Source: Candidatus Latescibacterota bacterium
GTDB taxonomy: Bacteria > Latescibacterota > UBA2968 > UBA8231
Length of the DNA: 64,000 bases
Assembly: GCA_965248265.1 (NCBI GenBank)
Contig: CBDFJF010000001.1
Location: 928,001 to 992,000 of the forward strand
Direction of reading: 5' to 3'
The position numbers and the translations under genes are program-made. The notes below the pieces were generated by a model. That model had not been told where the DNA came from. It saw nothing but the letters and a program-made list of their open reading frames with translations, and searched no databases. Shown here piece by piece: positions 1-64,000 of this stretch (positions are counted from its first letter, which is position 1; every line of letters begins with the position of its first letter).

Positions 1-1
1 C

Positions 2-175
2 CTGAGCGAGCCAAAGTCGCTTGGGCTCCGGCTGGTGCGAGACCTGGCACAGCAACTAGAGGGAAAACTTCAAATCGACAACGACGACGGCACGGCTGTG
101 ACGCTCACGTTTTCGACAAACGGCCACGACAGCGAAAGCGGGTCGGAGGCGAACAGCGAGGGAGGAAGAAGATGA
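2..175 (+). CDS. C-terminal end of a sensor histidine kinase (partial, runs off the window)
   Basis: Frame 2 reads SLGLRLVRDLAQQLEGKLQIDNDDGTAVTLTF, a HATPase G2-box end. The TGA at 173-175 overlaps the next ATG (ATGA). Confidence 0.8.
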   Translation: MSEPKSLGLRLVRDLAQQLEGKLQIDNDDGTAVTLTFSTNGHDSESGSEANSEGGRR

Positions 176-1152
176 GTAAGTCCACCAACAAGACACGAAT
201 TCTGGTCGTCGAAGATGAAATTCTGGTTGCCCGCGACCTGCAGCACCAGTTGACGGAGATGGGCTACGATGTCCCCGACATCGCCGGCGCGGGCGCCGAG
301 GCGCTTGAAAAAGTCGAAGTCATCAAACCGGACCTCGTGCTCATGGACATTCGCATTCGTGGCGACATGGACGGGGTCGCGGTGGCCGAACAGGTGCACA
401 GTCGCTTCCGCATCCCGGTCGTCTACCTGACAGCCTACGCCGACGACGCGACGGTTCAGCGGGCTAAGATTACCGAGCCTTTTGGGTATATCCTGAAGCC
501 GTTTCAGGAGCGCGAGCTGGAAACGACCATCGAGATCGCGCTCTACAAACATGCCGCCGAGCGCCGCATCGCCGCCGCCCACACGCAGCTACAGCAGGCC
601 CACGCGAGACTGGGTCGCCAATTCAAGGAGCTCCAGGGACGAGATCGATTAGTGCGATTCGAGATACGGTGCAACGGCCTAGCCGAAGGGCAGACGGAAA
701 TTCTGGAGGTGGTCGCAGATGTGATGGGTGCGAAGAACGCCGTCCTCTACGAGCCGGACGCCGGGTTGTTGCACCTCGAGGCTGTCGCCACCAGGGAGGT
801 CGAGTCGGACGAACCGGGGTCACCAGCGCCATCGACTCTCTCGATTCACGGCGACGACCATATCGCGGTCCAGGCCTTTGCCACATCACAACCCCGGCGC
901 GACGGAGACATGGACGCCATCGCGGTACCCATGACGTTCGGCGAAGCGACGATCGGCGTCATATGGGCCGGCGGCTTCGCCGCAGGGGAGAATGTCAACG
1001 AGGAGGCACCCTACACCTTGTGGCGGCTGGCACAGCAGGCCTCGCTTCTGCTGCGGATGGCGCGCGTCAACGAGGCGATAGAGTGCGAAAACGTCCCAGT
1101 GAGTGAGCTTTTGGAACTCGATGCAGAGGTCTTTGACAACCATGACGCCTAA
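172..1152 (+). CDS. Response regulator: REC domain, coiled coil and GAF-like C-terminal domain
   Basis: ILVVEDE, DLVLMDI, VYLTAY and GYILKPF receiver motifs. The C-terminal AVPMTFGEATIGVIW resembles a GAF strand. Confidence 0.85.
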   Translation: MSKSTNKTRILVVEDEILVARDLQHQLTEMGYDVPDIAGAGAEALEKVEVIKPDLVLMDIRIRGDMDGVAVAEQVHSRFRIPVVYLTAYADDATVQRAKITEPFGYILKPFQERELETTIEIALYKHAAERRIAAAHTQLQQAHARLGRQFKELQGRDRLVRFEIRCNGLAEGQTEILEVVADVMGAKNAVLYEPDAGLLHLEAVATREVESDEPGSPAPSTLSIHGDDHIAVQAFATSQPRRDGDMDAIAVPMTFGEATIGVIWAGGFAAGENVNEEAPYTLWRLAQQASLLLRMARVNEAIECENVPVSELLELDAEVFDNHDA

Positions 1153-2986
1153 CACGATGGAACGGCACAGTGAAGAGGCACCGTATCTCGCTACAAACGC
1201 AGGTGACGTGGCCTCCTTTCTCGCGGAGGTGGAGGATCTGACCGAAGAGACTCCAGCTGCGGAGCCGTCGAGGATGCCACCTCCAGGGAAGGGTTGGGGA
1301 AACGTCGAGCTCCTCGACCCTCGCAAGCCGGGTGAAAGCCTGTCATTCGAAGAGCTGGCAAGCACGTCGATCGGGCTCGAGGTCCTGTACGGCGCTGACA
1401 AGATAGACCCACAGGCGATCGGTCCGGTAAAGGCGATGGCCGCGGCACAGGGAGAGATTCTGGCGCGAGCGGCCGAGGCTGCGGGTAATACACCTGAACC
1501 AGGAGAGCGCGTCGTGCTGACGCGGGAAGGGGAGTACCGCGCCGAGCGCTACGGCTATGTCTGCCTCGTCGACGGCGCTGTGTCGGTGCGCTCGCCAGTG
1601 TGGATGGATGACAACCACATGCATGCCTACTGGCTCGTCCTGGATCCCGAACCACATCCGGTACGGGAGGAGATGATCCGTCAGTGGCTGGATGATTTGG
1701 GGATCGTCGTTGGTATCCGCGCGGATAAGATCGCCGACCTGGTGACGTCGATCCGCTCCGGGTCTCACAAGCGAGGCCTCTACCTCATCGCTGTGGGCCA
1801 GGAGCCCCGGCACGGCGAGGATGCCCAAGTCGAAGTGCTCGTGGACACGCAACGGCGGGCGGGGAAGGTGCGCGCAGATGGCTCCGTCGACTTTCGCGAG
1901 GTCAATTTCACTCCAACCGCGGGGCCCGGGCAGCTCATCGCCTGGCGAACGCCGGCTACGCAAGGCACGGCAGGACTGGATGTCAGAGGCAACGCTCTGC
2001 CCGCAGAGGACGGGGAAAACCGCGAGCTGAGAGCGGGTGGGAACGTGGAAGTGAAACAGAGCGCGGACAAAGAGGAGTATTACTCCAAAATTGCGGGGAT
2101 GCTGCGACTCGCAGAGAATGTCCTTACGGTGGCGGAGCTGCTCAGCATCGGCGGGGATGTCGATTTCCACACAGGCAACCTGAAATTCTCCGGCGAGGTC
2201 TACGTCAGCGGCTCGATCGCGCGGGGGTTTTCGGTAAAGGCGGGGGCGGATGTCACCGTGGGTGGCGCTTTAGAGCCCGGTGCGACCGTGTCGACAAGGG
2301 GAGATATCGCGGTGGGACAGGGAATCGTGGGCCGCAAGACGCGCGTCTTCGCCGGAGGCAGCGTGAGTGCCCAACACGCGCAGGAAGCGACGATCACGGC
2401 GGGAAAGGATATCTCCCTGGGGAGCTATGCCTACCACGCTAATCTTCGCGCCGGCGGCAAGGTCGTCATCGCCCGCAGTCAGGGAGATCGCGGAGGCAGT
2501 ATCATGGGGGGAAAGACGTGGGGGCGCCAGGGTATCGAGACCCACACGGCGGGCACATTGCACGGCATGGCTTCCGTCCTCGTGGCAGGGCTGAGCCCTG
2601 CTCAAGCGAAAGAGCTCGACCGAATCCACACGAGCATCACGGTGAGCAACACCCAGATGGAGCGCATTCTCAACCGGTTCGAGATGCAGACGATCGACCT
2701 CACTCAGATCAAGAACCTCATCAAGGCGGCAACGGGCCCCGCCCGCAAGGTACTGGCCCGTCGGGCGCATCAGCTGGGCCAGGTGGTACAGTCGCATCAA
2801 CAACTGCTCGCCAGGCAGAAGGAGATGCGAGAGCAGCTCGGGGCGGGCCGCAAGACCGAGATTAAAGTGTGGGACCGGGCATTCCCCGGCGTCACCGTCC
2901 GTCTCCGCGAGCACCAGCGGGAGCTCGTCGAGGAGCTCGAGGCACCGCGCTTCCGTATAGTGGAAGAGAAGCTTGTCGCGAAATGA
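1142..2986 (+). CDS. FapA/DUF342 family protein
   Basis: DGSVDFREVNF, GDVDFHTGNLKFSGEVYVSGSI, beta-helix repeats, a coiled coil and a C-terminal AFPGVTV. Start codon uncertain. Confidence 0.85.
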   Translation: MTPNTMERHSEEAPYLATNAGDVASFLAEVEDLTEETPAAEPSRMPPPGKGWGNVELLDPRKPGESLSFEELASTSIGLEVLYGADKIDPQAIGPVKAMAAAQGEILARAAEAAGNTPEPGERVVLTREGEYRAERYGYVCLVDGAVSVRSPVWMDDNHMHAYWLVLDPEPHPVREEMIRQWLDDLGIVVGIRADKIADLVTSIRSGSHKRGLYLIAVGQEPRHGEDAQVEVLVDTQRRAGKVRADGSVDFREVNFTPTAGPGQLIAWRTPATQGTAGLDVRGNALPAEDGENRELRAGGNVEVKQSADKEEYYSKIAGMLRLAENVLTVAELLSIGGDVDFHTGNLKFSGEVYVSGSIARGFSVKAGADVTVGGALEPGATVSTRGDIAVGQGIVGRKTRVFAGGSVSAQHAQEATITAGKDISLGSYAYHANLRAGGKVVIARSQGDRGGSIMGGKTWGRQGIETHTAGTLHGMASVLVAGLSPAQAKELDRIHTSITVSNTQMERILNRFEMQTIDLTQIKNLIKAATGPARKVLARRAHQLGQVVQSHQQLLARQKEMREQLGAGRKTEIKVWDRAFPGVTVRLREHQRELVEELEAPRFRIVEEKLVAK

Positions 2987-3041
2987 CGGATCATATAGTC
3001 CGGTGTGGGATATTCGCTAGTGCTCTGTTAAGAAATCGAGC

Positions 3042-3070
3042 TTGTACTTTGTCGTAAGTCGTGGTATCAT
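3042..3070 (+). promoter_or_regulatory. Putative sigma70 promoter of the IS630 transposase
   Basis: TTGTAC, 17 bp spacer, TATCAT, with an extended -10 TG. Confidence 0.5.
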
Positions 3071-3106
3071 GGATACATATGGTGAATCCGTCAGGAGGGT
3101 CATGCT

Positions 3107-4167
3107 ATGTGTCTCCATGCTCGTTCGCCGAACGCGGCGGAGTCTAAGGAACTGGGACGGTGGCTGAAACGGCCTCGCAACGCCGTGCAGATGCGCCGTG
3201 GGCAGTTGATCTCGTTCAGCGCCCAGGGCATGCGCGTCCAGGAGATCTCGGATACACTGCATCTGCATGAGGAGTACGTTCGCCAGTTGATCCGCCAGTA
3301 CAACGAAGGGGGATTGACGGTTTTGCGCACTCGGGCACGTCCGGGGCGTCCTTCGAAGTTGACGCCGGAGGACGAATCCGTGGTGGTGGAAATTGCCACG
3401 ATGCCCCCCCGTGCATTCGGCCAGCCGTTCAACCAGTGGTCGTTGCGCAAGCTGACCGACTGCCTGGTGGGACGGCAGATGATTCCCGAGGTTTCGCATG
3501 TGACCATCGGAAAAATCCTGGATCAACATAAGGTTACCTATCAACGGACGCGCACCTGGAAAGAATCAAAGGACCCGGAGTTTGTCTCTAAAAAAAACGC
3601 ATCAGCCGACTCTACAAGCGGGCGCCGAAAGACACGGTCGTAGTCTGTTTCGACGAACTGGGACCAGTCCAGATCAAGCCGCATGCCGGTGCTTCCTGGG
3701 CCCCACACAAGCGCCCGGTCCGGCATCGGGCAACCTATAGCCGCCACGGCGGCGTCAGCTATTTCTTTGGAGCCTATAACGTCCATGAGGACATCCTGTG
3801 GATGCATCACAAACCCAAGAAACATGCGTCGGTCGTACTCGATTTCCTCAAGGCCATTCGGCTCCGCTATCGCACGGCGGAGCGGATCTATGTCGTCATG
3901 GATAATCTGTCGACGCACAAGACACCGCCGATCCTGCAGTGGTGCCGACGAAACCGGGTCTCGCCGGTCTTCACCGCCACCAACGCGTCATGGATGAATC
4001 GGCTCGAATGTCACCTCACCGCAGCCCATTATTTCGTCATTAAAAACAGCGATCCCAACGATCATCGAGAAGTCGGCCAGCGCATGCAGGAGTACCTGAG
4101 GTGGCGAAACAAGAACACGGACAACGCCAAGCTGGCCAAAGTCCAAAACTCAATGCCCACTCTTTAA
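3107..4167 (+). CDS. IS630 transposase (HTH ORF and DDE ORF joined by a -1 frameshift)
   Basis: ORF1 has RPGRPSK and WSLRKL. An A8 run lies at 3590-3597. The -1 frame reads VVVCFDELGP...VVMDNLSTHK...SWMNRLE. Confidence 0.88.
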
Positions 4168-4269
4168 CAGAGCACTAGCTCTGTGATATTTGACTTCAGC
4201 GCGGCACAGGCAGTACGCTGTTGGGAGGTAAGACCCAATTGATCAACGCTAAGTGTTCAGCGCCGTCCG

Positions 4270-5991
4270 ATGGCCGAGGCTGCAAAAAAATCCGCTCAGA
4301 AAGCAAGTGCCCTCGCAAGGCTGGCCTCGTTTCCGGAGCAAAACCCCGATCCGGTAATCGAGGTCGATCTCAAGGGCACGGTCACCTATCTCAATCCGGC
4401 CGCCGAGCAGAGGTTTCCGGATCTGAGACAGAAAGGGCTGTCGCACGCGATGCTGGAGGGGTTGCCGTCGATCGCTGCCGCTCTCAGAGATGGCCGGGAG
4501 GAAGCCCTCCACCGTGAGCTCGCGCTCGAGGGTTTCACCTACGAACAAAAGATCACCTATGTAGCGGATAGCGATCTCGTGCGCATTTTTGCCCACGACC
4601 TGACCGAGCATGTGAAGGCCGAGGAGGCAGTGCGCGAAAGCGAGGCGCGGTTCCGCGGTATCTTCGAGCACTCCAACGACGCCATTTTCCTCATCGACAT
4701 TTCGCAGGACGAGATTCTCGACGCCAACTCCAGGGCATGCCGCATGCTCGGATACGAGCCCGAAGAGTTGCTGTCCTTGCCGGTTTCTGCTATTCATCCA
4801 GACGAAATGCCCCGCCTCCAGGCATTCGGCGAATCGGTTCTCAGCGAAGGACGTGGTTGAACCGATGAATTGACCTGTTTGATGAAGACAGGCCAGGTTC
4901 TCTCCGCGGAGATATCAGCTTCCACCGTCGACATACATGGACGTTCGTGCATAATCGCCATTGTGCGTGATCTGACCGAGCACAAGCGAGCCGAGCTCGT
5001 CATCGCGGATGAGGTTCAGGCCAAGTACAATTTCGAGGAGATCATCGGCCACAGCACGAGCCTGGAAGACGCGCTCAAGCAGGTGGAGCTCGTGGCTCCG
5101 ACGGATACGTCCGCGCTCATCGTCGGCGAAACAGGCACCGGCAAGGAGCTGATTTGTCGTGCCATTCATCATCTGAGTCAACGCAGCAAGAAGCCGCTCG
5201 TGAAACTGAACGTTGCGGCCATTCCTTCGGGGTTGATCGAGAGCGAACTGTTCGGTCACGAGAAGGGCGCTTTCACTGGGGCAATCTCTCAGAAGCGTGG
5301 CAGGTTTGAGCTGGCTCACGAGGGCACGATTTTCCTGGACGAGATTGGCGATCTGCCCCTGGATACGCAACCGAAGCTGCTGAGACTGTTGCAGGAGCAG
5401 GAGTTCGAGCGGGTCGGCGGCACACGCACGATCGAAGTCGACATCCGCGTGATCGCGGCGACCCACAGGAACCTCGAAGAGATAGTGCGGCAGGGTGAGT
5501 TCCGCGAGGATCTCTTCTATCGCTTGAATGTGTTTCCCATCTCCCTCCCGCCGCTGCGCCAGCGCCGGGAAGACATTCCCGTTCTCGCCAAATACTTCGA
5601 CAACCGCATTGGCGCCCGCTTTGGACGAGCGCCATGTGGATTCAGCGAGGAGGCCATGGAACGCCTGCTGGACTACCGCTGGCCCGGAAACGTGCGCGAA
5701 CTGGAAAACATCGTCGAAAGAGCAGCCATTTTAAGCGGCGGCATAACGATCCAGCGTGATCAGGTCCAGGTGGACAGCGGCGGCTCGGCTTCAGTGGCTG
5801 ACGACCAATTAAAACCGCTGCAAGAGATCGAGCGAGAGCATATCGTGGCGGCCCTGCGAGCGAGCAAAGGAAAAGTGAGTGGTAAGGGTGGCGCTGCAGA
5901 GCGCCTCGGCCTGAAGCCGAGTACACTGGACTCGAGGATGAAGAGGTTGGGGATCAGCCGCGAGAGCCTGTGGACACATCCATCGACCTGA
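4270..5991 (+). pseudogene. PAS-PAS sigma54-dependent activator (bEBP) with an in-frame TGA at 4858-4860
   Basis: ORFs 4270-4860 and 4870-5991 are in one frame. Motifs GETGTGKE, ESELFGHEKGAFTGA, WPGNVRELEN and a Fis-type HTH are present. The stop falls where the paralogous PAS domain has Trp. Confidence 0.85.
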
Positions 5992-6082
5992 TCGCTAAAG
6001 CTCTGGGAACCCACAGAAACGTCGACGAACGCGAATTCCCTCAGCAACGACTGGGTCCTGCCAGTTGGCCAGCCATCTGCGT

Positions 6083-8356
6083 CTACCTCTCCGCCAATTT
6101 CCCGTCGACAAGGTGAAACCTCGGCGCTTTTACTAGTTCTTCGAGGGTTCTCTGATGTTCGCCAACGCGCACGACTACGCCTGGAAAGGCCTTATCGGCC
6201 ATTGTGATCTCCGCCTTCTCAGCTGCTGAGCTGATTTTCTTATCCAGCTCCTGGCGCTGCCCCGCAAGTGTCTGATACGCTTGGGCGAGTTGTCCCAGCT
6301 GTTGCGCGCGATTGGCCAGCAATTTTTGCCGCGGACCGGTCGTAGCCTTGATCATATTTCGTATCTGTCCCAGATCGACTCGTGTCAGTCCGAACACCCT
6401 CAAGATTCGCAGGATATGCTCGTGACTGGTGTCAATGCCTTTTTTCAGTTTGTCGAGCTGCTGCGCTTGGCCGGGCTCCAATCCGACTACGAGGGTGGTC
6501 GTTGTTCCAGTTGGCGTGCCCGCGGTGTGACCTCTTATTCCCTCGCGCGCCAAAATGCGGCCCCCCATCACACTACCACCGCGGCCACCGCTGCCCCTCT
6601 CAACCGTCAGCCCGCCCCCTGTCTGAATCCTGGCGTGATAGGCAAAATTCCCGAGCGTGACATCCGTTCCAGCCAGAAGGGTGGCGTCCTGGATGAATTG
6701 AGCGCGCACATTTTGCTTTGCCATGATCTTCGTCTTCTGGCCGACGATCCCTCTACCGACGGTGACATCCCCCTCGGCGATAATCGTCGAACCAGGCTCT
6801 ACGGTTCCCGTAACGGTAACTGACCCCCCGGCTTTGACCGTAAATCCCTGCACTATTGAGCCGTCTATGCATACCTCGCCTCCGAAGCTGAGGTTTCCCG
6901 TGTTGAACGAGACATCCCCTGTCACCGCCAAGAGTTCCACGACCGAAATCTCACCGCTCTCCAATCTGGCTGCGCCGTCTATGTTGGCGATGAACTCTTC
7001 TACTTCACCCTCTCGCCCGACCCGGACATTATCCCCTGCCTCCAATGTCTGCTCTTCACCGTCCTCTGCGGCAAGACTCTTTGCCTTGAGATCTTTGCCC
7101 GGCGTACCCTTTGTCGCAGGCACCCGACGCGCCACCACCTGGTCAGCCCGAACATCGGGGGAGAAGTTCACATCGCGGAAGTCGATGGAACCGTCCTCCC
7201 TCTCGATGCCCGGTCGGCGTTCGAGGTCCACGAGGATCTCTATCTGGGCATCCCTCCCCCTTATGGGCTCTGTCCCCCTGACGACTTCGTACAACCCACA
7301 CTCGTGGCTGCCGTCACGGATTGAGGAAGTCAGGAGCCCGATTTCTTTATCTTGAATGTCACTGCGCACTTCTAGGTCTTGCATACACTGGCGGATCATT
7401 TCGGGTGTCAAGGGCTGCGGGTCCTCGTCGAGCACCAGCCAGGACAGGCACATGTATTTTTCATCGATCCACAGCGGCGACAAGACCGAGAGCCGGCCTT
7501 CCAAGAGACAGATGTATCCATAGCGTTCCGACTTGAATTCTCCGTCAGCCGAGAGCGCAACATTCAGCCCGGCCTCCAGCTTGCCTCCCTTCGCGTCGAA
7601 CGATGGAGATATCGGCCGACCAAACACGTCCTTCCCCGGTTTCCCTTCTTCGGCGCCCTTCATTCGCGCTAGCACTTCACCGGGACAAACCGCGAGTCCC
7701 CGGGTCTGCTTGACGCTGGCCTCATCCAGAGCTTCGGCGTGCAATACCTCATACAACTCCATGGACATGAGGCTGAGCGTTTCTGACGACATGCTGTGGC
7801 CCGGTTGACCCGGATGGAGATACTCGATCCGTTCAGCTTTTCCGGAGACGGGGCATTCACCCTCGGCCACCTTCAGCCACGGTGCCGGTGGACGAAAAGC
7901 TTTCGAGATGTCTAGAGCAGACGCGTCGACTCGTGTCAGCCCGTGTCGCTCGCAGATCTCCTCGAGTTTTCCCTCAGCAATTGCGTCGTCGGAAAGCTCA
8001 ATGAGATAGGCGCAGAGCCCGTCATGACTGAGCGCCAGCGTAATGCCCGACAACGAGACAGTGTAAAACGTCTGACCTTCATCTTCACACGAGCCTCGCG
8101 GCGCCTGAGCTTGCCTGAGACTGCTCACAGGCTGCCCAAAACCCGCGGCGATCCAACGCGCTTCAGGGTCGCTTTCACCGCGCAGCTCCGCAGAGGCCTC
8201 CGCCACCCGTTCTTCAACCGTGGTAGGCTCATCCCTCGTGACCGCCTCGACTTCCTGCAGAAAATCCTCCACCTCCTGCAGATCTGCAGCTACTGGTGCT
8301 TTGCCGTTTCCACGATGCTGGGCCGCTCTCTTCGTCGCTCGCGCCCGTCTGTTCAT
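6083..8356 (-). CDS. FapA/DUF342 family protein (second paralog)
   Basis: DGSIDFRDVNF, GDVSFNTGNLSFGGEV and AFPGVVV. Aligns along its length with 1142-2986. Confidence 0.85.
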   Translation of the reverse strand: MNRRARATKRAAQHRGNGKAPVAADLQEVEDFLQEVEAVTRDEPTTVEERVAEASAELRGESDPEARWIAAGFGQPVSSLRQAQAPRGSCEDEGQTFYTVSLSGITLALSHDGLCAYLIELSDDAIAEGKLEEICERHGLTRVDASALDISKAFRPPAPWLKVAEGECPVSGKAERIEYLHPGQPGHSMSSETLSLMSMELYEVLHAEALDEASVKQTRGLAVCPGEVLARMKGAEEGKPGKDVFGRPISPSFDAKGGKLEAGLNVALSADGEFKSERYGYICLLEGRLSVLSPLWIDEKYMCLSWLVLDEDPQPLTPEMIRQCMQDLEVRSDIQDKEIGLLTSSIRDGSHECGLYEVVRGTEPIRGRDAQIEILVDLERRPGIEREDGSIDFRDVNFSPDVRADQVVARRVPATKGTPGKDLKAKSLAAEDGEEQTLEAGDNVRVGREGEVEEFIANIDGAARLESGEISVVELLAVTGDVSFNTGNLSFGGEVCIDGSIVQGFTVKAGGSVTVTGTVEPGSTIIAEGDVTVGRGIVGQKTKIMAKQNVRAQFIQDATLLAGTDVTLGNFAYHARIQTGGGLTVERGSGGRGGSVMGGRILAREGIRGHTAGTPTGTTTTLVVGLEPGQAQQLDKLKKGIDTSHEHILRILRVFGLTRVDLGQIRNMIKATTGPRQKLLANRAQQLGQLAQAYQTLAGQRQELDKKISSAAEKAEITMADKAFPGVVVRVGEHQRTLEELVKAPRFHLVDGKLAER

Positions 8357-8372
8357 GATCTTGCCAGTCCTT

Positions 8373-9911
8373 TCATCTCAACGGCTCAACCACAGCCAAC
8401 TCCTCATTCTTCGGCTCCTTGCTCTGGCTGGGATAATTTGGTACGGACTCTATTTCAGAGCTAGTAGAGGACAACGTGAAGTAGAAGGTAGCTCCAGCAT
8501 CCGTCGCCCCGTGCGCCCAGATCCGGCCCCCGTGTCGCGTAACGATGCGATTCACCGTTGCCAGGCCGATCCCCGTCCCACTGAATTCTTCACCCGAATG
8601 CAGACGTTGGAACGGTTTGAACAGCTTACTCGCAAACTCCATATCGAAACCAGCGCCGTTGTCACGAACGAAGAATGCCTCCTCCTCCTGATGGTGGGTG
8701 ACGCCGAACTCGATGACAGCTCCGGCTTTTTTCTGGGTAAACTTCCATGCATTCCCGATCAGGTTGTTCAGAACGATCAACAGCAGGTTGGCATCAGCAT
8801 GGGCGTTGAGCGACGGAGCAATCGAGAACTCGAGTTGCCTGGGTGAATTCTCCTGGCGCAGTTTCTCCACAACCTTCTGGGCCATAGCCGACACGTCCAC
8901 GATTTCCCGATTCATCCCGGCCCGAGTCACGCGCGAAAGCTTGAGCAGGGAGTCGATGATGCGCTCCATGGTGCTCGCTGCGGTTATGATCTTGTTGAGG
9001 TATTCCTGCGCCTTTTCAGGTAGGTCGTCGACGCGCCTCACCACGAGCTGGGAGAGGCCGGCGATATGCCTGAGCGGTGCCCTGAGGTCGTGGGATGCAG
9101 AGTAGTTGAAGGCCTCCAGCTCCTGGTTTGCGGCCTGCAGAGCTGCAGTTCGTTCCGCAACCCGACGTTCCAGGTGTTCGTTGAGCCCCCTGACTTCCTC
9201 TTCCGCGTCGTCTCGCTCTCTTTCTCGCCTCTGGATCTCGTCAAGCATGACATTGAAACCATCGTAGAGCACGCCGATCTCGTTTTCTCCCACATGCGGA
9301 GCCCTCAGGTGATAGTCCCCTTCAGAAACCCTCCTCGCCAGCGCTGTCAACCTCAGAATAGGGTCCGATATAATCCTTTGAAGACCGACAGCCGCGAGCG
9401 CCGCCAGGAGACACAGTATGAGTGTCAGGATCCCCATCTCTGTGGCCAGATCTATGACTCGATCGTCCAGGCCCTGCGTAGAGGCACGAAGGTACAGAGC
9501 TCCGTACTGGTGACCATCCTGCTCTACGGGAATGATCACGTGCAGCTGATTGGTTGAAAACCAGGTGGCGGGGGTTAAATCGTCCGGCGGTGCGAATTCG
9601 ATGTCCTCCGTCCCAAAATACGAGAAAAGTTCGCGGTCCTCGAAAAGGGCCACCACCTCGATAGATGGCTCTACGGTAATTCTGGAGAGCGTACGGGTCG
9701 ATGCCTTCCGATCGCTGAACGCCAGATCGGTCACGCTGTAATCGGCCAGGATGCGTGCGGTCGTCTCCGTTTGATAGACCATGTCCTGTTGCAACGTTCG
9801 ATAAGTCCTAATGCCGGATATGCTCAAGCCTACCAATAGGAGGGGCACGGCAACGACGAGGATCATCCACAGCAGCTTGGCTCTGATGGAAACGTTCTTC
9901 AGTCGGTTCAT
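8373..9911 (-). CDS. Membrane sensor histidine kinase (periplasmic sensor, HAMP, HisKA, HATPase)
   Basis: Two TM segments, HAMP motif NEIGVLYDGFN, H-box SASHDLRAPL, NLIGNAWKF and GTGIGLA. Confidence 0.92.
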   Translation of the reverse strand: MNRLKNVSIRAKLLWMILVVAVPLLLVGLSISGIRTYRTLQQDMVYQTETTARILADYSVTDLAFSDRKASTRTLSRITVEPSIEVVALFEDRELFSYFGTEDIEFAPPDDLTPATWFSTNQLHVIIPVEQDGHQYGALYLRASTQGLDDRVIDLATEMGILTLILCLLAALAAVGLQRIISDPILRLTALARRVSEGDYHLRAPHVGENEIGVLYDGFNVMLDEIQRRERERDDAEEEVRGLNEHLERRVAERTAALQAANQELEAFNYSASHDLRAPLRHIAGLSQLVVRRVDDLPEKAQEYLNKIITAASTMERIIDSLLKLSRVTRAGMNREIVDVSAMAQKVVEKLRQENSPRQLEFSIAPSLNAHADANLLLIVLNNLIGNAWKFTQKKAGAVIEFGVTHHQEEEAFFVRDNGAGFDMEFASKLFKPFQRLHSGEEFSGTGIGLATVNRIVTRHGGRIWAHGATDAGATFYFTLSSTSSEIESVPNYPSQSKEPKNEELAVVEPLR

Positions 9912-10483
9912 GGGCCGTCTCCCGTGACTACGAGCCGCGCCCGTGGGAGTAAGCGCCGAGAGATCTCCAGTCCAACGTCCTCCAGCTCGTTTCGATTGAT
10001 CTCGAAACGGAGCAGCTCTGCGTCGAGGAAAAAGTTGATCATCACCCCGCGCTCGCCGAAGCCCGGAGTGTCCCCGATTGTCAACACAGGTCGCCCCTCA
10101 GTCGTCGCCAAAATTAGAGGCAGCTCATTATCCTCCGAAGCTGAGATGAAAAGAACCTGACAGTTGCCGATCTCCACCGCACTGCCTATGTACCGAACCC
10201 TGACCGGCCGGCCTTGGATAGGCGTGATCTGAGCCAGTTCGTCCAGTCTGCTGCCGAACGAGTGTGCTCCAATCACCTCGATCATGAAGGGGGATGATTC
10301 GTCGCCCTCCCCCTCGGGCCAGGTGATGAAGCGCGTAAGCCGCTCGATAAAAGTGACCTCGAGAGTCAACCGATCGGTCTGGGCGTAGATCGGATTCAGC
10401 ATTACCAGCAGTACTAAGCCGGCGGTAACTCGCGCAGCTCCAAGGACGTTCGTCCGAACTCCACTTTTCATCCGTGGCACCAT
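9908..10483 (-). CDS. YfiR family (DUF4154) periplasmic protein
   Basis: Signal peptide, RFITWP, CQVLFIS, PVLTIGD and MINFF...LRFEIN. Confidence 0.85.
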   Translation of the reverse strand: MVPRMKSGVRTNVLGAARVTAGLVLLVMLNPIYAQTDRLTLEVTFIERLTRFITWPEGEGDESSPFMIEVIGAHSFGSRLDELAQITPIQGRPVRVRYIGSAVEIGNCQVLFISASEDNELPLILATTEGRPVLTIGDTPGFGERGVMINFFLDAELLRFEINRNELEDVGLEISRRLLPRARLVVTGDGP

Positions 10484-11760
10484 TACGCGGGCAGCCGGAC
10501 CCTTCCCTTAGAGTCCAACAGATATCATTCCATACACAGCTCGCCCGGAATGATGCGGAATTGTATTTACAACCTTCCGGTTGAACTCAGGGAAATCAAT
10601 ATCTTCATCCAACAGATTATCGGCATATAGAGATAGTGTCGTTTCAGGCATGGTTGGCTTACCTAATAACTTGGGAATATCAAAACTGATATTGGCCGTT
10701 AGAAGATCATAGGAATCCGCCGCGGGATTTACTTCCTGCGTACCGAGATTGAATTTCTCGACTTTGCTTGCCTCTCCAAAGTGGCTATTAAATAGACTCA
10801 CAGTGTATCCTTTATCCGCTTCGTATGAAGCTCCCACTTTTGCCATCAAGTTGGGACTGAACGTGACATCCTTTTGCCCTTTGTCATCCTCGTTAATCTG
10901 ATAACTGATGGAACCTAACAGGCGGAGCTCTTTGGCAAACTGCGCATTACCTTCGAATTCAAGACCCTGAAAATCCACTTCTCCCGCATTGACATACGTA
11001 TTAACTCCGTCGACAAAAGTCCTAGCATGACTATCTGAGAGCTTACTGCTGTAGTAGGTAAATGCCGCGAAATGTCGTGAAGTATGGTAGAAAATCTGGG
11101 CGTCAAAAGTTGCAATTCTTTCAGGTTGTAACTTGCTGTTCCCTTTCAGAAAAGGGGCGTCGATAAATGATTCAGCGCCAAACGCTGCACGGTATGCCTC
11201 ACCGTAAAGAACTTTGGCGCCCCACGCCTTATGGAAGTTGGTAACGGCCCCTATACGTGGCGAGATATCGGAAGCTACGCCTTCGGGCTTATTCCATTGA
11301 AAACCACCGACCAGTTTTAACCAGTCCAAAGGCGTGTAATTCCCTTGCAAGTAAATACTCTCACGCCACATGTCATAATTACTGACCCGACCCACACCCA
11401 ATTTCCCATGAAGCTGGTCAAAAACTCCACCAGCGACAATATCTACATTATCCGATATTTGACCATGAGTCGTTAGCTCAATCAAATATCCACTTGAGTC
11501 AAACTCCCTTGTGATTCCGCCAATGGGGAAATCGAAACTGTGGCCGTTGTAGGTAGAATTGATAGCGACATCCCAATTTCCGGTAACAGGATGGGTATAA
11601 CCAACATCAATGAACTGCCGCTTGAGACCCAAAATTCCGCCTGGAAATAAAAATGCGCTTCCTATATTTCGATTAGACGTGTTCGAGAGGATACTATTTA
11701 CTGTGAGACCTTTATAGGATGCTTGAAATACGGCCTGTGTACCGGACTCCTCATTTTTAA

Positions 11761-13203
11761 GGCTCGTCAGTAGAATTCGTGGGTAAATTGTGGCTCGGGT
11801 AGATGGCCAAGCTGATGGAATGAAGCGATTTGGAGTGCATTGAAGGTGCGGAATCCGAATGCTTTTCTCACCGTCAGATTCCATTTCAGGTTCAAGCCCT
11901 CGACGATGCCGTTGTTGAACTGCTTCTTGGCCCTGAACCAATTGAGGATGAGCTCTCGATGACGACGGAGCATCCTGGCGATGTCTTTCATCGGTTCGAT
12001 CTTGCTCCTCATCGTGCGGAAACACCAGCGGTCGAGGAATTTGCCGGCCCAGGCGGGGTAGGTATAGTTCCAGAAGCGCTGGAAGTCTTCCTTCAGTAGA
12101 TAGGCTTTGACGGTACGCAGGTTCATCTTCAAGAGCTCGGACAGCTTCAAGCCTTGGGTGTCGCTGAGGTTCTCCTTGCGCTTGAGGAAGCACCAGCGGC
12201 TCTTGCACAGGACGGGATCTTGGCCCTCTTCTTTGAGTCTGCGGGCCTCTTCGGCACGGACTTTGTCGAGGGCCTTGCTGAAGTGCTGCATGATGTGAAA
12301 GCGGTCGAGAACGTGTACCGCCGCCGGGAGCCGCTGGTCGATGACGGTGAGGTAGGCTTTCCAGATATCACTGCAGATGACGGCAATCTGGCCGAGGAAG
12401 CTTCTCGGCTCCTGCTCGCCGGCCGCATCTTGCTTGCGCTGGTGCTCTTGCTCCAGCTCAGTAAAGCCGTCGTCCAGGGTCTTCATCGTCCGCCCTTCGC
12501 CCATCCATAACAGGCGGCGGCGGTGGGTGTCGATCTGGTACAGCAAGGTCAGATAATGATGGCCTTTCCGATACTGGATTTCATCCACGCCGAGGGCGGT
12601 GACCTGGTCGAGACCGCGATGAGCGATGCCATATTCCACCACGTACTGGACGGACTGGTAGATCTTGTCCCAACTGGTGCGGAAGGAGCGGGCTACCTCC
12701 GTCCACGACAGCTTCTTGGCCCATTGCGCTAGGAAGCACCGGTAGATGTCGGTCAGGTGGTGCTTACCCGTGCTCCAGGGGACCTTCTCGACGACCACCC
12801 GGCCGCAGGCGTTGCAGGCCACCCGACGCATGGGATACACCAGAAAGACCGGGAACCCCCAGAGCGGAACGAACTCGAACCGCCGTGCATCGGTGGCCGT
12901 GTCATAGGTGGGTGACAACTGACCGCAGCCGCTGCACTCCGCCCTGGAGTTCTTTCGGGGCCGGAGGCTCACCATAATCCTTCCGTGTTCGTCAAAATGA
13001 CTGCCCTCAAACACAAAACGCTTGAACTTCGTGCATCGGTTCAGTACTGTGATCAGGCGCATCATTCCCTCCAAGGTAGGTCGGGATCGGTCTTGGTCGA
13101 TTGTCCCAACATACCGGGAATGATGCGCCTGTGCTATCCTCGGTCTCCTCTATGCCCGTGGGCGCAGCCGGGCTCTTTCACCCACAGATTCTCCGGAGGA
13201 GCC
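11761..13203 (-). mobile_element. ISL3-family insertion sequence (1443 bp)
   Basis: Imperfect inverted repeats GGCTCGTCAGTAGAATTCGTGGGT and reverse-complemented GGCTCCTCCGGAGAATCTGTGGGT. An 8-bp target duplication ATTTTTAA lies at 11753-11760 and 13204-13211. Confidence 0.93.
11767..13074 (-). CDS. ISL3 transposase
   Basis: Zinc finger CSGC/CNAC, LGVDE, CSDIW, LDRFH and NGIVEGLN. Confidence 0.93.
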   Translation of the reverse strand: MEGMMRLITVLNRCTKFKRFVFEGSHFDEHGRIMVSLRPRKNSRAECSGCGQLSPTYDTATDARRFEFVPLWGFPVFLVYPMRRVACNACGRVVVEKVPWSTGKHHLTDIYRCFLAQWAKKLSWTEVARSFRTSWDKIYQSVQYVVEYGIAHRGLDQVTALGVDEIQYRKGHHYLTLLYQIDTHRRRLLWMGEGRTMKTLDDGFTELEQEHQRKQDAAGEQEPRSFLGQIAVICSDIWKAYLTVIDQRLPAAVHVLDRFHIMQHFSKALDKVRAEEARRLKEEGQDPVLCKSRWCFLKRKENLSDTQGLKLSELLKMNLRTVKAYLLKEDFQRFWNYTYPAWAGKFLDRWCFRTMRSKIEPMKDIARMLRRHRELILNWFRAKKQFNNGIVEGLNLKWNLTVRKAFGFRTFNALQIASFHQLGHLPEPQFTHEFY

Positions 13204-13961
13204 ATTTTTAATAATGTCATGTACCCCAGCTTCATCCGTTGCCTCAAAATCCCAGCCCTGGCTGTCCAGATAGTCTATGCCCCCATAAAAGCTGAAATCT
13301 CCATGGTGCTTGCCACCAGATACGGTTATCTCTTTCGTATCAAATGAACCGTACCGGGTTGAGATTACCACATCTATATCCTTATTTGCCTTTTTGGTAA
13401 TAACATTGATGACACCTGCAAACGCATTCGTGCCGTAAAGGACAGAGCCAGGACCTCGAATTATCTCTAATCTCTCGATCGTTTCTAGAGGAAATGACCT
13501 GTAGATGTCGCCGTTAATTCCTCCGCCATGCGCTTCTCGGATAGGTCTGCCATTGAGCAATAGGAGTATGTGATTATCGGCGTGGGTTTGTGCACCGGCT
13601 CTGATAGCCGTTACATTGTGAGGAAAGACATTGGACCCTATTACTTGGGTATTGGTTACTCTATCGAGTACGTCTCTAAGATTTCGAGCCCCAAACCGTT
13701 TTATTTCATCTTGTGTGACAGTACTGACAATCCCCGGAGCATGAGAAATTCTCTCAGCTTTCTTCGATGCCGTGGTCACTTTCAGATTAAATAGGTCGTC
13801 CAGGGAAAGTTGGACCAGCTCTCCCAGCGAAGACTCCTCATCCTCGTTTCTGTCCTCATAAGCCGAGAGATGGTTGTTACATAAAAGCAGTATAAAACAG
13901 CAAATGGATAGAATTTGGGATGCCGCAAACTTCTGGTTTGTTTCCCTGGTACGTCTGGCCA

Positions 13962-14948
13962 TCACAGGCTCCTTTCACTCAGTTCCAGCAACTCGTCGAC
14001 CTGGATCTGCCCGCTCTCCAGGTCCTCTGCCACCCCCGCGCTCCACAACACGAGAGCCGCCTCCTGGCCCAAACGCCGCAGGGCGTTGCCAGCCTGCTCT
14101 CTGTCCGCTTCTGGCAGGCCATCCACCCAAAGGACGCCCATCGCTTCGTCTTGGTACAGAAGGGAGACCGCGGCCTGGCTTCCAGTATCTTGCTTTGGCT
14201 GTCCATCCCGGAATACTTGCTCGACCAGGGAAGTTTCTTCACCCAAAGAGACAGCCGGCAACCCATCGCCTTGCTGACCGTCTTCCAGGGCGGCTACTGC
14301 CTCCAGCTGGTCACCCGTTTCATTGGGCCGGTACATAATGACGCGCTTTATTCCCAGGACTTGCTCTACTACCTGCAGAATTTCTTGTTGGGCCTGCCGG
14401 ACGCTGTGTCCAGACATCTGGAAATGGACCAGCCGATCGCGGCCCTCGAGTTCTTTCACCTGACGTTCTAACTGGTGGTAGGCATGCCGTAGGTCTCGGG
14501 TTTGAACCTCCACCTTCAGTTCCAGCTCTTGCTGATATGAGCGGTTCTCGGCCACGAGCCGCTGTCGGGCCATTGCCTGCTCGATCTCCGCCTCTACCAG
14601 AGCCAAGTCGAAGGGCTTAATGAGGTAATTGTATGCCCCCAAGCGCATAGCTTTGATGATCGTGTCCGTATCCTCAGTAGCAGTGGCCATAACCACTCCG
14701 AGATCGGGATATTTCCCTCTAATCCATCGTAGGACCTCCAAGCCATCCATCTCGGGCATGAGAATGTCCAATGTTACCAGGTCATAGGCCTCCTGCTGCA
14801 GCAGAAGTTGCATGTCGGTGAATCGAGTGGCCGTGCGGACGTAGTAGCCCCGCTTGGCCAAACCGCGCTGCAGAATAGCGCCCACGGCGTCTTCATCATC
14901 CACCACCAGAATCCTCCCTTTATCTGAACACCCGAGTTCCGTCCCCAT
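13962..14948 (-). CDS. Response regulator: REC domain, coiled coil and GAF-like domain (paralog of 172-1152)
   Basis: ILVVDDE, LDILMP and GAYNYLIKPF. Shares KELxGRDRLV and ELLEL with 172-1152. Confidence 0.87.
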   Translation of the reverse strand: MGTELGCSDKGRILVVDDEDAVGAILQRGLAKRGYYVRTATRFTDMQLLLQQEAYDLVTLDILMPEMDGLEVLRWIRGKYPDLGVVMATATEDTDTIIKAMRLGAYNYLIKPFDLALVEAEIEQAMARQRLVAENRSYQQELELKVEVQTRDLRHAYHQLERQVKELEGRDRLVHFQMSGHSVRQAQQEILQVVEQVLGIKRVIMYRPNETGDQLEAVAALEDGQQGDGLPAVSLGEETSLVEQVFRDGQPKQDTGSQAAVSLLYQDEAMGVLWVDGLPEADREQAGNALRRLGQEAALVLWSAGVAEDLESGQIQVDELLELSERSL

Positions 14949-14969
14949 ATGAATTCTCTCCTCGTTATC

Positions 14970-17303
14970 TCATTGCGAGTTGTTTGAAGACGCCTCAGCC
15001 GTTTGCTTCTCGATCGGCAGCTCGATTACAAATCGTGCGCCGGTGGGCTGGGACTCCAGTCTGAGATGGCCGCCATGATCCTGCATAATGCCATTACACA
15101 CACTCAATCCCAATCCGGAACCCGAGCCGATTTCTTTGGTTGTGAAAAACGGTTCGAACACCCGTTCTCGAATTTGCTCAGGCACTCCTGGCCCGCTGTC
15201 TTCCACGGCCAGTACGACCTTGTCAGCGCAAACGCACGTCCGCACGGTGATGCGTTTCTCTTTCTCTACACTCTCCCGCAGTGCATCTTGGCTGTTCTGC
15301 ACCAGGTTCAAAACCACCTGCTGAATCTGACCCGCGTGGACGTGTAAACGCGGCAGATCCTCATCGAAGCTTTCGGTCAACTCAATATGATTCAGCTGTA
15401 ACAGCCGTCGCATCAGGGCAAGCGCTTCGCGCACGACCTCATTGAGATCCATGGCCTGCTTTTCCAACTTTTGACGCCGCGCGAAAGTCAATAGACGCCT
15501 GGTGATCTCGGCCGCCCGAGATCCTGCCTGATAGATTTGGTCAATATCCTGCTGCATCCCTTCTTCCAGTGAATCGTCCAGCAGGAGCTGGCAAAGTCCT
15601 GTGATTGTGGTAAGCGGGTTGTTGATCTCGTGAGCAATACCCGCAGCCAACTGGTCGATCATCTCTACCTTTTGAGCCTGGCGCAGCTGCTGTTCCTTAA
15701 GCGCCAGAGCGTTCAGATCGTCCAGGCGCCGAAAGCCAACGGATAGGACGTCTGTCAGCTCCTGCATGAATGCGAGGTCCCGGTCCGTGAACGCTTCGGG
15801 CTCAGGGCTGTTGGCCGACAGTGTCCCATGAGAGAAAGGAACATCGAGCACCGACCGCACTTCAGGGTACCAAGCCTCTGCGACATCCCCATACTCGTGG
15901 TACGGATCCTCTTTGGCGAGATCGCGACGATACGCTGGCACGTCGGTTCGCCAAATCTGCACGACGACGTTCCTTGCCGTACTGTCATCTCTCATCCGCC
16001 AATTCCCTTCCCTGGTCATCTCGTGGGAGCTAACCGTGGGTGGATCGCTGGATTCGTCGATCACATTGATCGCGTAGTGTTGGGGCAGCACCGGCAGTGC
16101 ATCTAAGCCCTCCCTGACAGCCATCAGCACCTGCACGATCTCCTTGGCGTGGGTCATTTTCCACACTTCCTCTCGTACCCGGTGCAGCATTCGCTCCTCG
16201 GCTTGTCGCCGCCTGCGTTCGGTAATGTCACGGACCATGGCGATCATGCAGGCCCTTCCGTCTCTGTCCATGGTCGAAGCTGAAATCTCGGCGGGTAACT
16301 CCCTGCCCGACTTCGTTCGGCAAGTGCATTCGTCCGTCCATCCTGTCCCCCGTTCAAACACGGACTGTGCGAAAGCTCGAAATTTGGACATCTCATGCGG
16401 GTGAATGGCGGATATCGGGATGGACAGCAAGTCCTCTTGAGCATATTCCAGCAGGTCGCACGCACGGGAATTGGCATCGAGGATTCGATCCAGTTCCGGA
16501 TCGATGACAAAGATCGCATCATTGGAGTGGTCGAAGATTTTGCGGAAACGTTCCTCACTCTCCTGCAGCACCGCTTCTGCCCGCTTGCGCTCCGTGATAT
16601 CGCGAAGCGATGCGAGATAAGCCGCTTCACCATTCCATTCGGTCTCCACCACACGCATTTCGGCCACCGCTGTTTCACCGTCTCTGCGTAGGACATCGAG
16701 TTCTGTTGTTGCCTCCCCCACTGGAAAGCCGAATACTTCGTCCAGGAGTTGCTCTTTACTGCGAGACAAAAGAGCCTCCGCTGCTGGATTTACGAAACGC
16801 ACGATGCCGTTCCGGTCCATGATGATCACGCCATCCGAATTTCTCTCTATGATGTGGCGAAGCCGGGCTTCGCTGAATTGCACCTCATTCATGTGTTGGA
16901 CCAATTCCAACCGCAACCGCTGTCGTTCAATCGCGTAGCGAATGGCCCGTACCAACACACCGTTGTCTGCTTGACCCTTAATCAGATAATCCTGTGCGCC
17001 TCTCTGCATAGCTCTGCTGGCGAGCGCTTCGTCGTCTAGGCCTGTGAGTACTACAATGGGTATTTCTGGTATTTGACTGTGTAATCGGCTAAACGTCTCA
17101 AGGCCCTTGCTGTCCGGCAGCGAGAGATCCAATAGTGCCACATCAAAGTGCCTTTGGCCGAGACGTTTCAGCGCTTCACTGAGCCGTTCTACGTGCGTCA
17201 ATTGAAACGTAGACGGCGTTGACTCCGTCAGTGTCTCACGCATCAAGTCAGCATCGTCGGGATTGTCTTCAACCAGCAGGACTTCGACGGGAATCTTGTC
17301 CAT
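14970..17303 (-). CDS. Hybrid sensor kinase REC-PAS-PAS-GAF-HisKA-HATPase
   Basis: LLVEDN receiver, two PAS domains, AGIAHEINNPL, FEPFFTTK and GSGLGL. Alternative GTG start at 17366. Confidence 0.9.
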   Translation of the reverse strand: MDKIPVEVLLVEDNPDDADLMRETLTESTPSTFQLTHVERLSEALKRLGQRHFDVALLDLSLPDSKGLETFSRLHSQIPEIPIVVLTGLDDEALASRAMQRGAQDYLIKGQADNGVLVRAIRYAIERQRLRLELVQHMNEVQFSEARLRHIIERNSDGVIIMDRNGIVRFVNPAAEALLSRSKEQLLDEVFGFPVGEATTELDVLRRDGETAVAEMRVVETEWNGEAAYLASLRDITERKRAEAVLQESEERFRKIFDHSNDAIFVIDPELDRILDANSRACDLLEYAQEDLLSIPISAIHPHEMSKFRAFAQSVFERGTGWTDECTCRTKSGRELPAEISASTMDRDGRACMIAMVRDITERRRRQAEERMLHRVREEVWKMTHAKEIVQVLMAVREGLDALPVLPQHYAINVIDESSDPPTVSSHEMTREGNWRMRDDSTARNVVVQIWRTDVPAYRRDLAKEDPYHEYGDVAEAWYPEVRSVLDVPFSHGTLSANSPEPEAFTDRDLAFMQELTDVLSVGFRRLDDLNALALKEQQLRQAQKVEMIDQLAAGIAHEINNPLTTITGLCQLLLDDSLEEGMQQDIDQIYQAGSRAAEITRRLLTFARRQKLEKQAMDLNEVVREALALMRRLLQLNHIELTESFDEDLPRLHVHAGQIQQVVLNLVQNSQDALRESVEKEKRITVRTCVCADKVVLAVEDSGPGVPEQIRERVFEPFFTTKEIGSGSGLGLSVCNGIMQDHGGHLRLESQPTGARFVIELPIEKQTAEASSNNSQ

Positions 17304-17358
17304 TGGCACCTCGCCTTCGGAACAGTCCGATATTGCAAGACCGCAGTTTCTGACTTCC

Positions 17359-18891
17359 TTACTCACCTACGCCTTGTGCCTCTTGGAAAAGGCCCCTGAA
17401 ACGCTCAGTTTCACCGGGGGCGGCATAGCTCGGACTACCCGACAGGATCCCGGTGACATTGGAGAAGGCTCGCCCGATATGCATGCCGTCCCCATCGATG
17501 CTGAATTCGCGGATTTCCTTATCGTGTAGGGATCCTCGCATCTTGAGGACGGTAAGGCCCCGGCGCATTTCCCCGTACATCTCCACGTAGCGCAGCAGGA
17601 TGATCGAGTCAGTGATCGTGGAAATGTGGGCTTCCGTGACCGACGTACCGCCCATCAACGACTCCGTTGTGGACGTGAAGAGACCGGCCGCTTCCTTATG
17701 CTTGATAAAGGCCGTGAGTGCTATAACGAATTCACGGAATCCTTTTCTCGTGGAAACACGCTCCAGGGCGGACAGACTGTCCACGGCGATCCGGTTGGGT
17801 TGGAATTCATCGATGATCTCCTTTATGCGAATGAGATGATCTTCAAGGCCGGCGGCCTCCGGGTACTCGCACACCACCTTCAGTCTCTCTTCCCGTTCCA
17901 TTTGCTCGAAATCCACTCCCCAACCGGTAGCGTTGCGAAAGAGTTGCTCGCGGCTCTCCTCGAAGGCAAAGAGCAGGCAGCGCTCGTCAGTAAGCGCACC
18001 TCCGTCCATAAACTCAGTCACCATGAGAGTCTTACCGGTCCCGGTCGCCCCTGACACCAGGATGACGGAATCGCGGAAGAAGCCGCCACCGCACATCTCG
18101 TCTAGCTCTGCACTGCCCGAGGTGATGCGGATAGCCGAGGACTTCTGTTTCAGTTCAATGGCGGACAGCGGGATCGCGATGATGCCTTTGTCTGGCATGA
18201 CCGTAAAAGGGAATTCGCCCTTCTGATGCTGGGTCCCGCGAAATTTGAGGATCTCCAAGGTTCTGCGGCGTTTCTCATCCTCCAGCACGTTGCGCAGGAT
18301 GACGACGTTGTCGGCGACAAACTCCTCGATGCCGTAGCGGGCGATATCGCCGTATTCCTGGGTTCGCTCCGCCGTCATGACGGCCGTGACCCGCATCTCC
18401 CGCAATGCTGCGGCCACCCGAAACAGTTCACTGCGCACGGTGCTGGTATCGGAGAATTTGGTAAAGATGGCGCCCAGCGAATCCAGAGACACCCGTTGCG
18501 CACCTACCTTCTGAATGGCGTATTCGACACGCGTCAGGAGGGCACCCAGATCGTATTTTCCCGCTTCGGTGACGTCATCTTCTGGCCGCGGAGATGCATC
18601 GACGAAGATCCATTTGCCTTCGCTTTCCCATTTCTGGATATCCCAACCAAAGCCCAACATGTTCTTGCGGATATCGCGGGGCGACTCCTCGAAGGTGATA
18701 AAGACCCCCGGCTGATCTGTCGCCCTAATCCCCTCGGCCAGGAACTGCACCGCAAAGACCGTCTTGGCGCTGCCAGCGGTGCCGGCGACCAGTGTAGTGC
18801 GTTCCCTCGGCAGGCCACCTTCAGAGATCAGGTCAAAACCCTGGATTCCCGTTTCGAGTTTTTCAATCAAACGCTGCTCTTTCATGTCCAT
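17359..18891 (-). CDS. kaiC: Double-domain KaiC circadian clock ATPase
   Basis: Walker A motifs GTAGSAKT and GATGTGKT, FEE twice, KFRG/KMRG, phosphosites in HISTITD and C-terminal GILSGSP. Confidence 0.95.
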   Translation of the reverse strand: MDMKEQRLIEKLETGIQGFDLISEGGLPRERTTLVAGTAGSAKTVFAVQFLAEGIRATDQPGVFITFEESPRDIRKNMLGFGWDIQKWESEGKWIFVDASPRPEDDVTEAGKYDLGALLTRVEYAIQKVGAQRVSLDSLGAIFTKFSDTSTVRSELFRVAAALREMRVTAVMTAERTQEYGDIARYGIEEFVADNVVILRNVLEDEKRRRTLEILKFRGTQHQKGEFPFTVMPDKGIIAIPLSAIELKQKSSAIRITSGSAELDEMCGGGFFRDSVILVSGATGTGKTLMVTEFMDGGALTDERCLLFAFEESREQLFRNATGWGVDFEQMEREERLKVVCEYPEAAGLEDHLIRIKEIIDEFQPNRIAVDSLSALERVSTRKGFREFVIALTAFIKHKEAAGLFTSTTESLMGGTSVTEAHISTITDSIILLRYVEMYGEMRRGLTVLKMRGSLHDKEIREFSIDGDGMHIGRAFSNVTGILSGSPSYAAPGETERFRGLFQEAQGVGE

Positions 18892-18892
18892 C

Positions 18893-19186
18893 TCATTCAT
18901 CTCCTTGATTAGCGTCGGGATACACATCCAGCCCCAACAGGACCTTCTCGGTATCGGACAGATCGCCGATGACGCGTCGAATGGGCGAAGGCAGCTCTTT
19001 GATCAGGGCCGGCGTCGCCAGGATCTTCTCATCCTCAGCCAATTGCGGTCTTTCCAGGATATCGATGACCCTTATCTCGTAGCGGCCTCCCAGCTCCTCC
19101 CTGCAGATCCGCTGCAGGTTGGCAATGGCGCGCTCCGATTTCGGCGTCTGTCCGGTGATGTATAGTTTCAGTAGCACTTCATCCAT
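18893..19186 (-). CDS. kaiB: KaiB circadian clock protein (KaiB3-like)
   Basis: LKLYITGQTPKSERAIANL...ILATPALIKELPSPIRRVIGDLSDTEKVL. Confidence 0.95.
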   Translation of the reverse strand: MDEVLLKLYITGQTPKSERAIANLQRICREELGGRYEIRVIDILERPQLAEDEKILATPALIKELPSPIRRVIGDLSDTEKVLLGLDVYPDANQGDE

Positions 19187-19194
19187 GATCATCC

Positions 19195-20049
19195 TCACTC
19201 TGTATCGGTGGTCATTCCGACAGAACGGTTGCGGTAGAACGAGACCAGATGGCCCATTAGCTCAAAAGCCATCAACCGCCCCTCTTCGATATAGGCCTGG
19301 GCTTTTTGCGGCCCTGTTTCGCTGCTTTTTTTCTGCAGGGCAGTGCTATGCACCTCCACTACGCTGCGCGGACCGGCTTTCAAGAGACCTATCTGTTCGG
19401 CCAGGCAGTAAAGACCTTCCGAAGTATTGTGCTCTACTCTGTAGGCTTGTTGCTCCAGCGCCCGATCCAGGAGCGCTTCGTAGCGCTCAACCAGTTTCGT
19501 GAACGTATCCGGTATACTCTCCTGGAGGGACGTGGTGCCATAAAGCCGAGCCGTAACAGCCGCCCCGTTAGAACCGGAAGCCCGCTCAAATGAGCGCATC
19601 TCGCGCTCGTGACGTTCCCGCTGCCGAGTCATCTCCAGTTCCGCTTGCAGCCGGTGGCGCTCAATCGCATAGCGGATCGCCCGCACCAAAACGCTATTAG
19701 CAATCTGCCCCTTCACCAGATAATCCTGTGCCCCTTCATGAACAGCTCTGATGGCCAATCTTTCATCGTCGAGACCTGTAAGCACCACAACGGGCACGTC
19801 GCGCGCTTCAGCGTGTATCCTGGCAAGCGTGGCCAATCCCTGGCTGTCGGGCAGAGAGAGGTCCAGTAACACCACATCAAATCCATTTTCCCGCAGGCAT
19901 CGCACCGCCTCATCCAGTCGCTCAACCTGCGTCAGCTGGAACGGAACAGAGGCAGTGGCTGCCTCTGTCAACACCTCGCGCAGCAGGTCTGCGTCACTGG
20001 GGTTGTCCTCCACCAGCAGGACATGGATGGGTCGGGATTCCCTTTTCAT
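19195..20049 (-). CDS. Receiver domain fused to a KaiA-like C-terminal domain (KaiA3-like)
   Basis: N-terminal REC. The C-terminal VVEVHSTAL...GRLMAFELMGHLVSFYRNRS resembles the KaiA C-terminus (VLEIH...RLTLIDVIAHLCEMYRRS). Directly upstream of kaiBC. Confidence 0.75.
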   Translation of the reverse strand: MKRESRPIHVLLVEDNPSDADLLREVLTEAATASVPFQLTQVERLDEAVRCLRENGFDVVLLDLSLPDSQGLATLARIHAEARDVPVVVLTGLDDERLAIRAVHEGAQDYLVKGQIANSVLVRAIRYAIERHRLQAELEMTRQRERHEREMRSFERASGSNGAAVTARLYGTTSLQESIPDTFTKLVERYEALLDRALEQQAYRVEHNTSEGLYCLAEQIGLLKAGPRSVVEVHSTALQKKSSETGPQKAQAYIEEGRLMAFELMGHLVSFYRNRSVGMTTDTE

Positions 20050-20496
20050 TCAGTTTGTGGGCAACTTAACGACGGTGAACCAGAAGTCCTCGATGGATTT
20101 GACCACCTTGATGAACTGGTCAAAGTCCACCGGCTTCGTGATGTAGCAGTTGGCGTGCAGCCTATACACTTGGAGAACATCCTCTTCCGCCTCCGAGGTG
20201 GTCAGGATGACCGTGGGAATCAGCTGTAGGGATTCGTCCGCCTTTATTTCTGCCAGTACCTCTCGGCCGTCCTTCTTGGGCAGGTTCAAATCGAGTAGGA
20301 TCAGATCTGGACGTGGTACATCGCCGTTCGGACCCTCGCGCCGCAGAAAAGTCAGCGCTTCCACACCATCCTCTGCAACGTGAAGATGGTTGTGTATCTT
20401 GGCATCCTTGAGCGCTTCTATGGTCAACTCTACGTCGTTCGAGTTATCTTCGACCATCAGGATCTCGATGGGTCTGCATACCTCTGCAAAGCTCAT
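20050..20496 (-). CDS. Single-domain response regulator, Rcp1-like
   Basis: ILMVEDN, PDLILLDLNLPKKDG, LTTSEAEED, ANCYITKPVD and IEDFW. Confidence 0.9.
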   Translation of the reverse strand: MSFAEVCRPIEILMVEDNSNDVELTIEALKDAKIHNHLHVAEDGVEALTFLRREGPNGDVPRPDLILLDLNLPKKDGREVLAEIKADESLQLIPTVILTTSEAEEDVLQVYRLHANCYITKPVDFDQFIKVVKSIEDFWFTVVKLPTN

Positions 20497-21320
20497 GATG
20501 CGGTAACTCCTTTGTCCGGGATGGTGAAGTAGAACGTCGACCCAACCTGCGGTACTGATTCGACCCAAATCCGGCCGCCGTGTCGTTCTATAATTTTTCT
20601 GCATGTCGCCAGGCCAACACCGGTGCCTTCGTATTCCTTTTGAGTGTGCAGTCGCTGAAAAATGAGAAAGATGCGCTCGCTATGTTCCCGATCTATCCCG
20701 ATGCCGTTGTCTTGGACGAAGAATACCCACTCAGTATCCTCGCGACTCGCCCCTACATGTATTTTTGGCTGGTGATTACCGCAGAATTTGATGGCATTCC
20801 CGATCAGGTTCTGGAATAACTGCACTAGCTGTACATCATCGGCCAGAACAGTTGGCAGTACGCCATGTGTTACCAAGGCGCCGCTCTCTTCAATGGCGAC
20901 TTGCAGGTTGTCAATCCCCTGGCTTAGGGCCTCAGAACATTTAGTCGGCTCAAAGGCGTTACCCCGCGTGCCGACCCGCGAATACGTTAGCAATTCGGCA
21001 ATGAGCCTTTTCATCCTCGCTGCCCCATCTACTGTACGGGCGATAAATCTGCGGGCATCCGCATCGAGTCGGTCTTTGTAACGTCGATCGAGCAGCTGCA
21101 AATAACTCGTTATTACACGCAGCGGCTCTTGCAGGTCGTGTGAAGCGACAGAGGCAAACTGTTCCAGCTCGTCGTTGGAGCGCTCCAACTCTGCCAGGAG
21201 CTGTTCCAGCTCTATAGATTGGTCGATCACTGTTTGCTCGTGCACTTCGAGCAGTTGTTCGAGGGTAGCCACCTGGGACCCAAGCTGCTCAACTGTTTCA
21301 TTTCGGCTGTTGTCGTCCAC
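20493..21320 (-). CDS. Cytoplasmic histidine kinase lacking a sensor domain (Cph1/BphP-type kinase module)
   Basis: Coiled coil then LERSNDELEQFASVASHDLQEPL, FQNLIGNAIKF and GTGVGLA. Confidence 0.9.
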   Translation of the reverse strand: MDDNSRNETVEQLGSQVATLEQLLEVHEQTVIDQSIELEQLLAELERSNDELEQFASVASHDLQEPLRVITSYLQLLDRRYKDRLDADARRFIARTVDGAARMKRLIAELLTYSRVGTRGNAFEPTKCSEALSQGIDNLQVAIEESGALVTHGVLPTVLADDVQLVQLFQNLIGNAIKFCGNHQPKIHVGASREDTEWVFFVQDNGIGIDREHSERIFLIFQRLHTQKEYEGTGVGLATCRKIIERHGGRIWVESVPQVGSTFYFTIPDKGVTAS

Positions 21321-21325
21321 AACGA

Positions 21326-22078
21326 TTACTTCACCTCAACAGAAGAGTCGCATCGGGTGAATACCGATCCTCCAACGAAGGGCAACACTGCCACCTTCGC
21401 ACTCAGTGCCAGGATCCTGAACATATCAGCAGTCTTGCGCGGGATGTGGACCTTGGAGAACAGGATTACCGCGAAGAGATCCCCTGAAGGAAGCATGCCA
21501 CCGAACCCCAGCGCCGATTGAATGCCGAATGGAATCACGAATTCCGCTTGGGCTGGGATGTACGGACTGCCCATTGCTTCGGGCACGTAGAACACGTTGT
21601 AGGATCTCTGATCCAGATCCACGATTATCGTTCGATCCGGCTGCAGTACTGCGTTCACGTCCAGTCCGAATTGATGAACTAATTGAGAGATCATCGGAAA
21701 TTGTGCGACAATGTCCTCGCTCGGGAGAGGAATCGCCTTATGACCGATCGAGTTCGCTCTGGAATTCCACTCGGACCTCTCACCGGCAGTCCCCAGCAGT
21801 ATCAGACACCTCATCGCAGGCGATTGGGCTCGGTTACCCACTAACTGGCAGGCGAATTCGCTAAGATCTCTGTCCAGATCCTGGAAAGGGTGCGTTTTGT
21901 AGAAACGGACGAGGACACAGGATCTGGCGCCGGTCTCCTGGTCGACGATGTGCTCTTGGAGATAGCGAACAATCCTTCCAGCCACCGTCTCCATGCTTTC
22001 AGCGCCGGCACCCATGCTGCGCAATGCCGAGGAGCATTTGCTCATGTCGCTCAGGGTAAAGTTTGTGAGATCGTACAT
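21326..22078 (-). CDS. Hypothetical protein, possible GAF-like stand-alone sensor
   Basis: 250-aa ORF in the operon. VRFYKTH, FVIPFGIQSALGFGGMLPSGDLFAVILFS look like GAF-type strands. Confidence 0.65.
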   Translation of the reverse strand: MYDLTNFTLSDMSKCSSALRSMGAGAESMETVAGRIVRYLQEHIVDQETGARSCVLVRFYKTHPFQDLDRDLSEFACQLVGNRAQSPAMRCLILLGTAGERSEWNSRANSIGHKAIPLPSEDIVAQFPMISQLVHQFGLDVNAVLQPDRTIIVDLDQRSYNVFYVPEAMGSPYIPAQAEFVIPFGIQSALGFGGMLPSGDLFAVILFSKVHIPRKTADMFRILALSAKVAVLPFVGGSVFTRCDSSVEVK

Positions 22079-22150
22079 GGAACTATTCTCTCATCCCTCT
22101 ACCCGAAAATGGTTCTTCTCCATCACGGCTCCAGATACAGTCGGTTTTCT

Positions 22151-22417
22151 TTATGGTGCGTTTTGCACCAATTTCTTCAGAAACTGCGACCAGGCAACAC
22201 ATTGTACCCCTTCTATCTCAAGCTGACGTAGGAGCTCAGTACCGTGCGTGTCGGCGAAACCGACATCGGACAGATCCAGAACCAAGGACGACCCGATCTC
22301 TTCTTGGTGTTCTGAGCACGTTCTCCGAAGTAGCCGCACCCACTGACCTACGAGCTCTCCTTCCAATTTGAGGACAGTCTCTCCGTGTCGGTCTACAAGC
22401 TTGGTAATTCTGAGCAT
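22151..22417 (-). CDS. STAS-domain protein (anti-sigma antagonist-like)
   Basis: VLKLEGELVG and LVLDLSDVGFADTHG. Confidence 0.75.
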   Translation of the reverse strand: MLRITKLVDRHGETVLKLEGELVGQWVRLLRRTCSEHQEEIGSSLVLDLSDVGFADTHGTELLRQLEIEGVQCVAWSQFLKKLVQNAP

Positions 22418-22450
22418 CGATTTTTTTTCTCTGGTCTGGAAAGGGGATCT

Positions 22451-22466
22451 TGCAATCTCCGTGCCA
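22451..22466 (-). promoter_or_regulatory. sigma54 (-24/-12) promoter
   Basis: The minus strand reads TGGCAC-GGAGA-TTGCA, matching the consensus TGGCAC-N5-TTGCW. Confidence 0.85.
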
Positions 22467-22569
22467 CAACAATAAAAGCCACTCAAGGCTCCCGCCTAAG
22501 TGGCTTCACATCAACTGCTTGTTCAAAAAATGAGGTGACTATTTATGTGTGAGTTCGCATGTTTATGGC

Positions 22570-22616
22570 TCCCAATATGTTGGGAATTCCCAATCGGAAT
22601 CCTTAATATTTTGGGA
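22570..22616. promoter_or_regulatory. Putative paired enhancer (UAS) sites for the bEBP
   Basis: Palindrome TCCCAATATGTTGGGA (22570-22585) and related CCTTAATATTTTGGGA (22601-22616), 31 bp apart and about 105-150 bp upstream of the -24 box. Confidence 0.55.
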
Positions 22617-22633
22617 AGTTGGGAAGTGAGTCT

Positions 22634-24649
22634 CTAAGAAACGCCGCGCTTCACTGCGAGTTTCTTCATCCTTGCCTCCAGCGTGGTGGGCTTGAGACCT
22701 AGCAGCGCCGCCGCTCCTCCCTTGCCGCTTACTTTTCCATTTGTCGCCTTTAGGGCAGCGAGAATGTGGCGCCTCTCCAGCTCATGCAATGGTAGCAGGC
22801 GGTGTTCATCAGGCGTCAGCCGGTGGTCTTCAAGCTGGATATGCTCTTCCTCAATCCGGCCTCCACCAGATAGGATGACGGACCGTTCAACTAAGTTCTC
22901 CATCTCACGCACATTTCCCGGCCACGCATAACTGTTGAGTCTCTCGATAACCTCTTCACTGAAGTCTGCAGGTGGAAGACCCAATCGGGCACACTTTTGC
23001 CGAGCGATAAAGCTGGCGAGCAGAGGGATGTCCTCTGTACGATCTCGAAGCGGTGGAACGTTGACAGGAAAAACGTTCAACCGAAAGAAGAGGTCTTTCC
23101 TAAATTGACCATCATTGACCATCTGTTCCAGGTTTCGATGTGTCGCGGCGACAATCCGAACATCAGCCTTGATTGTCCGAGTGCCACCCACGAGCTCGAA
23201 CTCCTGTTCCTGGAGCACTCGCAACAGTTTCGCCTGTGTTTCTAGCGGAAGGTCCCCAATTTCGTCGAGAAAAATCGTACCCTCATGTGCGAGTTGAAAC
23301 CGTCCTTGTTTTCTCGCAAATGCGCCTGTAAAGGCCCCCTTTTCGTGGCCGAACAGCTCGCTCTCAATTAACCCAGAAGGGATGGCTGCACAGTTGAGTT
23401 TGATCAAGGGCTTCGAATTCCGTTGACTCATCTGGTGTATTGCGCGGCAGATTAGTTCCTTCCCTGTTCCTGTCTCTCCCACAACCAGTACTGTAGTGTC
23501 CGTGTTTGCTACCAGCTCAACCTTGCGCATCACATCCTGCAGACCTTTGCTCTTTCCGATCACTTTGTCATAGCTGTATGTGCCGCGGACCTCATCTGCA
23601 AGGGCCTGCTCCGTTCGCCTGCGTTCGTTGATTTCTCGCTGAAGACGCTCGTTGGCTATTCTCAGGTCAGTGGTACGCTTCTCAACGCGGTGTTCCAACT
23701 CGGCTGAATCGCGCTGCACCTGTTCGAACAGCCGCGCCTGGCTGACCGCGATTGCGAGCTGATCAGCCACCTGGCGAGCAATCTCGATGTGTTCGGGCGA
23801 GAAACTCTTCGGTGATACAGCCGCTATGTTGAGGGCGCCAATTAGCTGGCCCCGTGGGGCGAGGGGTATGTTGATATAGGATCTCATCCCTTCAGCGAGT
23901 AGCTTCCGATGAACCGATGAGTCGGAGAAACCCGAAATGTCGTCGACTATGTGAACGTCCCCATTCCGCAGTGCCTGAGGGACTTCGTAGTCGTCTAGTG
24001 CGAACCGTGAGCCCGCACTAATACTGGTTTCGCCGTCTACCCGAATCGCGAAAACCTCAGCTTGTTCGGCTAGTAAGTCGAACAGGACAACACTCGCCCG
24101 CGCGTGTGGCAGCAACTGAGAAAGCTGATCGAGCGCCGCCTGGCCGATGTCTTCAGGGGACTGGGCGGCCAGAATAGCACGTTCAATCTCCAGAAGGCTC
24201 TGCAAACGTGCAACAACATTTCGTAGTTGCAGCTCTGCACGGTTGCGCTCTGTAACATCCGAAAGAACGGCAAGACTTCTCTCGTAGACGCCATCCGCAT
24301 CTCGTTGCACTACGGCTGATAACAGGACATCTATGATCTCCCCATTTTTCTTGACGAACTGATAGGGGACATCCTTGGCATAACCAGTCTGCATAAATGC
24401 AGGTAGCGTGACTGTTGTAGCGTGCTGTCGCGATTCCTCCGTGAGGAAATCCAGCGACCTGCGACCGATGACTTCATCCCGGTCGTATCCAAGTACCTCA
24501 AGCCAATGATCGCTGACCCCCACTATACGTCCACTCGCGTCGATCGAGTGCAACATGGCAGGCGCTCTATATAGCGCGTGCAACCGGTCATCGCTCTCTT
24601 GCAGCGCTTCTTCCGGGTCGTCGCGGGTCTCTAAACTGATGTCGTGCAC
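22634..24649 (-). CDS. PAS-GAF sigma54-dependent activator (FhlA-like bEBP)
   Basis: PAS, GAF, GETGTGKE, GAFTGA, WPGNVREMEN and an HTH. Confidence 0.92.
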   Translation of the reverse strand: MHDISLETRDDPEEALQESDDRLHALYRAPAMLHSIDASGRIVGVSDHWLEVLGYDRDEVIGRRSLDFLTEESRQHATTVTLPAFMQTGYAKDVPYQFVKKNGEIIDVLLSAVVQRDADGVYERSLAVLSDVTERNRAELQLRNVVARLQSLLEIERAILAAQSPEDIGQAALDQLSQLLPHARASVVLFDLLAEQAEVFAIRVDGETSISAGSRFALDDYEVPQALRNGDVHIVDDISGFSDSSVHRKLLAEGMRSYINIPLAPRGQLIGALNIAAVSPKSFSPEHIEIARQVADQLAIAVSQARLFEQVQRDSAELEHRVEKRTTDLRIANERLQREINERRRTEQALADEVRGTYSYDKVIGKSKGLQDVMRKVELVANTDTTVLVVGETGTGKELICRAIHQMSQRNSKPLIKLNCAAIPSGLIESELFGHEKGAFTGAFARKQGRFQLAHEGTIFLDEIGDLPLETQAKLLRVLQEQEFELVGGTRTIKADVRIVAATHRNLEQMVNDGQFRKDLFFRLNVFPVNVPPLRDRTEDIPLLASFIARQKCARLGLPPADFSEEVIERLNSYAWPGNVREMENLVERSVILSGGGRIEEEHIQLEDHRLTPDEHRLLPLHELERRHILAALKATNGKVSGKGGAAALLGLKPTTLEARMKKLAVKRGVS

Positions 24650-24714
24650 ACTTTCCCTCCCGTGGTGTATGAACGGTGCTCACTAGGATGGAGCAGAACG
24701 GAGGAAAAGTGCTA

Positions 24715-25110
24715 CTAAATCAGAAGGGCTTGCTTTAGATCTAGCAGTGTAGGACCGGGCTTGTGCGTACGATCCGTGGTATGGCGGGCATCAAAAAACA
24801 GAACTTCGAGATAAGAGATCCTGTTGTGTGGCTGACCAAGCAAGCCTTGTGATAGTGAAGAAGCCTTGATTTGCCATTTGTCGAGGTTTACGGCCGGTCG
24901 ACTAGATTCCTTGATTTCGCAACAGCATCCGTCAGCAACAAAAGCCGAACGGCAGCACTCATCGAAGTGCACAGTCTGTTCACTGGCGGGACAGTATAGC
25001 AACAACCCATCAACCCCAATACTTGGTAGCAATATCAATGCTGCCAAGATGAGCCTGAGCACGGTGCTGGCCCTATTCACTATGGACTTTCGGTTTCGCA
25101 TGTCTCGCAT
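24715..25110 (-). CDS. Hypothetical Cys-rich exported or membrane protein
   Basis: Hydrophobic N-terminal segment with CC and CCC clusters. Confidence 0.4.
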   Translation of the reverse strand: MRDMRNRKSIVNRASTVLRLILAALILLPSIGVDGLLLYCPASEQTVHFDECCRSAFVADGCCCEIKESSRPAVNLDKWQIKASSLSQGLLGQPHNRISYLEVLFFDARHTTDRTHKPGPTLLDLKQALLI

Positions 25111-25811
25111 GTTTCTCGAGTGGCCTTCCGTTCAGGCCAGATGTTCCAAAGCGAAGCTCCGAAGAGAAGAACAAAACCGGCTCCTGTGAATATTGCATTA
25201 TCTAACAGATACCGACTGGTAAGAATTGCCGCAGAAGCGATAAGACCAACCACAAGTGGCTTTAACCCACGTCGCCGACGGCGAGCTTGATAGGCCAGAC
25301 CAAGGATGGACATTGTGAGGAGTACAATAATCCCTGGTGTGACGTACGGGGTATAGTCAACAAAACCAAGACCTACAGATCCCAGCAGTCCAGCATATGC
25401 CGGCCAACATAGAGAACAACTGAGGGCCGGCAGCAATGTCGCGCCGAATGCGGGGAAGCTCGCCAAGCCACCAATCCAACTGACAGCTGACGACTTCGGT
25501 TTCGATGGATTCTGATCCAACGATGAGGATATCGTCTCAATGGAGGGAACGCCCTGAAAGCCTCCATCCTCCGCCTTGTAAATTCGACAGTTGTTCGCGT
25601 CAGCGTCTTGAGAGACGCCGGAAACATCCGTTCCGTTGAACAAAATGGTAGGTGAGCCATACCGGTGGACATGACCAGGCGCCTCGGGATCTTCCTGGTT
25701 CCACTCCGTCCATTCTGTTGGTCGGTCTGCAAGTGTTAAGGCGTGGTTGAGGCGTTTTCTAGCGCTGTCCACATTTGGACAATCCGGGTCGTATATCAGT
25801 TCAACACTCAT
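25080..25811 (-). CDS. Thioredoxin-like domain fused to a MerC/MerT-like metal transporter
   Basis: DCPN...GSPTILFNG...CRIY N-terminal domain, CSLCWPAYAGLLGSVGLGF with four TM helices, C-terminal CETCE. RBS GGAG precedes the ATG at 25811. Confidence 0.7.
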   Translation of the reverse strand: MSVELIYDPDCPNVDSARKRLNHALTLADRPTEWTEWNQEDPEAPGHVHRYGSPTILFNGTDVSGVSQDADANNCRIYKAEDGGFQGVPSIETISSSLDQNPSKPKSSAVSWIGGLASFPAFGATLLPALSCSLCWPAYAGLLGSVGLGFVDYTPYVTPGIIVLLTMSILGLAYQARRRRRGLKPLVVGLIASAAILTSRYLLDNAIFTGAGFVLLFGASLWNIWPERKATRETCETCETESP

Positions 25812-26026
25812 TGTCTCCACCCTTTCCCATGGGCCACTCTCAGGCGGCCAGAGGATGTAGCGAGCTTCTCCGAACAACTGGACAGAACGATGTATCGGTC
25901 CCCGGACCAAGGTCCGCCCTGAGTAGATGGTCCCTTCGTGACCTCGTCGTCCTCCACTTCGCCGATTATCCAGTCTCCCTTGCTCGCAAAATGGACTGTG
26001 TCGCTTGGCTCAAATCGCGTCATCAT
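25808..26026 (-). CDS. Small hypothetical protein with QGGPWSGDRY motif
   Basis: RBS GAGGA. Paralog at 28373-28594. Confidence 0.6.
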   Translation of the reverse strand: MMTRFEPSDTVHFASKGDWIIGEVEDDEVTKGPSTQGGPWSGDRYIVLSSCSEKLATSSGRLRVAHGKGWRQ

Positions 26027-26089
26027 GTTCCTCTTTGAATTCACTCGCTCAACCGGGCGTTCATCATATATGTGCTTGGCCTAACTTGG

Positions 26090-26107
26090 TAGTTGTATAT
26101 ACAACTA
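26090..26107. promoter_or_regulatory. Putative MarR operator (perfect 18-bp palindrome)
   Basis: TAGTTGTATATACAACTA, with a second copy at 26609-26624. Confidence 0.75.
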
Positions 26108-26124
26108 ATGCCAACAAGAGAGTC

Positions 26125-26598
26125 TTATTGCTCCTCGCACGATGACCTTACAGATTCGGCGATTCTCATAACCTCCTTTATGCCATTCTTGCCAAGTATG
26201 GACTCCGCCTTGTGCTGGGCGTTTTCCCATAAGGGCATCGCTTTACGAAAGACTTCGCGACCCTTGGCGGTGAGTTCCAAGGTATTCGTGCGGCCACTCT
26301 CTTCACGTATTACGTCAAGCCAACCACGCTCACCGAGCAGTCTAAGATTTCTGCTCATTGTAGATTTCTCCATGTATAGAAACGCACCAATTTCGGCTGG
26401 GCTGGCTGTTCCATGTCTGGCTATGACCCCCAGTATGTTCATTTGACTCGTGGTAATCCCCAATGGGCTAATAGCTTGATCGTAAATATTTGTAATTACA
26501 CGATTTAGAAGCCGTATCTTATCTGCAATACAGACCTGGTTCACGTGCGCGGCCTCAGCTTGAGTAACCATCCAATTGCCCTTTGCCTGAGTAACCAA
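26125..26598 (-). CDS. MarR family transcriptional regulator
   Basis: LGITTSQMNIL, MEKSTMSRNLRLLGERGWL and LTAKG. Alternative start at 26571. Confidence 0.88.
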   Translation of the reverse strand: MVTQAKGNWMVTQAEAAHVNQVCIADKIRLLNRVITNIYDQAISPLGITTSQMNILGVIARHGTASPAEIGAFLYMEKSTMSRNLRLLGERGWLDVIREESGRTNTLELTAKGREVFRKAMPLWENAQHKAESILGKNGIKEVMRIAESVRSSCEEQ

Positions 26599-26608
26599 GA
26601 TATTCCTG

Positions 26609-26624
26609 TAGTTGTATATACAAC
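26609..26624. promoter_or_regulatory. Putative MarR autoregulatory operator
   Basis: TAGTTGTATATACAAC immediately upstream of the marR start. Confidence 0.72.
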
Positions 26625-26753
26625 GGCCTGGGCTTCGTCAAGGGGTAATTCTTGTGTCTCCGTCTATCTGTCCTTGGGTCGCATGTTAGTTAGATGCCGA
26701 AGCGCTAGGCCGCATCCCGAATGGATGGATGGGCTCGTCAACGGGCTGCTAGA

Positions 26754-27233
26754 TCAAAGCCGTCCTTCCTCTACATCGAACACATCAAACAGGGTGACAA
26801 TTGATTTGTCCGGCGGTTGGATCTGCGGGATGTAATCCTCCAGGTAGAGCTGCGACTCGACCGGGAGGTCGCTGATTCGCAACTCGCGCATCTGGTTGTT
26901 CCATTTCACAATCTCAGATCGCTCTCGCTGGATGGCATATTCCCGTATCCACCGATCCATCTCACTGTCGTCCGCACCGGTGGCTACAAACTGCATGAAG
27001 TCGAGGACGTTGATGGTGGTGAAGTCGAAAAACCTGCGGTCGAGCTTGCAGTTGAACTCGTAGTCACCGAGCGTGCCGGCGAGATAGGCACGGCCCTTGT
27101 CGAGAGTCCGAGCGGCAAACACGTAGTCTGCGATCTTTTCTCTGGGGCCTCGCGGTGGATCGATGTTCAGATCCGTTGCCAGTCCGTCCAGGCCCTCGTG
27201 GTTGATCTCAAATGGAAAGGTCGTAGCGGTCAT
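26754..27233 (-). CDS. DUF5069-like protein
   Basis: PPRGPRE...ARTLDKGRAYLAGTLGDYEFNCKLD...FDVEEGR. Confidence 0.75.
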   Translation of the reverse strand: MTATTFPFEINHEGLDGLATDLNIDPPRGPREKIADYVFAARTLDKGRAYLAGTLGDYEFNCKLDRRFFDFTTINVLDFMQFVATGADDSEMDRWIREYAIQRERSEIVKWNNQMRELRISDLPVESQLYLEDYIPQIQPPDKSIVTLFDVFDVEEGRL

Positions 27234-27291
27234 CGTGTACTCCTCGTTTTTGACAATCTCGTGAAATCGGTGCGCTTGATGGTCATGCGGA

Positions 27292-28326
27292 TCAAGCAGC
27301 CCAGGGTAGCAGGACGACGTTACCAACCACCTGGCCGGAAGGCAGTAAGCGGTGCGCTTGAGCGGCTTCGCTGAGAGGAAGGGTTCGGTCCAGCGCTGGT
27401 TTGATTCTCCCGGCGTTGACCTGTTCCAAACCCCACCTGAGATCCTCAATGTCGCCGCCCATCGACCCACGTAGTTGCTTTTGACCGAAGAAGAAGTTGC
27501 GGATATCGAAGGTTACCTCGGTCCCGGCGACGAAGCCGAAAGCGACAACGGTGCCGAGTCCCTTCACGGCGTCGATGCTCTTGGAGAGGACATCGCCGCC
27601 CAGGTTGTCGATGACGACATCAGCGCCACTACCATCGGTCCACTGTTTTACGACCTCGACGAAATCCTCTTGGCGCGTGTTGATCGCGAGGTCTGCGCCC
27701 AGTTTTTTCGCGAACTGCCCCTTGTCGTCGCTGCGGACCGTAGTGGCGACTTCGGCACCGAGTGCCTTTGCCACCTGAATCTGCATGCTTCCAGAGCCGG
27801 AAGCTCCGGCGTGGACCAGGACCTTGTCCCCGGCCTCAACTTCGCCGACGCCCCTGACGGCACGGACGGCAGTCGTCAAAACCATGGGCAAGGTCGCTAC
27901 TTCCTCCGGCTTCAGGCCGGTGTCATCCTTGATCACCCACCGCGCGGGGATCTCGATGTACTGGGCGTAGGTACCCGGAATTCCCAGACCGGGCAACGTG
28001 AAGCTCGACGCGCTGGCCGCGGGCCGGATGTCGTATTCTTCCTCATCGAGAGGAAATCCCGGTACGGGGATAACGCGTTCGCCGGTTTCAAAGCCCGTGA
28101 CTCCTGCCCCCAACTTCGCCACCTCACCGGCGGCGTCGGCGCCCAGGATGTGTGGGAAGGAAAGTTCCGGCACCACCGAGCCTTCGCGGATGTAGTACTC
28201 CAAGCGATTTATTCCGGCGGCGAGCACCTTGATCAGGATGTGTCCGGGCCTCGGCTCGGGTGTGCTGACTTCATCGACCGTGAGCACATCGGGGTCTCCG
28301 AATTGATGGATCAAAGCAGCTTTCAT
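27292..28326 (-). CDS. Quinone oxidoreductase-like MDR family dehydrogenase
   Basis: FGDPDVL, PHILGADAAG, VLVHAGASGSG and GNVVL. Confidence 0.88.
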   Translation of the reverse strand: MKAALIHQFGDPDVLTVDEVSTPEPRPGHILIKVLAAGINRLEYYIREGSVVPELSFPHILGADAAGEVAKLGAGVTGFETGERVIPVPGFPLDEEEYDIRPAASASSFTLPGLGIPGTYAQYIEIPARWVIKDDTGLKPEEVATLPMVLTTAVRAVRGVGEVEAGDKVLVHAGASGSGSMQIQVAKALGAEVATTVRSDDKGQFAKKLGADLAINTRQEDFVEVVKQWTDGSGADVVIDNLGGDVLSKSIDAVKGLGTVVAFGFVAGTEVTFDIRNFFFGQKQLRGSMGGDIEDLRWGLEQVNAGRIKPALDRTLPLSEAAQAHRLLPSGQVVGNVVLLPWAA

Positions 28327-28372
28327 GATCTCACCTGTCCTTTCTGGGACGAATTCAATCCTGGTTTGATTG

Positions 28373-28594
28373 TCAATTCAATTTTGGAGACGCGTGAGTA
28401 GACGCTACCTTGTCTGCGTAGCTGGACAACACGACATATCGGTCTCCTGACCACGGTCCCCCCTGTCGGACCACCAGCAGATGGTCCCCACCGTGTCCTT
28501 TCCGGATCTCCTCCACCTCGCCTACGATCCAGTGTTCCTGTTCTCCGCGATACGTAAAACTGACTGCATCTCCTGGCTTAAAACCGGTCATCAT
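28373..28594 (-). CDS. Small hypothetical protein with QGGPWSGDRY motif
   Basis: Strong RBS AAGGAGG. Paralog at 25808-26026. Confidence 0.65.
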   Translation of the reverse strand: MMTGFKPGDAVSFTYRGEQEHWIVGEVEEIRKGHGGDHLLVVRQGGPWSGDRYVVLSSYADKVASTHASPKLN

Positions 28595-29476
28595 ATCCTC
28601 CTTCGATTGATCAAATCTTCTGAACGGTCCCGCGGTACATGGCCGAAGTCCGCGGGATTGACGACGGCTCTCATCTCCGCGCCTGCGGAGTACACATCGC
28701 CATGAGGCTCTTGACATCTCGACCGATTGCAAGGTCGATGCCATAGGCAAGACCACGCGATCCACAGCGACCTACCTTGCTCTACGACAGATACTTAGGA
28801 GATCACCCAGGACTTAGGCCTCGTGTGGAACGTTGGAGAGATATCCTTGACATATCGTGGGTCTCACGACATATCACGAAAATCTCCAATTCGAACACGA
28901 TCAATTTGATCGAGGCTTGGGGATCGCGGCCACACCGACTGTGTGACCTGAGTCCGGCACGGGGAAAACGATATGGTTGAAATGGTCGAAGAAGTGTTGA
29001 AAGAGGGCGCGCCTAAAGAGGTTCTTGCGGAACGGGTGTTCAGCCTACTGTGCGCATACCCGGAGGGTGGCAGAATGTGGCGCCCGAGTGTAATGGACCA
29101 AATCAAGGAAGCCGGTCAGTCGGGGGAAACAGGTTTCGCCAAGGCACTGGAGCTCCCCCGCGTAGCGACACACCAAGGCGGGGGCCGCCTCCTTTTTTTG
29201 CGCTAGGTTATAGCAAATCGTGATCAGCACGATCCCGGCTACCAGCACGACCCCTGTTGGAATTTTCGCCCCGTCGGTCCGCCCGAAATTCATCGAAGAC
29301 CTGAAGCGTTTCTTCAGGTTATTTCCAAGCTTATGGCCAAGAAACGAACTTTCATTCGTCTGTTCACTGGCCATGTTGCATTCTCCTTTCAGAAGGCCTC
29401 ACCATTGGCGACGACGCTAATGCACTGCTCTGTGCCTCGTTAACCGTCGCGAACCAGAGCACAATCGCCCGATCTT

Positions 29477-29512
29477 TACGAAGTTTTTCGTTGATCTACG
29501 GCGAGTTTCGTA
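29477..29512. promoter_or_regulatory. Putative tandem BlaI operators
   Basis: TACGAAGTTTTTCGTT and TACGGCGAGTTTCGTA (TACG-N8-CGTA type), 20 bp apart, upstream of blaI. Confidence 0.5.
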
Positions 29513-29569
29513 TATATTCCTTATTACAGTATTTCAGCCCTGAAAACCCGCATTTTGCGAGATGTGATC

Positions 29570-29953
29570 ATGGCACGAAAACGACCGCCGAAACCGACTG
29601 ATGCCGAACTGGCGCTACTCCGGGTACTGTGGTATCACGGCCCGGCTACCGTGCGCCAGATTCGTGACGAGCTGGATAGCAAGCCGACTGCGGGTTACAC
29701 CACCGTCCTCAAGACGCTCCAGATCATGACGGTGAAAGGCCTCGTTCTGCGGGACGAAAGCCAGCACGCCCACGTCTATCAAGCAGCCTTCGCTCGGGAG
29801 CAGACTCAAAGGCAGCTGGTCTCCGAGCTCTTGGAGCGGGCCTTCAGCGGCTCTGCTTCTCACCTCGTTGTGCAGGCGCTTACGGAAAAGCCGGCATCCC
29901 GTGAAGAGGTCGCTGAGATCCGCAAGCTGCTGGACCAACTGGAGGGGCCATGA
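29570..29953 (+). CDS. BlaI/MecI/CopY family repressor
   Basis: PTDAELALLRVLW, YTTVLKTLQIMTVKGLV and AFSGSASHLV. Confidence 0.92.
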   Translation: MARKRPPKPTDAELALLRVLWYHGPATVRQIRDELDSKPTAGYTTVLKTLQIMTVKGLVLRDESQHAHVYQAAFAREQTQRQLVSELLERAFSGSASHLVVQALTEKPASREEVAEIRKLLDQLEGP

Positions 29954-31833
29954 GCGGCATGGCGCAGTTGCCCGATCATGTGACCCATGTCCTGGGCTGG
30001 ACGTTGATTCACTTTCTCTGGCAAGGGACCGCCGTCGCGGCGCTGCTCGCGGTGGCTAACGCCACGATTTGTAGCCGACGAGTCGATCTACGCTATGGCC
30101 TTGCATGTACCGGTATGGTGCTGCTGGTACTCCTCCCGACTATCACGGCCTGGGCGATAGGTCAGGCAGCGGAAACCGGACCTCGACCTGCGCCTCCAGC
30201 GCTGTTCGCGGATGCCTTTGCCGGCCGGTCCGAGCCGCTGGTATCTCTGATGAAAAAAGCGGACAGTGATGCCGTTAACTGGCCGATCGCCGCGCGGACC
30301 GTCGAGGAATACCTGCCGTGGGCAGTTCACCTCTGGATGGTTGGTGCAGCCCTGTTCCTGTTTCGCATGGCCGGTGGATGGACACACCTGCAATCCCTGC
30401 GCAGGATCAGTCGGCCGATGGGAGATGGCCAGTGGCAGCGAATCGTCTGGGCCCACGGCCGGCGTCTGGGTATGCACGCGGTCCCACTCCTGGAGTCGAC
30501 GCGAATCGCGGTCCCCATCGTGGTCGGCTGGCTGCGTCCGGCCATTCTCGTGCCCGTCGGCTTGTTCGCGGGCATGGCGCCGCGACACATCGAGGCCATC
30601 CTGCTGCACGAACTCGCCCACATCCGTCGGGGAGATGGTCTTGTCAATGTGCTGCAGGCGCTGGCGGAGTCTGTGTTGTTCTTCCATCCCGCCGTCTGGT
30701 GGGTATCGCATCGCATACGCATCGAAAGAGAGTTCTGTTGCGATGACGCAGTGGTCTCCACGTTCGGTGACTCCAGGACTTATGCGCGTGCGCTGTCGAT
30801 TGTGGGCGAACGACGCAACGACATGCTGGCAGTGGCGGCAACCAGCGGCCGGCTGTTAGCGCGAATTCATCGCTTGCTGCGAACCGAATCCCGGAGGTTG
30901 CCTGGGGATTGGGTGGCACCACTCGTGGCGTTCTCGCTGGCGTTGGCGGTTCTGGCGATCACGCTTCCCTCTCTCCAGGTGCGCGTAGAAGAGAGCCTGA
31001 TAGGTACTGCATCTCGTTTGAAGGTCGAGCCTGGGGATATCCTCTCCCTCACTCGGTCACTCGGCGAACGGCCTCAACTTGGGTCAGACAGCGCAACCGA
31101 TTCACTACCCACCTGGCAAAGCGCCGTCCTCGCCGATATCTCGCCTGCAGACATCCTACATCCGGGCCCGGCGCAAGGTATGTCCAAAGCGACACAAGTA
31201 TTCAGTCCGACCATACCCGCCAGGGTGAGCTCGGTGGCAGATCCGCCTCGAGAAAAAATATGGCCGCGCTCCGATCCGAGATTTTGGATCGGCGAGTACT
31301 ATGGTACCGCAGATATTCATAGGTATCGAGTTAACCCGACGTGGCCGGATTCAAACACGGTCAGAGAGCAACTCTTGGAAGACAGAGGTTTCACGGTCCG
31401 AATCAGACGGCCGGTGCTGATAGGCGGTAATCCTAACATCCTTGCCGCGAACGCCGACATCGAGGTCAATTTTGGCACCTTGCGGGACGGATGGGTACCG
31501 GAGCGATTTGAGCGATTACATTGGGAGAGATTCTACGGTAACAGCAACAGCTGCTCGTCTTTCCTGGTCGACCTCGATTTGAGTTCGCGCATTGACGGCA
31601 AGTTCCGCAGTAGTTGGCCTGGGCCGGAGAATGTGATAGCCCGCATGACCAAGAAGGGCGACCGATTGGTCGGCACCTTCAAGCCCTACTGCCGCGATTG
31701 GCGCGCACGTTCTGACAGTCTCGATAGTCCTGCTTTGCCCATGGCTGAATACCGGTTCGATGTGAGGAAGCGAATGTCGCGCAACGGTGAGTCGACATCT
31801 CAATTGTTGTCGCGCTCGGCATCGGCTGACTGA
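29950..31833 (+). CDS. BlaR1-like M56 family metallopeptidase
   Basis: LIHFLWQG, ILLHELAH, FFHPAVWW and EREFCCD. Confidence 0.9.
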   Translation: MSGMAQLPDHVTHVLGWTLIHFLWQGTAVAALLAVANATICSRRVDLRYGLACTGMVLLVLLPTITAWAIGQAAETGPRPAPPALFADAFAGRSEPLVSLMKKADSDAVNWPIAARTVEEYLPWAVHLWMVGAALFLFRMAGGWTHLQSLRRISRPMGDGQWQRIVWAHGRRLGMHAVPLLESTRIAVPIVVGWLRPAILVPVGLFAGMAPRHIEAILLHELAHIRRGDGLVNVLQALAESVLFFHPAVWWVSHRIRIEREFCCDDAVVSTFGDSRTYARALSIVGERRNDMLAVAATSGRLLARIHRLLRTESRRLPGDWVAPLVAFSLALAVLAITLPSLQVRVEESLIGTASRLKVEPGDILSLTRSLGERPQLGSDSATDSLPTWQSAVLADISPADILHPGPAQGMSKATQVFSPTIPARVSSVADPPREKIWPRSDPRFWIGEYYGTADIHRYRVNPTWPDSNTVREQLLEDRGFTVRIRRPVLIGGNPNILAANADIEVNFGTLRDGWVPERFERLHWERFYGNSNSCSSFLVDLDLSSRIDGKFRSSWPGPENVIARMTKKGDRLVGTFKPYCRDWRARSDSLDSPALPMAEYRFDVRKRMSRNGESTSQLLSRSASAD

Positions 31834-31881
31834 AGAACTCGGACCGTCGTTGGCGGAATCCGATGGGCGGGTTGCTAGTCC

Positions 31882-31908
31882 CCTCTGAAATACGTAATGT
31901 TTCAGAGG
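31882..31908. terminator. Hairpin, possible terminator
   Basis: CCTCTGAAA...TTTCAGAGG inverted repeat after the M56 gene. No clear U-tract on the plus strand. Confidence 0.3.
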
Positions 31909-31913
31909 AAATA

Positions 31914-31994
31914 AGTCCGACGCAACTGGCGAGTACGCGTGGAACTGACCACGGGGAAGTGTCGGACTAAAATGGCTGGCCGATCGCCTGGGCC
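31914..31994 (+). ncRNA. ZMP/ZTP (pfl) riboswitch
   Basis: P1 AGTCCGACGC/GTGTCGGACT, conserved ACTGGCG, GTGG...CCACGGGGA and 3' hairpin GCCGATCGCCTGGGC. Lies upstream of an AICAR transformylase gene. Confidence 0.88.
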
Positions 31995-32061
31995 CACACT
32001 CAACGGGGTCTGGGCGTTCATCGTTCTGGGCCCGGAACTCAAGCTGTGATGGAGGCCCAAC

Positions 32062-33225
32062 ATGACTGCGCCAGCACTTTTACTGCGCCACGGATGCAAT
32101 CCCCACCAGAAACCCGCTGCGCTAAGCACCAGAAATGGCTCGCTTCCTCTCACCGTGCTCAATGGCGAACCCGGCTACATCAATCTGTTGGATGCCCTCA
32201 ACTCGTGGCAACTGGTCCGGGAGCTCGACCTGGCAGCTACCCTGCCCTCTGCCGCCTCATTCAAGCACGTGAGTCCTTCAGGGGCTGCGGTCGGTGTCCC
32301 TCTGTCCCCTGCTCTTCGGACCTCCTACCGAATTGGCAATGACGAACTCTCGCCGGTGGCTGCAGCATATGCCCGCGCCCGCGGTGCAGATCGGGTGTCA
32401 TCCTACGGCGACTGGGTAGCGCTCAGCCGCACCGTAGATCGATCTGTGGCCGACGTCCTGAAGCGGGAGTTCTCTCACGGTATCATCGCGCCAGGCTACG
32501 ACGACGACGCTCTGGGAGTCCTCCGGTCGAAGATGTCGGGCGGGTACAAGATCCTGCAGATCGATCCCAACTATGAACCCCCGGTCGAAGAGCGGCGTGA
32601 GGTATTCGGACTCGTCTTCGAGCAGCGCCGGAACGACATCCAGTTGGATGCAAGCCTGCTCGGGAACATCGTTTGCGGTACATCCCAGCTGCCCCAGACT
32701 GTCATCCGGGACATGCTTGTTGCTCTCACCGCCCTCAAGTACACTCAATCGAATTCCGTCTGCTTTGCCGCCGACGGTCAGATCATCGGCATGGGGGCTG
32801 GCCAGCAGTCCCGCATACACTGCACCATGATTGCGGCTGAGAAAGCCAAGCGTTGGGCGTTACGCCAGCTCCCGGCGACCCGGGGGCTTCCTTTCCGTAA
32901 AGGTTTGAAGCGTGCTGATCGCGACAATGCAGTTGATCTTTACCTGCGGGGCAATCTCACGCCTGCCGAACAGGCCATTGTGCAGAACGCTTTCTTTGAG
33001 CCGGTCGCGCTCCGTCAAGATCAACAAGCCAACGGCCTTGCTGATGTGGTGATGGCGTCCGATGGCTACCTTCCATTCAGGGACAACATTGATCAGGCAG
33101 TAACTGCGGGCGTTAGGTGGATTGTCCAGCCAGGGGGATCGAAGGCCGACGAGCCTGTGATCGAAGCATGTGAGGAATACGGGATCACAATGGTGTTTAC
33201 TGGTGTCAGACTCTTTCACCATTGA
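32062..33225 (+). CDS. purH: AICAR transformylase (PurH transformylase domain only)
   Basis: LRHGCNPHQ, ASFKHVSP, KYTQSNSV, GAGQQSRIHC, QPGGS and RLFHH. Confidence 0.9.
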   Translation: MTAPALLLRHGCNPHQKPAALSTRNGSLPLTVLNGEPGYINLLDALNSWQLVRELDLAATLPSAASFKHVSPSGAAVGVPLSPALRTSYRIGNDELSPVAAAYARARGADRVSSYGDWVALSRTVDRSVADVLKREFSHGIIAPGYDDDALGVLRSKMSGGYKILQIDPNYEPPVEERREVFGLVFEQRRNDIQLDASLLGNIVCGTSQLPQTVIRDMLVALTALKYTQSNSVCFAADGQIIGMGAGQQSRIHCTMIAAEKAKRWALRQLPATRGLPFRKGLKRADRDNAVDLYLRGNLTPAEQAIVQNAFFEPVALRQDQQANGLADVVMASDGYLPFRDNIDQAVTAGVRWIVQPGGSKADEPVIEACEEYGITMVFTGVRLFHH

Positions 33226-33262
33226 AACTGTGGGCAACCGGTTCGGGTTAGGATAGAGAGCC

Positions 33263-34071
33263 ATGAGGCCATCTGAGGAATCCAATAGAAGGCTCTGGGA
33301 TCGTCTAGTAGAACTGAATTCGAAGTCCGAGTTCTACGACGTAGAAAGCTTTCGCAGTGGCCGGTGCACTCTCAGACCGATCGAAATTGAAGAACTGGGT
33401 GACGTGACAGGTCAACGTTTGCTCCATCTCCAATGTCATTTCGGTATGGACACACTATCCTGGGCAAGGCGAGGCGCCATCGCCACAGGCGTTGTTTTTC
33501 TCACGCTGCCATACGGATGGCGCGCGAGCTCAATGCAGATCTGGGTATGGATGTTCGATTCGTGGAAGCCGATATTGCCAGCCTCCATGACATCCTCAAG
33601 GAACCATTCGACATTGTGTTTACGTCGTATGGAGTTTTGTGTTGGTTGCCCGATCTCACAGAGTGGGCTCAAACCATTGCCCACTTTCTTGAGTCAGACG
33701 GCGTGTTTCTGCTTGTTGAAGGGCATCCGCTCAACGACGTATTCATGAATGAAAGCGATACAACCCATCTGCAAGTATCCTACTCCTACTTCCACAACGA
33801 CGAACCAACACGGTGGGATGATGACGAGCCGTATGCTGATCGCAGCGAGAAGATAGGCCTGCCTTCCTTCGAATGGACCCACAGCCTGAGCGACATTCTC
33901 AATTCTCTGATTCAAGCAGGCCTCACGATTGAGCGTCTCAATGAATTCCCGTTTTCCTTCTATGACCACTATCCATTCCTCGAGAAGTGTTCCGATGGAT
34001 GGTATCGATTCAAGGACGGCAAGGAGACAATCCCGATGACGTTCTCCTTGAGGGCAAGAATGAAGCGGTAA
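33263..34071 (+). pseudogene. Class I SAM-dependent methyltransferase with a 1-nt frameshift
   Basis: LLHLQCHFGMDT in ORF1 and FDIVFTSYGVLCWLPDL in ORF2. The expected GVDFS is restored by one extra base near 33495. Confidence 0.8.
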
Positions 34072-34121
34072 CTTGGAGGACGAAGCGCTGTGGGTAAGAA
34101 GCGATCCGAGATACGGTAATC

Positions 34122-35528
34122 ATGAGAACGATATTGTTTTTCAACGATTGGAATCTCAATCGTAGAGATAATCTCGTCCGGCACGTCGGGCGCCCGAAGC
34201 TGGTGCAAGAGGCTACGTTTGTAGATCCTCACATTGATACGTCCTTTGGATACCCTACCGTCTATCGGGACCGAAGCGTGTGGCGCATCCTCTATCAGGG
34301 CGCAGTCCATCACGGCTACTACTATGAGAAATACGGGCCGGGCCATTTTCCGCTGGTTGCCGAAAGCGATGACGGAATTCGGTGGAAGGTTCCAGACCTG
34401 CCTCCTGCGGACGAGCTCCCAGAGCGCCGATTCCCCAACCACTTGGGGATTCCGGTCGAGAAGTTTGGGGAGTGGTGCCATTACGTTGACGAGAGAGCCG
34501 ACGACCCTGCGGAACGAGTGAAGGCATTCATCGTCTACAATTCCGACCCCTCGAAATCGTCGTCGGCGACCGCGCTGTGGACATCCCCCGATGGAGTGTC
34601 GTGGCGACAGAAAAACGGGGTCGTGTGGAGTTCCGGAGCGCCAGACCCTGGTATCTTCGCCTTTTGGAACGAGGCGCAAAAAAGCTATGTCATTTCGGCT
34701 CGTCCCACAGGAGGAGACCGGCGCATAGCACTGTCAGAGACGAGCGATTGGCTCGAGTTTGGTGAGCCGTACGTGATTCTGGAACCTGACTCGCTCGATA
34801 CTCCCCTTTCCGAGCTCTATGGAATGCCGGTGTTCCCGTACGAGGGGGTGTTCATCGGGCTTCTGTGGATTTTTCACACTGATCCGATGCGAACCGTCAG
34901 AGAGTTTCAGGGGGTGCCACTCGGATACGGACACATAAACGCATTCTGGGGAGGCAAGATCGACAGCCAACTGACGTTTAGTCGCGACGGCCGGCATTTT
35001 CACCGTACCCTTCGGGACCCGCTGATTCCCATCGCCGAGCCAGGCGACTTTGGCGCTGGTAGCATCATGCCGACGTCTCTTATCATCGATGACGATCAGT
35101 CCATCCGTATCTACTCGAGCTCGTCGAAGCGGGAGCATGGACTCAACCTCCCATCATGGGAAGCCGGCTCCGGTGCTCTGCTGATGCACAAACTGCGGCT
35201 CGATGGCTTCATGTACCTGGAGTCAGCCGGTGGCTCAGGCATGCTCGGCACCCGACCCATCACCTGGAACAGCGGCGAGGTTCGGCTCAACGTGCAGGCG
35301 CCCGGTGGCGAAGCCCGCGTCCAAGTCACAGATCCGGGCCGTCAACTGATCGAAGGTTATTCCTTTTCAGACTGCCTGCCCTTCTCCGGAGACGATCTGT
35401 TTTGGGAGCCTCAGTGGAAGGACGGACGCCGCATGTCTGAGCTGGCCGGGCAGAATCTCCGTCTCGAGATCAGCTTGTTCAACGCCCGTATCTATGCGAT
35501 TCGTGGCGACTTCGGTGCGCTTGCATAA
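34122..35528 (+). CDS. Hypothetical GH32/GH43-like beta-propeller protein
   Basis: Asp-box-like SDDGIRW, SPDGVSW and SRDGRHF, then LRLDGF and a C-terminal beta-sandwich. Confidence 0.65.
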   Translation: MRTILFFNDWNLNRRDNLVRHVGRPKLVQEATFVDPHIDTSFGYPTVYRDRSVWRILYQGAVHHGYYYEKYGPGHFPLVAESDDGIRWKVPDLPPADELPERRFPNHLGIPVEKFGEWCHYVDERADDPAERVKAFIVYNSDPSKSSSATALWTSPDGVSWRQKNGVVWSSGAPDPGIFAFWNEAQKSYVISARPTGGDRRIALSETSDWLEFGEPYVILEPDSLDTPLSELYGMPVFPYEGVFIGLLWIFHTDPMRTVREFQGVPLGYGHINAFWGGKIDSQLTFSRDGRHFHRTLRDPLIPIAEPGDFGAGSIMPTSLIIDDDQSIRIYSSSSKREHGLNLPSWEAGSGALLMHKLRLDGFMYLESAGGSGMLGTRPITWNSGEVRLNVQAPGGEARVQVTDPGRQLIEGYSFSDCLPFSGDDLFWEPQWKDGRRMSELAGQNLRLEISLFNARIYAIRGDFGALA

Positions 35529-35556
35529 CTCCCATTGGTACTACCGCGCCCGGTGA

Positions 35557-35619
35557 TCACTTGTACCCGTACTTCTCTACGATATCCTCGCGAACGGTAA
35601 CACCGAGACCCGGAGCGTC
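35557..35619 (-). pseudogene. C-terminal remnant of an enolase-superfamily (MR/MLE) gene
   Basis: The minus strand reads DAPGLGVTVREDIVEKYGYK*, with no upstream gene body. Confidence 0.5.
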
Positions 35620-35804
35620 GCAACGTCGCCTGTGTTGCCCTGTATCCAATGGGGGTGGTCGAGGACAAGCAATGGAACGTCCCTAAATCAGAGTCCCCGT
35701 GTTCGTTGGGCGCGCTGTGGCGGCCTTGGGATCCGATATCCGATGGGCGGTTTGCCGGGTGAAGCGACCGAAAGGGACGCGAAATTGCCCGCCCGGTGTA
35801 GTTA

Positions 35805-35823
35805 TGCGAACGAAACGTTAAGT
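35805..35823 (+). other. attI-like simple site at the head of the cassette array
   Basis: TGCGAAC, 5-bp spacer, GTTAAGT. The downstream sequence is complementary to the end of the first cassette. Confidence 0.5.
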
Positions 35824-35852
35824 GAAATTGATAAACAACGGCCTCAGATCCC

Positions 35853-36566
35853 ATGATTGAACGCCCGAAAACGATTTTGCGCCGGTTCTCCTTTGCAACC
35901 CTTCTCCTCGCGGTTGCTGCCGACGGAACCGAAACGTCAGACGTGGATTCTGTGCTGACGACCTACGCGTTCCAGGTTGAGTTTTTCACCATGCGAATTC
36001 ACTACAACGAGGAGTTATCGACATTTCTGAACGAGAAGGTCAAAGGCGAGTGGTACGATATGGAGGGCTACAACACTCGTCTCATTCATACAAGGTTGTC
36101 GAAGAACGACTCGCTGACTTACGCGGTTGACTTCAATTTCGGCGCTAGCGTCGATCCAAGCTTTGAATTCTATAGGGTTGTAAAGAACGGTCACGTCAAG
36201 ATCGGACGAATTCTTGGCACACAACTTACGCTTCCCGGAGATGAGACAGTTCATGTTTCGGGCCACACTAACAGCATGTTCAACAAAAGGCGCAAGTTCG
36301 AACTGAAGAAAGGGGAGATCGTCGAGATCGCGCAGCCTTTCTACTACGTGGGAATCGAGTCCAAAACCACGGAGGGTGTTCATATATACTCAGATACTTC
36401 GAAGGCGAATTCGGTGGCGTATCTAAATGCCGGATCCCAAGTGACCGTCCTGTTAAACAAAGGGCGTCACTATCTGATTGAAACGCCTGAAGGATTGACA
36501 GGTTGGTTGGAGATCACATCGCCATGGGAAGGCCCCATCAAGGACATTCATTGGGTTGGCGATTAG
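35853..36566 (+). CDS. Exported hypothetical protein with a C-terminal SH3-like domain (cassette 1)
   Basis: Signal-peptide-like N-terminus and VAYLNAGSQVTVL...YLIETPEGLTGWL. Confidence 0.65.
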   Translation: MIERPKTILRRFSFATLLLAVAADGTETSDVDSVLTTYAFQVEFFTMRIHYNEELSTFLNEKVKGEWYDMEGYNTRLIHTRLSKNDSLTYAVDFNFGASVDPSFEFYRVVKNGHVKIGRILGTQLTLPGDETVHVSGHTNSMFNKRRKFELKKGEIVEIAQPFYYVGIESKTTEGVHIYSDTSKANSVAYLNAGSQVTVLLNKGRHYLIETPEGLTGWLEITSPWEGPIKDIHWVGD

Positions 36567-36658
36567 GCTACGGTGCCTGCCCGTGTGGATGCAACTTCAC
36601 TTAAAACCAGTTATATGTCATGCAGGTCATAGGTCTTTAGCTGGAGGTAAGTATGTAA

Positions 36659-37591
36659 ATGAAAATGTTCAGAACTGACTTATTGCTTGGAGTCATGATT
36701 ACGGTAGTCTCGCAGGGAGCCTGTAACGGAGAGTCGGTAAGCAAGATCGCGTTCCAGCAGTTCGCCGGTGGTCCTCTTCTCGTCATGGATGTAGATGGAA
36801 GTAACCAGAAGCAGTTAACAAGCGCAATGGGAAGGTACCCAACGTGGTCTCCAGATGGCACCAAGCTGGCGTTTGCCAAGGGGGAAGATATTTACATGAT
36901 AAGCCTTGATGGAGGAGATGAGACAAGACTGACACAAGGCCTGTTTCCCGCCTGGTCGCCAGATGGAAGGCAGATTGCCTACAGCCGGATTCGGTCAGAT
37001 TTTGTGAATGCTGATATATACGTGGCGGATATACATGGCAATAATGAGAGAAAAGTAACGGAAGGTATGTATCCTTCTTGGTCCCCGGGTGGAGATGTGA
37101 TTGCTTACAGTAAGGGTGGTTTGAGCAAGCAATGGGCAGTCGATCGTTCGACCAAGATCTATACAGTGGGTATTGATGGAAGCGATCAAAGAGAACTGAT
37201 GAACGGACTTATCCCGTCCTGGTCACCGGATGGCAGTAAGATTCTATTCATGAGAGTAGATGGCGGCCCTCTGTTTGGCGGTGAGTCAAGCGTAAGCATC
37301 TACGTGATGGATGATGATGGAAGCAATCAGGTGCGATTAGTAGAGGGTGTTGCTGCTACTGAGGCAATCTCGTTTGGTCTCACGCGGTCGGGGTCTTGGT
37401 CACCGGATGGAAGCAGAATCGTATTTGCTCAGATGGCGGCCACGGGGGCGTTCATTTGCGTCATGGATGCGGACGGGAGTAACCCAGTCAAATTAACAGA
37501 GGGGGTAAACCCTTCTTGGTCGCCCTTTATTGAAGCGACAACCGTTACTGAAGACAGGACGTGGGGTCGAATAAAATCCGACGCGCCCTAA
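36659..37591 (+). CDS. TolB-like PD40-repeat beta-propeller protein (cassette 2)
   Basis: Repeated PxWSPDG motifs and a C-terminal TWGRIK. Confidence 0.85.
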   Translation: MKMFRTDLLLGVMITVVSQGACNGESVSKIAFQQFAGGPLLVMDVDGSNQKQLTSAMGRYPTWSPDGTKLAFAKGEDIYMISLDGGDETRLTQGLFPAWSPDGRQIAYSRIRSDFVNADIYVADIHGNNERKVTEGMYPSWSPGGDVIAYSKGGLSKQWAVDRSTKIYTVGIDGSDQRELMNGLIPSWSPDGSKILFMRVDGGPLFGGESSVSIYVMDDDGSNQVRLVEGVAATEAISFGLTRSGSWSPDGSRIVFAQMAATGAFICVMDADGSNPVKLTEGVNPSWSPFIEATTVTEDRTWGRIKSDAP

Positions 37592-37646
37592 TGTAGATGG
37601 ATCCTGTCTTCGCTCAAGGTTTCTGTTATTACGGAGACGGTGCTGC

Positions 37647-38960
37647 TGCAGCAACCGGGCTGATAGGTAACAGTCTAAACCGGGTTGATGGGTGACACTA
37701 TTGTTTTGATTGAATTCACTCCCGTACGATCATGTCCCTCTCGTCGACGGTGGCTAGGAGGACGGTGTTGAAGTAGATGGCCCAGACGCCGTCGTCGATC
37801 TCCTCGAGACCGATGTCGAGATGCTTGAGAGACTGAGCGATGAAGATGAGCTTGTGGCCGAGGCGTATGGTCCCGGCTCGGGTGACGTGCTTGATGACGA
37901 AGTGACCGGGGTACTCAATGGTCGGCATGCGGCCGGGATAGGGCCGGGGTGATGGGTGGTACCGGGAGCCAGGAGTCTTGCCGTTGAGGGCGTCATGGGG
38001 ACGCTCGTCGTTGTAGAGCTGTCGGAAGCGCTGGAAGGATCGCTGCTGGGCGGCCTTGTTGGCGGCGGGTGGCCGACAGGTAGCGGCCTTCAAGGTGCGA
38101 TGCATGCGTTCGTGGGCGCCATTTTCCTGCGGCGATGCCGGGCGGATCCGCTGGTGCACGATGCCGAGCCTCATCCACCAAACGTTGAGTCGGCATAGCC
38201 CATGCAATCCTCTGGAAGCAAAGGGAACGCCGTTGTCGGTGCGAATGGCCTGAGGCAGGCCGAATTCGCGGAAGGCTCTCTCGAAGACCGGACGCGCATG
38301 CAAGGTCTTGATGTCGGGCAGGGCGCGGCAGGTCAGGAGATAGCGAGTGTGCTGATCGCTGATGGTGAGAGGGAAACACCAAACTCCGTTCTTGGTAGGA
38401 AATTGGCCTTTGAAGTCGGCCGTCCACAGATCGTTGGGGTTGTCGGTGGTCGGCGGCACGGCTCCGGGGTGCTGACGTGGGCGTCGTCGTCGTCGCTTCT
38501 TCACCAGGCCTTCGCGCACCAGCAGATCGCCTGCCGTACTGACCGCCGGCCAGGAGCAGATGTGCGGATGTCGAGGCGCCAGCCAGTCCAACAGTTTGTT
38601 CGGTCCCCAATCGGGGTGCCGTGTGCGCGCTCCGAGAATGAGCTCGGCAATCTCTGGCGCCATGCGATGCGGACAGGTGTGGGGCGCGTGACTGCGGTCC
38701 TGTAACCCGGGCACCCCCTCTTCGGCGTGCCGCTGAAGCCACTTGTATCCGGTTTTGCGGCTGATCCCGTATCGCTCGCACAGCTCCGCTCTCGAGTAGT
38801 GCCCGCGCTGATCGTCGGCGATAAATCGCTTACGTTGTTCCATGGGTGCTGTCTCCATCCAGGGCATCGACCAACCTCCCAATTGGGGTTGGTCAAAAAG
38901 TAGAAGGAGTGTCACCCATCAACCCGGTCAGATGTGTTACCAATCTACCCGGTTTGTACC
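37647..38960 (-). mobile_element. IS481-family insertion sequence
   Basis: About 50-bp inverted repeats, each with two CCGGG(T/C)NGATNGGT(A/G)ACA units. Exact ends and target duplication are unclear. Confidence 0.82.
37716..38867 (-). CDS. IS481 transposase
   Basis: GISRKTGYKW, LWTADFKG, IRTDNG, NGAHERMHRTLK and YNDERPH. Confidence 0.93.
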   Translation of the reverse strand: MPWMETAPMEQRKRFIADDQRGHYSRAELCERYGISRKTGYKWLQRHAEEGVPGLQDRSHAPHTCPHRMAPEIAELILGARTRHPDWGPNKLLDWLAPRHPHICSWPAVSTAGDLLVREGLVKKRRRRRPRQHPGAVPPTTDNPNDLWTADFKGQFPTKNGVWCFPLTISDQHTRYLLTCRALPDIKTLHARPVFERAFREFGLPQAIRTDNGVPFASRGLHGLCRLNVWWMRLGIVHQRIRPASPQENGAHERMHRTLKAATCRPPAANKAAQQRSFQRFRQLYNDERPHDALNGKTPGSRYHPSPRPYPGRMPTIEYPGHFVIKHVTRAGTIRLGHKLIFIAQSLKHLDIGLEEIDDGVWAIYFNTVLLATVDERDMIVRE

Positions 38961-38969
38961 GTGCACGAC

Positions 38970-39058
38970 ATATAACATCGCAATTCATGGCTTCGGGGCA
39001 TTCGCCCCTACGCTGCAACCCTCCGGCGGCGGGTTCATGAATTGGAGAAACGATATAT
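38970..39058 (+). repeat. attC site
   Basis: R'' ATATAAC, L boxes CAATTCATG/CATGAATTG and R' GATATAT. Confidence 0.82.
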
Positions 39059-39157
39059 GAAATGGAACGTTGAAGAATCAGAAATAGTCGCGGCATGTTT
39101 TAGGAATAAGCAGAGATGTCGCACGTATTGGTCGATCAAACCCTGTTCGGCATCCAG

Positions 39158-39739
39158 ATGAGCAGCAAGCCCAAATGCATTATCGTCACTGGCCGGCCGG
39201 GATCCGGGAAGACGAGCCTATCCAGAATACTCGCAGATCGGCTCTGGATGCCGGTCATCAGTCGCGATGAGATGAAGGAGGGTTATGTAAACACCCATGG
39301 CGTCAAGCACGATCAGCTTCCCCCGGATACCAATGCCGTGGTTTCAGATTTCTTCTTTGAGATGGTGAATCAATACCTTGTCGGTAAGATTTCTGTCATC
39401 GTAGAGGCGGCCTTCCAGCACAAGGTCTGGGAACCAAGGATGCCTAAGATCCGTGAATTGGGCACTCCCTTCATTGTTGTATGCTCCGTTGACGGCATGG
39501 TAGCAGCAAAGCGCCATCTGCAGCGGGGACTGGATGACTCCAACCGGGAGTTCTACCATGGTGATAGGCGCGTCGCCATCTACAAGGAAACAGGTGAGAT
39601 GTCGCCTCCAGGCAGCTATGTTGCTCCGGATTTTGACGTGCCAACTGTTCAAGTCTCAACGGAAGCAGAATACTCACCTAGCATCGATGAGATAGTGAAG
39701 CGCTTCCGACTATTGGATACTCCTTCGGAGACGAAGTGA
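39158..39739 (+). CDS. AAA_33-like P-loop kinase (cassette 3)
   Basis: IIVTGRPGSGKT and ISRDEMKE. Confidence 0.8.
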   Translation: MSSKPKCIIVTGRPGSGKTSLSRILADRLWMPVISRDEMKEGYVNTHGVKHDQLPPDTNAVVSDFFFEMVNQYLVGKISVIVEAAFQHKVWEPRMPKIRELGTPFIVVCSVDGMVAAKRHLQRGLDDSNREFYHGDRRVAIYKETGEMSPPGSYVAPDFDVPTVQVSTEAEYSPSIDEIVKRFRLLDTPSETK

Positions 39740-39755
39740 GTTGAGTTTCCACTTC

Positions 39756-39864
39756 ATATATCACAGCAATTCACGCTGCGTCGCTTCGCTCCTTGGGGCT
39801 ACGCCCACCCCGCGAGCGCGGGGTCGTGACGAGCGCGGGGTCGTGAATTGTGAAGACGTTATAG
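39756..39864 (+). repeat. attC site with an internal 17-bp tandem duplication
   Basis: R'' ATATATC, CAATTCACG/CGTGAATTG and R' GTTATAG. Confidence 0.8.
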
Positions 39865-39913
39865 GCCATGCGCCGTTCAGGAGACTGCTATCAATCCCAA
39901 AAAAGGAGCCCGA

Positions 39914-41593
39914 ATGAGAGCCCTATGCAAATACCTAGCGTTGGCGGTGGCCTTGGTGATGTCGGCACACACAGCGTCAATTGCGGGAATGCCTTCCGAT
40001 GGCTCCATCGAGACGATCCTGCGCGACCGTATAGACCTCTATAAGAAGAGTGTTGGGATCGTTGTAGGGCTCGTAGACAGCACAGGACGCAAGGTCGCCG
40101 CCTACGGCAAGACAGACTTGAAGGGCGATACGGAAGTAGGGGCGAATACCGTGTTCGAGATCGGCTCGGTGAGTAAGGTCTTCACGGGGACGCTGCTGGC
40201 GGATGCAGTAAGGCGTGGCGAACTCCGTCTTGAGGACCCGGTTTCGAGGTTCCTCCCGGAATCCGTGACGGTTCCCTCCAAAGACGGGAAGGAGATCACA
40301 CTCCATGACCTGGCGACACACTGGTCGGGCCTCCCCCGGATGCCGACCAACTTCAACCCTGCGAATCCCCAGAATCCCTACGCCGACTACACTGTCGAGA
40401 ATATGTACGAGTTCCTGTCCGCCTACTCCCTTCCCAGACCAGTCGGGGAAGCGTTCGAGTATTCCAACCTGGGCGTCGGACTGCTGGGACACGTACTGGC
40501 ACTGAACGCGGGCGTGGACTATGAGACCCTTGTGCGGACTCGCATCTGTGGACCTCTGGGGATGGAGAGCACCGTGATCCAACTGACTCCAGATCTGCGT
40601 AATCGAATGGCAACCGGTCACACGGCGATGAGGCACCCGACACCGAACTGGGATGTCCCGACGTTCGCGGGGGCAGGAGCGATCCGCTCTACCACGGAAG
40701 ACTTGCTTCGGTTTCTGGCCGCGAATATGGCGTTAATGGAGACCGATCTCCGGGACGCGATGGAGGCAGCCCACGCTGCGCGATTGCCGGCTGGAAGACC
40801 AGAAATGGAGATAGGCTTGGGTTGGATCACCCACAAGGAGCACGAATCGGAGATCGTGTGGCACAACGGTGGGACAGGCGGGTATCACAGCTACATCGGC
40901 TGGGACCGCAAGACCGGGCTCGGGGTCGTGGTACTATCCAACTCGGCGCACGATATCGACGACATCGGCCGACACCTGATCAATCCGGCATTCGAGCTGG
41001 CAAAGCTAGAGCCTCCCAAGGAGCGGAAGGAGATCGCTCTGGGCACGGAGATATACGAGTCCTATGTCGGGGAGTACGAAGTCGCGCCTACCTTTGTGCT
41101 CACCGTAACGCACGAGCCGGAAGGACTGTACCTACAGGCAACGGGGCAACCAAAATCCCGGATACTCGCTGAAGCTGAAACCGAATTCTTCTCCGAAATC
41201 GTAGACGCGCAGATCTCGTTCAGGAAGGATGAGAGAGGCCAGGTGACCCATCTCGTACTGCACCAGGGCGCCCAGGACGTAAAGGCCATGCGACGCGGGG
41301 CGATAGTGTCCGACGAAAAGAGTATGCAGCTGGCTCCCGAGAGTCTGGACCGGTACGTCGGGAAATACGAACTGGTACCGGGCTTCGTGGTATCGATTAC
41401 AAACGAAAACGGACAGCTGATGGCGCAGGCCACAGGGCAACCAGCAATTCCGATCTATCCCGAATCCGAGACGCGCTTCGTCTACAGGGTCGTAGATGCT
41501 CAGATCGAGTTCCAATTGGATGACGCGGACCTTGTAGTGGGCCTGACCCTCTTCCAGGGAGGTAAGGAGATGCCGGCGAGGAAGATGGAGTAG
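39914..41593 (+). CDS. Serine hydrolase (class C beta-lactamase-like) with two DUF3471-like domains (cassette 4)
   Basis: Signal peptide, FEIGSVSK (SxxK), YSN, WHNGGTGG and two YVGxY repeats. Confidence 0.9.
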   Translation: MRALCKYLALAVALVMSAHTASIAGMPSDGSIETILRDRIDLYKKSVGIVVGLVDSTGRKVAAYGKTDLKGDTEVGANTVFEIGSVSKVFTGTLLADAVRRGELRLEDPVSRFLPESVTVPSKDGKEITLHDLATHWSGLPRMPTNFNPANPQNPYADYTVENMYEFLSAYSLPRPVGEAFEYSNLGVGLLGHVLALNAGVDYETLVRTRICGPLGMESTVIQLTPDLRNRMATGHTAMRHPTPNWDVPTFAGAGAIRSTTEDLLRFLAANMALMETDLRDAMEAAHAARLPAGRPEMEIGLGWITHKEHESEIVWHNGGTGGYHSYIGWDRKTGLGVVVLSNSAHDIDDIGRHLINPAFELAKLEPPKERKEIALGTEIYESYVGEYEVAPTFVLTVTHEPEGLYLQATGQPKSRILAEAETEFFSEIVDAQISFRKDERGQVTHLVLHQGAQDVKAMRRGAIVSDEKSMQLAPESLDRYVGKYELVPGFVVSITNENGQLMAQATGQPAIPIYPESETRFVYRVVDAQIEFQLDDADLVVGLTLFQGGKEMPARKME

Positions 41594-41711
41594 GTGACCC
41601 ATGTGGTAGTATCACGGCCAGTGTGGCTGAGCAGCTCTTCCATCCGACGGGAGCGGAGGGGCTACGTAACTCGCGCGGAAGGGCCATTCCTGTGGCCGTG
41701 TGGGGCACGGC

Positions 41712-41799
41712 CTATAACATCGTGTCCCCGGCTGCGGCCCTGTCGGGCCTCCGCTGCAACCCGCCTGTGGCGAGTTCGGAGACACGAAGAACGTTATCT
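41712..41799 (+). repeat. attC site
   Basis: R'' CTATAAC, CGTGTC/GACACG and R' GTTATCT. Shares CGCTGCAACCC with the attC at 38970. Confidence 0.85.
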
Positions 41800-41827
41800 G
41801 AAATCCAATCGAACTCTATAATAACGC

Positions 41828-41856
41828 TTGACATTATTAACGCGGTCCGTTATCAT
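41828..41856 (+). promoter_or_regulatory. sigma70 promoter of higBA with an overlapping palindrome
   Basis: TTGACA, 17 bp spacer, TATCAT. The palindrome TAACG-N5-CGTTA lies in the spacer. Confidence 0.8.
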
Positions 41857-41862
41857 TTCTGA

Positions 41863-42144
41863 ATGATAGAATCTTTCAGCGACAGAGAGACGGAAAAGGT
41901 CTTCCTTCGCCAGAGATCGCGGAGATTCTCAGGTATCCTGGCTCGCTCTGCCCTGAAGAAGCTCCTTTTGCTGGACGCAGCCGATTCAATACAAGACCTG
42001 CGTTCACCACCCGGGAATCGTTTGGAAAGGCTCACAGGAAATCGTAGAGGCCAGCACAGCATCCGCATAAACGATCAATGTCGCCTCTGCTTCGAGTGGA
42101 AGGCTGGCCGCGCCACCAACGTGGGGATCGTCGACTACCATTAG
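41863..42144 (+). CDS. higB: HigB (RelE/ParE family) toxin
   Basis: MIESF, DLRSPPGNRLERL, QHSIRINDQ and IVDYH. Confidence 0.9.
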   Translation: MIESFSDRETEKVFLRQRSRRFSGILARSALKKLLLLDAADSIQDLRSPPGNRLERLTGNRRGQHSIRINDQCRLCFEWKAGRATNVGIVDYH

Positions 42145-42152
42145 GAGCCAAA

Positions 42153-42455
42153 ATGCCTACAACAATGCCCCCGATCCATCCAGGCGAACTCCTGCTTGAG
42201 GAGTTTCTCGAGCCCCTGGCTCTGAGCCAGTACCGCCTAGCAAAGGACATTTCAGTGCCTCCTCGCCGAATCAACGAGATCGTTCACGGCAAGCGTTCTA
42301 TTTCTGCGGACACCGCTCTCCGACTAGCTCGCTACTTTGGAACCACAGACCGATTCTGGCTCAATTTGCAGACACGTTACGACCTGGAGTTGGAGAAGGA
42401 TCGCCTGGGAGAGCGCTTGGAGGCTGAGGTACAAGTCCTAGCACGGACGAGTTGA
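42153..42455 (+). CDS. higA: HigA antitoxin
   Basis: PIHPGELLLEEFL, RINEIVHGKRSISADTALRL and FWLNLQ. Confidence 0.92.
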   Translation: MPTTMPPIHPGELLLEEFLEPLALSQYRLAKDISVPPRRINEIVHGKRSISADTALRLARYFGTTDRFWLNLQTRYDLELEKDRLGERLEAEVQVLARTS

Positions 42456-42529
42456 ATCCGAAAGTCGCACTGCGGGACTTCAGAGGTTCCCAAACGCCTG
42501 CACCCTGGCCGACGCCTTACCTGCGGAAA

Positions 42530-43312
42530 TCAGAAGTAATCGCTGAGAGTCTGCAGCTCCCACCGCACTGAGTACGGGTCTACCCGCGTCCCTCGCTTGA
42601 AACCACGGCTCGCAGCCTCGGCCGCTTCGATGCGTTTGTAGCGGATCTCGAAACTCAGCGGCTCATCGAAGCGAAACGGAGCGAGCTCCCCCGTTTTCGC
42701 AGCAGCCCGCTCCGCCGCCGCGGCGATCTCGTCGACGACCCGGAGCGGATGCTTGCTTATCGCGAAGTTCCAACCCAGAGCCTGCTTCGTCGTCACCGTC
42801 TCGATGCCGGGAAAGAACTCGAGACTCTCGGTCACGCCTTTGTCGTCGCTGGCCGCGCAGATGACGGGGACGCCGTGGGCGCCGGCGCAGGCAGCGTCGA
42901 TGGCCATCTCGCCGACTTCGCGATCGTTCACCTTCATGTACTGGTATACGCCCGAGTTGAAGGTGTGGGCGATGACCCCGTCGACCGTGTTGTCCATGGC
43001 GTGGTAACCGACGAAGACGACTCCGGCGAAGCTGTCGTCGAGACCGGGCAGGCGGTGCTCGAACCCGACACCCAGCGCGATGTCACAGCGGCGGTCGAGT
43101 TCGTCGTAGTGCAGGTTCAGACTGCCGTCGTGGTTGTCCCAGACGATGACCTGCTCGGCGCCGGCGGCGAACAACCCGCGCGCCGCTGCATCGGCCTCGC
43201 GCGTCGCCTGCTTCTTGGCGAACTCGATATCGCGGGATGAGTTGATCGAAGCCCCGGGCGAGCCGACGGCGCAGGCGACACCCTCGCAGTCCACGCAGAC
43301 GTAGAATTTCAT
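42530..43312 (-). CDS. M55 family D-aminopeptidase (DppA-like)
   Basis: VDCEG, DNH, VGYHA, IAHT and VGE. Confidence 0.85.
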   Translation of the reverse strand: MKFYVCVDCEGVACAVGSPGASINSSRDIEFAKKQATREADAAARGLFAAGAEQVIVWDNHDGSLNLHYDELDRRCDIALGVGFEHRLPGLDDSFAGVVFVGYHAMDNTVDGVIAHTFNSGVYQYMKVNDREVGEMAIDAACAGAHGVPVICAASDDKGVTESLEFFPGIETVTTKQALGWNFAISKHPLRVVDEIAAAAERAAAKTGELAPFRFDEPLSFEIRYKRIEAAEAASRGFKRGTRVDPYSVRWELQTLSDYF

Positions 43313-43489
43313 GACTGTACGATCTCCTTCCTGTGGCACATTCGCGTGTAACCGGGGAAAATGTGAATTGGAATGCACAGATAAACCCCCGGAAGACTCT
43401 TTGTGGGCTGATCGCGTTTAGGTGCACTACAAGTGATAGAGGGCATCGGCGGGAATCCATGTCGCCCGCCCGGCCCTGTCGCCGGACGA

Positions 43490-43651
43490 TTGCGCATCAT
43501 CGACGCCGACCAACTCTCCTTCGCACTGAAAACACCCTGGTCAGACGGCACTACCCATCTCCTGCTCTCACCCCTCGAATTGCTCGAGAAACTGGCCGCC
43601 CTCGAGCCGCCGCCACCCCTCAACCTGATCCGCTATCATGGCATCCTGGCA
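43490..43651 (+). pseudogene. IS91/ISCR-type (Y2) transposase fragment
   Basis: LKTPWSDGTTHLLLSPLELLEKLAAL...NLIRYHGILA. Confidence 0.75.
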
Positions 43652-43702
43652 GGCGTTCGCCATTCTGCCTTGCCGGCGCCTGCATCTTGCTGGTATCAAT
43701 TT

Positions 43703-44719
43703 TCATTTGAACTTCAGCAAGGTCTTCATGGCGGGCGCTCCACTCTCCATCTGTTCGAACACGCTGGGAAGATCCTCGACGGCGACCTGACCCGTTATCA
43801 TGCGCTCAAACGGATACCGGCCGCTGGCGATCAGCTCGATCGCGTCATCGAAATCCTCGTGGCTGTAGCATCTGACCGCCTGCAGGCGTAACTCGCGCTT
43901 GAAGCAACTCGTCAGGTCGATTCGTGGTGGCTCGGCGTAAACGGCGACCACGAGCATCAACCCTCGTGGGCCCAACAGCTGACTCATGACCGTCGCCGCC
44001 GCCTGCGACCCCGAGGCCTCGAAGACGACATCGGCCCCGGAACGGTCGGAGGCCACAGCTACTGCCTCTGGCAGATCGGTTGAGGCCGGATCTACCACCG
44101 TCAAGCCTAATCCCCGGGCGTAATCGAGGCGAAACGGATTCACTTCCGACAACAACACCCGCGCGCCGCGGTACTGCGCAACCAATGCGGTCAAAAGACC
44201 GATCGGTCCGCCCCCGAGCACGACTGCGAGGTCTCCCTCTTCGAGTCCCGAGGTGCGAACGGCATGCATCGCCACGGAGAGCGGCTCCACGAGCGCGGCA
44301 TGATCCAGGGACATGCCCTCCGGCACGCGATGAAGCGTGTGCGCCGGCACCGTCCAGCTGTCCTGGAACGCACCGGCGCTCTCGACGCCGAAGAAGTCCA
44401 TGCTTTCACAGATATTGGAGAGCCCCTGCACGCAGGCCCGGCACCTGCCGCAGCTGATAAACGGCATTACAACGACCCGATCGCCGGCCTGCCACTTGCC
44501 GACTTCGGCACCTACCTCCGCGATCGTGCCCGACATTTCGTGGCCGATGATGGTCGGCAGCTGCATGCGCTCATCCCGATGCCCATGGTAGATCGACAGA
44601 TCCGAACCGCAGACGCCGCCGTAAGCGACCTCGATGCGGACCTCCGACGCCCCCGGGGACCGGGGTTCGCAAGGGCGAAATTCGAGTTGTCTTCTTCCGG
44701 TGTAAAAAGCCGCTGTCAT
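43703..44719 (-). CDS. Zn-dependent alcohol/sugar dehydrogenase
   Basis: GVCGSD, GHE, CGRCRAC and GGGPIG. Confidence 0.9.
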   Translation of the reverse strand: MTAAFYTGRRQLEFRPCEPRSPGASEVRIEVAYGGVCGSDLSIYHGHRDERMQLPTIIGHEMSGTIAEVGAEVGKWQAGDRVVVMPFISCGRCRACVQGLSNICESMDFFGVESAGAFQDSWTVPAHTLHRVPEGMSLDHAALVEPLSVAMHAVRTSGLEEGDLAVVLGGGPIGLLTALVAQYRGARVLLSEVNPFRLDYARGLGLTVVDPASTDLPEAVAVASDRSGADVVFEASGSQAAATVMSQLLGPRGLMLVVAVYAEPPRIDLTSCFKRELRLQAVRCYSHEDFDDAIELIASGRYPFERMITGQVAVEDLPSVFEQMESGAPAMKTLLKFK

Positions 44720-44918
44720 GAGTGCACCTGCGCGACATGGGTGTCAGGGGTGTGAGGGAAAGAAGTGGAAGGGTGCCGCGGGGTCAACCGAGTCGAGGCT
44801 CGGGTCCCATAAGCCGGTGCGTCTGGAACTCGGCGGCTCGCACGCATCGGCTCTTTGGCCGTTCTTGCCTCTTCAACGCGCGTTGTGTCCGTCATACGTC
44901 AGAGCGAGAGGGAGATCC

Positions 44919-45950
44919 ATGAAAGGCGTCGTCAAATACGAACGCGGTAGCGGCTTTGTCGAGTTGAGAGACGTCGAGGAGAAGCCGCCGGCTCCGAACC
45001 AGGTGAAGATCGAGGTCAAGGCGGCGGGAATATGCGGGTCAGACCTGCACATCTTCCACGATACGATCAACTTCGTCATCCGCACTCCCGTCGTCATCGG
45101 CCACGAGTTCAGCGGCGTAGTCGTCGACAAGGGAGCCGACGTGGGCGAGGAAGTTCGCCTGGGCGATCGGGTCACGGCGGAAGCGACGATAACTGCGTGC
45201 GGCCAGTGCGATTTCTGCCGCACGGAATGCTACAACCTGTGTCCGGAGCGGAGGGTCATCGGCTACTACCACGACGGCTGCTTCGCGGGGTTCTGCAATG
45301 CCGTCAACCTGCACCCCCTCCCCGACAACGTAAGTTTCGAGGCCGGCGCTCTCACAGAGCCGCTGGCCTGTTGTGTTCACACCGTCATCGAGCAGACCGG
45401 TGTTTCCGCCGGAGACTTCGTCGTCGTCCTCGGCCCAGGTCCTATCGGTGTGCTCGCGGCGCTCGTGGCCCGAGCAGAGGGCGGATCGGTCATGCTGTGC
45501 GGCACTTCGCGAGACAGGGAGAGATTGCGTGTTGCCCGAGAGGCTGCGGGCATAGAGTGCACGGTGAACGTCGACGACAGTGATCCGGTCGAAATGGCGC
45601 GCGAGTCGACGGGCGGCTACGGCGCCGATGTCGTCATCGAGTGCTCGGGGGCGGCGCCTGCACTCAGTCAGGCTCTTGAGATCGTCCGCAAACGGGGAAA
45701 GGTGACACAGTTCGGATTGTTCGGTCGGCCCGTGGAAGTCGACTTCGAAAAGATCGCCTACAAGGAACTCACGGTGAGCGGCGGTATCGCGCACCGCCGG
45801 CCGTCATGGAGACGAGCCTTGCGCCTGATGGAGCAGGGAGTGATCCAGCCGGAAAAGCTGATCACCCACGAAATGCCGCTGGCTGAATGGTCCACTGGCT
45901 TCGAACTGCTGGAGCGTCAGGAAGCCATGAAGATCCTGTTGCGTCCCTGA
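44919..45950 (+). CDS. Zn-dependent alcohol/sugar dehydrogenase
   Basis: GICGSD, GHEF, CGQCDFC and GPGPIG. Confidence 0.9.
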   Translation: MKGVVKYERGSGFVELRDVEEKPPAPNQVKIEVKAAGICGSDLHIFHDTINFVIRTPVVIGHEFSGVVVDKGADVGEEVRLGDRVTAEATITACGQCDFCRTECYNLCPERRVIGYYHDGCFAGFCNAVNLHPLPDNVSFEAGALTEPLACCVHTVIEQTGVSAGDFVVVLGPGPIGVLAALVARAEGGSVMLCGTSRDRERLRVAREAAGIECTVNVDDSDPVEMARESTGGYGADVVIECSGAAPALSQALEIVRKRGKVTQFGLFGRPVEVDFEKIAYKELTVSGGIAHRRPSWRRALRLMEQGVIQPEKLITHEMPLAEWSTGFELLERQEAMKILLRP

Positions 45951-46154
45951 CCGAAAGGCGCGCTTGTCTCAGGGCGTCTTTAGGCGATCACCATGCCGGA
46001 CGCCCGCCGTAGCTTCGACGAATCAGCGCAGAGGATTCTCACGCAGCCAGGTCACCCAGTCCATCAGCTCCTGCGGCTCCTGCAGCAAACTGGAGAGGTG
46101 GGACTGAAGTAGCCGGCCCCAGGGATCTTTTCGATCGCCCTACGGGTCGCCGCG

Positions 46155-48119
46155 TCACTGGAATGGCACCGGTACTTTATCCCCGTGCCAGGGAAAAGCG
46201 TAGCTTGGATCATTTGCGAATCTACGCATTCCGGCTTCCACTCGAATCGACGTCGAAGGCGGTAGTCGGACTGCGAAGTACTTGGCATCGACAGGAACCA
46301 CCTTCCCGCCGTGCCTAACCTCTGTGAACGTGTGTTCACCGAAGGCACCGGCCTGAACGATCAGGTTTCGCGTCTCGTGCCTGCTCAGATTCACCAACTG
46401 GATGCCTACGCCGTCGGGGGCAAGCTTGTCGACCAGGGCGGCGACGTCCCGCGGCAAACCGGATCGCAGGCGGTCTTGGTCGAAGTAGCGCACCGTGGCT
46501 CGCAGCAGGCCGCCGTTGTAGACTGCTTGCGGGGAGCCCATCGTAACCTGAGTGAGCCCCTTGGTGAACACAGGATTTTCGGGTTGGGTGTTCTCCTTGA
46601 TGATCGACTCGAAGTCGTCGCTCTCGTTCTTTATGTTTTCGTACGCGCTCAGCGACATCTCGTATTCGACGCCGAGGGCCTTCACCGGCCAGTCCGGGTT
46701 CTTGCCCTCGTAGTACTGGAGTCTGGGTAGCTCCGAATCGCCCGCGTTCTTCTCGGTTTCGACAGGGACATGGTTCCAGTCGCGCACGACGTCGCCGTCC
46801 CGAACTCGGTCGATCAACGCGTAGTCCTCTGGCGACATAGAAGCATGATAGAGGTGCGCAAGCTCCTCTATCCGCATCGGCTGCGGACCCGTGAACTGGA
46901 AGGGCGTTGGGGCCGGCTCATGCCAGCCGTTCTTCCCATAGCGCGTTGGCACCAGAAGCTGGCCGTCTTCGCGGGTGATTGCGTTGTCGAGCAAGACATT
47001 GATCTGAGACCGGAGCAGGTCGAGGTAGCCGTAGTCACGGGAGAGCATCAGCGCGCTCTCGGCGGCGATCGTGAGCCCATGGAACATTATGTTGAAGCCC
47101 TGGTAGTGGTTCCAACCGTACATGCCGCCCCACCACTGGCCTTCGCGGTTCTCCCCGATCTTCCCAGTGGGCCCGACATTATCGGGGATGATTCCGCCGT
47201 TCTCACGGATTCGGTCCATCCAGACCTCGACATACTCCAAGACCCACTTCTTGTATTTTTCCTCGCCGGTGTACAGATAGGCGTTTGTGACTAGCCCGGT
47301 CGATGCAAGATTGTTTGATGAGTCACTATTGAGAACGATTTTGTTGAATAGATCGACGATCTCCTCAGCCCGCGCCGGGTTGTCCATCCAGTCGAGCTCA
47401 AGCTCTTTGATGACGGGATAAAGGGTCGCCCGGGTCCCCATCGGCTTGAGCGGCCTACCTGAACCCTTCTCCGACCCGTGGAGCCAGCGCTGGACGTCGA
47501 TCAGGTCGGTGCTCAAGCATGGACCTCGGCCGGTCTGTATCGGTGAGCGAAGAATCTTGTGAACGGGATCCCAGTTGGGTGCTTCGGGATCCTCGCCGAT
47601 GTAGAAGCCTGCAAACGTCCTTGCGCGCCGCACGTTCTCCGATATAGTGGGGTCGGCAAGGCCCAGGTAGTAGAAGGCCGGATTGGCCTCGCCTTTGTGG
47701 TGCCACTCCGCCCCGCCCGGCACGGCGTAGTTGTAGTACTCTCTATACCCCTGCTGAGGAAAACGCAGTATCACCGAATCGTGGGAGTACTCGTAGACTT
47801 TCTTCCGGTGGACTATCTCCTCGTCGTTGGTCCGGGTGATGGCGTTCCACTCCTGAAGCGCCAGATCGAGGATCCTGTCCTCGGCACCCATGGCGTAGAA
47901 CAGCCCCCAGTTGTAGATCCGCTCGTAGAGATCATCCAGGGCGTCCTTGTAGTAGAGCGCGCCTCCGCGCTCGGTGTATTTCTCGATCATCAGGACTGCG
48001 GCCTCCTCCATGAGGCTGATGAGCTGCCGCTCCATTAGCGCCCATCCCGGCGGAGCCGTTACTTCCGATGCCGTTATGCCAGTTACTCCCGGTACGGACA
48101 CCGGTCCTGATTCATCCAT
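46155..48119 (-). CDS. Hypothetical protein
   Basis: Long ORF with normal codon use and no recognised motif. Confidence 0.7.
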   Translation of the reverse strand: MDESGPVSVPGVTGITASEVTAPPGWALMERQLISLMEEAAVLMIEKYTERGGALYYKDALDDLYERIYNWGLFYAMGAEDRILDLALQEWNAITRTNDEEIVHRKKVYEYSHDSVILRFPQQGYREYYNYAVPGGAEWHHKGEANPAFYYLGLADPTISENVRRARTFAGFYIGEDPEAPNWDPVHKILRSPIQTGRGPCLSTDLIDVQRWLHGSEKGSGRPLKPMGTRATLYPVIKELELDWMDNPARAEEIVDLFNKIVLNSDSSNNLASTGLVTNAYLYTGEEKYKKWVLEYVEVWMDRIRENGGIIPDNVGPTGKIGENREGQWWGGMYGWNHYQGFNIMFHGLTIAAESALMLSRDYGYLDLLRSQINVLLDNAITREDGQLLVPTRYGKNGWHEPAPTPFQFTGPQPMRIEELAHLYHASMSPEDYALIDRVRDGDVVRDWNHVPVETEKNAGDSELPRLQYYEGKNPDWPVKALGVEYEMSLSAYENIKNESDDFESIIKENTQPENPVFTKGLTQVTMGSPQAVYNGGLLRATVRYFDQDRLRSGLPRDVAALVDKLAPDGVGIQLVNLSRHETRNLIVQAGAFGEHTFTEVRHGGKVVPVDAKYFAVRLPPSTSIRVEAGMRRFANDPSYAFPWHGDKVPVPFQ

Positions 48120-48204
48120 CGCATGGCCTCGCATTCATGTCTACACACTGACGGGGAGCGGTAGTCGCAGTCCTGACCGGATGCGCTGATCCCTCCCGGG
48201 CGAT

Positions 48205-49773
48205 TCACCGTCTGGCGATGATGACCTTCGGGTCGAACTGGCTGAAGTTGGGATAGAAGGCTGGGATTTCGGCATCACTGCCGGCGATCGCCGCGGCTAG
48301 ACGAATCAGGGATACGGGTGCCGAGCTGTCGATCCCGATGGCGCCGTTTGGGCCTTGCCGGGCAGCGGCAAAGAGCCCGTCGACGAGCTGCCTATCGATC
48401 AGACACTGCCCCATTGAGGTGGCCGATTCCAACAGATTGTCGTCGCCTGTGGCTTGATACAGATCGAGGACACCTTCCAGGACACAGACCTCGTATTGTC
48501 CGCCGTGCGCGCGACCATCCGCCGTCGACGACGTGATCGAGTCTAACGCCCCGAAATCGACCGCACTATCATCCAGGCGCCCCCAACCCATCACCTCACC
48601 CAGACGCAGAGCCATCGAGCGAAACTCCTCCTCGCCGGTTTGGCGAAAAGCGCGGGCGTAGGCCAGGAAGAGGAGTCCGTTCGGGCGCACGGGTCTCAGC
48701 TTCACCGGTTGGCAATAGCCGACATCGTCGGTGTGCTCCGGTGTCAGCCGCGTGCCGTCGTTCAGCACCGGTTGGAAATACCCCTGCTCGTCCGACCAGC
48801 TGTGCGCCGCCAACGCGCGCAGGTCGCGGGTAGTCAATTCGACTAGCGGCGCAGCTTCGTCGGCGGTGAGGCCGCCGGTGTGGGCAAATGCTTCGACGAT
48901 GTTGAGAAACGTGACGGCTACTCTGCCGTAGCGGATGTCGATAACGTAGTTGCCGATGACGGTCGTTTCATTGACCCGTGGATCACGACCGAGGTCACCC
49001 TTGAACGACTCGCGCACACGACAGGGATCGCCGTGGTTGAATTGATAGCCGGCCAGGCCCGTATCGGGACTACGGATCGACTCGTAACAGGAGAGCAGGT
49101 CCAGCGCCCATCGGTAGGGCGCGCGCTCACCCGTCAGGCGATAGAGCTCGCTCGCCGCGTAGATCAGGTCCGAACCCGTGTTGATGAAGGATAGGGCCTT
49201 ATTGTCGATTATCGGCACCTGGGAGCCCGCGAACTCGCCTTCACGCCAGCGCGTCCCCCGATCCCATGGCTCATACTCTCCATGGCGATTGAACAGCAGG
49301 CTCGACCAGCTCCAGATGTGTGCATGCCAGAGGGCCTCGACGAAACCACTCACTGCGGCGGCGTCTGTCCGATACAGGAAGTCGTAGAAAGGGTAAGCGC
49401 ATTTGAGCTCGTGATTTCCACGCAACGGCTGATCCGTCGCCAGATCCCACGCCGAGTGACCTCCCCAGTAGAGCAGACCACTCTCCGCGTCGGCGAGTCT
49501 CGTCAGGGCGCTGCCGATCCACTCCCCGGCCACGTCGCGCCACTCATCCTCGCCGCGCACGGCCGCGAGACCATCGAGCGCCCGCAACAGATTCTGCTGG
49601 CAGCTCAGATCGGAGACGATGGCCTCTTCCCATCGCAACGGCTCCCCGTCTCTCAACGAAAAACCGTCCGCCAACAGTCCCGTGTTGCGCCCCCAGCGGT
49701 CGCCGCAGTGCTCGATCGCGGCGCGAATATGAGTCTCGACGGAGTCGAGGAAATTGTCCGGATCGCCCCTCAT
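48205..49773 (-). CDS. Polysaccharide lyase family 2-like (pectate lyase-like) protein
   Basis: LLADG, QQNLLRAL, LYWGGH, HELK, NRHG and LSFINTGSDLIYAA. Confidence 0.7.
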   Translation of the reverse strand: MRGDPDNFLDSVETHIRAAIEHCGDRWGRNTGLLADGFSLRDGEPLRWEEAIVSDLSCQQNLLRALDGLAAVRGEDEWRDVAGEWIGSALTRLADAESGLLYWGGHSAWDLATDQPLRGNHELKCAYPFYDFLYRTDAAAVSGFVEALWHAHIWSWSSLLFNRHGEYEPWDRGTRWREGEFAGSQVPIIDNKALSFINTGSDLIYAASELYRLTGERAPYRWALDLLSCYESIRSPDTGLAGYQFNHGDPCRVRESFKGDLGRDPRVNETTVIGNYVIDIRYGRVAVTFLNIVEAFAHTGGLTADEAAPLVELTTRDLRALAAHSWSDEQGYFQPVLNDGTRLTPEHTDDVGYCQPVKLRPVRPNGLLFLAYARAFRQTGEEEFRSMALRLGEVMGWGRLDDSAVDFGALDSITSSTADGRAHGGQYEVCVLEGVLDLYQATGDDNLLESATSMGQCLIDRQLVDGLFAAARQGPNGAIGIDSSAPVSLIRLAAAIAGSDAEIPAFYPNFSQFDPKVIIARR

Positions 49774-49898
49774 GCGATTGGTCTCCTCGCCGACTCCTCT
49801 GTAGTGATACTTGCCTTGGTGACCGCCATGTCGTCTTCGTCTGCTCGGCGCTGGAGCTCACCTGATTCGTGCAGCTGCAGATAGCCTGGATCCGTCAC
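49770..49898 (-). pseudogene. Short ORF whose N-terminus resembles a PflX-type radical SAM protein
   Basis: MTDPGYLQLHESGELQRRA, then unrelated sequence with no CxxxCxxC. Confidence 0.4.
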
Positions 49899-50143
49899 GA
49901 CTCGCCTCGGATGAATTGCCGAATCAGGCGCTCGAAGCGCGCACCGTAGATGGTGTCGTAGAGGTCCATTTGATCAGGAATGATCCAACCCACCTGAAAC
50001 CGCACAGATGCCGCCAGTTCACAGGCCGCGTCTTCATCGACCAGCCCATTCTGGATGCGGTCGCAGACGTCGTCAACGATATCGCGAATCATCGCCAGTT
50101 GTTGGGATTCATGAGTGTGTTTGAGGTGCGATATCGAAGGCAC
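49895..50143 (-). CDS. Small hypothetical protein
   Basis: RBS AAGGAG and motif PDQMDLYDTIYGARFERLIRQF. Confidence 0.65.
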   Translation of the reverse strand: MPSISHLKHTHESQQLAMIRDIVDDVCDRIQNGLVDEDAACELAASVRFQVGWIIPDQMDLYDTIYGARFERLIRQFIRGES

Positions 50144-50472
50144 TGCTCCGCTCCTTCTGACCTGCGGTTATGGCATCGGCAGGTCCCAGCGACTTCAGAG
50201 AAATCCGCACTTGCTTCGAGCTGGCTTCTGGTGGTGGCCTTCAGTATGCTGCCATCATCGGATCGACGCTCGACGGATTCTGAGCTCCAATGGAATGTAC
50301 GACATGGTGAGGTCCACTGCTGTGAAACAACGGACGAAGCCAGATTCTTGGTGTTGGACCGCATTGCTGGCGTTCATTGGTCTGTTGTCATTACCTATCG
50401 GGAAGATCGTTGCAAGGAGCTTCGCGGGGAATCCCTAATCGACAGTGCCAGCAGCTAACAGAGGAAGATACC

Positions 50473-51675
50473 ATGTTCAGGAAGGGGAGTTCGGGAGATA
50501 TCTTCATTCACCCCTGGGATATTACGGACGAAGGCATCGATGCGTGCTTCGACTATCTGGGCGATACGTGCGGCCTCAACCAGATATCAGTCGCCGCGGT
50601 TTATCACTCGGGTACCTTCGTCCTGCCGCACAACCCCAAGCATCTCGTGCGCTGGGACGACGGATCCGCCTTCTTCACGCCCCAGCATTCTCGCTGGAGG
50701 GAGACCCGGTTGCGCCCGATCCTGGGCGACTGTGTGGATACGTCCGGATACATGACCCGTATCGTCGACAACGCCCGCAGGCGCGATTGGGATGTTCTCT
50801 TCTTCACGGTCTTCCACTTCAGCCACAGCGTTGCCCAGCGCTATCCGGATGCCTGTTGTGTGGACGCGATGGGGGAACGCAACCGCGGCGACTTGTGTCC
50901 AGGCAATCCAGACGTGCGCGCGTACGATCTGGCCATCGTCGAGGACCTGATGGCCACGTACGAAGGAGACGGCATACGTCACGAGTCCCTGGGATTCTCT
51001 GGCTGGGGCGGCCACTTCGTGCGCAACAAGGTGGGCCTGATGCCCTCCCCCCGGGACCGGTACCTGCTGGGGCTGTGCTTTTGTGGTCACTGCATGGAAC
51101 GGGCTCGCAAAGCAGGGTGTGACGCCGTCGCGCTGCGGCGGGTGATCTGCGAGCACCTCTATGAGAGCGTGCCGAAGAATCCGGACGAATGGGACGTCGG
51201 CCCGCCGGACGAGGAGTGGGCGCGCGCCGCTTTCAGTGGGCAGCTGTGGGCATACCTTGAGGTGCGCTGCGACACGGTCACCAGCCTCTTCGAAGGGGTG
51301 CAGGAGATCGTCGACCGATACGACGGAGCATTGATGGCGGCGGCAGCGGGCAACGACCGGGAGGACCGCGATGTCCTGGGAGGTCTCGACTACTCCCGAC
51401 TGTATCCCCATCTCAAGCGCGTCACGCTACGGCTCAAGGGAGAAGATCCCGAAGAAATGGAGGCCGGACTGGTCGAGGATGTCGCCGGCGCACCGCCGTG
51501 GGCGGAGCCCGAGCTGATGCACAATCAGCGGAGTTTCAGATCCGGAGAGGAGCTGGTGGACCGCCTGCTGATGGCGCGCAGGGCTGGAGTGCGGCACCAC
51601 AATTTTCACTACTACGGAATGACCCGGCGGTTCCAACTGGAGTGGATCGGCCAAGCGCGAGAGGCCTGGAGCTGA
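50473..51675 (+). CDS. Hypothetical glycoside hydrolase-like TIM-barrel protein
   Basis: AAVYHSG, LCPGNPDVRAY and CFCGHC. Confidence 0.6.
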   Translation: MFRKGSSGDIFIHPWDITDEGIDACFDYLGDTCGLNQISVAAVYHSGTFVLPHNPKHLVRWDDGSAFFTPQHSRWRETRLRPILGDCVDTSGYMTRIVDNARRRDWDVLFFTVFHFSHSVAQRYPDACCVDAMGERNRGDLCPGNPDVRAYDLAIVEDLMATYEGDGIRHESLGFSGWGGHFVRNKVGLMPSPRDRYLLGLCFCGHCMERARKAGCDAVALRRVICEHLYESVPKNPDEWDVGPPDEEWARAAFSGQLWAYLEVRCDTVTSLFEGVQEIVDRYDGALMAAAAGNDREDRDVLGGLDYSRLYPHLKRVTLRLKGEDPEEMEAGLVEDVAGAPPWAEPELMHNQRSFRSGEELVDRLLMARRAGVRHHNFHYYGMTRRFQLEWIGQAREAWS

Positions 51676-51745
51676 GTAGATCGTAACCCTATGCTCACAC
51701 TCACCTTCGGCACATGAACCTGTCTGAAGGAAGGAGCTAGTCGAC

Positions 51746-53209
51746 ATGCGAAATCGACGGACGATCTACCACAACGATGCGCGGCACTACTACCTGTGGC
51801 TGTACGACCCGCCCATGCGAATGAAGGACGCCTGGCGACCCATCGACGACGTAGCGGGCACGGCGGTGGACACGTTCAGCTACTGCGTCGCCCGGGGGGA
51901 CGGACTATTCTATCCGTCGAAGGTAGGGCTGATGTTCGGATCGGCCACGCAGCCGTTCACGAACTCCATCGCTTGGCACGCCTGGCACGCCATGCACAGC
52001 CTGATGGACCGGGGCCTCGATCCGCTGCGGGTTCTTGTTGATCGTGCTCATGACAGGGGGATGGCGTTCTGGGCCGACTTGCGACTCGCTACCTACGGCG
52101 GAATCGATACGAGCCTCGAAGTCGACAACGGCGGCCGGTATTTCGCCGAGAGCGAAGTGCGGGACCACCTGGGAGGCATCGCCCGGGAGTTGGTACTCGA
52201 CTACCCGTCCGATGGGCTTGAACTCGACTTCGCCATTGCCAAGGGCAGCCGACCGTCGTACTTGCAGCCCAGTGACGTGGATAGGTATACACCGATCGTC
52301 ACCCAATGGATCGCCGATCTCGCCGACGCGGTGCGAAGCCGGAACGGCGGCGGCACCATCGGCGTCAGGGTGTTCCCGGTCGAAGAGCTAAACCTGCAGC
52401 AGGGTTTGGACGTGCGCACGTGGCTGGCCGAGGGGATCGTCGATTTCGTCGTGCCAATGATGTACGAGTACAACCGCCTCGACCCGAACATGCCCATGGA
52501 CTGGCTCATCGAGTTGGCGCACGAGCACGACGTTTCGGTTTATGGCATGCTACAGCCCACGGTCCCCGACCAGGAGGTGTCGCTGTCGTCGGACAACCGT
52601 ATCTACCCGACCATCGAGCAGCTTCGGGCGGCGGCGGCGAGCTTCTGGGATCGGGGTGTGGACGGCCTGTACACCTGGTTCATGCGATGGCCGCACAGCG
52701 ACACAGAGAGGTCATTCCTATCCGAGATGGGCAATCCAGACCTGATCGACGAGAAGGACAAGACCTACTTCGTGCTGCGGCGTTCTCAGGAATCGGACAA
52801 CCCCAGCTACGGCGCGCCACTGCCTGTGGTTGTAGCGGAGGCCAACCCGGACGACCTGCATGAAATCCCTTTTTATGTGGCTGATGACATCGCTGCGTCG
52901 GATCGCGTCAGCTCGGCAACGCTGATCATCAAGATCATGAACCTCATCATGGGGGACGCGGTGACCATTCTGCTCAACGGGCACTCGTTGGCAGGCGAGT
53001 CCGTCAAGCGGGACTTTGCCCATAATACGCCCCACGTCGCGCCGCGCGGCATGGACTTGCAGTTCCGCCTGCGTGACGTCTTACCGTTGAAGGGCTGGAA
53101 CACTATACAAATTTCGTTGGACGAGCGGCCGGCGCTCATGGAGGGCGGGATAACCGTCGACCAAGTCGAGCTGCGGGTCCAGTACAGTCCGTACCCATCG
53201 GTGAGGTAG
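51746..53209 (+). CDS. Hypothetical GHL10-like TIM-barrel protein
   Basis: IYHNDA, DGLELDF, DVRTWLAEG and GVDGLY. Confidence 0.65.
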   Translation: MRNRRTIYHNDARHYYLWLYDPPMRMKDAWRPIDDVAGTAVDTFSYCVARGDGLFYPSKVGLMFGSATQPFTNSIAWHAWHAMHSLMDRGLDPLRVLVDRAHDRGMAFWADLRLATYGGIDTSLEVDNGGRYFAESEVRDHLGGIARELVLDYPSDGLELDFAIAKGSRPSYLQPSDVDRYTPIVTQWIADLADAVRSRNGGGTIGVRVFPVEELNLQQGLDVRTWLAEGIVDFVVPMMYEYNRLDPNMPMDWLIELAHEHDVSVYGMLQPTVPDQEVSLSSDNRIYPTIEQLRAAAASFWDRGVDGLYTWFMRWPHSDTERSFLSEMGNPDLIDEKDKTYFVLRRSQESDNPSYGAPLPVVVAEANPDDLHEIPFYVADDIAASDRVSSATLIIKIMNLIMGDAVTILLNGHSLAGESVKRDFAHNTPHVAPRGMDLQFRLRDVLPLKGWNTIQISLDERPALMEGGITVDQVELRVQYSPYPSVR

Positions 53210-53211
53210 GC

Positions 53212-53982
53212 ATGGACCGGAAGAAGATCCTGATTACCGGCATGAGCGGCCTGATCGGTGGCATCGTGCGTCAGCGACTGCAAGGCAAGCACGACCTGAG
53301 CGCGCTGAACAGGCGGGACGTTGAGGGAGTCGAGTGCCATCGCGCCGACATCGCCGATCTGGACGCGATTCGGCCGGCCTTCGAGGGAGTGGATACGGTC
53401 GTACACCTGGCGGCAATCGCCCGCGCTGAGCCCGACTGGCAGAGCGTTCTCCAGATGAATGTAATCGGCACCTACAACGTCTTTGAAGCTTCGCGCTGCG
53501 CCGGCGTCGAACGGATCATCTACGCCAGCTCTGGCTCCGCCGTTTCCGGATGCGAGCTCGAACAACCCTATAAAGCTCTTGTCGAAGGGGATTACGACAA
53601 TGTGCCGCCTGATTGGAAGCACGTAACGCATCAAACGGTGCCTCGTCCGTCCGGTCTATACGGCTGCAGCAAGGTCTGGGGAGAAGCGCTGGCCAGACAC
53701 TTCGTCGATGAGCACGATCTGTCGATCCTCTGCCTGCGCATAGGCGCTGTGAATGAGGACGATCGACCGCAGATCGCGCGTCACTTTGCCCTGTGGTGCA
53801 GTCACGCGGATATCGCCTCGATGGTCGAGCTCTGCGTGGAGGCGCCCGCCAGTCTCCGCTTCGACATTTTCTATGCCCTCTCGAACAACCGGTGGAGCTA
53901 TCGCGATCTGCAGCACGCCCGGACGATGTTGGGGTTCGTGCCCAAGAAGGCGGCCGAGGACTATCGTTCGCAGTCCTCCTGA
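53212..53982 (+). CDS. NAD-dependent epimerase/dehydratase (uronate dehydrogenase-like)
   Basis: ITGMSGLIG, YASS, YGCSK and CLRIG. Confidence 0.85.
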   Translation: MDRKKILITGMSGLIGGIVRQRLQGKHDLSALNRRDVEGVECHRADIADLDAIRPAFEGVDTVVHLAAIARAEPDWQSVLQMNVIGTYNVFEASRCAGVERIIYASSGSAVSGCELEQPYKALVEGDYDNVPPDWKHVTHQTVPRPSGLYGCSKVWGEALARHFVDEHDLSILCLRIGAVNEDDRPQIARHFALWCSHADIASMVELCVEAPASLRFDIFYALSNNRWSYRDLQHARTMLGFVPKKAAEDYRSQSS

Positions 53983-54002
53983 TCGACTCGAGTGCTTGCG
54001 CT

Positions 54003-55610
54003 ATGCCACTCTCCTCTCGGACAAACCGGCGCGTTGCGGCGAGGCTATCGATTTGCGCTTTCCTTCCTGCGTTTGTGTCCGGTGCGTCCCTTGGACAGCC
54101 GGAGATATCCGTCTCTGGCACTGTCGTAAATCAACGGGGTGAGCCGGTTTCGGACGTCACACTGCGGTGGACACATTCTAGCCACGATGTCGCCGAGACG
54201 ACCACTAACGCAACCGGAGCCTATGTGGTCTCCCTGGCAACGCCAACGGTGATCGAAGCTGGCGCTCGGATTGTCCCGAGTAGGACAGAGCTGTTGCAGA
54301 ACTATCCGAATCCTTTCAATCCTGGGACGACGATTCCTCTCCGGGTCTCCGATCGAGCTGGCCTGGTGTCACTCGACATATACAATGCGCTTGGACAGAA
54401 GGTTCGCCGTCTGCTCTGGGAATCTCTGTCTGGTGGTCAGTATGAGATCCGCTGGAATGGTATGACCGACGCTGGATTCCCTGCCGCAGCCGGAGTCTAC
54501 TTGTTGGTGTTGACAAGTGATAGCGCCGTCGAAGTTCGCAAAATGCTTCGGCTCGACGGCGGTGGAGTGATGTCTGCCGACGCTGTCGGCGTCACGCCAG
54601 CATCGATAGATCACGCCGGCAAGCCATCTGCTGCCTTGGCGCATGGCGAAGGAACCGAGTACACGGTGGCGTTGTCGGCGCATCACATCCTCGACCGAAT
54701 AGAAACCCTGATCGTCGGTGGTGAGCCCGGGATCATCGATTTTGTCGTGGATGAACGCTTCGTGTGGACGACGAAAGCGCCGATGCCAATCGCTCGCCAG
54801 GAGATAACCGCAGCGACCCACGATGACCTGATCTATATCTTCGGAGGACTGGACGACGAATCTACATCACTCGATCTCGTCGACGTGTATAACCCCGCAA
54901 CGGACACTTGGGTCGGTAAGAGTCCGATGCCGTTGACGCTCAACCATCTCGCCGCTGTGACGGTCGGCGATCACATCTACGTCCTCGGAGGATACATCTC
55001 CTCCTCACGAGAGATCTCAAACCAGACCTGGCAGTACGATCCAACGGATGATACCTGGGCTAGAAAGACAGACATGCCCGCCCCTCGAGGCGCGCACGGA
55101 GCTGCAGTGATAGATGGCCTTGCGTACGTCGTGGGTGGGATCAGCCCCGATGGCAGTGAGGACCTCGTGATGATATACGACCCACGTCAGGACATCTGGA
55201 TGAGGGGCGCCTCGATGCCAGTTCTTTCAGAGCATCTCGCCGTGGGGGCAGCGGACGGGAAGGTCTTCGCGATATCGGGGCGATTTTCCGGTAGCCGTGA
55301 CGAAGTACAGGCGTATGACGTTGCCACTGACTCCTGGGAGCTGCGCAGTCGGATCCCTACACCGCGCAGTGGTATCGCTGCATTGTCCTGGTCGGGGCAG
55401 ATTTATGTCTTCGGAGGCGAACTTCCGGGCGTGTTCGCTGAGAACGAAGTCTACGATCCGGTGGCCGATCACTGGGGTAGTGGACCACCCATGCCGACTG
55501 CCCGGCACGGGCTCGCAGGCGGCCTCGTGGACGGGAAATTCTATATCATCGGCGGCGGGACCGTGGCCGGGTTACGGGCGACGGATGTGGTCGAAGAATA
55601 CGTCCCATGA
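54003..55610 (+). CDS. Exported protein with a FlgD/T9SS-like Ig domain and a Kelch beta-propeller
   Basis: LLQNYPNPFNP...DIYNALGQKVR...AGVY, then six Kelch repeats (IYxxGG...YDP..W). Confidence 0.85.
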   Translation: MPLSSRTNRRVAARLSICAFLPAFVSGASLGQPEISVSGTVVNQRGEPVSDVTLRWTHSSHDVAETTTNATGAYVVSLATPTVIEAGARIVPSRTELLQNYPNPFNPGTTIPLRVSDRAGLVSLDIYNALGQKVRRLLWESLSGGQYEIRWNGMTDAGFPAAAGVYLLVLTSDSAVEVRKMLRLDGGGVMSADAVGVTPASIDHAGKPSAALAHGEGTEYTVALSAHHILDRIETLIVGGEPGIIDFVVDERFVWTTKAPMPIARQEITAATHDDLIYIFGGLDDESTSLDLVDVYNPATDTWVGKSPMPLTLNHLAAVTVGDHIYVLGGYISSSREISNQTWQYDPTDDTWARKTDMPAPRGAHGAAVIDGLAYVVGGISPDGSEDLVMIYDPRQDIWMRGASMPVLSEHLAVGAADGKVFAISGRFSGSRDEVQAYDVATDSWELRSRIPTPRSGIAALSWSGQIYVFGGELPGVFAENEVYDPVADHWGSGPPMPTARHGLAGGLVDGKFYIIGGGTVAGLRATDVVEEYVP

Positions 55611-56311
55611 AGCAACCCCGTTTTCGAGGTGGCAGATTCAACCAGCCGGACCTGCGTAACGACCCACGGATAATGAGTCTGACCAGCTTTCAACGTGGCC
55701 AGCCCATTCTCTACCGAGAGGTCGACGCGCGCCGCAAGATCATTACCGATGTGAAGCCTGTCACCGTGGTCGAGGATTCAGATACCCAGGTTGTGCTTTG
55801 GTTGCCACTGGATACACCGTCGAAGAAACCTGTGCTCCATAGTCGCATTCCAGGGAAATCACGTCGGTGGACTGAAGGGAACTGGTCGCTTCAGGACTCG
55901 GTTTGGCGATGGGCAGAGCTTCTGATCATAATCAAGCCTGATCAGCTACGTGCAACGTGGGTCAAATGGTCAAGAGAGCGCATATTTCAGGGGTGGTACG
56001 TGAACATGCAGAGCAACCTGGTGTGCACGGGGCTTGGATTCGACATCAGGGACCACAGTCTCGACATACTCGTTGAACCAGATCGAGAATGGCGATGGAA
56101 AGACGAGGAAGAACTCGACATATGTGTTGAGGACGGGCGAATAGAACCTACGCACGCCAAAGACATCAGAGCAGAGGGACTACGTGCGGTAGCGGAGATC
56201 GAGAGCAACGAAGGTCCATTCTCGGAGGGCTGGGAGGACTGGTATCCCGACCCGACGTTTCCGCGTCCAGAGCTGACCTCCGACTGGAATGACCTGTCAA
56301 TGTACTCCTGA
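55607..56311 (+). CDS. DUF402 domain protein
   Basis: FQGWYVN, DHSLDILV and WKDEEEL. Confidence 0.8.
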   Translation: MKQPRFRGGRFNQPDLRNDPRIMSLTSFQRGQPILYREVDARRKIITDVKPVTVVEDSDTQVVLWLPLDTPSKKPVLHSRIPGKSRRWTEGNWSLQDSVWRWAELLIIIKPDQLRATWVKWSRERIFQGWYVNMQSNLVCTGLGFDIRDHSLDILVEPDREWRWKDEEELDICVEDGRIEPTHAKDIRAEGLRAVAEIESNEGPFSEGWEDWYPDPTFPRPELTSDWNDLSMYS

Positions 56312-56552
56312 GAGATCTGTACCTAACTGTAGCCGAAATGCAAGACCGCCATTTGCTGACTTGTCCGTCGGAATGAGATCCCCGACTTCAAGGGAGACGG
56401 TTGGATGACCACAGATTACTTGGATTTTCTCCAGAAAGAGTGGGGTTATACCGGAGGAGAATCGTGATTCCGCCACCGACCGTCGCGTCCTATGTATGAT
56501 GGTCGAGTATCCGTGCGGAGAGTGTGCACGTATCGGTAAAGGCTTCGCGTAA

Positions 56553-57623
56553 ATGAATCGCAATCATAGGAAGAGAAGGGCACTCACACGGCGTGTCGGC
56601 GCACTGTGCTGTGTGCTCTTCTCAATCCCAGCTTCCCGAGCGGCTGAATCAACCCAGTTGGGCATCTGCTGGGTCGCGGCAACCGAACCCGTGGGGTTGG
56701 AAGACTTCGAGCCACTGCTACGCAATCGAATCAATTGGATCTCCCAGACCACATTTGGCTGGCATCGCGATGCTCGTTCCCCCAAGATTCAACTGCGGCC
56801 GGATGCAGACTGGTGGGGTGAAAGTGACGCTGGAATAATTCAAACCGCAGCATTAGCTCGACAAGCTGGGATCAAAACATTGCTGAAACCCCACATCTGG
56901 GGGCGCCACTGGAGCGGTGATATTGCGATGCGCAGCGAGTCCGCGTGGAGTGAGTGGTTTGAAAACTACCGGAAGTTTGCTCTGCACTACGCCAATCTGG
57001 CCGAGAATGCGGGCATTGAGGCCTTTTGTATTGGAACGGAATTGCAGGGCACTACAATGCGCGAGAATGATTGGCGAGCCATTATCGCCGACGTTCGCAA
57101 GGTATACAAGGGACCGTTGATGTACGCGGCGAATTGGAGTGGAGAATTTGAGCAGGTCCGGTTTTGGGATGCGCTAGACTTCATTGGAATCCAGGCGTAT
57201 TTTCCGGTCGCTGAGCGCGAGAATCCGACCGTTCCGGAAATGCTGCTAAAATGGGAGGAGCACATAGCCCGCATAGAGGCTGTTCACAAAGCATACAAGA
57301 AGCCCGTCGTGATCACGGAAGTGGGTTATCGAAGTGAATCGAATACGGCAATCCGCCCTTGGGAATGGGAACCGCCTCAGCCGGGTGAGCAGTCTGATAC
57401 TGAAGGCTTCACTCAAGAAGGCCTTGAGACACAGGCTGATTGCTACCAGGCATTTTTCAAAGCCTTGTCGGGAAACGCCTGGCTTGCGGGAACGTACATA
57501 TGGAAGTGGCATCCTCCGCCCAACGAAAGGGCCATGCGATCCCCGGGTCCTTTTACTCCACAGGGCAGGCCTGCAGAGGCAGTCCTGAGAAATTGGTATC
57601 ATCGGATGGCGATATCAGACTGA
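56553..57623 (+). CDS. Glycoside hydrolase family 113-like protein
   Basis: LLKPHI, IGTEL, YAANW, DFIGIQAYFP and TEVGY. Confidence 0.85.
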   Translation: MNRNHRKRRALTRRVGALCCVLFSIPASRAAESTQLGICWVAATEPVGLEDFEPLLRNRINWISQTTFGWHRDARSPKIQLRPDADWWGESDAGIIQTAALARQAGIKTLLKPHIWGRHWSGDIAMRSESAWSEWFENYRKFALHYANLAENAGIEAFCIGTELQGTTMRENDWRAIIADVRKVYKGPLMYAANWSGEFEQVRFWDALDFIGIQAYFPVAERENPTVPEMLLKWEEHIARIEAVHKAYKKPVVITEVGYRSESNTAIRPWEWEPPQPGEQSDTEGFTQEGLETQADCYQAFFKALSGNAWLAGTYIWKWHPPPNERAMRSPGPFTPQGRPAEAVLRNWYHRMAISD

Positions 57624-57706
57624 TTCCTTTTGCTCAACGCAGTTTACCCCCTAAGCCGTCTTGAAGGCTTTTGGCCGTTGGTAGCGGTCACTCGACAGGA
57701 GTACAT

Positions 57707-58546
57707 GTGCGAATCGGACTGATATCAGACACTCATTGTCCGCAGCGATGTCCACACTACCCCGCCACGCTTGGTCAGGTATTTCGTGCAGTCGACCTGA
57801 TCCTGCATGCGGGAGATGTGGGTGAGCTCTGGGTGTTGGAGGCACTCGGCAACATCGCACCTGTTGTTGCTGTCCACGGAAACGATGAGACTGATGAAGC
57901 TCAGCGCCAGTTGCCCTTTGAGCAGATCGTATCAGTCGAGGGGAGGCGGTTACTCCTATCCCACGGCCACGAGACGAGCCAAGAACGGGAGCTCGAGGCA
58001 CGAGCCGGTGACGCCTGGCCCCCGAAGCTGGAGAGGCGCCTGAAACGGGCTAAAGACGCAGATGCGGAGATCTTCATACATGGCCATACCCATATCCCTA
58101 TGTGCTGGACCAAGACTGGACTCACCTTGATCAACCCTGGCGCGATTGCTTCGTGCAACGCAATCTCTCGACAGGTAACCCAGACCGTTGCGATTCTCGA
58201 TATCGCTGGAAATGGGTCACCGCGCGTCCGGCACATCGACCTGTCCAAGCCAGATGCACCGTTTGATCCGCGTTTCGACGTCAAATCCGGCTTCAGGAAT
58301 TCGTTGGCGCGTTTCTCGGAATCGATTGCGGAGCCTGAGATTGAGAATTGCCTGACGCGCGACTGGTTGGATGGCCTCGAGGATTTCGGGGCGTTCAGGG
58401 CATGTTGCCTGCGTCTTTCTCACGAATGTTGGCGTGGCGAGCGACAACAGATCACTGTGCTTGACGTTATTGCTGCTGTCAGGAATGACCCGAAAGTCAC
58501 AAACAGGGACAAGGAAAGGTGTGAAGCCGTGTTCACGGAGATGTGA
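57707..58546 (+). CDS. Metallophosphoesterase (YfcE-like)
   Basis: LISDTH, HAGD, VHGND, HGHTH and INPG. Confidence 0.88.
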   Translation: MRIGLISDTHCPQRCPHYPATLGQVFRAVDLILHAGDVGELWVLEALGNIAPVVAVHGNDETDEAQRQLPFEQIVSVEGRRLLLSHGHETSQERELEARAGDAWPPKLERRLKRAKDADAEIFIHGHTHIPMCWTKTGLTLINPGAIASCNAISRQVTQTVAILDIAGNGSPRVRHIDLSKPDAPFDPRFDVKSGFRNSLARFSESIAEPEIENCLTRDWLDGLEDFGAFRACCLRLSHECWRGERQQITVLDVIAAVRNDPKVTNRDKERCEAVFTEM

Positions 58547-58560
58547 TTACCGCCCCATCC

Positions 58561-58589
58561 TTGACAACGTGCCTGACGCATCGGATATT
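58561..58589 (+). promoter_or_regulatory. sigma70 promoter of the leader-tRNA unit
   Basis: TTGACA, 17 bp spacer, GATATT. The predicted start site is at or near the leader ATG at 58597. Confidence 0.7.
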
Positions 58590-58596
58590 GCGTGGC

Positions 58597-58680
58597 ATGA
58601 GAAATAGCCGCCTTCAGCGTCAGCAACAACAGCAACAGCGAATCCAGAGTTCGTTGGGGCAGCGGCCATCTATGTATTAG
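58597..58680 (+). CDS. Gln-rich attenuator leader peptide MRNSRLQRQQQQQQRIQSSLGQRPSMY
   Basis: 27 codons, 9 of them Gln, with six in a row (CAG CAA CAA CAG CAA CAG) at 58621-58638. It overlaps the alternative hairpins. Confidence 0.8.
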   Translation: MRNSRLQRQQQQQQRIQSSLGQRPSMY

Positions 58681-58702
58681 CACGACTGCAAATACTGAGA
58701 TT

Positions 58703-58743
58703 AAAAGCCCCAGCGGACCTTGAGTTCGTTGGGGCTTTTTTTT
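58703..58743 (+). terminator. Intrinsic terminator (attenuator)
   Basis: Stem GCCCCAGCGGAC/GTTCGTTGGGGC followed by T8, 5 nt before the first tRNA. Confidence 0.88.
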
Positions 58744-58748
58744 GTTCT

Positions 58749-58820
58749 TGCGGCGTCGTCTAACTGGCAGGATGGCAGGTCCTGACCCTGCAGATCGAGG
58801 TTCGAATCCTCGCGCCGCAG
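58749..58820 (+). tRNA. tRNA-Gln(CUG) with C33, CCA not encoded
   Basis: Acceptor stem TGCGGCG/CGCCGCA, anticodon stem GCAGG/CCTGC, loop TC-CTG-AC and T-loop TTCGAAT. Confidence 0.88.
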
Positions 58821-58831
58821 CCGAATATCGC

Positions 58832-58906
58832 TGGGGTGTCGTCTAACTGGCAGGACACCGGGCCTTGGACTCGGGAATCGGGGTTCGAACCCTCGCACCC
58901 CAGCCA
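58832..58906 (+). tRNA. tRNA-Gln(UUG) with C33, CCA encoded
   Basis: Acceptor stem TGGGGTG/CACCCCA, anticodon stem CCGGG/CTCGG, loop CC-TTG-GA and T-loop TTCGAAC. Confidence 0.9.
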
Positions 58907-58958
58907 AATCCGAACTGAAGACACGGTACTGGAGTAATCGGTGCTTACGGAGACTGCG

Positions 58959-59897
58959 ATGTCAACTCAAGATATTCTTGTCCGCGGCGAGCAGCCGGGA
59001 GACGAGAGCCAAATTGACTTGGTCCTCAGCCGCGCATTCGACGGCATGGACGAGGCCAACCTCGTCCGCATGCTGCGGCACAGACAGCCCGGTTTTGATC
59101 GATCCCTGTGTATATGCGCGTTTGTTGGCGACGTCATGGTAGGGTATACCGGCTTCATCCCTTTCGGCATGCGATTGATGGACTCCAGCGTTTCTGCGGT
59201 CGCTGTCGCGCCCGTCGCAGTTGCCCCAGATTTTCAGCGCCGGGGTATCGCCGGCATGATGCTGCGCCGTGGCCACGAAGTAGCACAAGAGGCCGGCTAC
59301 AGGCTCGCCTGCCTCAACGGCCATCCCGACTATTATCCTCGCCACGGCTACATCGCATGCTTCGGCTTCTGCAAGACAATGCTGGATCTCGACGTGTTAC
59401 CCGCGCCACGTATCGAACTGGAGGCCTGGCCTGTACAGGCGGACGATATTGCCTGGTTGATAGGATGTGATGAACGTGAGTGGCATAGTGTCGATTTCAC
59501 CTGGCCGCGAAGCAACGGACTCTGTGAGTGGGCCATCGAGGGGGTCAATGCCGTGATGTGGCGGGCTCGAGACGGGCGACGGGCAGCCTACAGCCTCTGT
59601 CGGCCCGGTCTGCGCGGACCTGGCCGACACCTGGAAACTCTCCTGGGGGACGACCCCGAACTCGTGCAAGAGGTGATTGCCCACATTAAACCTGGAAGAA
59701 TTACGAATCATCCCGCGGGATGGCTTGCGAAAAATGTTCTAAACGAGTCGTGGGCAAAGTGCGAAGCCAATAGCAGTCAGGCGGCGATGGCATATCCTCT
59801 TGTTGACGGCGTGCTTGACCCATATCTTGCCGCCCTCGAATCGGGACAACGTCAAGCGGGCACCTGCAACTGGCCTGTGCCATTCATAATGTGTTGA
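58959..59897 (+). CDS. GNAT family N-acetyltransferase
   Basis: VAPVAVAPDFQRRGIAG and GHPDYYPRHGY. Confidence 0.85.
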   Translation: MSTQDILVRGEQPGDESQIDLVLSRAFDGMDEANLVRMLRHRQPGFDRSLCICAFVGDVMVGYTGFIPFGMRLMDSSVSAVAVAPVAVAPDFQRRGIAGMMLRRGHEVAQEAGYRLACLNGHPDYYPRHGYIACFGFCKTMLDLDVLPAPRIELEAWPVQADDIAWLIGCDEREWHSVDFTWPRSNGLCEWAIEGVNAVMWRARDGRRAAYSLCRPGLRGPGRHLETLLGDDPELVQEVIAHIKPGRITNHPAGWLAKNVLNESWAKCEANSSQAAMAYPLVDGVLDPYLAALESGQRQAGTCNWPVPFIMC

Positions 59898-60099
59898 GAT
59901 CGCCGGTTGACGGAGACATGACGAGCTTTTGCGTTGGAGTTGCCCTCGTCACTCGGCCGTCTGTCAGGGCGTCAATCTGCTCAGTTACGGTCCGACCCTG
60001 GTTCTTTAGCTCCGTTCGGCGCTTATTAAGGTTGCCGATTAACTCGTCGGCCCCAGACAATGCCACCGTCCACCCTCCAGAATCCGTTGAGGTTTGACC

Positions 60100-61734
60100 A
60101 TGAACTCGGACACCTACACCGTGAACCACTGGAACGAGGCAGCGCGCGCGCAAGAGCGCTCAATTCTTACAGCGGAGCAGAACTTTACCTTTGATGCGCT
60201 CGGGTTCGTCGTGCTGCCGCAGGTCCTCAGCCTGGCCGAACTGTCCGCGTGCCGCGACAGCAGCGATGGGCTGGGCGACCTCTGCGGCGAGGCCGGCACC
60301 GTCGGGCGCTACGTGCGTGAGCTGTGCCGCGATGGCTTTCGCCAGGACGGCCATGTGAGGCACGTCCCAGCCGGCGCCGCAGGAGGACACGACCAGGCCT
60401 CGCTGCCACTGGAAGGCGGGGTGGATACGCTGGATCGGGCCTACATCAACCTAACGGGGTGGAATGGCCGCAACGCCGATGGAGCTTCGCTCTCGCGGGC
60501 CGGCGGCGACTGGGAAGAGGTCCGCATCCGGCAGTGCCAGGGCTTGGTGGTGGTCGTCGCACTCACGGAGTCTGCAGGTGGCACGTGCCCGCTGGTAGTA
60601 GTACCCGCTACGCACAAGAGCGGGCTGCCTGCCCCGCCGATTCCGTCCTCCAGCCCGTTCGCTGAACGCCCGGTGCTGGCGGCCGGCGACGTGCTGCTGT
60701 GCGCCGCCAGCACGCTGCACGGGGTCTGCCCGCAAGGTGCTGGTGGTGAGCTGCTCATCGTAAATTTCATCTCGCGCTCGGCTCGGCCACAGGTGCCACC
60801 CGAACAGCAGGACGAGGCATCCCTGCCTGCCTGGGCGGAAGAGCTCGGCGAGGCTGAGCGAACCGTGCTGGCGGGCGGCGACTCGCGTCGCGTGCTCCTG
60901 TCGGACGGTACTGCCACCTGGCTGACGCCTGCAGACGATGCCGACGTGGCGCAGCGGGCCTCCTCCCCCCTCGAGTTCGGACGCGGAGACGACGACGCCG
61001 AGCGCTGGGCGTTCGACACCCACGGCTATCTATTGGTTGAGGGCGTCATGGACGATGACTGGATCGATGCGGCCGTGGCGGGCATCGACGCCAACCTCGA
61101 TCGCATGGTGTACCGAGGCACAGGGGACAAGCTTGACGGGGACGTGACGCTTGCTGACATCCCCGGGGCGCCGACGATCTCGGGCACGGGGCGGCCTGAC
61201 CTGAGAGACTTGTTTCAGCTACCGACGCCGCACAATGCGCCTTTCCTCAAAATGCTGGCGCATCCGGCCGTCATCCAGCGCCTGAACTGGATGATTGGAG
61301 CAGGTTACCGGGTAACTCAGAACACGGCCCTGTGCCACGTCAAAGGCTCGAGCGGGCAGATGCTGCACTCGGGAAACGCCAACCCGACCTGCATCGGCAA
61401 GCACTACGAGATGGTGAACGGGCGCGTGCACACGAGGTCAGGCATCAACGTCGCTTGGCAGCTCACCGACGTCGGGCCCGACGATGGCGGGTTTGTCGTA
61501 GTGCCGGGCACTCACAAATCTTGCTACCCTCTGCCGCACTCGGTGCGGACGTGTAACGAGCGCGCTCCGATCCGCCACGTTCCCATGCGTCGCGGGTCTG
61601 TTCTCTTCTTTTTGGGTGGAACTGTCTGTCACGGAGCGTACCGCTGGGAGGCTGAGTTACCGAGGCGGACAGCGCTCTTCACGTACGGGCACGACGCTCG
61701 GCGCCCTTTTGCATGGCCCTCGAGCAAACTGTGA
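60100..61734 (+). CDS. Tandem-domain phytanoyl-CoA dioxygenase (PhyH) family protein
   Basis: FDALGF/FDTHGYL, VVPATHK/VVPGTHK and a C-terminal His in each half. Confidence 0.75.
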   Translation: MNSDTYTVNHWNEAARAQERSILTAEQNFTFDALGFVVLPQVLSLAELSACRDSSDGLGDLCGEAGTVGRYVRELCRDGFRQDGHVRHVPAGAAGGHDQASLPLEGGVDTLDRAYINLTGWNGRNADGASLSRAGGDWEEVRIRQCQGLVVVVALTESAGGTCPLVVVPATHKSGLPAPPIPSSSPFAERPVLAAGDVLLCAASTLHGVCPQGAGGELLIVNFISRSARPQVPPEQQDEASLPAWAEELGEAERTVLAGGDSRRVLLSDGTATWLTPADDADVAQRASSPLEFGRGDDDAERWAFDTHGYLLVEGVMDDDWIDAAVAGIDANLDRMVYRGTGDKLDGDVTLADIPGAPTISGTGRPDLRDLFQLPTPHNAPFLKMLAHPAVIQRLNWMIGAGYRVTQNTALCHVKGSSGQMLHSGNANPTCIGKHYEMVNGRVHTRSGINVAWQLTDVGPDDGGFVVVPGTHKSCYPLPHSVRTCNERAPIRHVPMRRGSVLFFLGGTVCHGAYRWEAELPRRTALFTYGHDARRPFAWPSSKL

Positions 61735-62068
61735 GCTAATAAGAGCGCTGTGTGTCGGCAATATTGCACCGGGCCTCGCTGTGCGACATGGTCGTGCCAA
61801 ACGGTGATCCTGGTCCCGCCGTCACTGTCAAAACACTCTTGCTGCCACCACGGGGACGCCTAGCGTAGCCTCAGGAGGATACAATTATGGGGTCACTCGG
61901 CGGCGTCGGAGATAGAGCACCAGCGTTCGAGATCCCAGGTGTATTCGCGTCCGTCGCCAGTCTGAGGTTGGCCGCCCCATTCTTGTGCCATACCCTATTC
62001 TCGCTGATATTCGGGCCGATCATCGTCTCTCATTTAGTTTCTCGAAACCAGTTACAGGAGATCAGGCA

Positions 62069-62545
62069 ATGAGAAAATTCACCTTGGTTTCATTTGCCAT
62101 CCCGCTGCTAATCGGAATCGGCGCAGACAGCACAGTGGGACAAACCGGCCCCTGCGAACCGATCTACGCCACCCCAGAGGAACTCACCTGGAAGGACGCC
62201 CCTTCGATCGGACCTGGCGCCATGATCGCCGTCATTGAAGGGAACATGAAGAAACCCGAACACTTTACGGCTCGTATCAAGGTGCCAGCCGACACCGATA
62301 TTCCGCCTCATACCCACCCTACCACCGAGCGTGTGACGGTCATTTCCGGCACGCTTCACTTCGCTCACGGTGCCAAGTTCGACCGATCCAAGACCAAGGC
62401 CTTCCCTGCTGGCAGTCTGCTGGTCATGCCCACGGGGATGCCGATGTACGCGTTTTGTGAAGAGGAGACCGTGATACAGCTCAACGGTGTGGGTCCGTGG
62501 GGCATCTTCTATCTCGACCCCGCAGATGACCCCCTAAAGAAATAG
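62069..62545 (+). CDS. Exported cupin-domain protein
   Basis: Signal peptide and PPHTHPTTERVTVISG. Confidence 0.8.
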   Translation: MRKFTLVSFAIPLLIGIGADSTVGQTGPCEPIYATPEELTWKDAPSIGPGAMIAVIEGNMKKPEHFTARIKVPADTDIPPHTHPTTERVTVISGTLHFAHGAKFDRSKTKAFPAGSLLVMPTGMPMYAFCEEETVIQLNGVGPWGIFYLDPADDPLKK

Positions 62546-62771
62546 AATCCGGCCCCTTATCCTGCCGAAATAGGCCCGACTGACCTGGACCAGAATCGAG
62601 TTGGCCAAACAGCCCGGTTCGCACGGTTTACGATGACCGAGTTCCCTGTTCCGCAGTACAAGGAGATCACCGCATCGCTCTATGAGTTGCAGGCGGATTC
62701 CCGCAGGGCGGAAGCACCCTGCTAGCGGGGTGCCTTCAGATCCTGATACGCCCTGCAGCGTGAAATCACCC

Positions 62772-63500
62772 ATGCCCAGCTTCAGAGCCTTTCGGCAATT
62801 CAACGAGGGACTACCAACGGGGGTTGTGGCGTCGACATATGGCCTGAATCGCGCCGTTGCTGACCGCTACTTTCCTGGTGATTCCCTGCACTCGACGATC
62901 GTGCGAGCGCTGGCAGCTGCACGGTGTATCCCGATCAAAGAAGTGGTGGAAAGCTTCGAGGTATTCGAGGCCGTCCGTCGGGACATTCGCTCTCCCATTG
63001 TCGCCGATCTGTGCTGCGGTCACGGCCTTGTGGGTATCCTCATGGCGGCATTCGAGCGACGCGTCGAAACCGTCCATCTGTGCGACGGCAGAGCACTGGA
63101 GGACAGTGAACGGACCTTGGCTGCCGTCGAGCAAGTAGCACCCTGGACCAGCGGGAAAGTGCACCATCACGTCATCAAGTTGAAGCAGATAGATGGAAAG
63201 ATCCCCTTTGCGAGCGCGCTGGCAACACACGCGTGTGGTTTACTCACTGACGGTTGTATCGAACTGGCGATCAATAAGTGCTGTCCGATCGCTGTAACGC
63301 CATGCTGCTATGCAAAACAGACGTCTCCAGCACCACCCGTTCTGCAGCGGGAGCTCGGTCTGGAAGTGGCCAGCGATGCGGAGCGGACCCTTCGGTTGCA
63401 TCAAGCGGGCTATACTGTGAAGTGGAAGTACATTCCCGCGCAGATCACACCGATGAACCGTATCATCATCGGGAAGCCTGGTTGCCCATCGTCCAGGTGA
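62772..63500 (+). CDS. Methyltransferase-domain protein
   Basis: DLCCGHG, HACGLLTD, PCC and TPMNR. Confidence 0.78.
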   Translation: MPSFRAFRQFNEGLPTGVVASTYGLNRAVADRYFPGDSLHSTIVRALAAARCIPIKEVVESFEVFEAVRRDIRSPIVADLCCGHGLVGILMAAFERRVETVHLCDGRALEDSERTLAAVEQVAPWTSGKVHHHVIKLKQIDGKIPFASALATHACGLLTDGCIELAINKCCPIAVTPCCYAKQTSPAPPVLQRELGLEVASDAERTLRLHQAGYTVKWKYIPAQITPMNRIIIGKPGCPSSR

Positions 63501-63543
63501 TCCGATGATCGACCAGTGTTTGGCAACTGAGACGCAAACCGCA

Positions 63544-63867
63544 ATGAAATTTCACTATCTCGTGCGGGGCATTGTGTTCGAGGATGGCAAAGTGCTTCTG
63601 GCGCATCAGAAAGGAGCCGACCACACGTTTTTGCCAGGCGGTCATATCGAAAACGGCGAGAAGGCGGAAACGGATTTGATTCGAGAGCTTGAGGAAGAAA
63701 TAGGAAAGAAGGCGCCCTCTGATAGAGTGTCTCATGAACCGGCAATCAGATTACAACGGCTAACGGGGAACGTCGCTATAGAAGATGGCATACAAAGTAG
63801 ATTCTGCTCATGGATATTGAGTGGTGGAGCGGTACGTTTCGATCGTGACGGGCTCACGCCAGTTTGA
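63544..63867 (+). pseudogene. NUDIX hydrolase, probably truncated after the Nudix box
   Basis: LPGGHIENGEKAETDLIRELEEEIG, then sequence with no recognisable NUDIX C-terminal half. Confidence 0.55.
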
Positions 63868-63876
63868 AAGTCTCAC

Positions 63877-64000
63877 TCACCTGAATCGAAACGAAAACAG
63901 GTCGGCGTCTTTGACTTCGAACCGCACCCGGACTGGCCTTTCGGCAAAGGGACCGTGCCCGTCTGTCTTCCAGGTGACGGTTCCCGCGATCTCGTCACCC
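63877..64000 (-). CDS. C-terminal end of a GH32-like propeller protein (partial)
   Basis: GDEIAGTVTWK...PVRVRFEVKDADLFSFRF*, similar to the C-terminus of 34122-35528. Confidence 0.65.
   Translation of the reverse strand, partial: GDEIAGTVTWKTDGHGPFAERPVRVRFEVKDADLFSFRFR

What the first reader, a model, noticed from the sequence alone, without database searches (positions are those of the whole stretch)
58561..58906. Glutamine-codon attenuator that controls tRNA-Gln genes: an inducible backup tRNA system
Seen: a promoter, a 27-aa leader ORF with six consecutive Gln codons (3 CAG and 3 CAA, matching both downstream anticodons), an intrinsic terminator, then tRNA-Gln(CUG) and tRNA-Gln(UUG). The 14-mer GAGTTCGTTGGGGC occurs exactly twice, in the leader (58647-58660) and as the terminator 3' arm (58722-58735). 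This gives four segments: 1 CAGCGAAT (58636-43, on the last Gln codon), 2 GTTCGTTGGGGC (58649-60), 3 GCCCCAGCGGAC (58707-18) and 4 (58724-35). Pairings 1:2, 2:3 and 3:4 are all possible. Established: this is the trp/his attenuator logic, normally upstream of amino acid biosynthesis or synthetase genes. Inference: a ribosome stalled for lack of Gln-tRNA covers segment 1, 2:3 forms, and extra tRNA-Gln is made. I know of no described ribosome-mediated attenuator whose output is the cognate tRNA itself.
Basis: partly seen in the sequence, partly recalled or inferred. Interest (0 to 1): 0.95.

Follow-up and report, generated by a model that had tools for sequence, protein, structure and literature searches.

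The report
Glutamine-codon attenuator driving spare tRNA-Gln genes
A short glutamine-rich leader gene and a switchable terminator sit directly before two extra glutamine tRNA genes, so the cell probably makes more of this tRNA when charged glutamine tRNA runs short, an output not found described for this classic type of switch.

Summary
These are the promoter, a 27-codon ORF with six consecutive Gln codons, the 14-mer found exactly twice, the terminator, and tRNA-Gln(CUG) and tRNA-Gln(UUG).

Comparative evidence supports the attenuator reading.
- The same cassette (promoter, Gln/Arg-rich leader ORF, helices 1:2, 2:3 and 3:4, U-run, tRNA-Gln genes) occurs in two related genomes and one metagenome contig, in non-syntenic contexts.
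- A covariance model built from these four leaders also found homologous Gln-run leaders with terminators directly upstream of the glutaminyl-tRNA synthetase gene (glnS). Nine of 70 glnS upstream regions in the family have one.
- The three genomes with the tRNA cassette have no leader before glnS.
- The controlled tRNAs are extra copies. A second tRNA-Gln pair is conserved at 92-97% identity across the family.

There are three caveats. No expression data exist. Both window tRNAs carry C33 instead of the near-universal U33. The match between CAA/CAG codons and the two anticodons is not conserved across loci.

Eight literature searches found attenuators upstream of synthetase genes but none whose output is a tRNA. 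I rate this a new variant of a known kind, with interest 0.75.

The parts
58561..58589 (+). Sigma-70-type promoter: TTGACA, 17 nt, GATATT. The -10 hexamer ends 7 nt before the ATG, so the predicted transcript is leaderless.
   Evidence: The same -35/-10 layout with 7-8 nt to the ATG is seen in L002 and L003. In L063 it is seen by eye only (TTGCGC, 17 nt, TACATT, 7 nt, ATG); the scan did not call it.
58597..58680 (+). Leader ORF of 27 codons plus stop, MRNSRLQRQQQQQQRIQSSLGQRPSMY*.
   Evidence: Nine of 27 codons are Gln (6 CAG, 3 CAA).
58621..58638 (+). Run of six consecutive Gln codons (CAG CAA CAA CAG CAA CAG), the proposed sensor.
   Evidence: Gln is 3.7% of codons in long ORFs of the genome.
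58636..58643 (+). Segment 1 (CAGCGAAT), the 5' strand of the anti-antiterminator. It overlaps the last Gln codon.
   Evidence: 1:2 at -12.0 kcal/mol. In one search the 1:2 helix is lost when the ribosome mask reaches nt 43 or more, that is with the A site on Gln codons 11-14. Covariation.
58649..58660 (+). Segment 2 (GTTCGTTGGGGC). It pairs with segment 1 or with segment 3. It lies within copy 1 of the exact 14-mer (58647-58660).
58707..58718 (+). Segment 3 (GCCCCAGCGGAC), the 5' arm of the terminator and the 3' strand of the antiterminator.
   Evidence: None of 500 shuffles of the upstream region pair with it as well as the real sequence does.
58724..58743 (+). Segment 4 (58724-58735, within copy 2 of the exact 14-mer 58722-58735) followed by the run of eight T (58736-58743).
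58749..58822 (+). tRNA-Gln(CUG), an accessory copy. Anticodon loop is UCCUGAC (C33). The 3' end is GCCG, so no CCA is encoded.
58832..58906 (+). tRNA-Gln(UUG), an accessory copy. Anticodon loop is CCUUGGA (C33). CCA is encoded.

Best explanation
This is a ribosome-mediated (leader-peptide) transcription attenuator that senses the supply of charged Gln-tRNA(Gln). Its regulated product is an accessory pair of tRNA-Gln genes.

Proposed sequence of events:
1. Transcription starts at or next to the A of the ATG, giving a leaderless mRNA, and a ribosome translates the 27-codon leader.
2. When Gln-tRNA is plentiful, the ribosome passes the six Gln codons. Segment 1 then pairs with segment 2, segment 3 stays free, and segments 3 and 4 plus the U-run terminate transcription 5 nt before the first tRNA.
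3. When Gln-tRNA is short, the ribosome lingers on the later Gln codons and covers segment 1. Segment 2 pairs with segment 3 before segment 4 is made, and RNA polymerase reads through into tRNA-Gln(CUG) and tRNA-Gln(UUG). RNase P would then cut these free.

This raises the tRNA-Gln pool, closing a feedback loop on the tRNA itself.

Shown here: the sequence elements, their conservation and covariation, homology to glnS leaders, and the accessory status of the tRNAs. Inferred: translation of the ORF, stalling, the kinetic choice between helices, and the physiological trigger.
For: 1. All parts are present in the window.

2. Three more cassettes have the same order of parts:
- L002 in G026: leader, then tRNA-Gln CUG and UUG.
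- L003 in G032: leader, then tRNA-Gln UUG.
- L063, a metagenome contig: leader, then tRNA-Gln CUG, UUG, UUG.
Their flanks are not syntenic, so the cassette is kept as a unit.

3. Only the Gln/Arg run and the pairing segments are conserved in the peptides and DNA, as in known leader peptides.

4. RNAalifold on the 4 leaders picks the 2:3 helix as the consensus.

5. Pair counts on the 4 leaders:
- 1:2: 90.6% of cells paired, 2 pairs with compensatory change.
- 3:4: 80% paired, 2 compensatory.
- 2:3: 95% paired, 2 compensatory.
- Slid controls: 27-57% paired.

6. Pairing of segment 3 with the upstream region is equalled by 0, 0, 1 and 12 of 500 dinucleotide shuffles in the four tRNA-type loci.

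7. Model R1, built from the 4 leaders, found Gln-run leaders with terminators directly before glnS. Nine of 70 fetched glnS upstream regions have one. All 13 leaders match R1 at 12-136 bits.

8. G000, G026 and G032 have glnS without such a leader.

9. The genome holds a second tRNA-Gln pair, in a tRNA operon and next to an L25-like gene. The copies found are 92-97% identical: the UUG gene in 5 of 5 relatives searched and the CUG gene in 3 of 5. G024 gave no CUG match and G025 only a 72% one.

10. No other tRNA in the genome has a run of cognate codons upstream. The Gln locus scores 7 of 10.

11. The estimated refolding barrier from the 1:2 state to the 2:3 state on the nascent RNA is 15.2 (window), 12.3 (G026) and 8.8 (L063) kcal/mol. 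In G032 segment 2 stays locked unless the Gln-run region is masked.
Against: - There are no RNA data of any kind. No RNA run holds the locus, so start site, translation, termination and readthrough are all predictions.
- There is no Shine-Dalgarno sequence. Translation rests on the leaderless reading, and leaderless initiation is not documented for this phylum (one search found no paper).
- Thermodynamics alone does not separate the states. On the transcript cut before segment 4, 2:3 forms in the minimum-energy fold with or without a ribosome mask in the window, G026 and L063. With segment 4 present the terminator wins even when segment 1 is masked. The switch must therefore be kinetic.
- A ribosome stalled on the first Gln codons (7, 9, 10) leaves segment 1 free.
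- A ribosome at the stop codon does not cover segment 2 in the window.
- Both window tRNAs have C33, and one lacks an encoded CCA, so their function could be impaired.
- Only 4 tRNA-type loci are known, all from one bacterial family. The covariation counts rest on 4 related sequences.
- More uncharged tRNA would not obviously help if the shortage is of glutamine itself.
Confidence: 0.7

Rival explanations
1. The leader and terminator form an attenuator that reports general translation speed or another input, not Gln-tRNA specifically. Candidate inputs are the rare Arg codon CGA, antibiotics that stall ribosomes, or the stringent response. Any slowing of the ribosome over nt 25-45 would open the switch.
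For: - Arg codons, mostly CGA, are interleaved with the Gln codons in nearly all 13 leaders. The core CAG-CGA-CAG-CAA recurs, while CGA is only 11% of Arg codons in the genome.
- Gln runs are short in some homologues. G032 has Q-R-Q-Q-R-Q.
Against: - The outputs are Gln-specific in all 13 loci: tRNA-Gln or glnS.
- Gln is the only residue enriched in every leader.
- The CGA letters also form part of segment 1 (CAGCGA) in the tRNA-type loci, so an RNA-level reason is available.
Confidence: 0.12
2. There is no regulation. The small ORF or RNA with its terminator is an independent short transcript, either a small protein or an sRNA. The tRNAs are made by constant leak through the terminator or from an unrecognised promoter.
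For: - One promoter-like site in 2.5 kb is what shuffles give.
- The terminator is strong (-21.4 kcal/mol, 8 U), and the full-length minimum-energy fold is the terminated form.
- No expression data exist.
- The terminator region scores 25.5 bits against the sRNA family NsiR1, below its gathering score of 39.
Against: - The 2:3 alternative pairing is conserved with compensatory changes and lies far beyond shuffles. A plain terminator does not need it.
- The U-run is 0-13 nt from the tRNA in 4 of 4 loci, leaving no room for a promoter after the terminator.
- No second promoter-like site was found on the tRNA strand between leader and tRNA.
- Homologous leaders precede glnS.
Confidence: 0.1
3. 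It is an RNA-only sensor that binds uncharged tRNA-Gln, like a T-box. The CAG/CAA repeats would act as specifier codons and segment 2 as the acceptor-end binding site, with no translation involved.
For: The repeated CAG/CAA triplets are complementary to both anticodons. The logic of sensing tRNA charging to control tRNA-related genes is that of T-boxes.
Against: - No T-box or other known leader family matched at E up to 10 in 57000-60500.
- The element is about 150 nt, with no Stem I-like platform.
- I did not see in segment 2 the UGGC that would pair with the GCCA end (read by eye).
- An in-frame ATG at a fixed 7-8 nt from the -10 hexamer and an in-frame stop are kept in 4 of 4 tRNA-type loci. 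An RNA-only sensor does not require this.
Confidence: 0.03
4. The cassette in this genome is a decaying relic. The switch may be intact, but the two tRNAs (C33 in both, no CCA on one) are poorly functional or non-functional.
For: - 51 of 56 tRNA calls in the genome have U33.
- The five exceptions are these two tRNAs plus three odd-length, doubtful calls.
- 50 of 56 encode CCA.
- tRNA model scores of 52 and 48 bits pass the gathering score of 29. I judge them modest from my own experience of tRNA scores, not from any call.
Against: - The leader is the best-formed of the four, with six straight Gln codons and a perfect 14-nt segment 2/4 identity.
- The acceptor stems, the G73 discriminator and the cloverleaf are intact.
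- The G026 CUG copy shares C33, so the change has persisted across genera.
Confidence: 0.05

Closest known systems
Classical leader-peptide attenuators of amino-acid operons (E. coli/Salmonella trp, his, leu, thr, pheA leaders)
   Same: A short ORF with a run of codons for one amino acid, four segments giving mutually exclusive 1:2, 2:3 and 3:4 helices, and an intrinsic terminator just before the regulated genes. The his leader's run of consecutive identical codons is the nearest analogue (recalled knowledge).
   Different: - The output here is the cognate tRNA, not biosynthetic enzymes.
- The mRNA is predicted to be leaderless.
- No Rfam leader family matches.
- The stop codon lies 18 nt beyond segment 2, so a terminating ribosome does not mask segment 2.
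Leader-peptide attenuators before aminoacyl-tRNA synthetase genes (E. coli pheST, recalled; Streptomyces lividans alaL-alaS, thrL-thrS, trpL2-trpS, and a leaderless leuA leader: PMC8079986, passages of Table 4 and surrounding text read)
   Same: These sense charging of one tRNA species and control a component of the charging system. Leaderless leader ORFs are documented there. The glnS leaders found here in sister genera belong to this kind.
   Different: The regulated gene is the enzyme, not the tRNA. I found no glnS leader peptide with a Gln run in the papers searched. PMC2659441 lists only a predicted 5'-UTR motif with terminator before Shewanella glnS (passages read).
Gln-run leaders upstream of glnS in sister genera of the same family
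   Same: They match model R1 built from the tRNA-type leaders at 12-49 bits. They share the core CAG-CGA-CAG-CAA, a terminator of -16 to -22 kcal/mol, and a segment 2 complementary to the terminator's 5' arm.
   Different: - They have a 5' UTR of about 35-75 nt instead of a leaderless start.
- In genus g15 the stop codon abuts segment 2 and segment 1 lies before the Gln run.
- Their output is glnS.
T-box riboswitches
   Same: The regulatory logic is the same: low charging of a specific tRNA causes antitermination of genes that restore charging.
   Different: A T-box binds the tRNA directly and needs no ribosome. No T-box match was found here.

Membership tests
Ribosome-mediated leader-peptide transcription attenuator | Short leader ORF with clustered codons for the regulatory amino acid | tested here: met
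   The ORF has 27 codons, 9 of them Gln, with six in a row. Gln runs are kept in 4 of 4 tRNA-type and 9 of 9 glnS-type leaders.
Ribosome-mediated leader-peptide transcription attenuator | Intrinsic terminator between the leader ORF and the regulated gene | tested here: met
   the scan calls it in 3 of 4 loci. In G032 it has a bulge and the scan misses it, but it folds at -19.0 kcal/mol followed by 8 or more U.
Ribosome-mediated leader-peptide transcription attenuator | Antiterminator helix (2:3) that excludes the terminator | tested here: met
   RNAalifold consensus. 95% of cells paired with 2 compensatory pairs. Shuffles reaching the observed pairing: 0, 0, 1 and 12 of 500.
Ribosome-mediated leader-peptide transcription attenuator | Anti-antiterminator (1:2) whose 5' strand is covered by a ribosome stalled on the regulatory codons | tested here: met
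   - Window: segment 1 (nt 36-47) overlaps the end of the Gln run (nt 19-42). A mask for the A site on Gln codons 11-14 abolishes 1:2.
- 90.6% of cells paired across 4 loci.
- The position of segment 1 varies among glnS-type leaders.
- This is geometry in silico only.
Ribosome-mediated leader-peptide transcription attenuator | The leader ORF is translated and coupled to transcription | not testable with these tools
   No RNA or ribosome-profiling data. The indirect support is the ATG fixed 7-8 nt after the -10 hexamer in 4 of 4 loci.
Ribosome-mediated leader-peptide transcription attenuator | Readthrough rises when the cognate charged tRNA is limiting | not testable with these tools
   This needs an experiment.
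Ribosome-mediated leader-peptide transcription attenuator | Usual output: amino-acid biosynthesis or aminoacyl-tRNA synthetase genes | tested here: not met
   The output is two tRNA-Gln genes. This is the point of novelty rather than a defining feature of the mechanism. The sister leaders do control glnS.
T-box riboswitch (Rfam RF00230) | Match to the T-box covariance model (Stem I, specifier loop, T-box sequence) | tested here: not met
   No T-box match at E up to 10 in 57000-60500.
Curated Rfam leader families (His, Trp, Leu, Thr, Phe leaders and others) | Match to any curated leader model | tested here: not met
   Only the tRNA matches passed their gathering scores. The rest were weak sub-threshold hits.

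The most novel reading that the evidence does not exclude
The cassette is an inducible spare-tRNA system. It is a sequence-divergent second set of tRNA-Gln genes, with altered anticodon loops (C33) in this genome. It would be kept off by attenuation and switched on only when decoding of Gln codons fails, for example when the housekeeping tRNA-Gln are depleted or cut by a tRNA-targeting toxin or phage factor. This would be a feedback loop in which the ribosome directly measures a tRNA's availability and the cell answers by making that tRNA. It would have evolved by re-using a glnS attenuator.
Probability: 0.15. Interest if true: 0.9.

Novelty: new variant of a known kind. Interest (0 to 1): 0.75.

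Why it matters
Leader-peptide attenuation is textbook biology, but its known outputs are enzymes that make or attach amino acids. Here the same device appears to regulate the supply of the tRNA itself.

Bacterial tRNA genes are generally viewed as growth-rate-controlled, not as regulated individually by their own decoding performance. If this reading is confirmed, it shows three things:
- A single tRNA species can be placed under homeostatic feedback read out by the ribosome.
- An attenuator can move between a synthetase gene and its tRNA substrate within one bacterial family.
- A poorly known, largely uncultured phylum may use leaderless leader peptides.

It also gives a compact natural part, about 190 bp, for tRNA-responsive expression. 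It suggests a search rule (cognate-codon leader, terminator, tRNA) that may uncover more cases.

Tried and rejected
- Expression data: the look-up of sequencing runs listed no RNA holder.
- Wider search for tRNA-type cassettes gave little beyond the four loci:
  - The exact tRNA 5' pattern in genome contigs gave 1 locus, the G026 contig.
  - The T-run plus D-arm pattern in metagenome contigs gave 33 loci, of which only L063 has the leader.
  - The degenerate 29-nt leader pattern over 168 genomes of the phylum gave exact hits only in G000, G026 and G032. The 20 places with 1-2 mismatches had no tRNA nearby, and the control counts were similar.
  - BLAST of leader plus tRNAs over the same 168 genomes found only those three. 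Five further tRNA-only hits had no leader; one of these loci (L239) had only 4 nt upstream and could not be judged.
- The 46 viral contigs that carry the D-arm motif were not examined further.
- The CM search of the family gave hits at E<=1 in 37 of 76 genomes. Most are terminator-only matches.
  - Of the 30 loci returned, 3 are the known cassettes and 5 are glnS leaders.
  - Eight that I read (L142, L143, L144, L146, L147, L148, L151, L152) have no Gln ORF, and L141 overlaps a tRNA-Asn.
  - The remaining 13 were only scanned for tRNAs, and none was found.
- The CM-made alignment A3 of all 13 leaders was too ragged in the glnS rows for pair counting. The covariation counts therefore use only the 4 tRNA-type rows.
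- glnS survey: 76 genomes were searched and 73 had a match.
  - Two partial hits at contig ends (G033, G137) were dropped, and G028 (140 nt upstream) was not fetched.
  - Seventy regions were fetched, and G004 yielded only 177 nt.
  - G031 and G036 have T-runs with only 2-3 Gln and were counted as negative.
- Thermodynamic masking did not by itself switch terminator to antiterminator. I rejected it as a decisive test and estimated a refolding barrier instead.
- Synteny: the flanks of the four cassettes do not match. PhyH-family neighbours in three genomes are not close homologues.
- GatB, one GluRS, GlnRS and AsnRS are all present, so the charging route of the accessory tRNAs cannot be deduced.
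- Literature: eight searches found no attenuator with a tRNA output. Supplements were closed and not seen. Subscription papers, such as older Russian comparative-genomics work on attenuators, are outside the library.
- Technical failures: one search timed out and was redone. One search crashed part-way and was redone. The terminator parser was wrong for 4 loci, and only its masked-fold lines for the window are used.
Full report
**The observation**

- A promoter-like site, TTGACA-17-GATATT, lies at 58561-58589. It is the only such site in 57500-60000. One site is also the number shuffles give, so it carries little weight alone.
- Seven bases after the -10 hexamer is ATG at 58597. The ORF 58597-58680 translates to MRNSRLQRQQQQQQRIQSSLGQRPSMY*.
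- Codons 9-14 are CAG CAA CAA CAG CAA CAG. Nine of the 27 codons are Gln, against 3.7% in long ORFs of the genome.
- A hairpin at 58703-58739 with eight T follows. Then come tRNA-Gln(CUG) at 58749-58822 and tRNA-Gln(UUG) at 58832-58906.
- The 14-mer occurs exactly twice in the 64 kb window, and no match appeared in any of 100 shuffles.
- The 14-mer is the tail of a 33-nt direct repeat with 79% identity (58628-60 and 58703-35). The whole 1:2 hairpin therefore looks like a diverged copy of the terminator hairpin.
- Helix energies are 1:2 -12.0, 2:3 -20.2 and 3:4 -21.4 kcal/mol.

**The tRNAs are extra copies**

The genome (7.32 Mb, 2 contigs, 59.5% G+C) has four tRNA-Gln genes among 56 ARAGORN calls.
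- The other CUG gene lies in a tRNA operon. The other UUG gene lies between an ispE-like gene and an L25-like gene. Both differ strongly in sequence from the window pair.
- This second pair is the family's conserved set. The UUG gene is 92-97% identical in 5 of 5 relatives tested, and the CUG gene is 97% identical in 3 of 5.
- G015, a one-contig genome of the same genus as G026 and G032, has the conserved pair but no cassette.

**Related cassettes**

- BLAST over 61 relatives found the whole unit in G026 (77% identity from inside the leader to the end of the tRNAs) and the tRNA in G032.
- Reading these loci showed the same order of parts:
  - G026: leader MRTMYSSTSTQPQRQQQRIQISPGQRVFSI*, terminator, tRNA-Gln CUG and UUG.
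  - G032: leader MRTREAHSGQRQQRQRVVSPPGWVCPRSLC*, terminator whose U-run abuts a single tRNA-Gln(UUG).
- One scan of metagenome contigs gave 33 loci with a T-run before this type of tRNA-Gln. Only L063 has a leader (MSYLETQRQQRQRQRMQHSLGRQVWVC*), followed by tRNA-Gln CUG, UUG, UUG.
- L063's other genes are 64-70% identical at protein level to genes of this genome, so it comes from a relative.
- The G026 contig is titled Candidatus Latescibacterota. The phylum of the window's genome is inferred from the tool's kinship labels.
- In all four loci the -10 hexamer ends 7-8 nt before the ATG. The scan calls the promoter in 3 of 4. In L063 the -35 is weak and the promoter is seen by eye only. The transcript is therefore predicted to start at the ATG.
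- Flanking genes are not shared among the four loci.
- No further tRNA-type cassette was found in the 168 genomes of the phylum, either by pattern or by BLAST.

**Structure and covariation**

- RNAalifold on the four leaders returns the 2:3 helix as the consensus.
- Pair counts on the four leaders:

| Helix | Cells paired | Pairs with compensatory change |
|---|---|---|
| 1:2 | 90.6% | 2 |
| 3:4 | 80% (one row is offset by a base in the alignment) | 2 |
| 2:3 | 95% | 2 |
| Partners slid by 1-3 columns (control) | 27-57% | - |

- With only four related rows these counts are supportive, not conclusive.
- Independently, I compared the duplex between the terminator's 5' arm and the region between the Gln run and the terminator with dinucleotide shuffles. 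The observed duplex is reached by 0, 0, 1 and 12 of 500 shuffles in the four loci.

**Link to glnS**

- A covariance model of the four leaders (R1) was searched over the 76 genomes of the family. Besides the three cassettes it hit loci in G024 (49 bits), G013, G025, G131 and G133.
- Each hit is a short ORF with a Gln run (for example MNALYQQQRQQQRIYDNARRRFLHW*), a terminator, and then a gene 72-100% identical to glutaminyl-tRNA synthetase.
- I then fetched the region upstream of glnS in 70 genomes. Nine have such a leader: four of genus g14 and five of g15.
- All 13 leaders match R1 and share the core CAG-CGA-CAG-CAA.
- G000, G026 and G032 have glnS but no leader before it. In this sample the two uses of the leader do not occur together.
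- An attenuator with Gln codons before GlnRS is the expected kind of charging sensor. Its homology to the tRNA-type leader is the strongest argument that the latter also senses Gln-tRNA.

**Mechanism and its limits**

- A ribosome mask reaching 12 nt beyond the A-site codon removes the 1:2 helix when the A site is on Gln codons 11-14. It does not when the A site is on codons 7, 9 or 10.
- On a transcript cut before segment 4, 2:3 is the minimum-energy fold with or without a mask in the window, G026 and L063. In G032 it forms only when the Gln-run region is masked.
- With segment 4 present the terminator is favoured. The decision must therefore be kinetic, as is held for the trp leader (recalled).
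- The estimated direct-path barrier from the 1:2 state to the 2:3 state is 15.2, 12.3 and 8.8 kcal/mol in the window, G026 and L063. This is compatible with 1:2 persisting during the short time before the terminator is made.
- None of this shows that the ORF is translated or that readthrough responds to glutamine. No RNA run holds the locus.

**Points against, or unexplained**

- Both window tRNAs have C at position 33, and the CUG one ends GCCG rather than GCCA. In the genome, 51 of 56 tRNA calls have U33 and 50 of 56 encode CCA.
- The G026 CUG copy shares C33. The G032 and L063 copies have U33.
G026 has 6 CAG and 1 CAA. G032 has 4 CAG and no CAA before a UUG tRNA.
- CGA is strongly over-used next to the Gln codons, although it makes up only 11% of Arg codons in the genome. 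In the tRNA-type loci its letters are part of segment 1, but a role as a slow codon cannot be excluded.
- The genome has GlnRS, one GluRS, AsnRS and GatB, so the charging route is open.

**Comparison with what is known**

- No Rfam family other than tRNA passes threshold, and there is no T-box match.
- Eight full-text searches found no attenuator with a tRNA as output.
- From passages I read:
  - Streptomyces lividans has leader-peptide attenuators before alaS, thrS and trpS, and a leaderless leuA leader (PMC8079986).
  - A structured 5' UTR with terminator was predicted before Shewanella glnS (PMC2659441).
  - The survey of premature terminators does not mention tRNA genes as targets in the passages found (PMC2965389).
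- Supplements were closed, and subscription papers are not in the library.

**Verdict**

The attenuator reading is supported by comparative evidence, at confidence about 0.7. The glnS leaders are new members of a known kind. The tRNA-output cassette is a new variant of that kind. Interest is 0.75.

Noticed in passing
L137 1502-1640 (G024), L138, L139, L140, L145, and glnS upstream loci L164-L173: Gln-run leader ORFs with terminators lie directly upstream of the glutaminyl-tRNA synthetase gene in 9 of 70 family genomes (genera g14 and g15). I found no description of a Gln leader peptide before glnS in the papers searched.
   Followed up: yes
window 58780-58786 and 58863-58869 (anticodon loops); 58820-58823: Both attenuator-controlled tRNA-Gln have C33 (loops UCCUGAC and CCUUGGA), and the CUG one ends GCCG, not GCCA. 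In the genome, 51 of 56 tRNA calls have U33 and 50 of 56 encode CCA. The G026 CUG copy also has C33.
   Followed up: partly
window 58618-58641 and the same region of all 13 leaders: The Arg codon CGA is interleaved with the Gln codons (core CAG-CGA-CAG-CAA) in most leaders, though it is only 11% of Arg codons in the genome. The reason is unknown: an RNA pairing constraint or a slow codon.
   Followed up: partly
window 58628-58660 and 58703-58735: The 1:2 hairpin is a 33-nt, 79% identical direct repeat of the terminator hairpin. This suggests the switch arose or was homogenised by duplication of the terminator.
   Followed up: partly
window 58941-59897 and 60094-61734; L002 2026-3288; L003 316-1380: A GNAT acetyltransferase gene (Acetyltransf_9) starts about 50 nt after the second tRNA, with no terminator-like site between, so readthrough might reach it. 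PhyH-family dioxygenase genes lie near the cassette in three genomes but are not close homologues.
   Followed up: partly
G000 C1:2374733-2376163 (+) and C1:2376524-2377948 (-): gltX (GluRS) and glnS lie tail to tail. The genome also has GatB (C1:518891-520303) and AsnRS, so both direct and indirect amidation machinery are present.
   Followed up: partly
L033, L042, L060 (metagenome contigs, low G+C): A G+C-rich hairpin with a T-run lies immediately before a tRNA-Gln(UUG) gene, with no Gln-run ORF upstream. This may be an upstream gene's terminator or a different kind of control.
   Followed up: no
G000 C1:1196732-1196818, C2:2574762-2574852, C2:3427691-3427762: Three ARAGORN tRNA calls (Pro-AGG, 87 nt; Ala-GGC, 91 nt; Ser-TGA, 72 nt) have odd lengths and lack U33. 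They are likely false calls or pseudogenes.
   Followed up: no
viral contigs L065-L110: The D-arm motif of the accessory tRNA-Gln (GTCGTCTAAYYGGCAGGA) occurs in 46 viral contigs. This type of tRNA-Gln is therefore widespread and also phage-borne, unlike the family-specific housekeeping pair.
   Followed up: no

Follow-up and report, generated by a model that had tools for sequence, protein, structure and literature searches.

Two adjacent tRNA-Gln genes with C at position 33 lie in the window analysed in the present study (the whole 64-kb stretch of DNA), and judging from the sequence we consider it somewhat probable (roughly 0.55) that they are functional accessory spares placed under a leader-peptide attenuator, with C33 as a tolerated variant. 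They are the only two tRNA genes that ARAGORN predicts in the window:

58749 to 58822, + strand: tRNA-Gln(CUG), found by ARAGORN and by the Rfam tRNA model (52.2 bits)
58832 to 58906, + strand: tRNA-Gln(UUG), found by ARAGORN and by the Rfam tRNA model (48.1 bits)

Both scores are above the gathering score of 29 of the Rfam tRNA model (RF00005). The textbook invariant base of elongator tRNAs at position 33 is U, and neither gene has it. In tRNA-Gln(CUG), the 7-nt anticodon loop is UCCUGAC (U32 C33 C34 U35 G36 A37 C38), with C33 (58781) directly before the anticodon (58782-58784); in tRNA-Gln(UUG), the loop, also of 7 nt, is CCUUGGA (C32 C33 U34 U35 G36 G37 A38), and the anticodon (58865-58867) again follows C33 (58864). 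ARAGORN, the Rfam alignment and direct reading agree on both positions, as a preliminary description of this DNA had claimed. All 21 stem pairs are formed in each tRNA, with a G10-U25 wobble in tRNA-Gln(CUG) and a G30-U40 wobble in tRNA-Gln(UUG); the former ends in CCG rather than CCA, and the latter has an encoded CCA. Among the glutamine identity elements established for E. coli GlnRS and GatCAB are U1-A72, G73 and G10, all of which are present in both tRNAs. The full stem pairing, U1-A72, G73 and common D arm noted earlier were likewise borne out in an alignment of the eight cassette tRNAs considered below. The earlier emphasis on GatCAB as the relevant enzyme fits less well, since the genome carries a bona fide GlnRS gene (703 bits against a cut-off of 425.8); GatB is also encoded. 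We infer that the pair is expressed, processed and charged, the last probably by GlnRS.

The position 33 of these genes is exceptional in the genome. ARAGORN predicts 57 tRNAs in total, 46 of them with the canonical layout, and among these 46 the window pair alone departs from U33 (C33 in 0/44 of the others). Three further predictions without U33, 72-91 nt long and without CCA, are false positives in our judgement. The comparison with the housekeeping tRNA-Gln genes that had been suggested in the preliminary description, made here with ARAGORN, shows U33 in both of these, the loops being CUCUGGA in tRNA-Gln(CUG) and UUUUGGU in tRNA-Gln(UUG); the window genes, with UCCUGAC and CCUUGGA, duplicate the two isoacceptors with unlike anticodon loops. 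In genomes of the phylum, 31/31 of the tRNA-Gln genes read outside the cassette (the attenuator with its tRNAs) have U33. C33 is therefore not the standard state in this lineage, nor are the cassette genes the sole tRNA-Gln copies of the genome, two circumstances that, by the terms of the preliminary description, would have refuted its reading.

Upstream of the pair, the elements of a putative attenuator are arranged in order on the same strand:

58561 to 58589, + strand: promoter-like site (TTGACA, 17-nt spacer, GATATT; 10/12 matches; one site against 0.5 expected)
58597 to 58680, + strand: leader ORF, MRNSRLQRQQQQQQRIQSSLGQRPSMY*, from direct reading and fold analysis
58648 to 58661, + strand: antiterminator segment AGUUCGUUGGGGCA, complementary to the 5' arm of the terminator, from duplex energy and folds
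58703 to 58743, + strand: intrinsic terminator with a 16-pair stem and a T run, from terminator prediction and minimum-energy folds

Only 7 nt separate the -10 hexamer from the start codon of the leader, and the leader mRNA may well be leaderless. At the orthologous loci, TTGACG or TTGCGC is followed after 17 nt by TACATT and, after a further 7-8 nt, by ATG. In the leader, Gln codons account for 9 of 27 amino-acid codons (6 CAG and 3 CAA), with the main run at 58615-58647, and Gln-rich leaders of a similar kind are found at the three other cassette loci (G118, G119 and L163). The antiterminator duplex of the window has an energy of -23.5 kcal/mol, which 0/500 shuffles equalled, and this pairing is seen in the centroid fold and also when nt 1-33 are masked. 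All four loci offer the terminator's 5' arm a strong partner immediately past the Gln run (-19.5 to -23.5 kcal/mol), matched in energy by 0, 0, 1 and 7 of 500 shuffles. When the ribosome footprint was masked in equilibrium folds, the antiterminator was the best structure in one of three stall states in this genome (G000) and in G119, and in none of three in G118 and L163. The terminator hairpin, which is also contained in the minimum-energy folds, ends 5 nt before the first tRNA. An Rfam match to NsiR1 at 58693-58743 (25.5 bits, well below the threshold of 39) was rejected as a resemblance to the terminator only, and the Rfam leader families gave no match at the locus.

Herein, we propose that the two accessory isoacceptors (CUG and UUG) would be transcribed from their own promoter through this leader-peptide attenuator. 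When charged tRNA-Gln is scarce, the ribosome would stall at the Gln codons of the leader, the antiterminator would form, and the spare tRNAs would be made. When charged tRNA-Gln is ample, transcription would end at the terminator. The direction of regulation in this scheme is our inference; the earlier suggestion that extra copies are induced on a shortage of charged tRNA-Gln fits the anatomy of promoter-like site, leader with nine Gln codons and terminator, the potential pairing of the terminator's 5' arm with a segment inside the leader being conserved in four diverged loci. Within the same scheme, C33 would be a tolerated pyrimidine replacement of the U-turn nucleotide, one that tRNA-Gln accommodates well and that builds up in fast-evolving accessory tRNAs, above all in G+C-rich DNA. 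Such a change would be nearly neutral and need not be adaptive.

The distribution and evolution of the cassette are in keeping with this proposal. The cassette type was found in 3/168 genomes of the phylum and on one metagenome contig (L163), giving a comparison of eight tRNAs from four loci. A BLAST search with the cassette against 40 relatives, an insensitive method that pattern searches replaced, returned housekeeping tRNA-Gln genes only. A metagenome pattern built from the acceptor and D arm of the first tRNA had no matches; a looser pattern gave 28 stretches, one of which was a true cassette (L163), the others being tRNA arrays or contigs of low G+C content that lack Gln leaders. When eight proteins flanking the cassette in this genome were compared by tblastn with L029, L131, L132, L163 and L070, only a sorting-domain match was obtained, and the neighbourhoods of the cassette therefore differ. 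Bases 32-33 are UC and CC in this genome, CC and UU in G118, CU in G119, and UU in each of the three tRNAs of L163, which follow the same kind of attenuator. C33 occurs in 3/8 cassette tRNAs, and on this comparison it is neither a fixed nor a defining feature of the cassette. Over the eight tRNAs, 168/168 stem cells are paired, with compensatory changes in 7/21 pairs and a covariation score that 0/500 shuffles equalled; U8, A14, G18, G19, the T loop, U1-A72, G73 and G10 are invariant. The housekeeping genes are 72/74 identical between this genome and G118 for tRNA-Gln(CUG) and 73/75 identical between this genome and G119 for tRNA-Gln(UUG), and the cassette tRNAs of this genome and G118 are identical at 70/75 and 65/76 positions; by these identities, the cassette tRNAs evolve faster than the housekeeping copies.

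C33 is also the normal form of tRNA-Gln in other bacterial groups, and for this reason it is most likely tolerated here rather than a special defence. In 2/2 Bipolaricaulota genomes searched, the sole tRNA-Gln(CUG) has the loop CCCUGGC, and in 6/6 Patescibacteria genomes searched, the sole tRNA-Gln(UUG) has CCUUGGA, as does the second window tRNA; both isoacceptors have C33 in two of these six. These housekeeping tRNAs resemble the window pair in amino acid and canonical cloverleaf; however, they are sole isoacceptor copies in small genomes, whereas the window genes are spares, and a Gln-rich leader was not found upstream of them. On viral loci, chosen without regard to position 33 of the tRNAs counted, C33 occurs in 42/900 non-Gln tRNAs. 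Its share rises from 6/283 below 40% G+C to 11/86 above 60%, a trend that may reflect lineage, given the non-independence of related sequences. At other conserved positions of the viral set, U8 is deviant in 36/603 and U55 in 15/603; the statistic for position 14 was set aside as unreliable, ARAGORN having varied the D-stem length. A scan for viral tRNA-Gln with U33 gave at least 120 matches. In cellular tRNA arrays, C33 occurs in 95/379 tRNAs and any non-U33 base in 100/379, counts that are biased because the arrays were chosen for holding one C33 tRNA-Gln; U8 deviates in 36/379 and T-loop positions in 3-23/379. The survey of C33 tRNA-Gln genes and their upstream regions proposed in the preliminary description thus found C33 recurring elsewhere, but a Gln leader with a terminator only in a cassette orthologue. 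Plausible Gln-rich ORFs upstream of a C33 tRNA-Gln in L070 (Kofleriaceae) and in the viral locus L302 were rejected as attenuators, there being no U-run terminator before the tRNA.

Two features count against plain tolerance. First, two U-to-C changes, seemingly independent, have hit one conserved position in both neighbouring genes, which exceeds the expectation of simple drift; the C33 of the first tRNA, common to this genome and to G118 from another genus, has moreover persisted. Second, the excess of deviations at position 33 over those at U8 and in the T loop of the arrays, biased as the choice of arrays is, may point to a cause peculiar to position 33. It is conceivable, although we regard it as unlikely, that C33, in combination with the changed bases at 32, 37 and 38, allows a U33-dependent nuclease or modifying toxin of the anticodon loop to act only poorly on the spares, and that the attenuator deploys them once housekeeping tRNA-Gln has been lost. 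The attenuator would respond to the decoding of Gln codons and not to glutamine as such, as would be apt if tRNA were lost, and the spares are unlike housekeeping tRNA-Gln across the whole anticodon loop. C33 is moreover over-represented in phage tRNAs (42/900) and, with the bias stated above, in array tRNAs (95/379) relative to the other canonical tRNAs of this genome (0/44). Phage tRNAs have been proposed to escape host tRNases through changes in the anticodon loop (PMC10264068), tRNA arrays have been termed putative antidefence systems (PMC12803027), collateral cleavage by Cas13a, which occurs at uridines, is known to affect tRNA-Gln (PMC11042736), and CdiA-CT of E. coli 536 is reported to cut between positions 32 and 33 (PMC11724271). 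Nevertheless, only 3/8 cassette tRNAs have C33, and in L163 an attenuator of this kind precedes three U33 tRNAs; Patescibacteria and Bipolaricaulota have C33 in housekeeping tRNA-Gln, and the rise of C33 with G+C content suggests a compositional cause. In addition, two characterised anticodon nucleases cut U33C substrates normally, gamma-toxin acting with wild-type kinetics on a U33C stem-loop and colicin E5 cutting a U-to-C variant as well as the wild type (PMC2275089, PMC1635277). The resistance to nucleases or modifying toxins that had been proposed for C33 finds no direct support, and these results weigh against it. A broader form of the same idea, in which the cassette is a chromosomal counter-measure whose Gln leader detects a cut or modified tRNA-Gln pool and induces C33 escape isoacceptors, with the C33 of phages, arrays and cassette as one widespread escape solution, is in our opinion quite unlikely.

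An improbable explanation is that C33 tunes function, for example by making the decoding of CAG and CAA slower or more selective or by altering recognition by GlnRS or modification of the loop, so that the induced pool would be unlike the housekeeping pool. Base 37 is the pairing partner of U33 when E. coli GlnRS is bound to its tRNA; a C33-G37 pair could form in the GlnRS complex of the second window tRNA, and GlnRS is encoded in this genome. A laboratory U33C mutant of yeast tRNA-Gln, made to mimic poor CAG decoding or inefficient charging, shows a phenotype, and U33 was considered a possible GlnRS determinant (PMC3664417). However, orthologous cassettes employ U33 tRNAs in apparently the same role, and C33 tRNA-Gln is the sole isoacceptor elsewhere; therefore any defect should be mild.

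That the cassette tRNAs are drifting into pseudogenes, with C33 as one of several mildly damaging changes, appears very unlikely. The scores of 52.2 and 48.1 bits are the lowest of the cassette family (orthologues, 56.7-62.9 bits), the departure from CCA and the two wobbles described above could be early damage, and cassette tRNAs change faster than housekeeping copies. Yet the stem pairs are intact in 8/8 cassette tRNAs, compensatory changes included, the other universally conserved bases are all retained, and the attenuator is intact. A relative of about 94% identity in run X5 apparently retains C at 58864 with the G-U pair repaired, as deduced from depths, and scores of 48-52 bits are those of genuine tRNAs in this genome, such as a tRNA-Ser at 48.2 bits. 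A further relative is seen in run X7. Finally, a sequencing or assembly error at 58781 or 58864, or at both, is hardly credible, as no support for it was found, Logan contigs from runs X1 and X3 match 58400-59400 (1001 bases) with 0 differences, although these runs are probably the source sample and so are not independent support, and C33 is found independently in the first tRNA of the orthologous G118 cassette. The genome is apparently metagenome-derived, since the runs also contain many tRNA contigs of foreign origin.

The preferred reading, that of attenuated spares with a tolerated C33, has partial parallels in known systems. Amino-acid operons are governed by leader-peptide attenuators of the trpL, hisL, pheL, leuL and thrL types. 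These share with the cassette a short ORF enriched in codons of a single family and a terminator, together with an antiterminator, putative in the cassette, that takes in the 3' part of the ORF and excludes the terminator hairpin; however, they govern biosynthetic enzymes, whereas the cassette attenuator would govern the tRNAs that read its own sensor codons, and the cassette leader, unlike theirs, is probably a leaderless mRNA. In the literature searched, we found no description of a leader-peptide attenuator over tRNAs reading its own codons, an arrangement that would constitute a feedback loop on tRNA supply. Exceptions at position 33 are known in eukaryotes, whose cytoplasmic initiator tRNAs have C33. 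In these, and in the reported effects of base 33 (PMC3664417), the tRNA stays usable, as the window pair appears to be, although the domain of life and the roles are different. The cryptic tRNA operon of Anabaena (PMC8421152) likewise consists of silent spare tRNAs induced under translational stress, but it is long, plasmid-borne and covers many amino acids, and the passages of that report searched do not mention a leader-peptide sensor. The accessory tRNAs of phages and arrays, as described in the parts searched of PMC10264068, PMC12803027 and PMC4758250, are also extra isoacceptor copies, with most of their divergence in the anticodon domain and with recurrent C33; the searched passages of these three reports make no mention of position 33, whether U33 or C33. 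Arrays comprise 20-40 genes, whereas the window cassette has two genes for one amino acid and a codon-specific attenuator. A tRNA array unit is defined by at least 20 tRNA genes at a density of at least 2 per kilobase (PMC4758250), and with two tRNA genes in 64 kb the window holds no such unit.

The U33 rule is broken by tRNA-Gln in three settings, namely the sole copies of phyla with small genomes, the tRNAs of phages and arrays, and a rare chromosomal cassette apparently gated by Gln codons. If C33 is merely tolerated, tRNA-Gln offers a natural system for probing the need for the U-turn uridine; if C33 is adaptive, it might mark a general escape route from tRNA-directed toxins. The setting of the pair is chromosomal, phage genes are absent nearby, and the gene that follows is an acetyltransferase gene:

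58959 to 59897, + strand: GNAT acetyltransferase gene (Acetyltransf_9, E = 5e-13)

This gene starts 52 nt past the tRNAs with no predicted terminator between (none after 58739), and it may be co-transcribed with them as a possible member of the unit. The contig of about 94% identity from run X5 covers both the second tRNA and the GNAT gene.

Several observations bear on the two tRNA-Gln genes of the window, the only tRNA genes that ARAGORN predicted in it. Both carry C33 in the anticodon loop, as the preliminary description had reported, and direct reading of the sequence and the Rfam alignment agree on the two bases. The genes belong to a cassette of a promoter-like site, a Gln-codon leader ORF, a terminator and the spare tRNA genes, with the following features.

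Features of the cassette and the adjoining gene (window positions)
58561-58589: sigma-70-like promoter (TTGACA, 17 nt, GATATT)
58597-58680: leader ORF, starting seven bases past the promoter; product MRNSRLQRQQQQQQRIQSSLGQRPSMY; nine Gln codons, with CAG and CAA both used
58648-58661: putative antiterminator segment, 14 bases just past the Gln run, complementary to the 5' arm of the terminator
58703-58743: terminator hairpin, 16 pairs and a T run, ending five bases short of the first tRNA
58749-58822: tRNA-Gln(CUG), loop UCCUGAC, C33 at 58781; 52.2 bits with the Rfam tRNA model (gathering score 29)
58832-58906: tRNA-Gln(UUG), loop CCUUGGA, C33 at 58864; 48.1 bits with the same model
within 58907-59897: GNAT acetyltransferase gene (Acetyltransf_9), 312 aa, starting 52 nt past the second tRNA

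In the genome that holds the window (G000; 7.32 Mb, two contigs, 59.6% G+C), 57 tRNAs were predicted by ARAGORN. Among the 46 with canonical layout, the two cassette tRNAs are the only ones without U33, and U8, G53, T54, T55, C56, A58 and C61 are unchanged in all 46. The housekeeping tRNA-Gln(CUG) and tRNA-Gln(UUG) have U33 (loops CUCUGGA and UUUUGGU), and so do 31/31 non-cassette tRNA-Gln genes read from genomes of the same phylum. Thus, C33 is not standard in the lineage, and the tRNAs that carry it are not the sole tRNA-Gln copies; the preliminary description had named the opposite of either finding as counting against its interpretation. Herein, we propose, with a probability of roughly 0.55, that the two genes encode working spare copies of tRNA-Gln under a Gln-codon attenuator, and that C33 would be a variant tolerated unusually well by tRNA-Gln and spreading through fast-evolving accessory tRNAs of G+C-rich DNA.

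First, the leader has several features expected of an attenuator. The duplex between the antiterminator segment and the terminator arm has an energy of -23.5 kcal/mol, equalled by none of 500 shuffled arms; this pairing is present in the centroid fold, and the fold of the leader region is more stable than those of its shuffles (z = -4.45). When the ribosome footprint was masked in equilibrium folds, the antiterminator formed with the ribosome stalled on the first Gln codon, and the terminator with later stalls or with a ribosome at the stop codon; the direction is as expected, although the outcome of this crude test is in part negative. Cassette-type tRNAs were found in 3/168 genomes of the phylum, namely G000, G118 and G119, the last two from another genus represented by three genomes, using a pattern of the D arm, variable region and T arm common to both tRNAs with at most three mismatches; one metagenome contig (L163) matched the pattern at zero mismatches. 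All four loci have a promoter-like element (TTGAC(G/A) or TTGCGC, 17 nt, (T/G)A(C/T)ATT) followed by a Gln-rich leader, a terminator and tRNA-Gln genes in this order, and in each, despite differing sequences, a strong alternative partner for the terminator 5' arm lies just past the Gln run. The neighbouring genes are not the same from locus to locus. These comparisons argue for a rare, conserved and real leader-peptide attenuator ahead of accessory tRNA-Gln genes, a unit of which no description was found in the literature searched.

Leader products and tRNA positions 32-33 in the four cassettes
G000: leader as in the feature list; UC, CC
G118: leader MRTMYSSTSTQPQRQQQRIQISPGQRVFSI; CC, UU
G119: leader MRTREAHSGQRQQRQRVVSPPGWVCPRSLC; CU (one tRNA)
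L163: leader MSYLETQRQQRQRQRMQHSLGRQVWVC; UU, UU, UU

In all four cassettes (58584-58599 in the window, and the corresponding place in L131, L132 and L163), the -10-like hexamer ends 7-8 nt ahead of the ATG of the leader, with no space for a Shine-Dalgarno sequence between them, and translation of the sensor ORF would probably take place on a leaderless mRNA. The window cassette is flanked by genes for a metallophosphoesterase, the GNAT acetyltransferase and a PhyH dioxygenase. Since no terminator was predicted from the second tRNA to the GNAT gene, the attenuator may also control this gene; the tRNA-GNAT order is retained in an approximately 94% identical contig of sequencing run X5, and the downstream gene is different in G118. 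The same gene order as in the window cassette occurs on a phage-like viral contig (L302:1704-1905, minus strand), in which a mini-ORF, MRFSVLVQRQQQQQR with its stop (QRQQQQQR), ends 8 nt upstream of tRNA-Gln(CUG) and tRNA-Gln(UUG) genes in tandem, both U33, with no terminator separating the ORF from them. In a Kofleriaceae MAG (L070:6573-6743), a small ORF ending in ALQQQQQRR precedes a C33 tRNA-Gln(UUG) (loop CCUUGGC) by approximately 30 nt, with a hairpin without a U run between them; the upstream DNA is partly masked.

Second, C33 is not a feature of the cassette, being present in 3/8 of its tRNAs. C33 of the first tRNA is common to G000 and G118, and that of the second is found in G000 only among these loci; tentatively, from contig depths and part of the difference rows, it may also occur in the X5 relative that has the GNAT gene. 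The housekeeping tRNA-Gln(CUG) is identical at 72/74 positions between G000 and G118 and the housekeeping tRNA-Gln(UUG) at 73/75 between G000 and G119, as against 70/75 and 65/76 for the cassette tRNAs of G000 and G118, which shows quicker evolution in the cassette.

Third, C33 occurs in tRNA-Gln of other bacteria. When 185,579 species, represented by a single genome apiece, were scanned for C33 and GGTTC together with a common D arm of tRNA-Gln and a YUG anticodon, 109 stretches were retrieved; by ARAGORN, 30 lie in arrays of at least 8 tRNAs, 54 have a single tRNA and 25 have two to seven. The 80 listed of these 109 include 10 Saccharibacteria, 11 other Patescibacteria, 11 Bipolaricaulota and 4 labelled Thermotogae yet with a Bipolaricaulota-type loop. 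Whole genomes (G168-G170 and G173-G177, loci L361-L365 and L390-L399, plus Chloroflexota) were searched with a tRNA-Gln covariance model. The sole tRNA-Gln(CUG) found in 2/2 Bipolaricaulota genomes (loop CCCUGGC) and the sole tRNA-Gln(UUG) found in 6/6 Patescibacteria genomes (loop CCUUGGA, identical to that of the second window tRNA) have C33, "sole" referring to the sequence searched in small assemblies that may be incomplete; both isoacceptors have C33 in 2/6 Patescibacteria genomes. Because a tRNA that alone reads CAA cannot be badly impaired, C33 is compatible with normal glutamine decoding. No paper on natural bacterial C33 tRNA-Gln, including this lineage-wide exception to U33 in Patescibacteria and Bipolaricaulota, was found in the literature searched. 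Two Chloroflexota genomes (G171, loci L360/L366; G172, Chloroflexia, L367) have C33 tRNA-Gln alongside U33 copies, and no Gln-rich leader was found upstream of these extra genes; G171 has a tandem UUG(U33)-CUG(C33) pair plus separate U33 CUG and UUG genes.

Accessory tRNAs of other isotypes also have C33. Among viral contigs, 56 stretches fitted the C33 pattern and at least 120 the U33 pattern. On 120 viral loci picked by U33 tRNA-Gln, and thus unbiased for position 33 in the remaining tRNAs, C33 was observed in 42/900 non-Gln tRNAs and A33 in one; with the canonical-layout filter, 26 C33 and one A33 remained among 603, which deviate also at U8 (36), T54 (13) and T55 (15). Position 33 of phage tRNAs is therefore not uniquely labile, yet nearly all of its changes are to C. 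The share of C33 among non-Gln tRNAs rises from 6/283 on loci below 40% G+C to 14/396 at 40-50%, 11/136 at 50-60% and 11/86 above 60%, to be read as a trend, since phages that are related do not count as independent. Median G+C is 0.577 for loci picked by C33 tRNA-Gln vs 0.450 for those picked by U33. In cellular tRNA arrays, C33 was found in 95/379 non-Gln tRNAs, well above other conserved positions, a figure inflated by the selection of these arrays for one C33 tRNA-Gln. In these biased loci it is high in Glu (15/28), His (7/14) and Gly (15/41), and low in Arg (2/57), Lys (2/26) and Trp (1/17). The array hosts are Actinomycetes, Acidobacteriota, Myxococcota and Acidithiobacillus (loci with at least 8 tRNAs within L021-L129, e.g. 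L021, L055, L057, L077, L087 and L108).

The preliminary description had suggested that C33 may protect these tRNAs from an anticodon nuclease or modifying toxin. Phage tRNAs and tRNA arrays have indeed been proposed to counter tRNA-targeting defences (PMC10264068, PMC12803027), cleavage by CdiA-CT of E. coli 536 falls between positions 32 and 33 (PMC11724271), and Cas13a cleaves uridine-rich anticodon loops, that of tRNA-Gln among them (PMC11042736). The K. lactis gamma-toxin, whose targets are tRNA-Glu, tRNA-Lys and tRNA-Gln, is reported to cleave a U33C stem-loop with wild-type kinetics (PMC2275089), and for colicin E5 any pyrimidine suffices on the 5' side of the GU site, a U-to-C variant being cleaved like the wild type (PMC1635277). 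The searched text of PMC10264068 and PMC12482277 does not mention position 33, nor does that of PMC12803027 and PMC4758250 mention U33. Since C33 varies among the cassette tRNAs and is not unusual for tRNA-Gln, this explanation loses its main prop, and we consider it unlikely. A functional tuning of the spare tRNAs by C33 is less probable still; in yeast, a U33C tRNA-Gln mutant was made to reconstitute inefficient charging or poor CAG decoding (PMC3664417).

Decay of the cassette tRNAs is improbable to a greater degree. Some signs of looser constraint might be seen in the window tRNAs, which score lower with the Rfam model than all other members of the family (48-52 bits vs 57-63 bits in orthologues) and have one extra G-U pair each, the first ending in CCG instead of CCA. 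When the 8 distinct tRNAs of the cassettes are aligned, however, all 168 stem cells pair in the standard way, both partners have changed in 7/21 pairs, the covariation score (0.401 vs 0.204 in shuffles) was reached by 0/500 shuffles, and U1-A72, G73, U8, A14, G18 and G19, like the bases of the T loop, are constant in 8/8. This pattern points to purifying selection on a working cloverleaf rather than decay. The preliminary description had considered GatCAB only; the genome encodes, besides GatB, a GlnRS far above the curated cut-off, so direct charging by GlnRS is the likely route. Neither chance nor an assembly artefact accounts for C33: contigs of sequencing runs X1 and X3 match positions 58400-59400 exactly, although these runs are probably from the source sample, and an error of sequencing or assembly is extremely improbable.

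Three further non-U33 predictions in G000 (72-91 nt, without CCA) were judged to be false positives. Outside the window, at C2:1057786-1058029, a tRNA-Arg-like gene whose anticodon loop has eight bases, and in which ARAGORN reads a four-base anticodon TTCT, adjoins a tRNA-His without CCA; the two are similar to the Arg(TCT)-His pair of C1:2268060-2268448, and an integration site with a degenerate duplicate may thus be present here.
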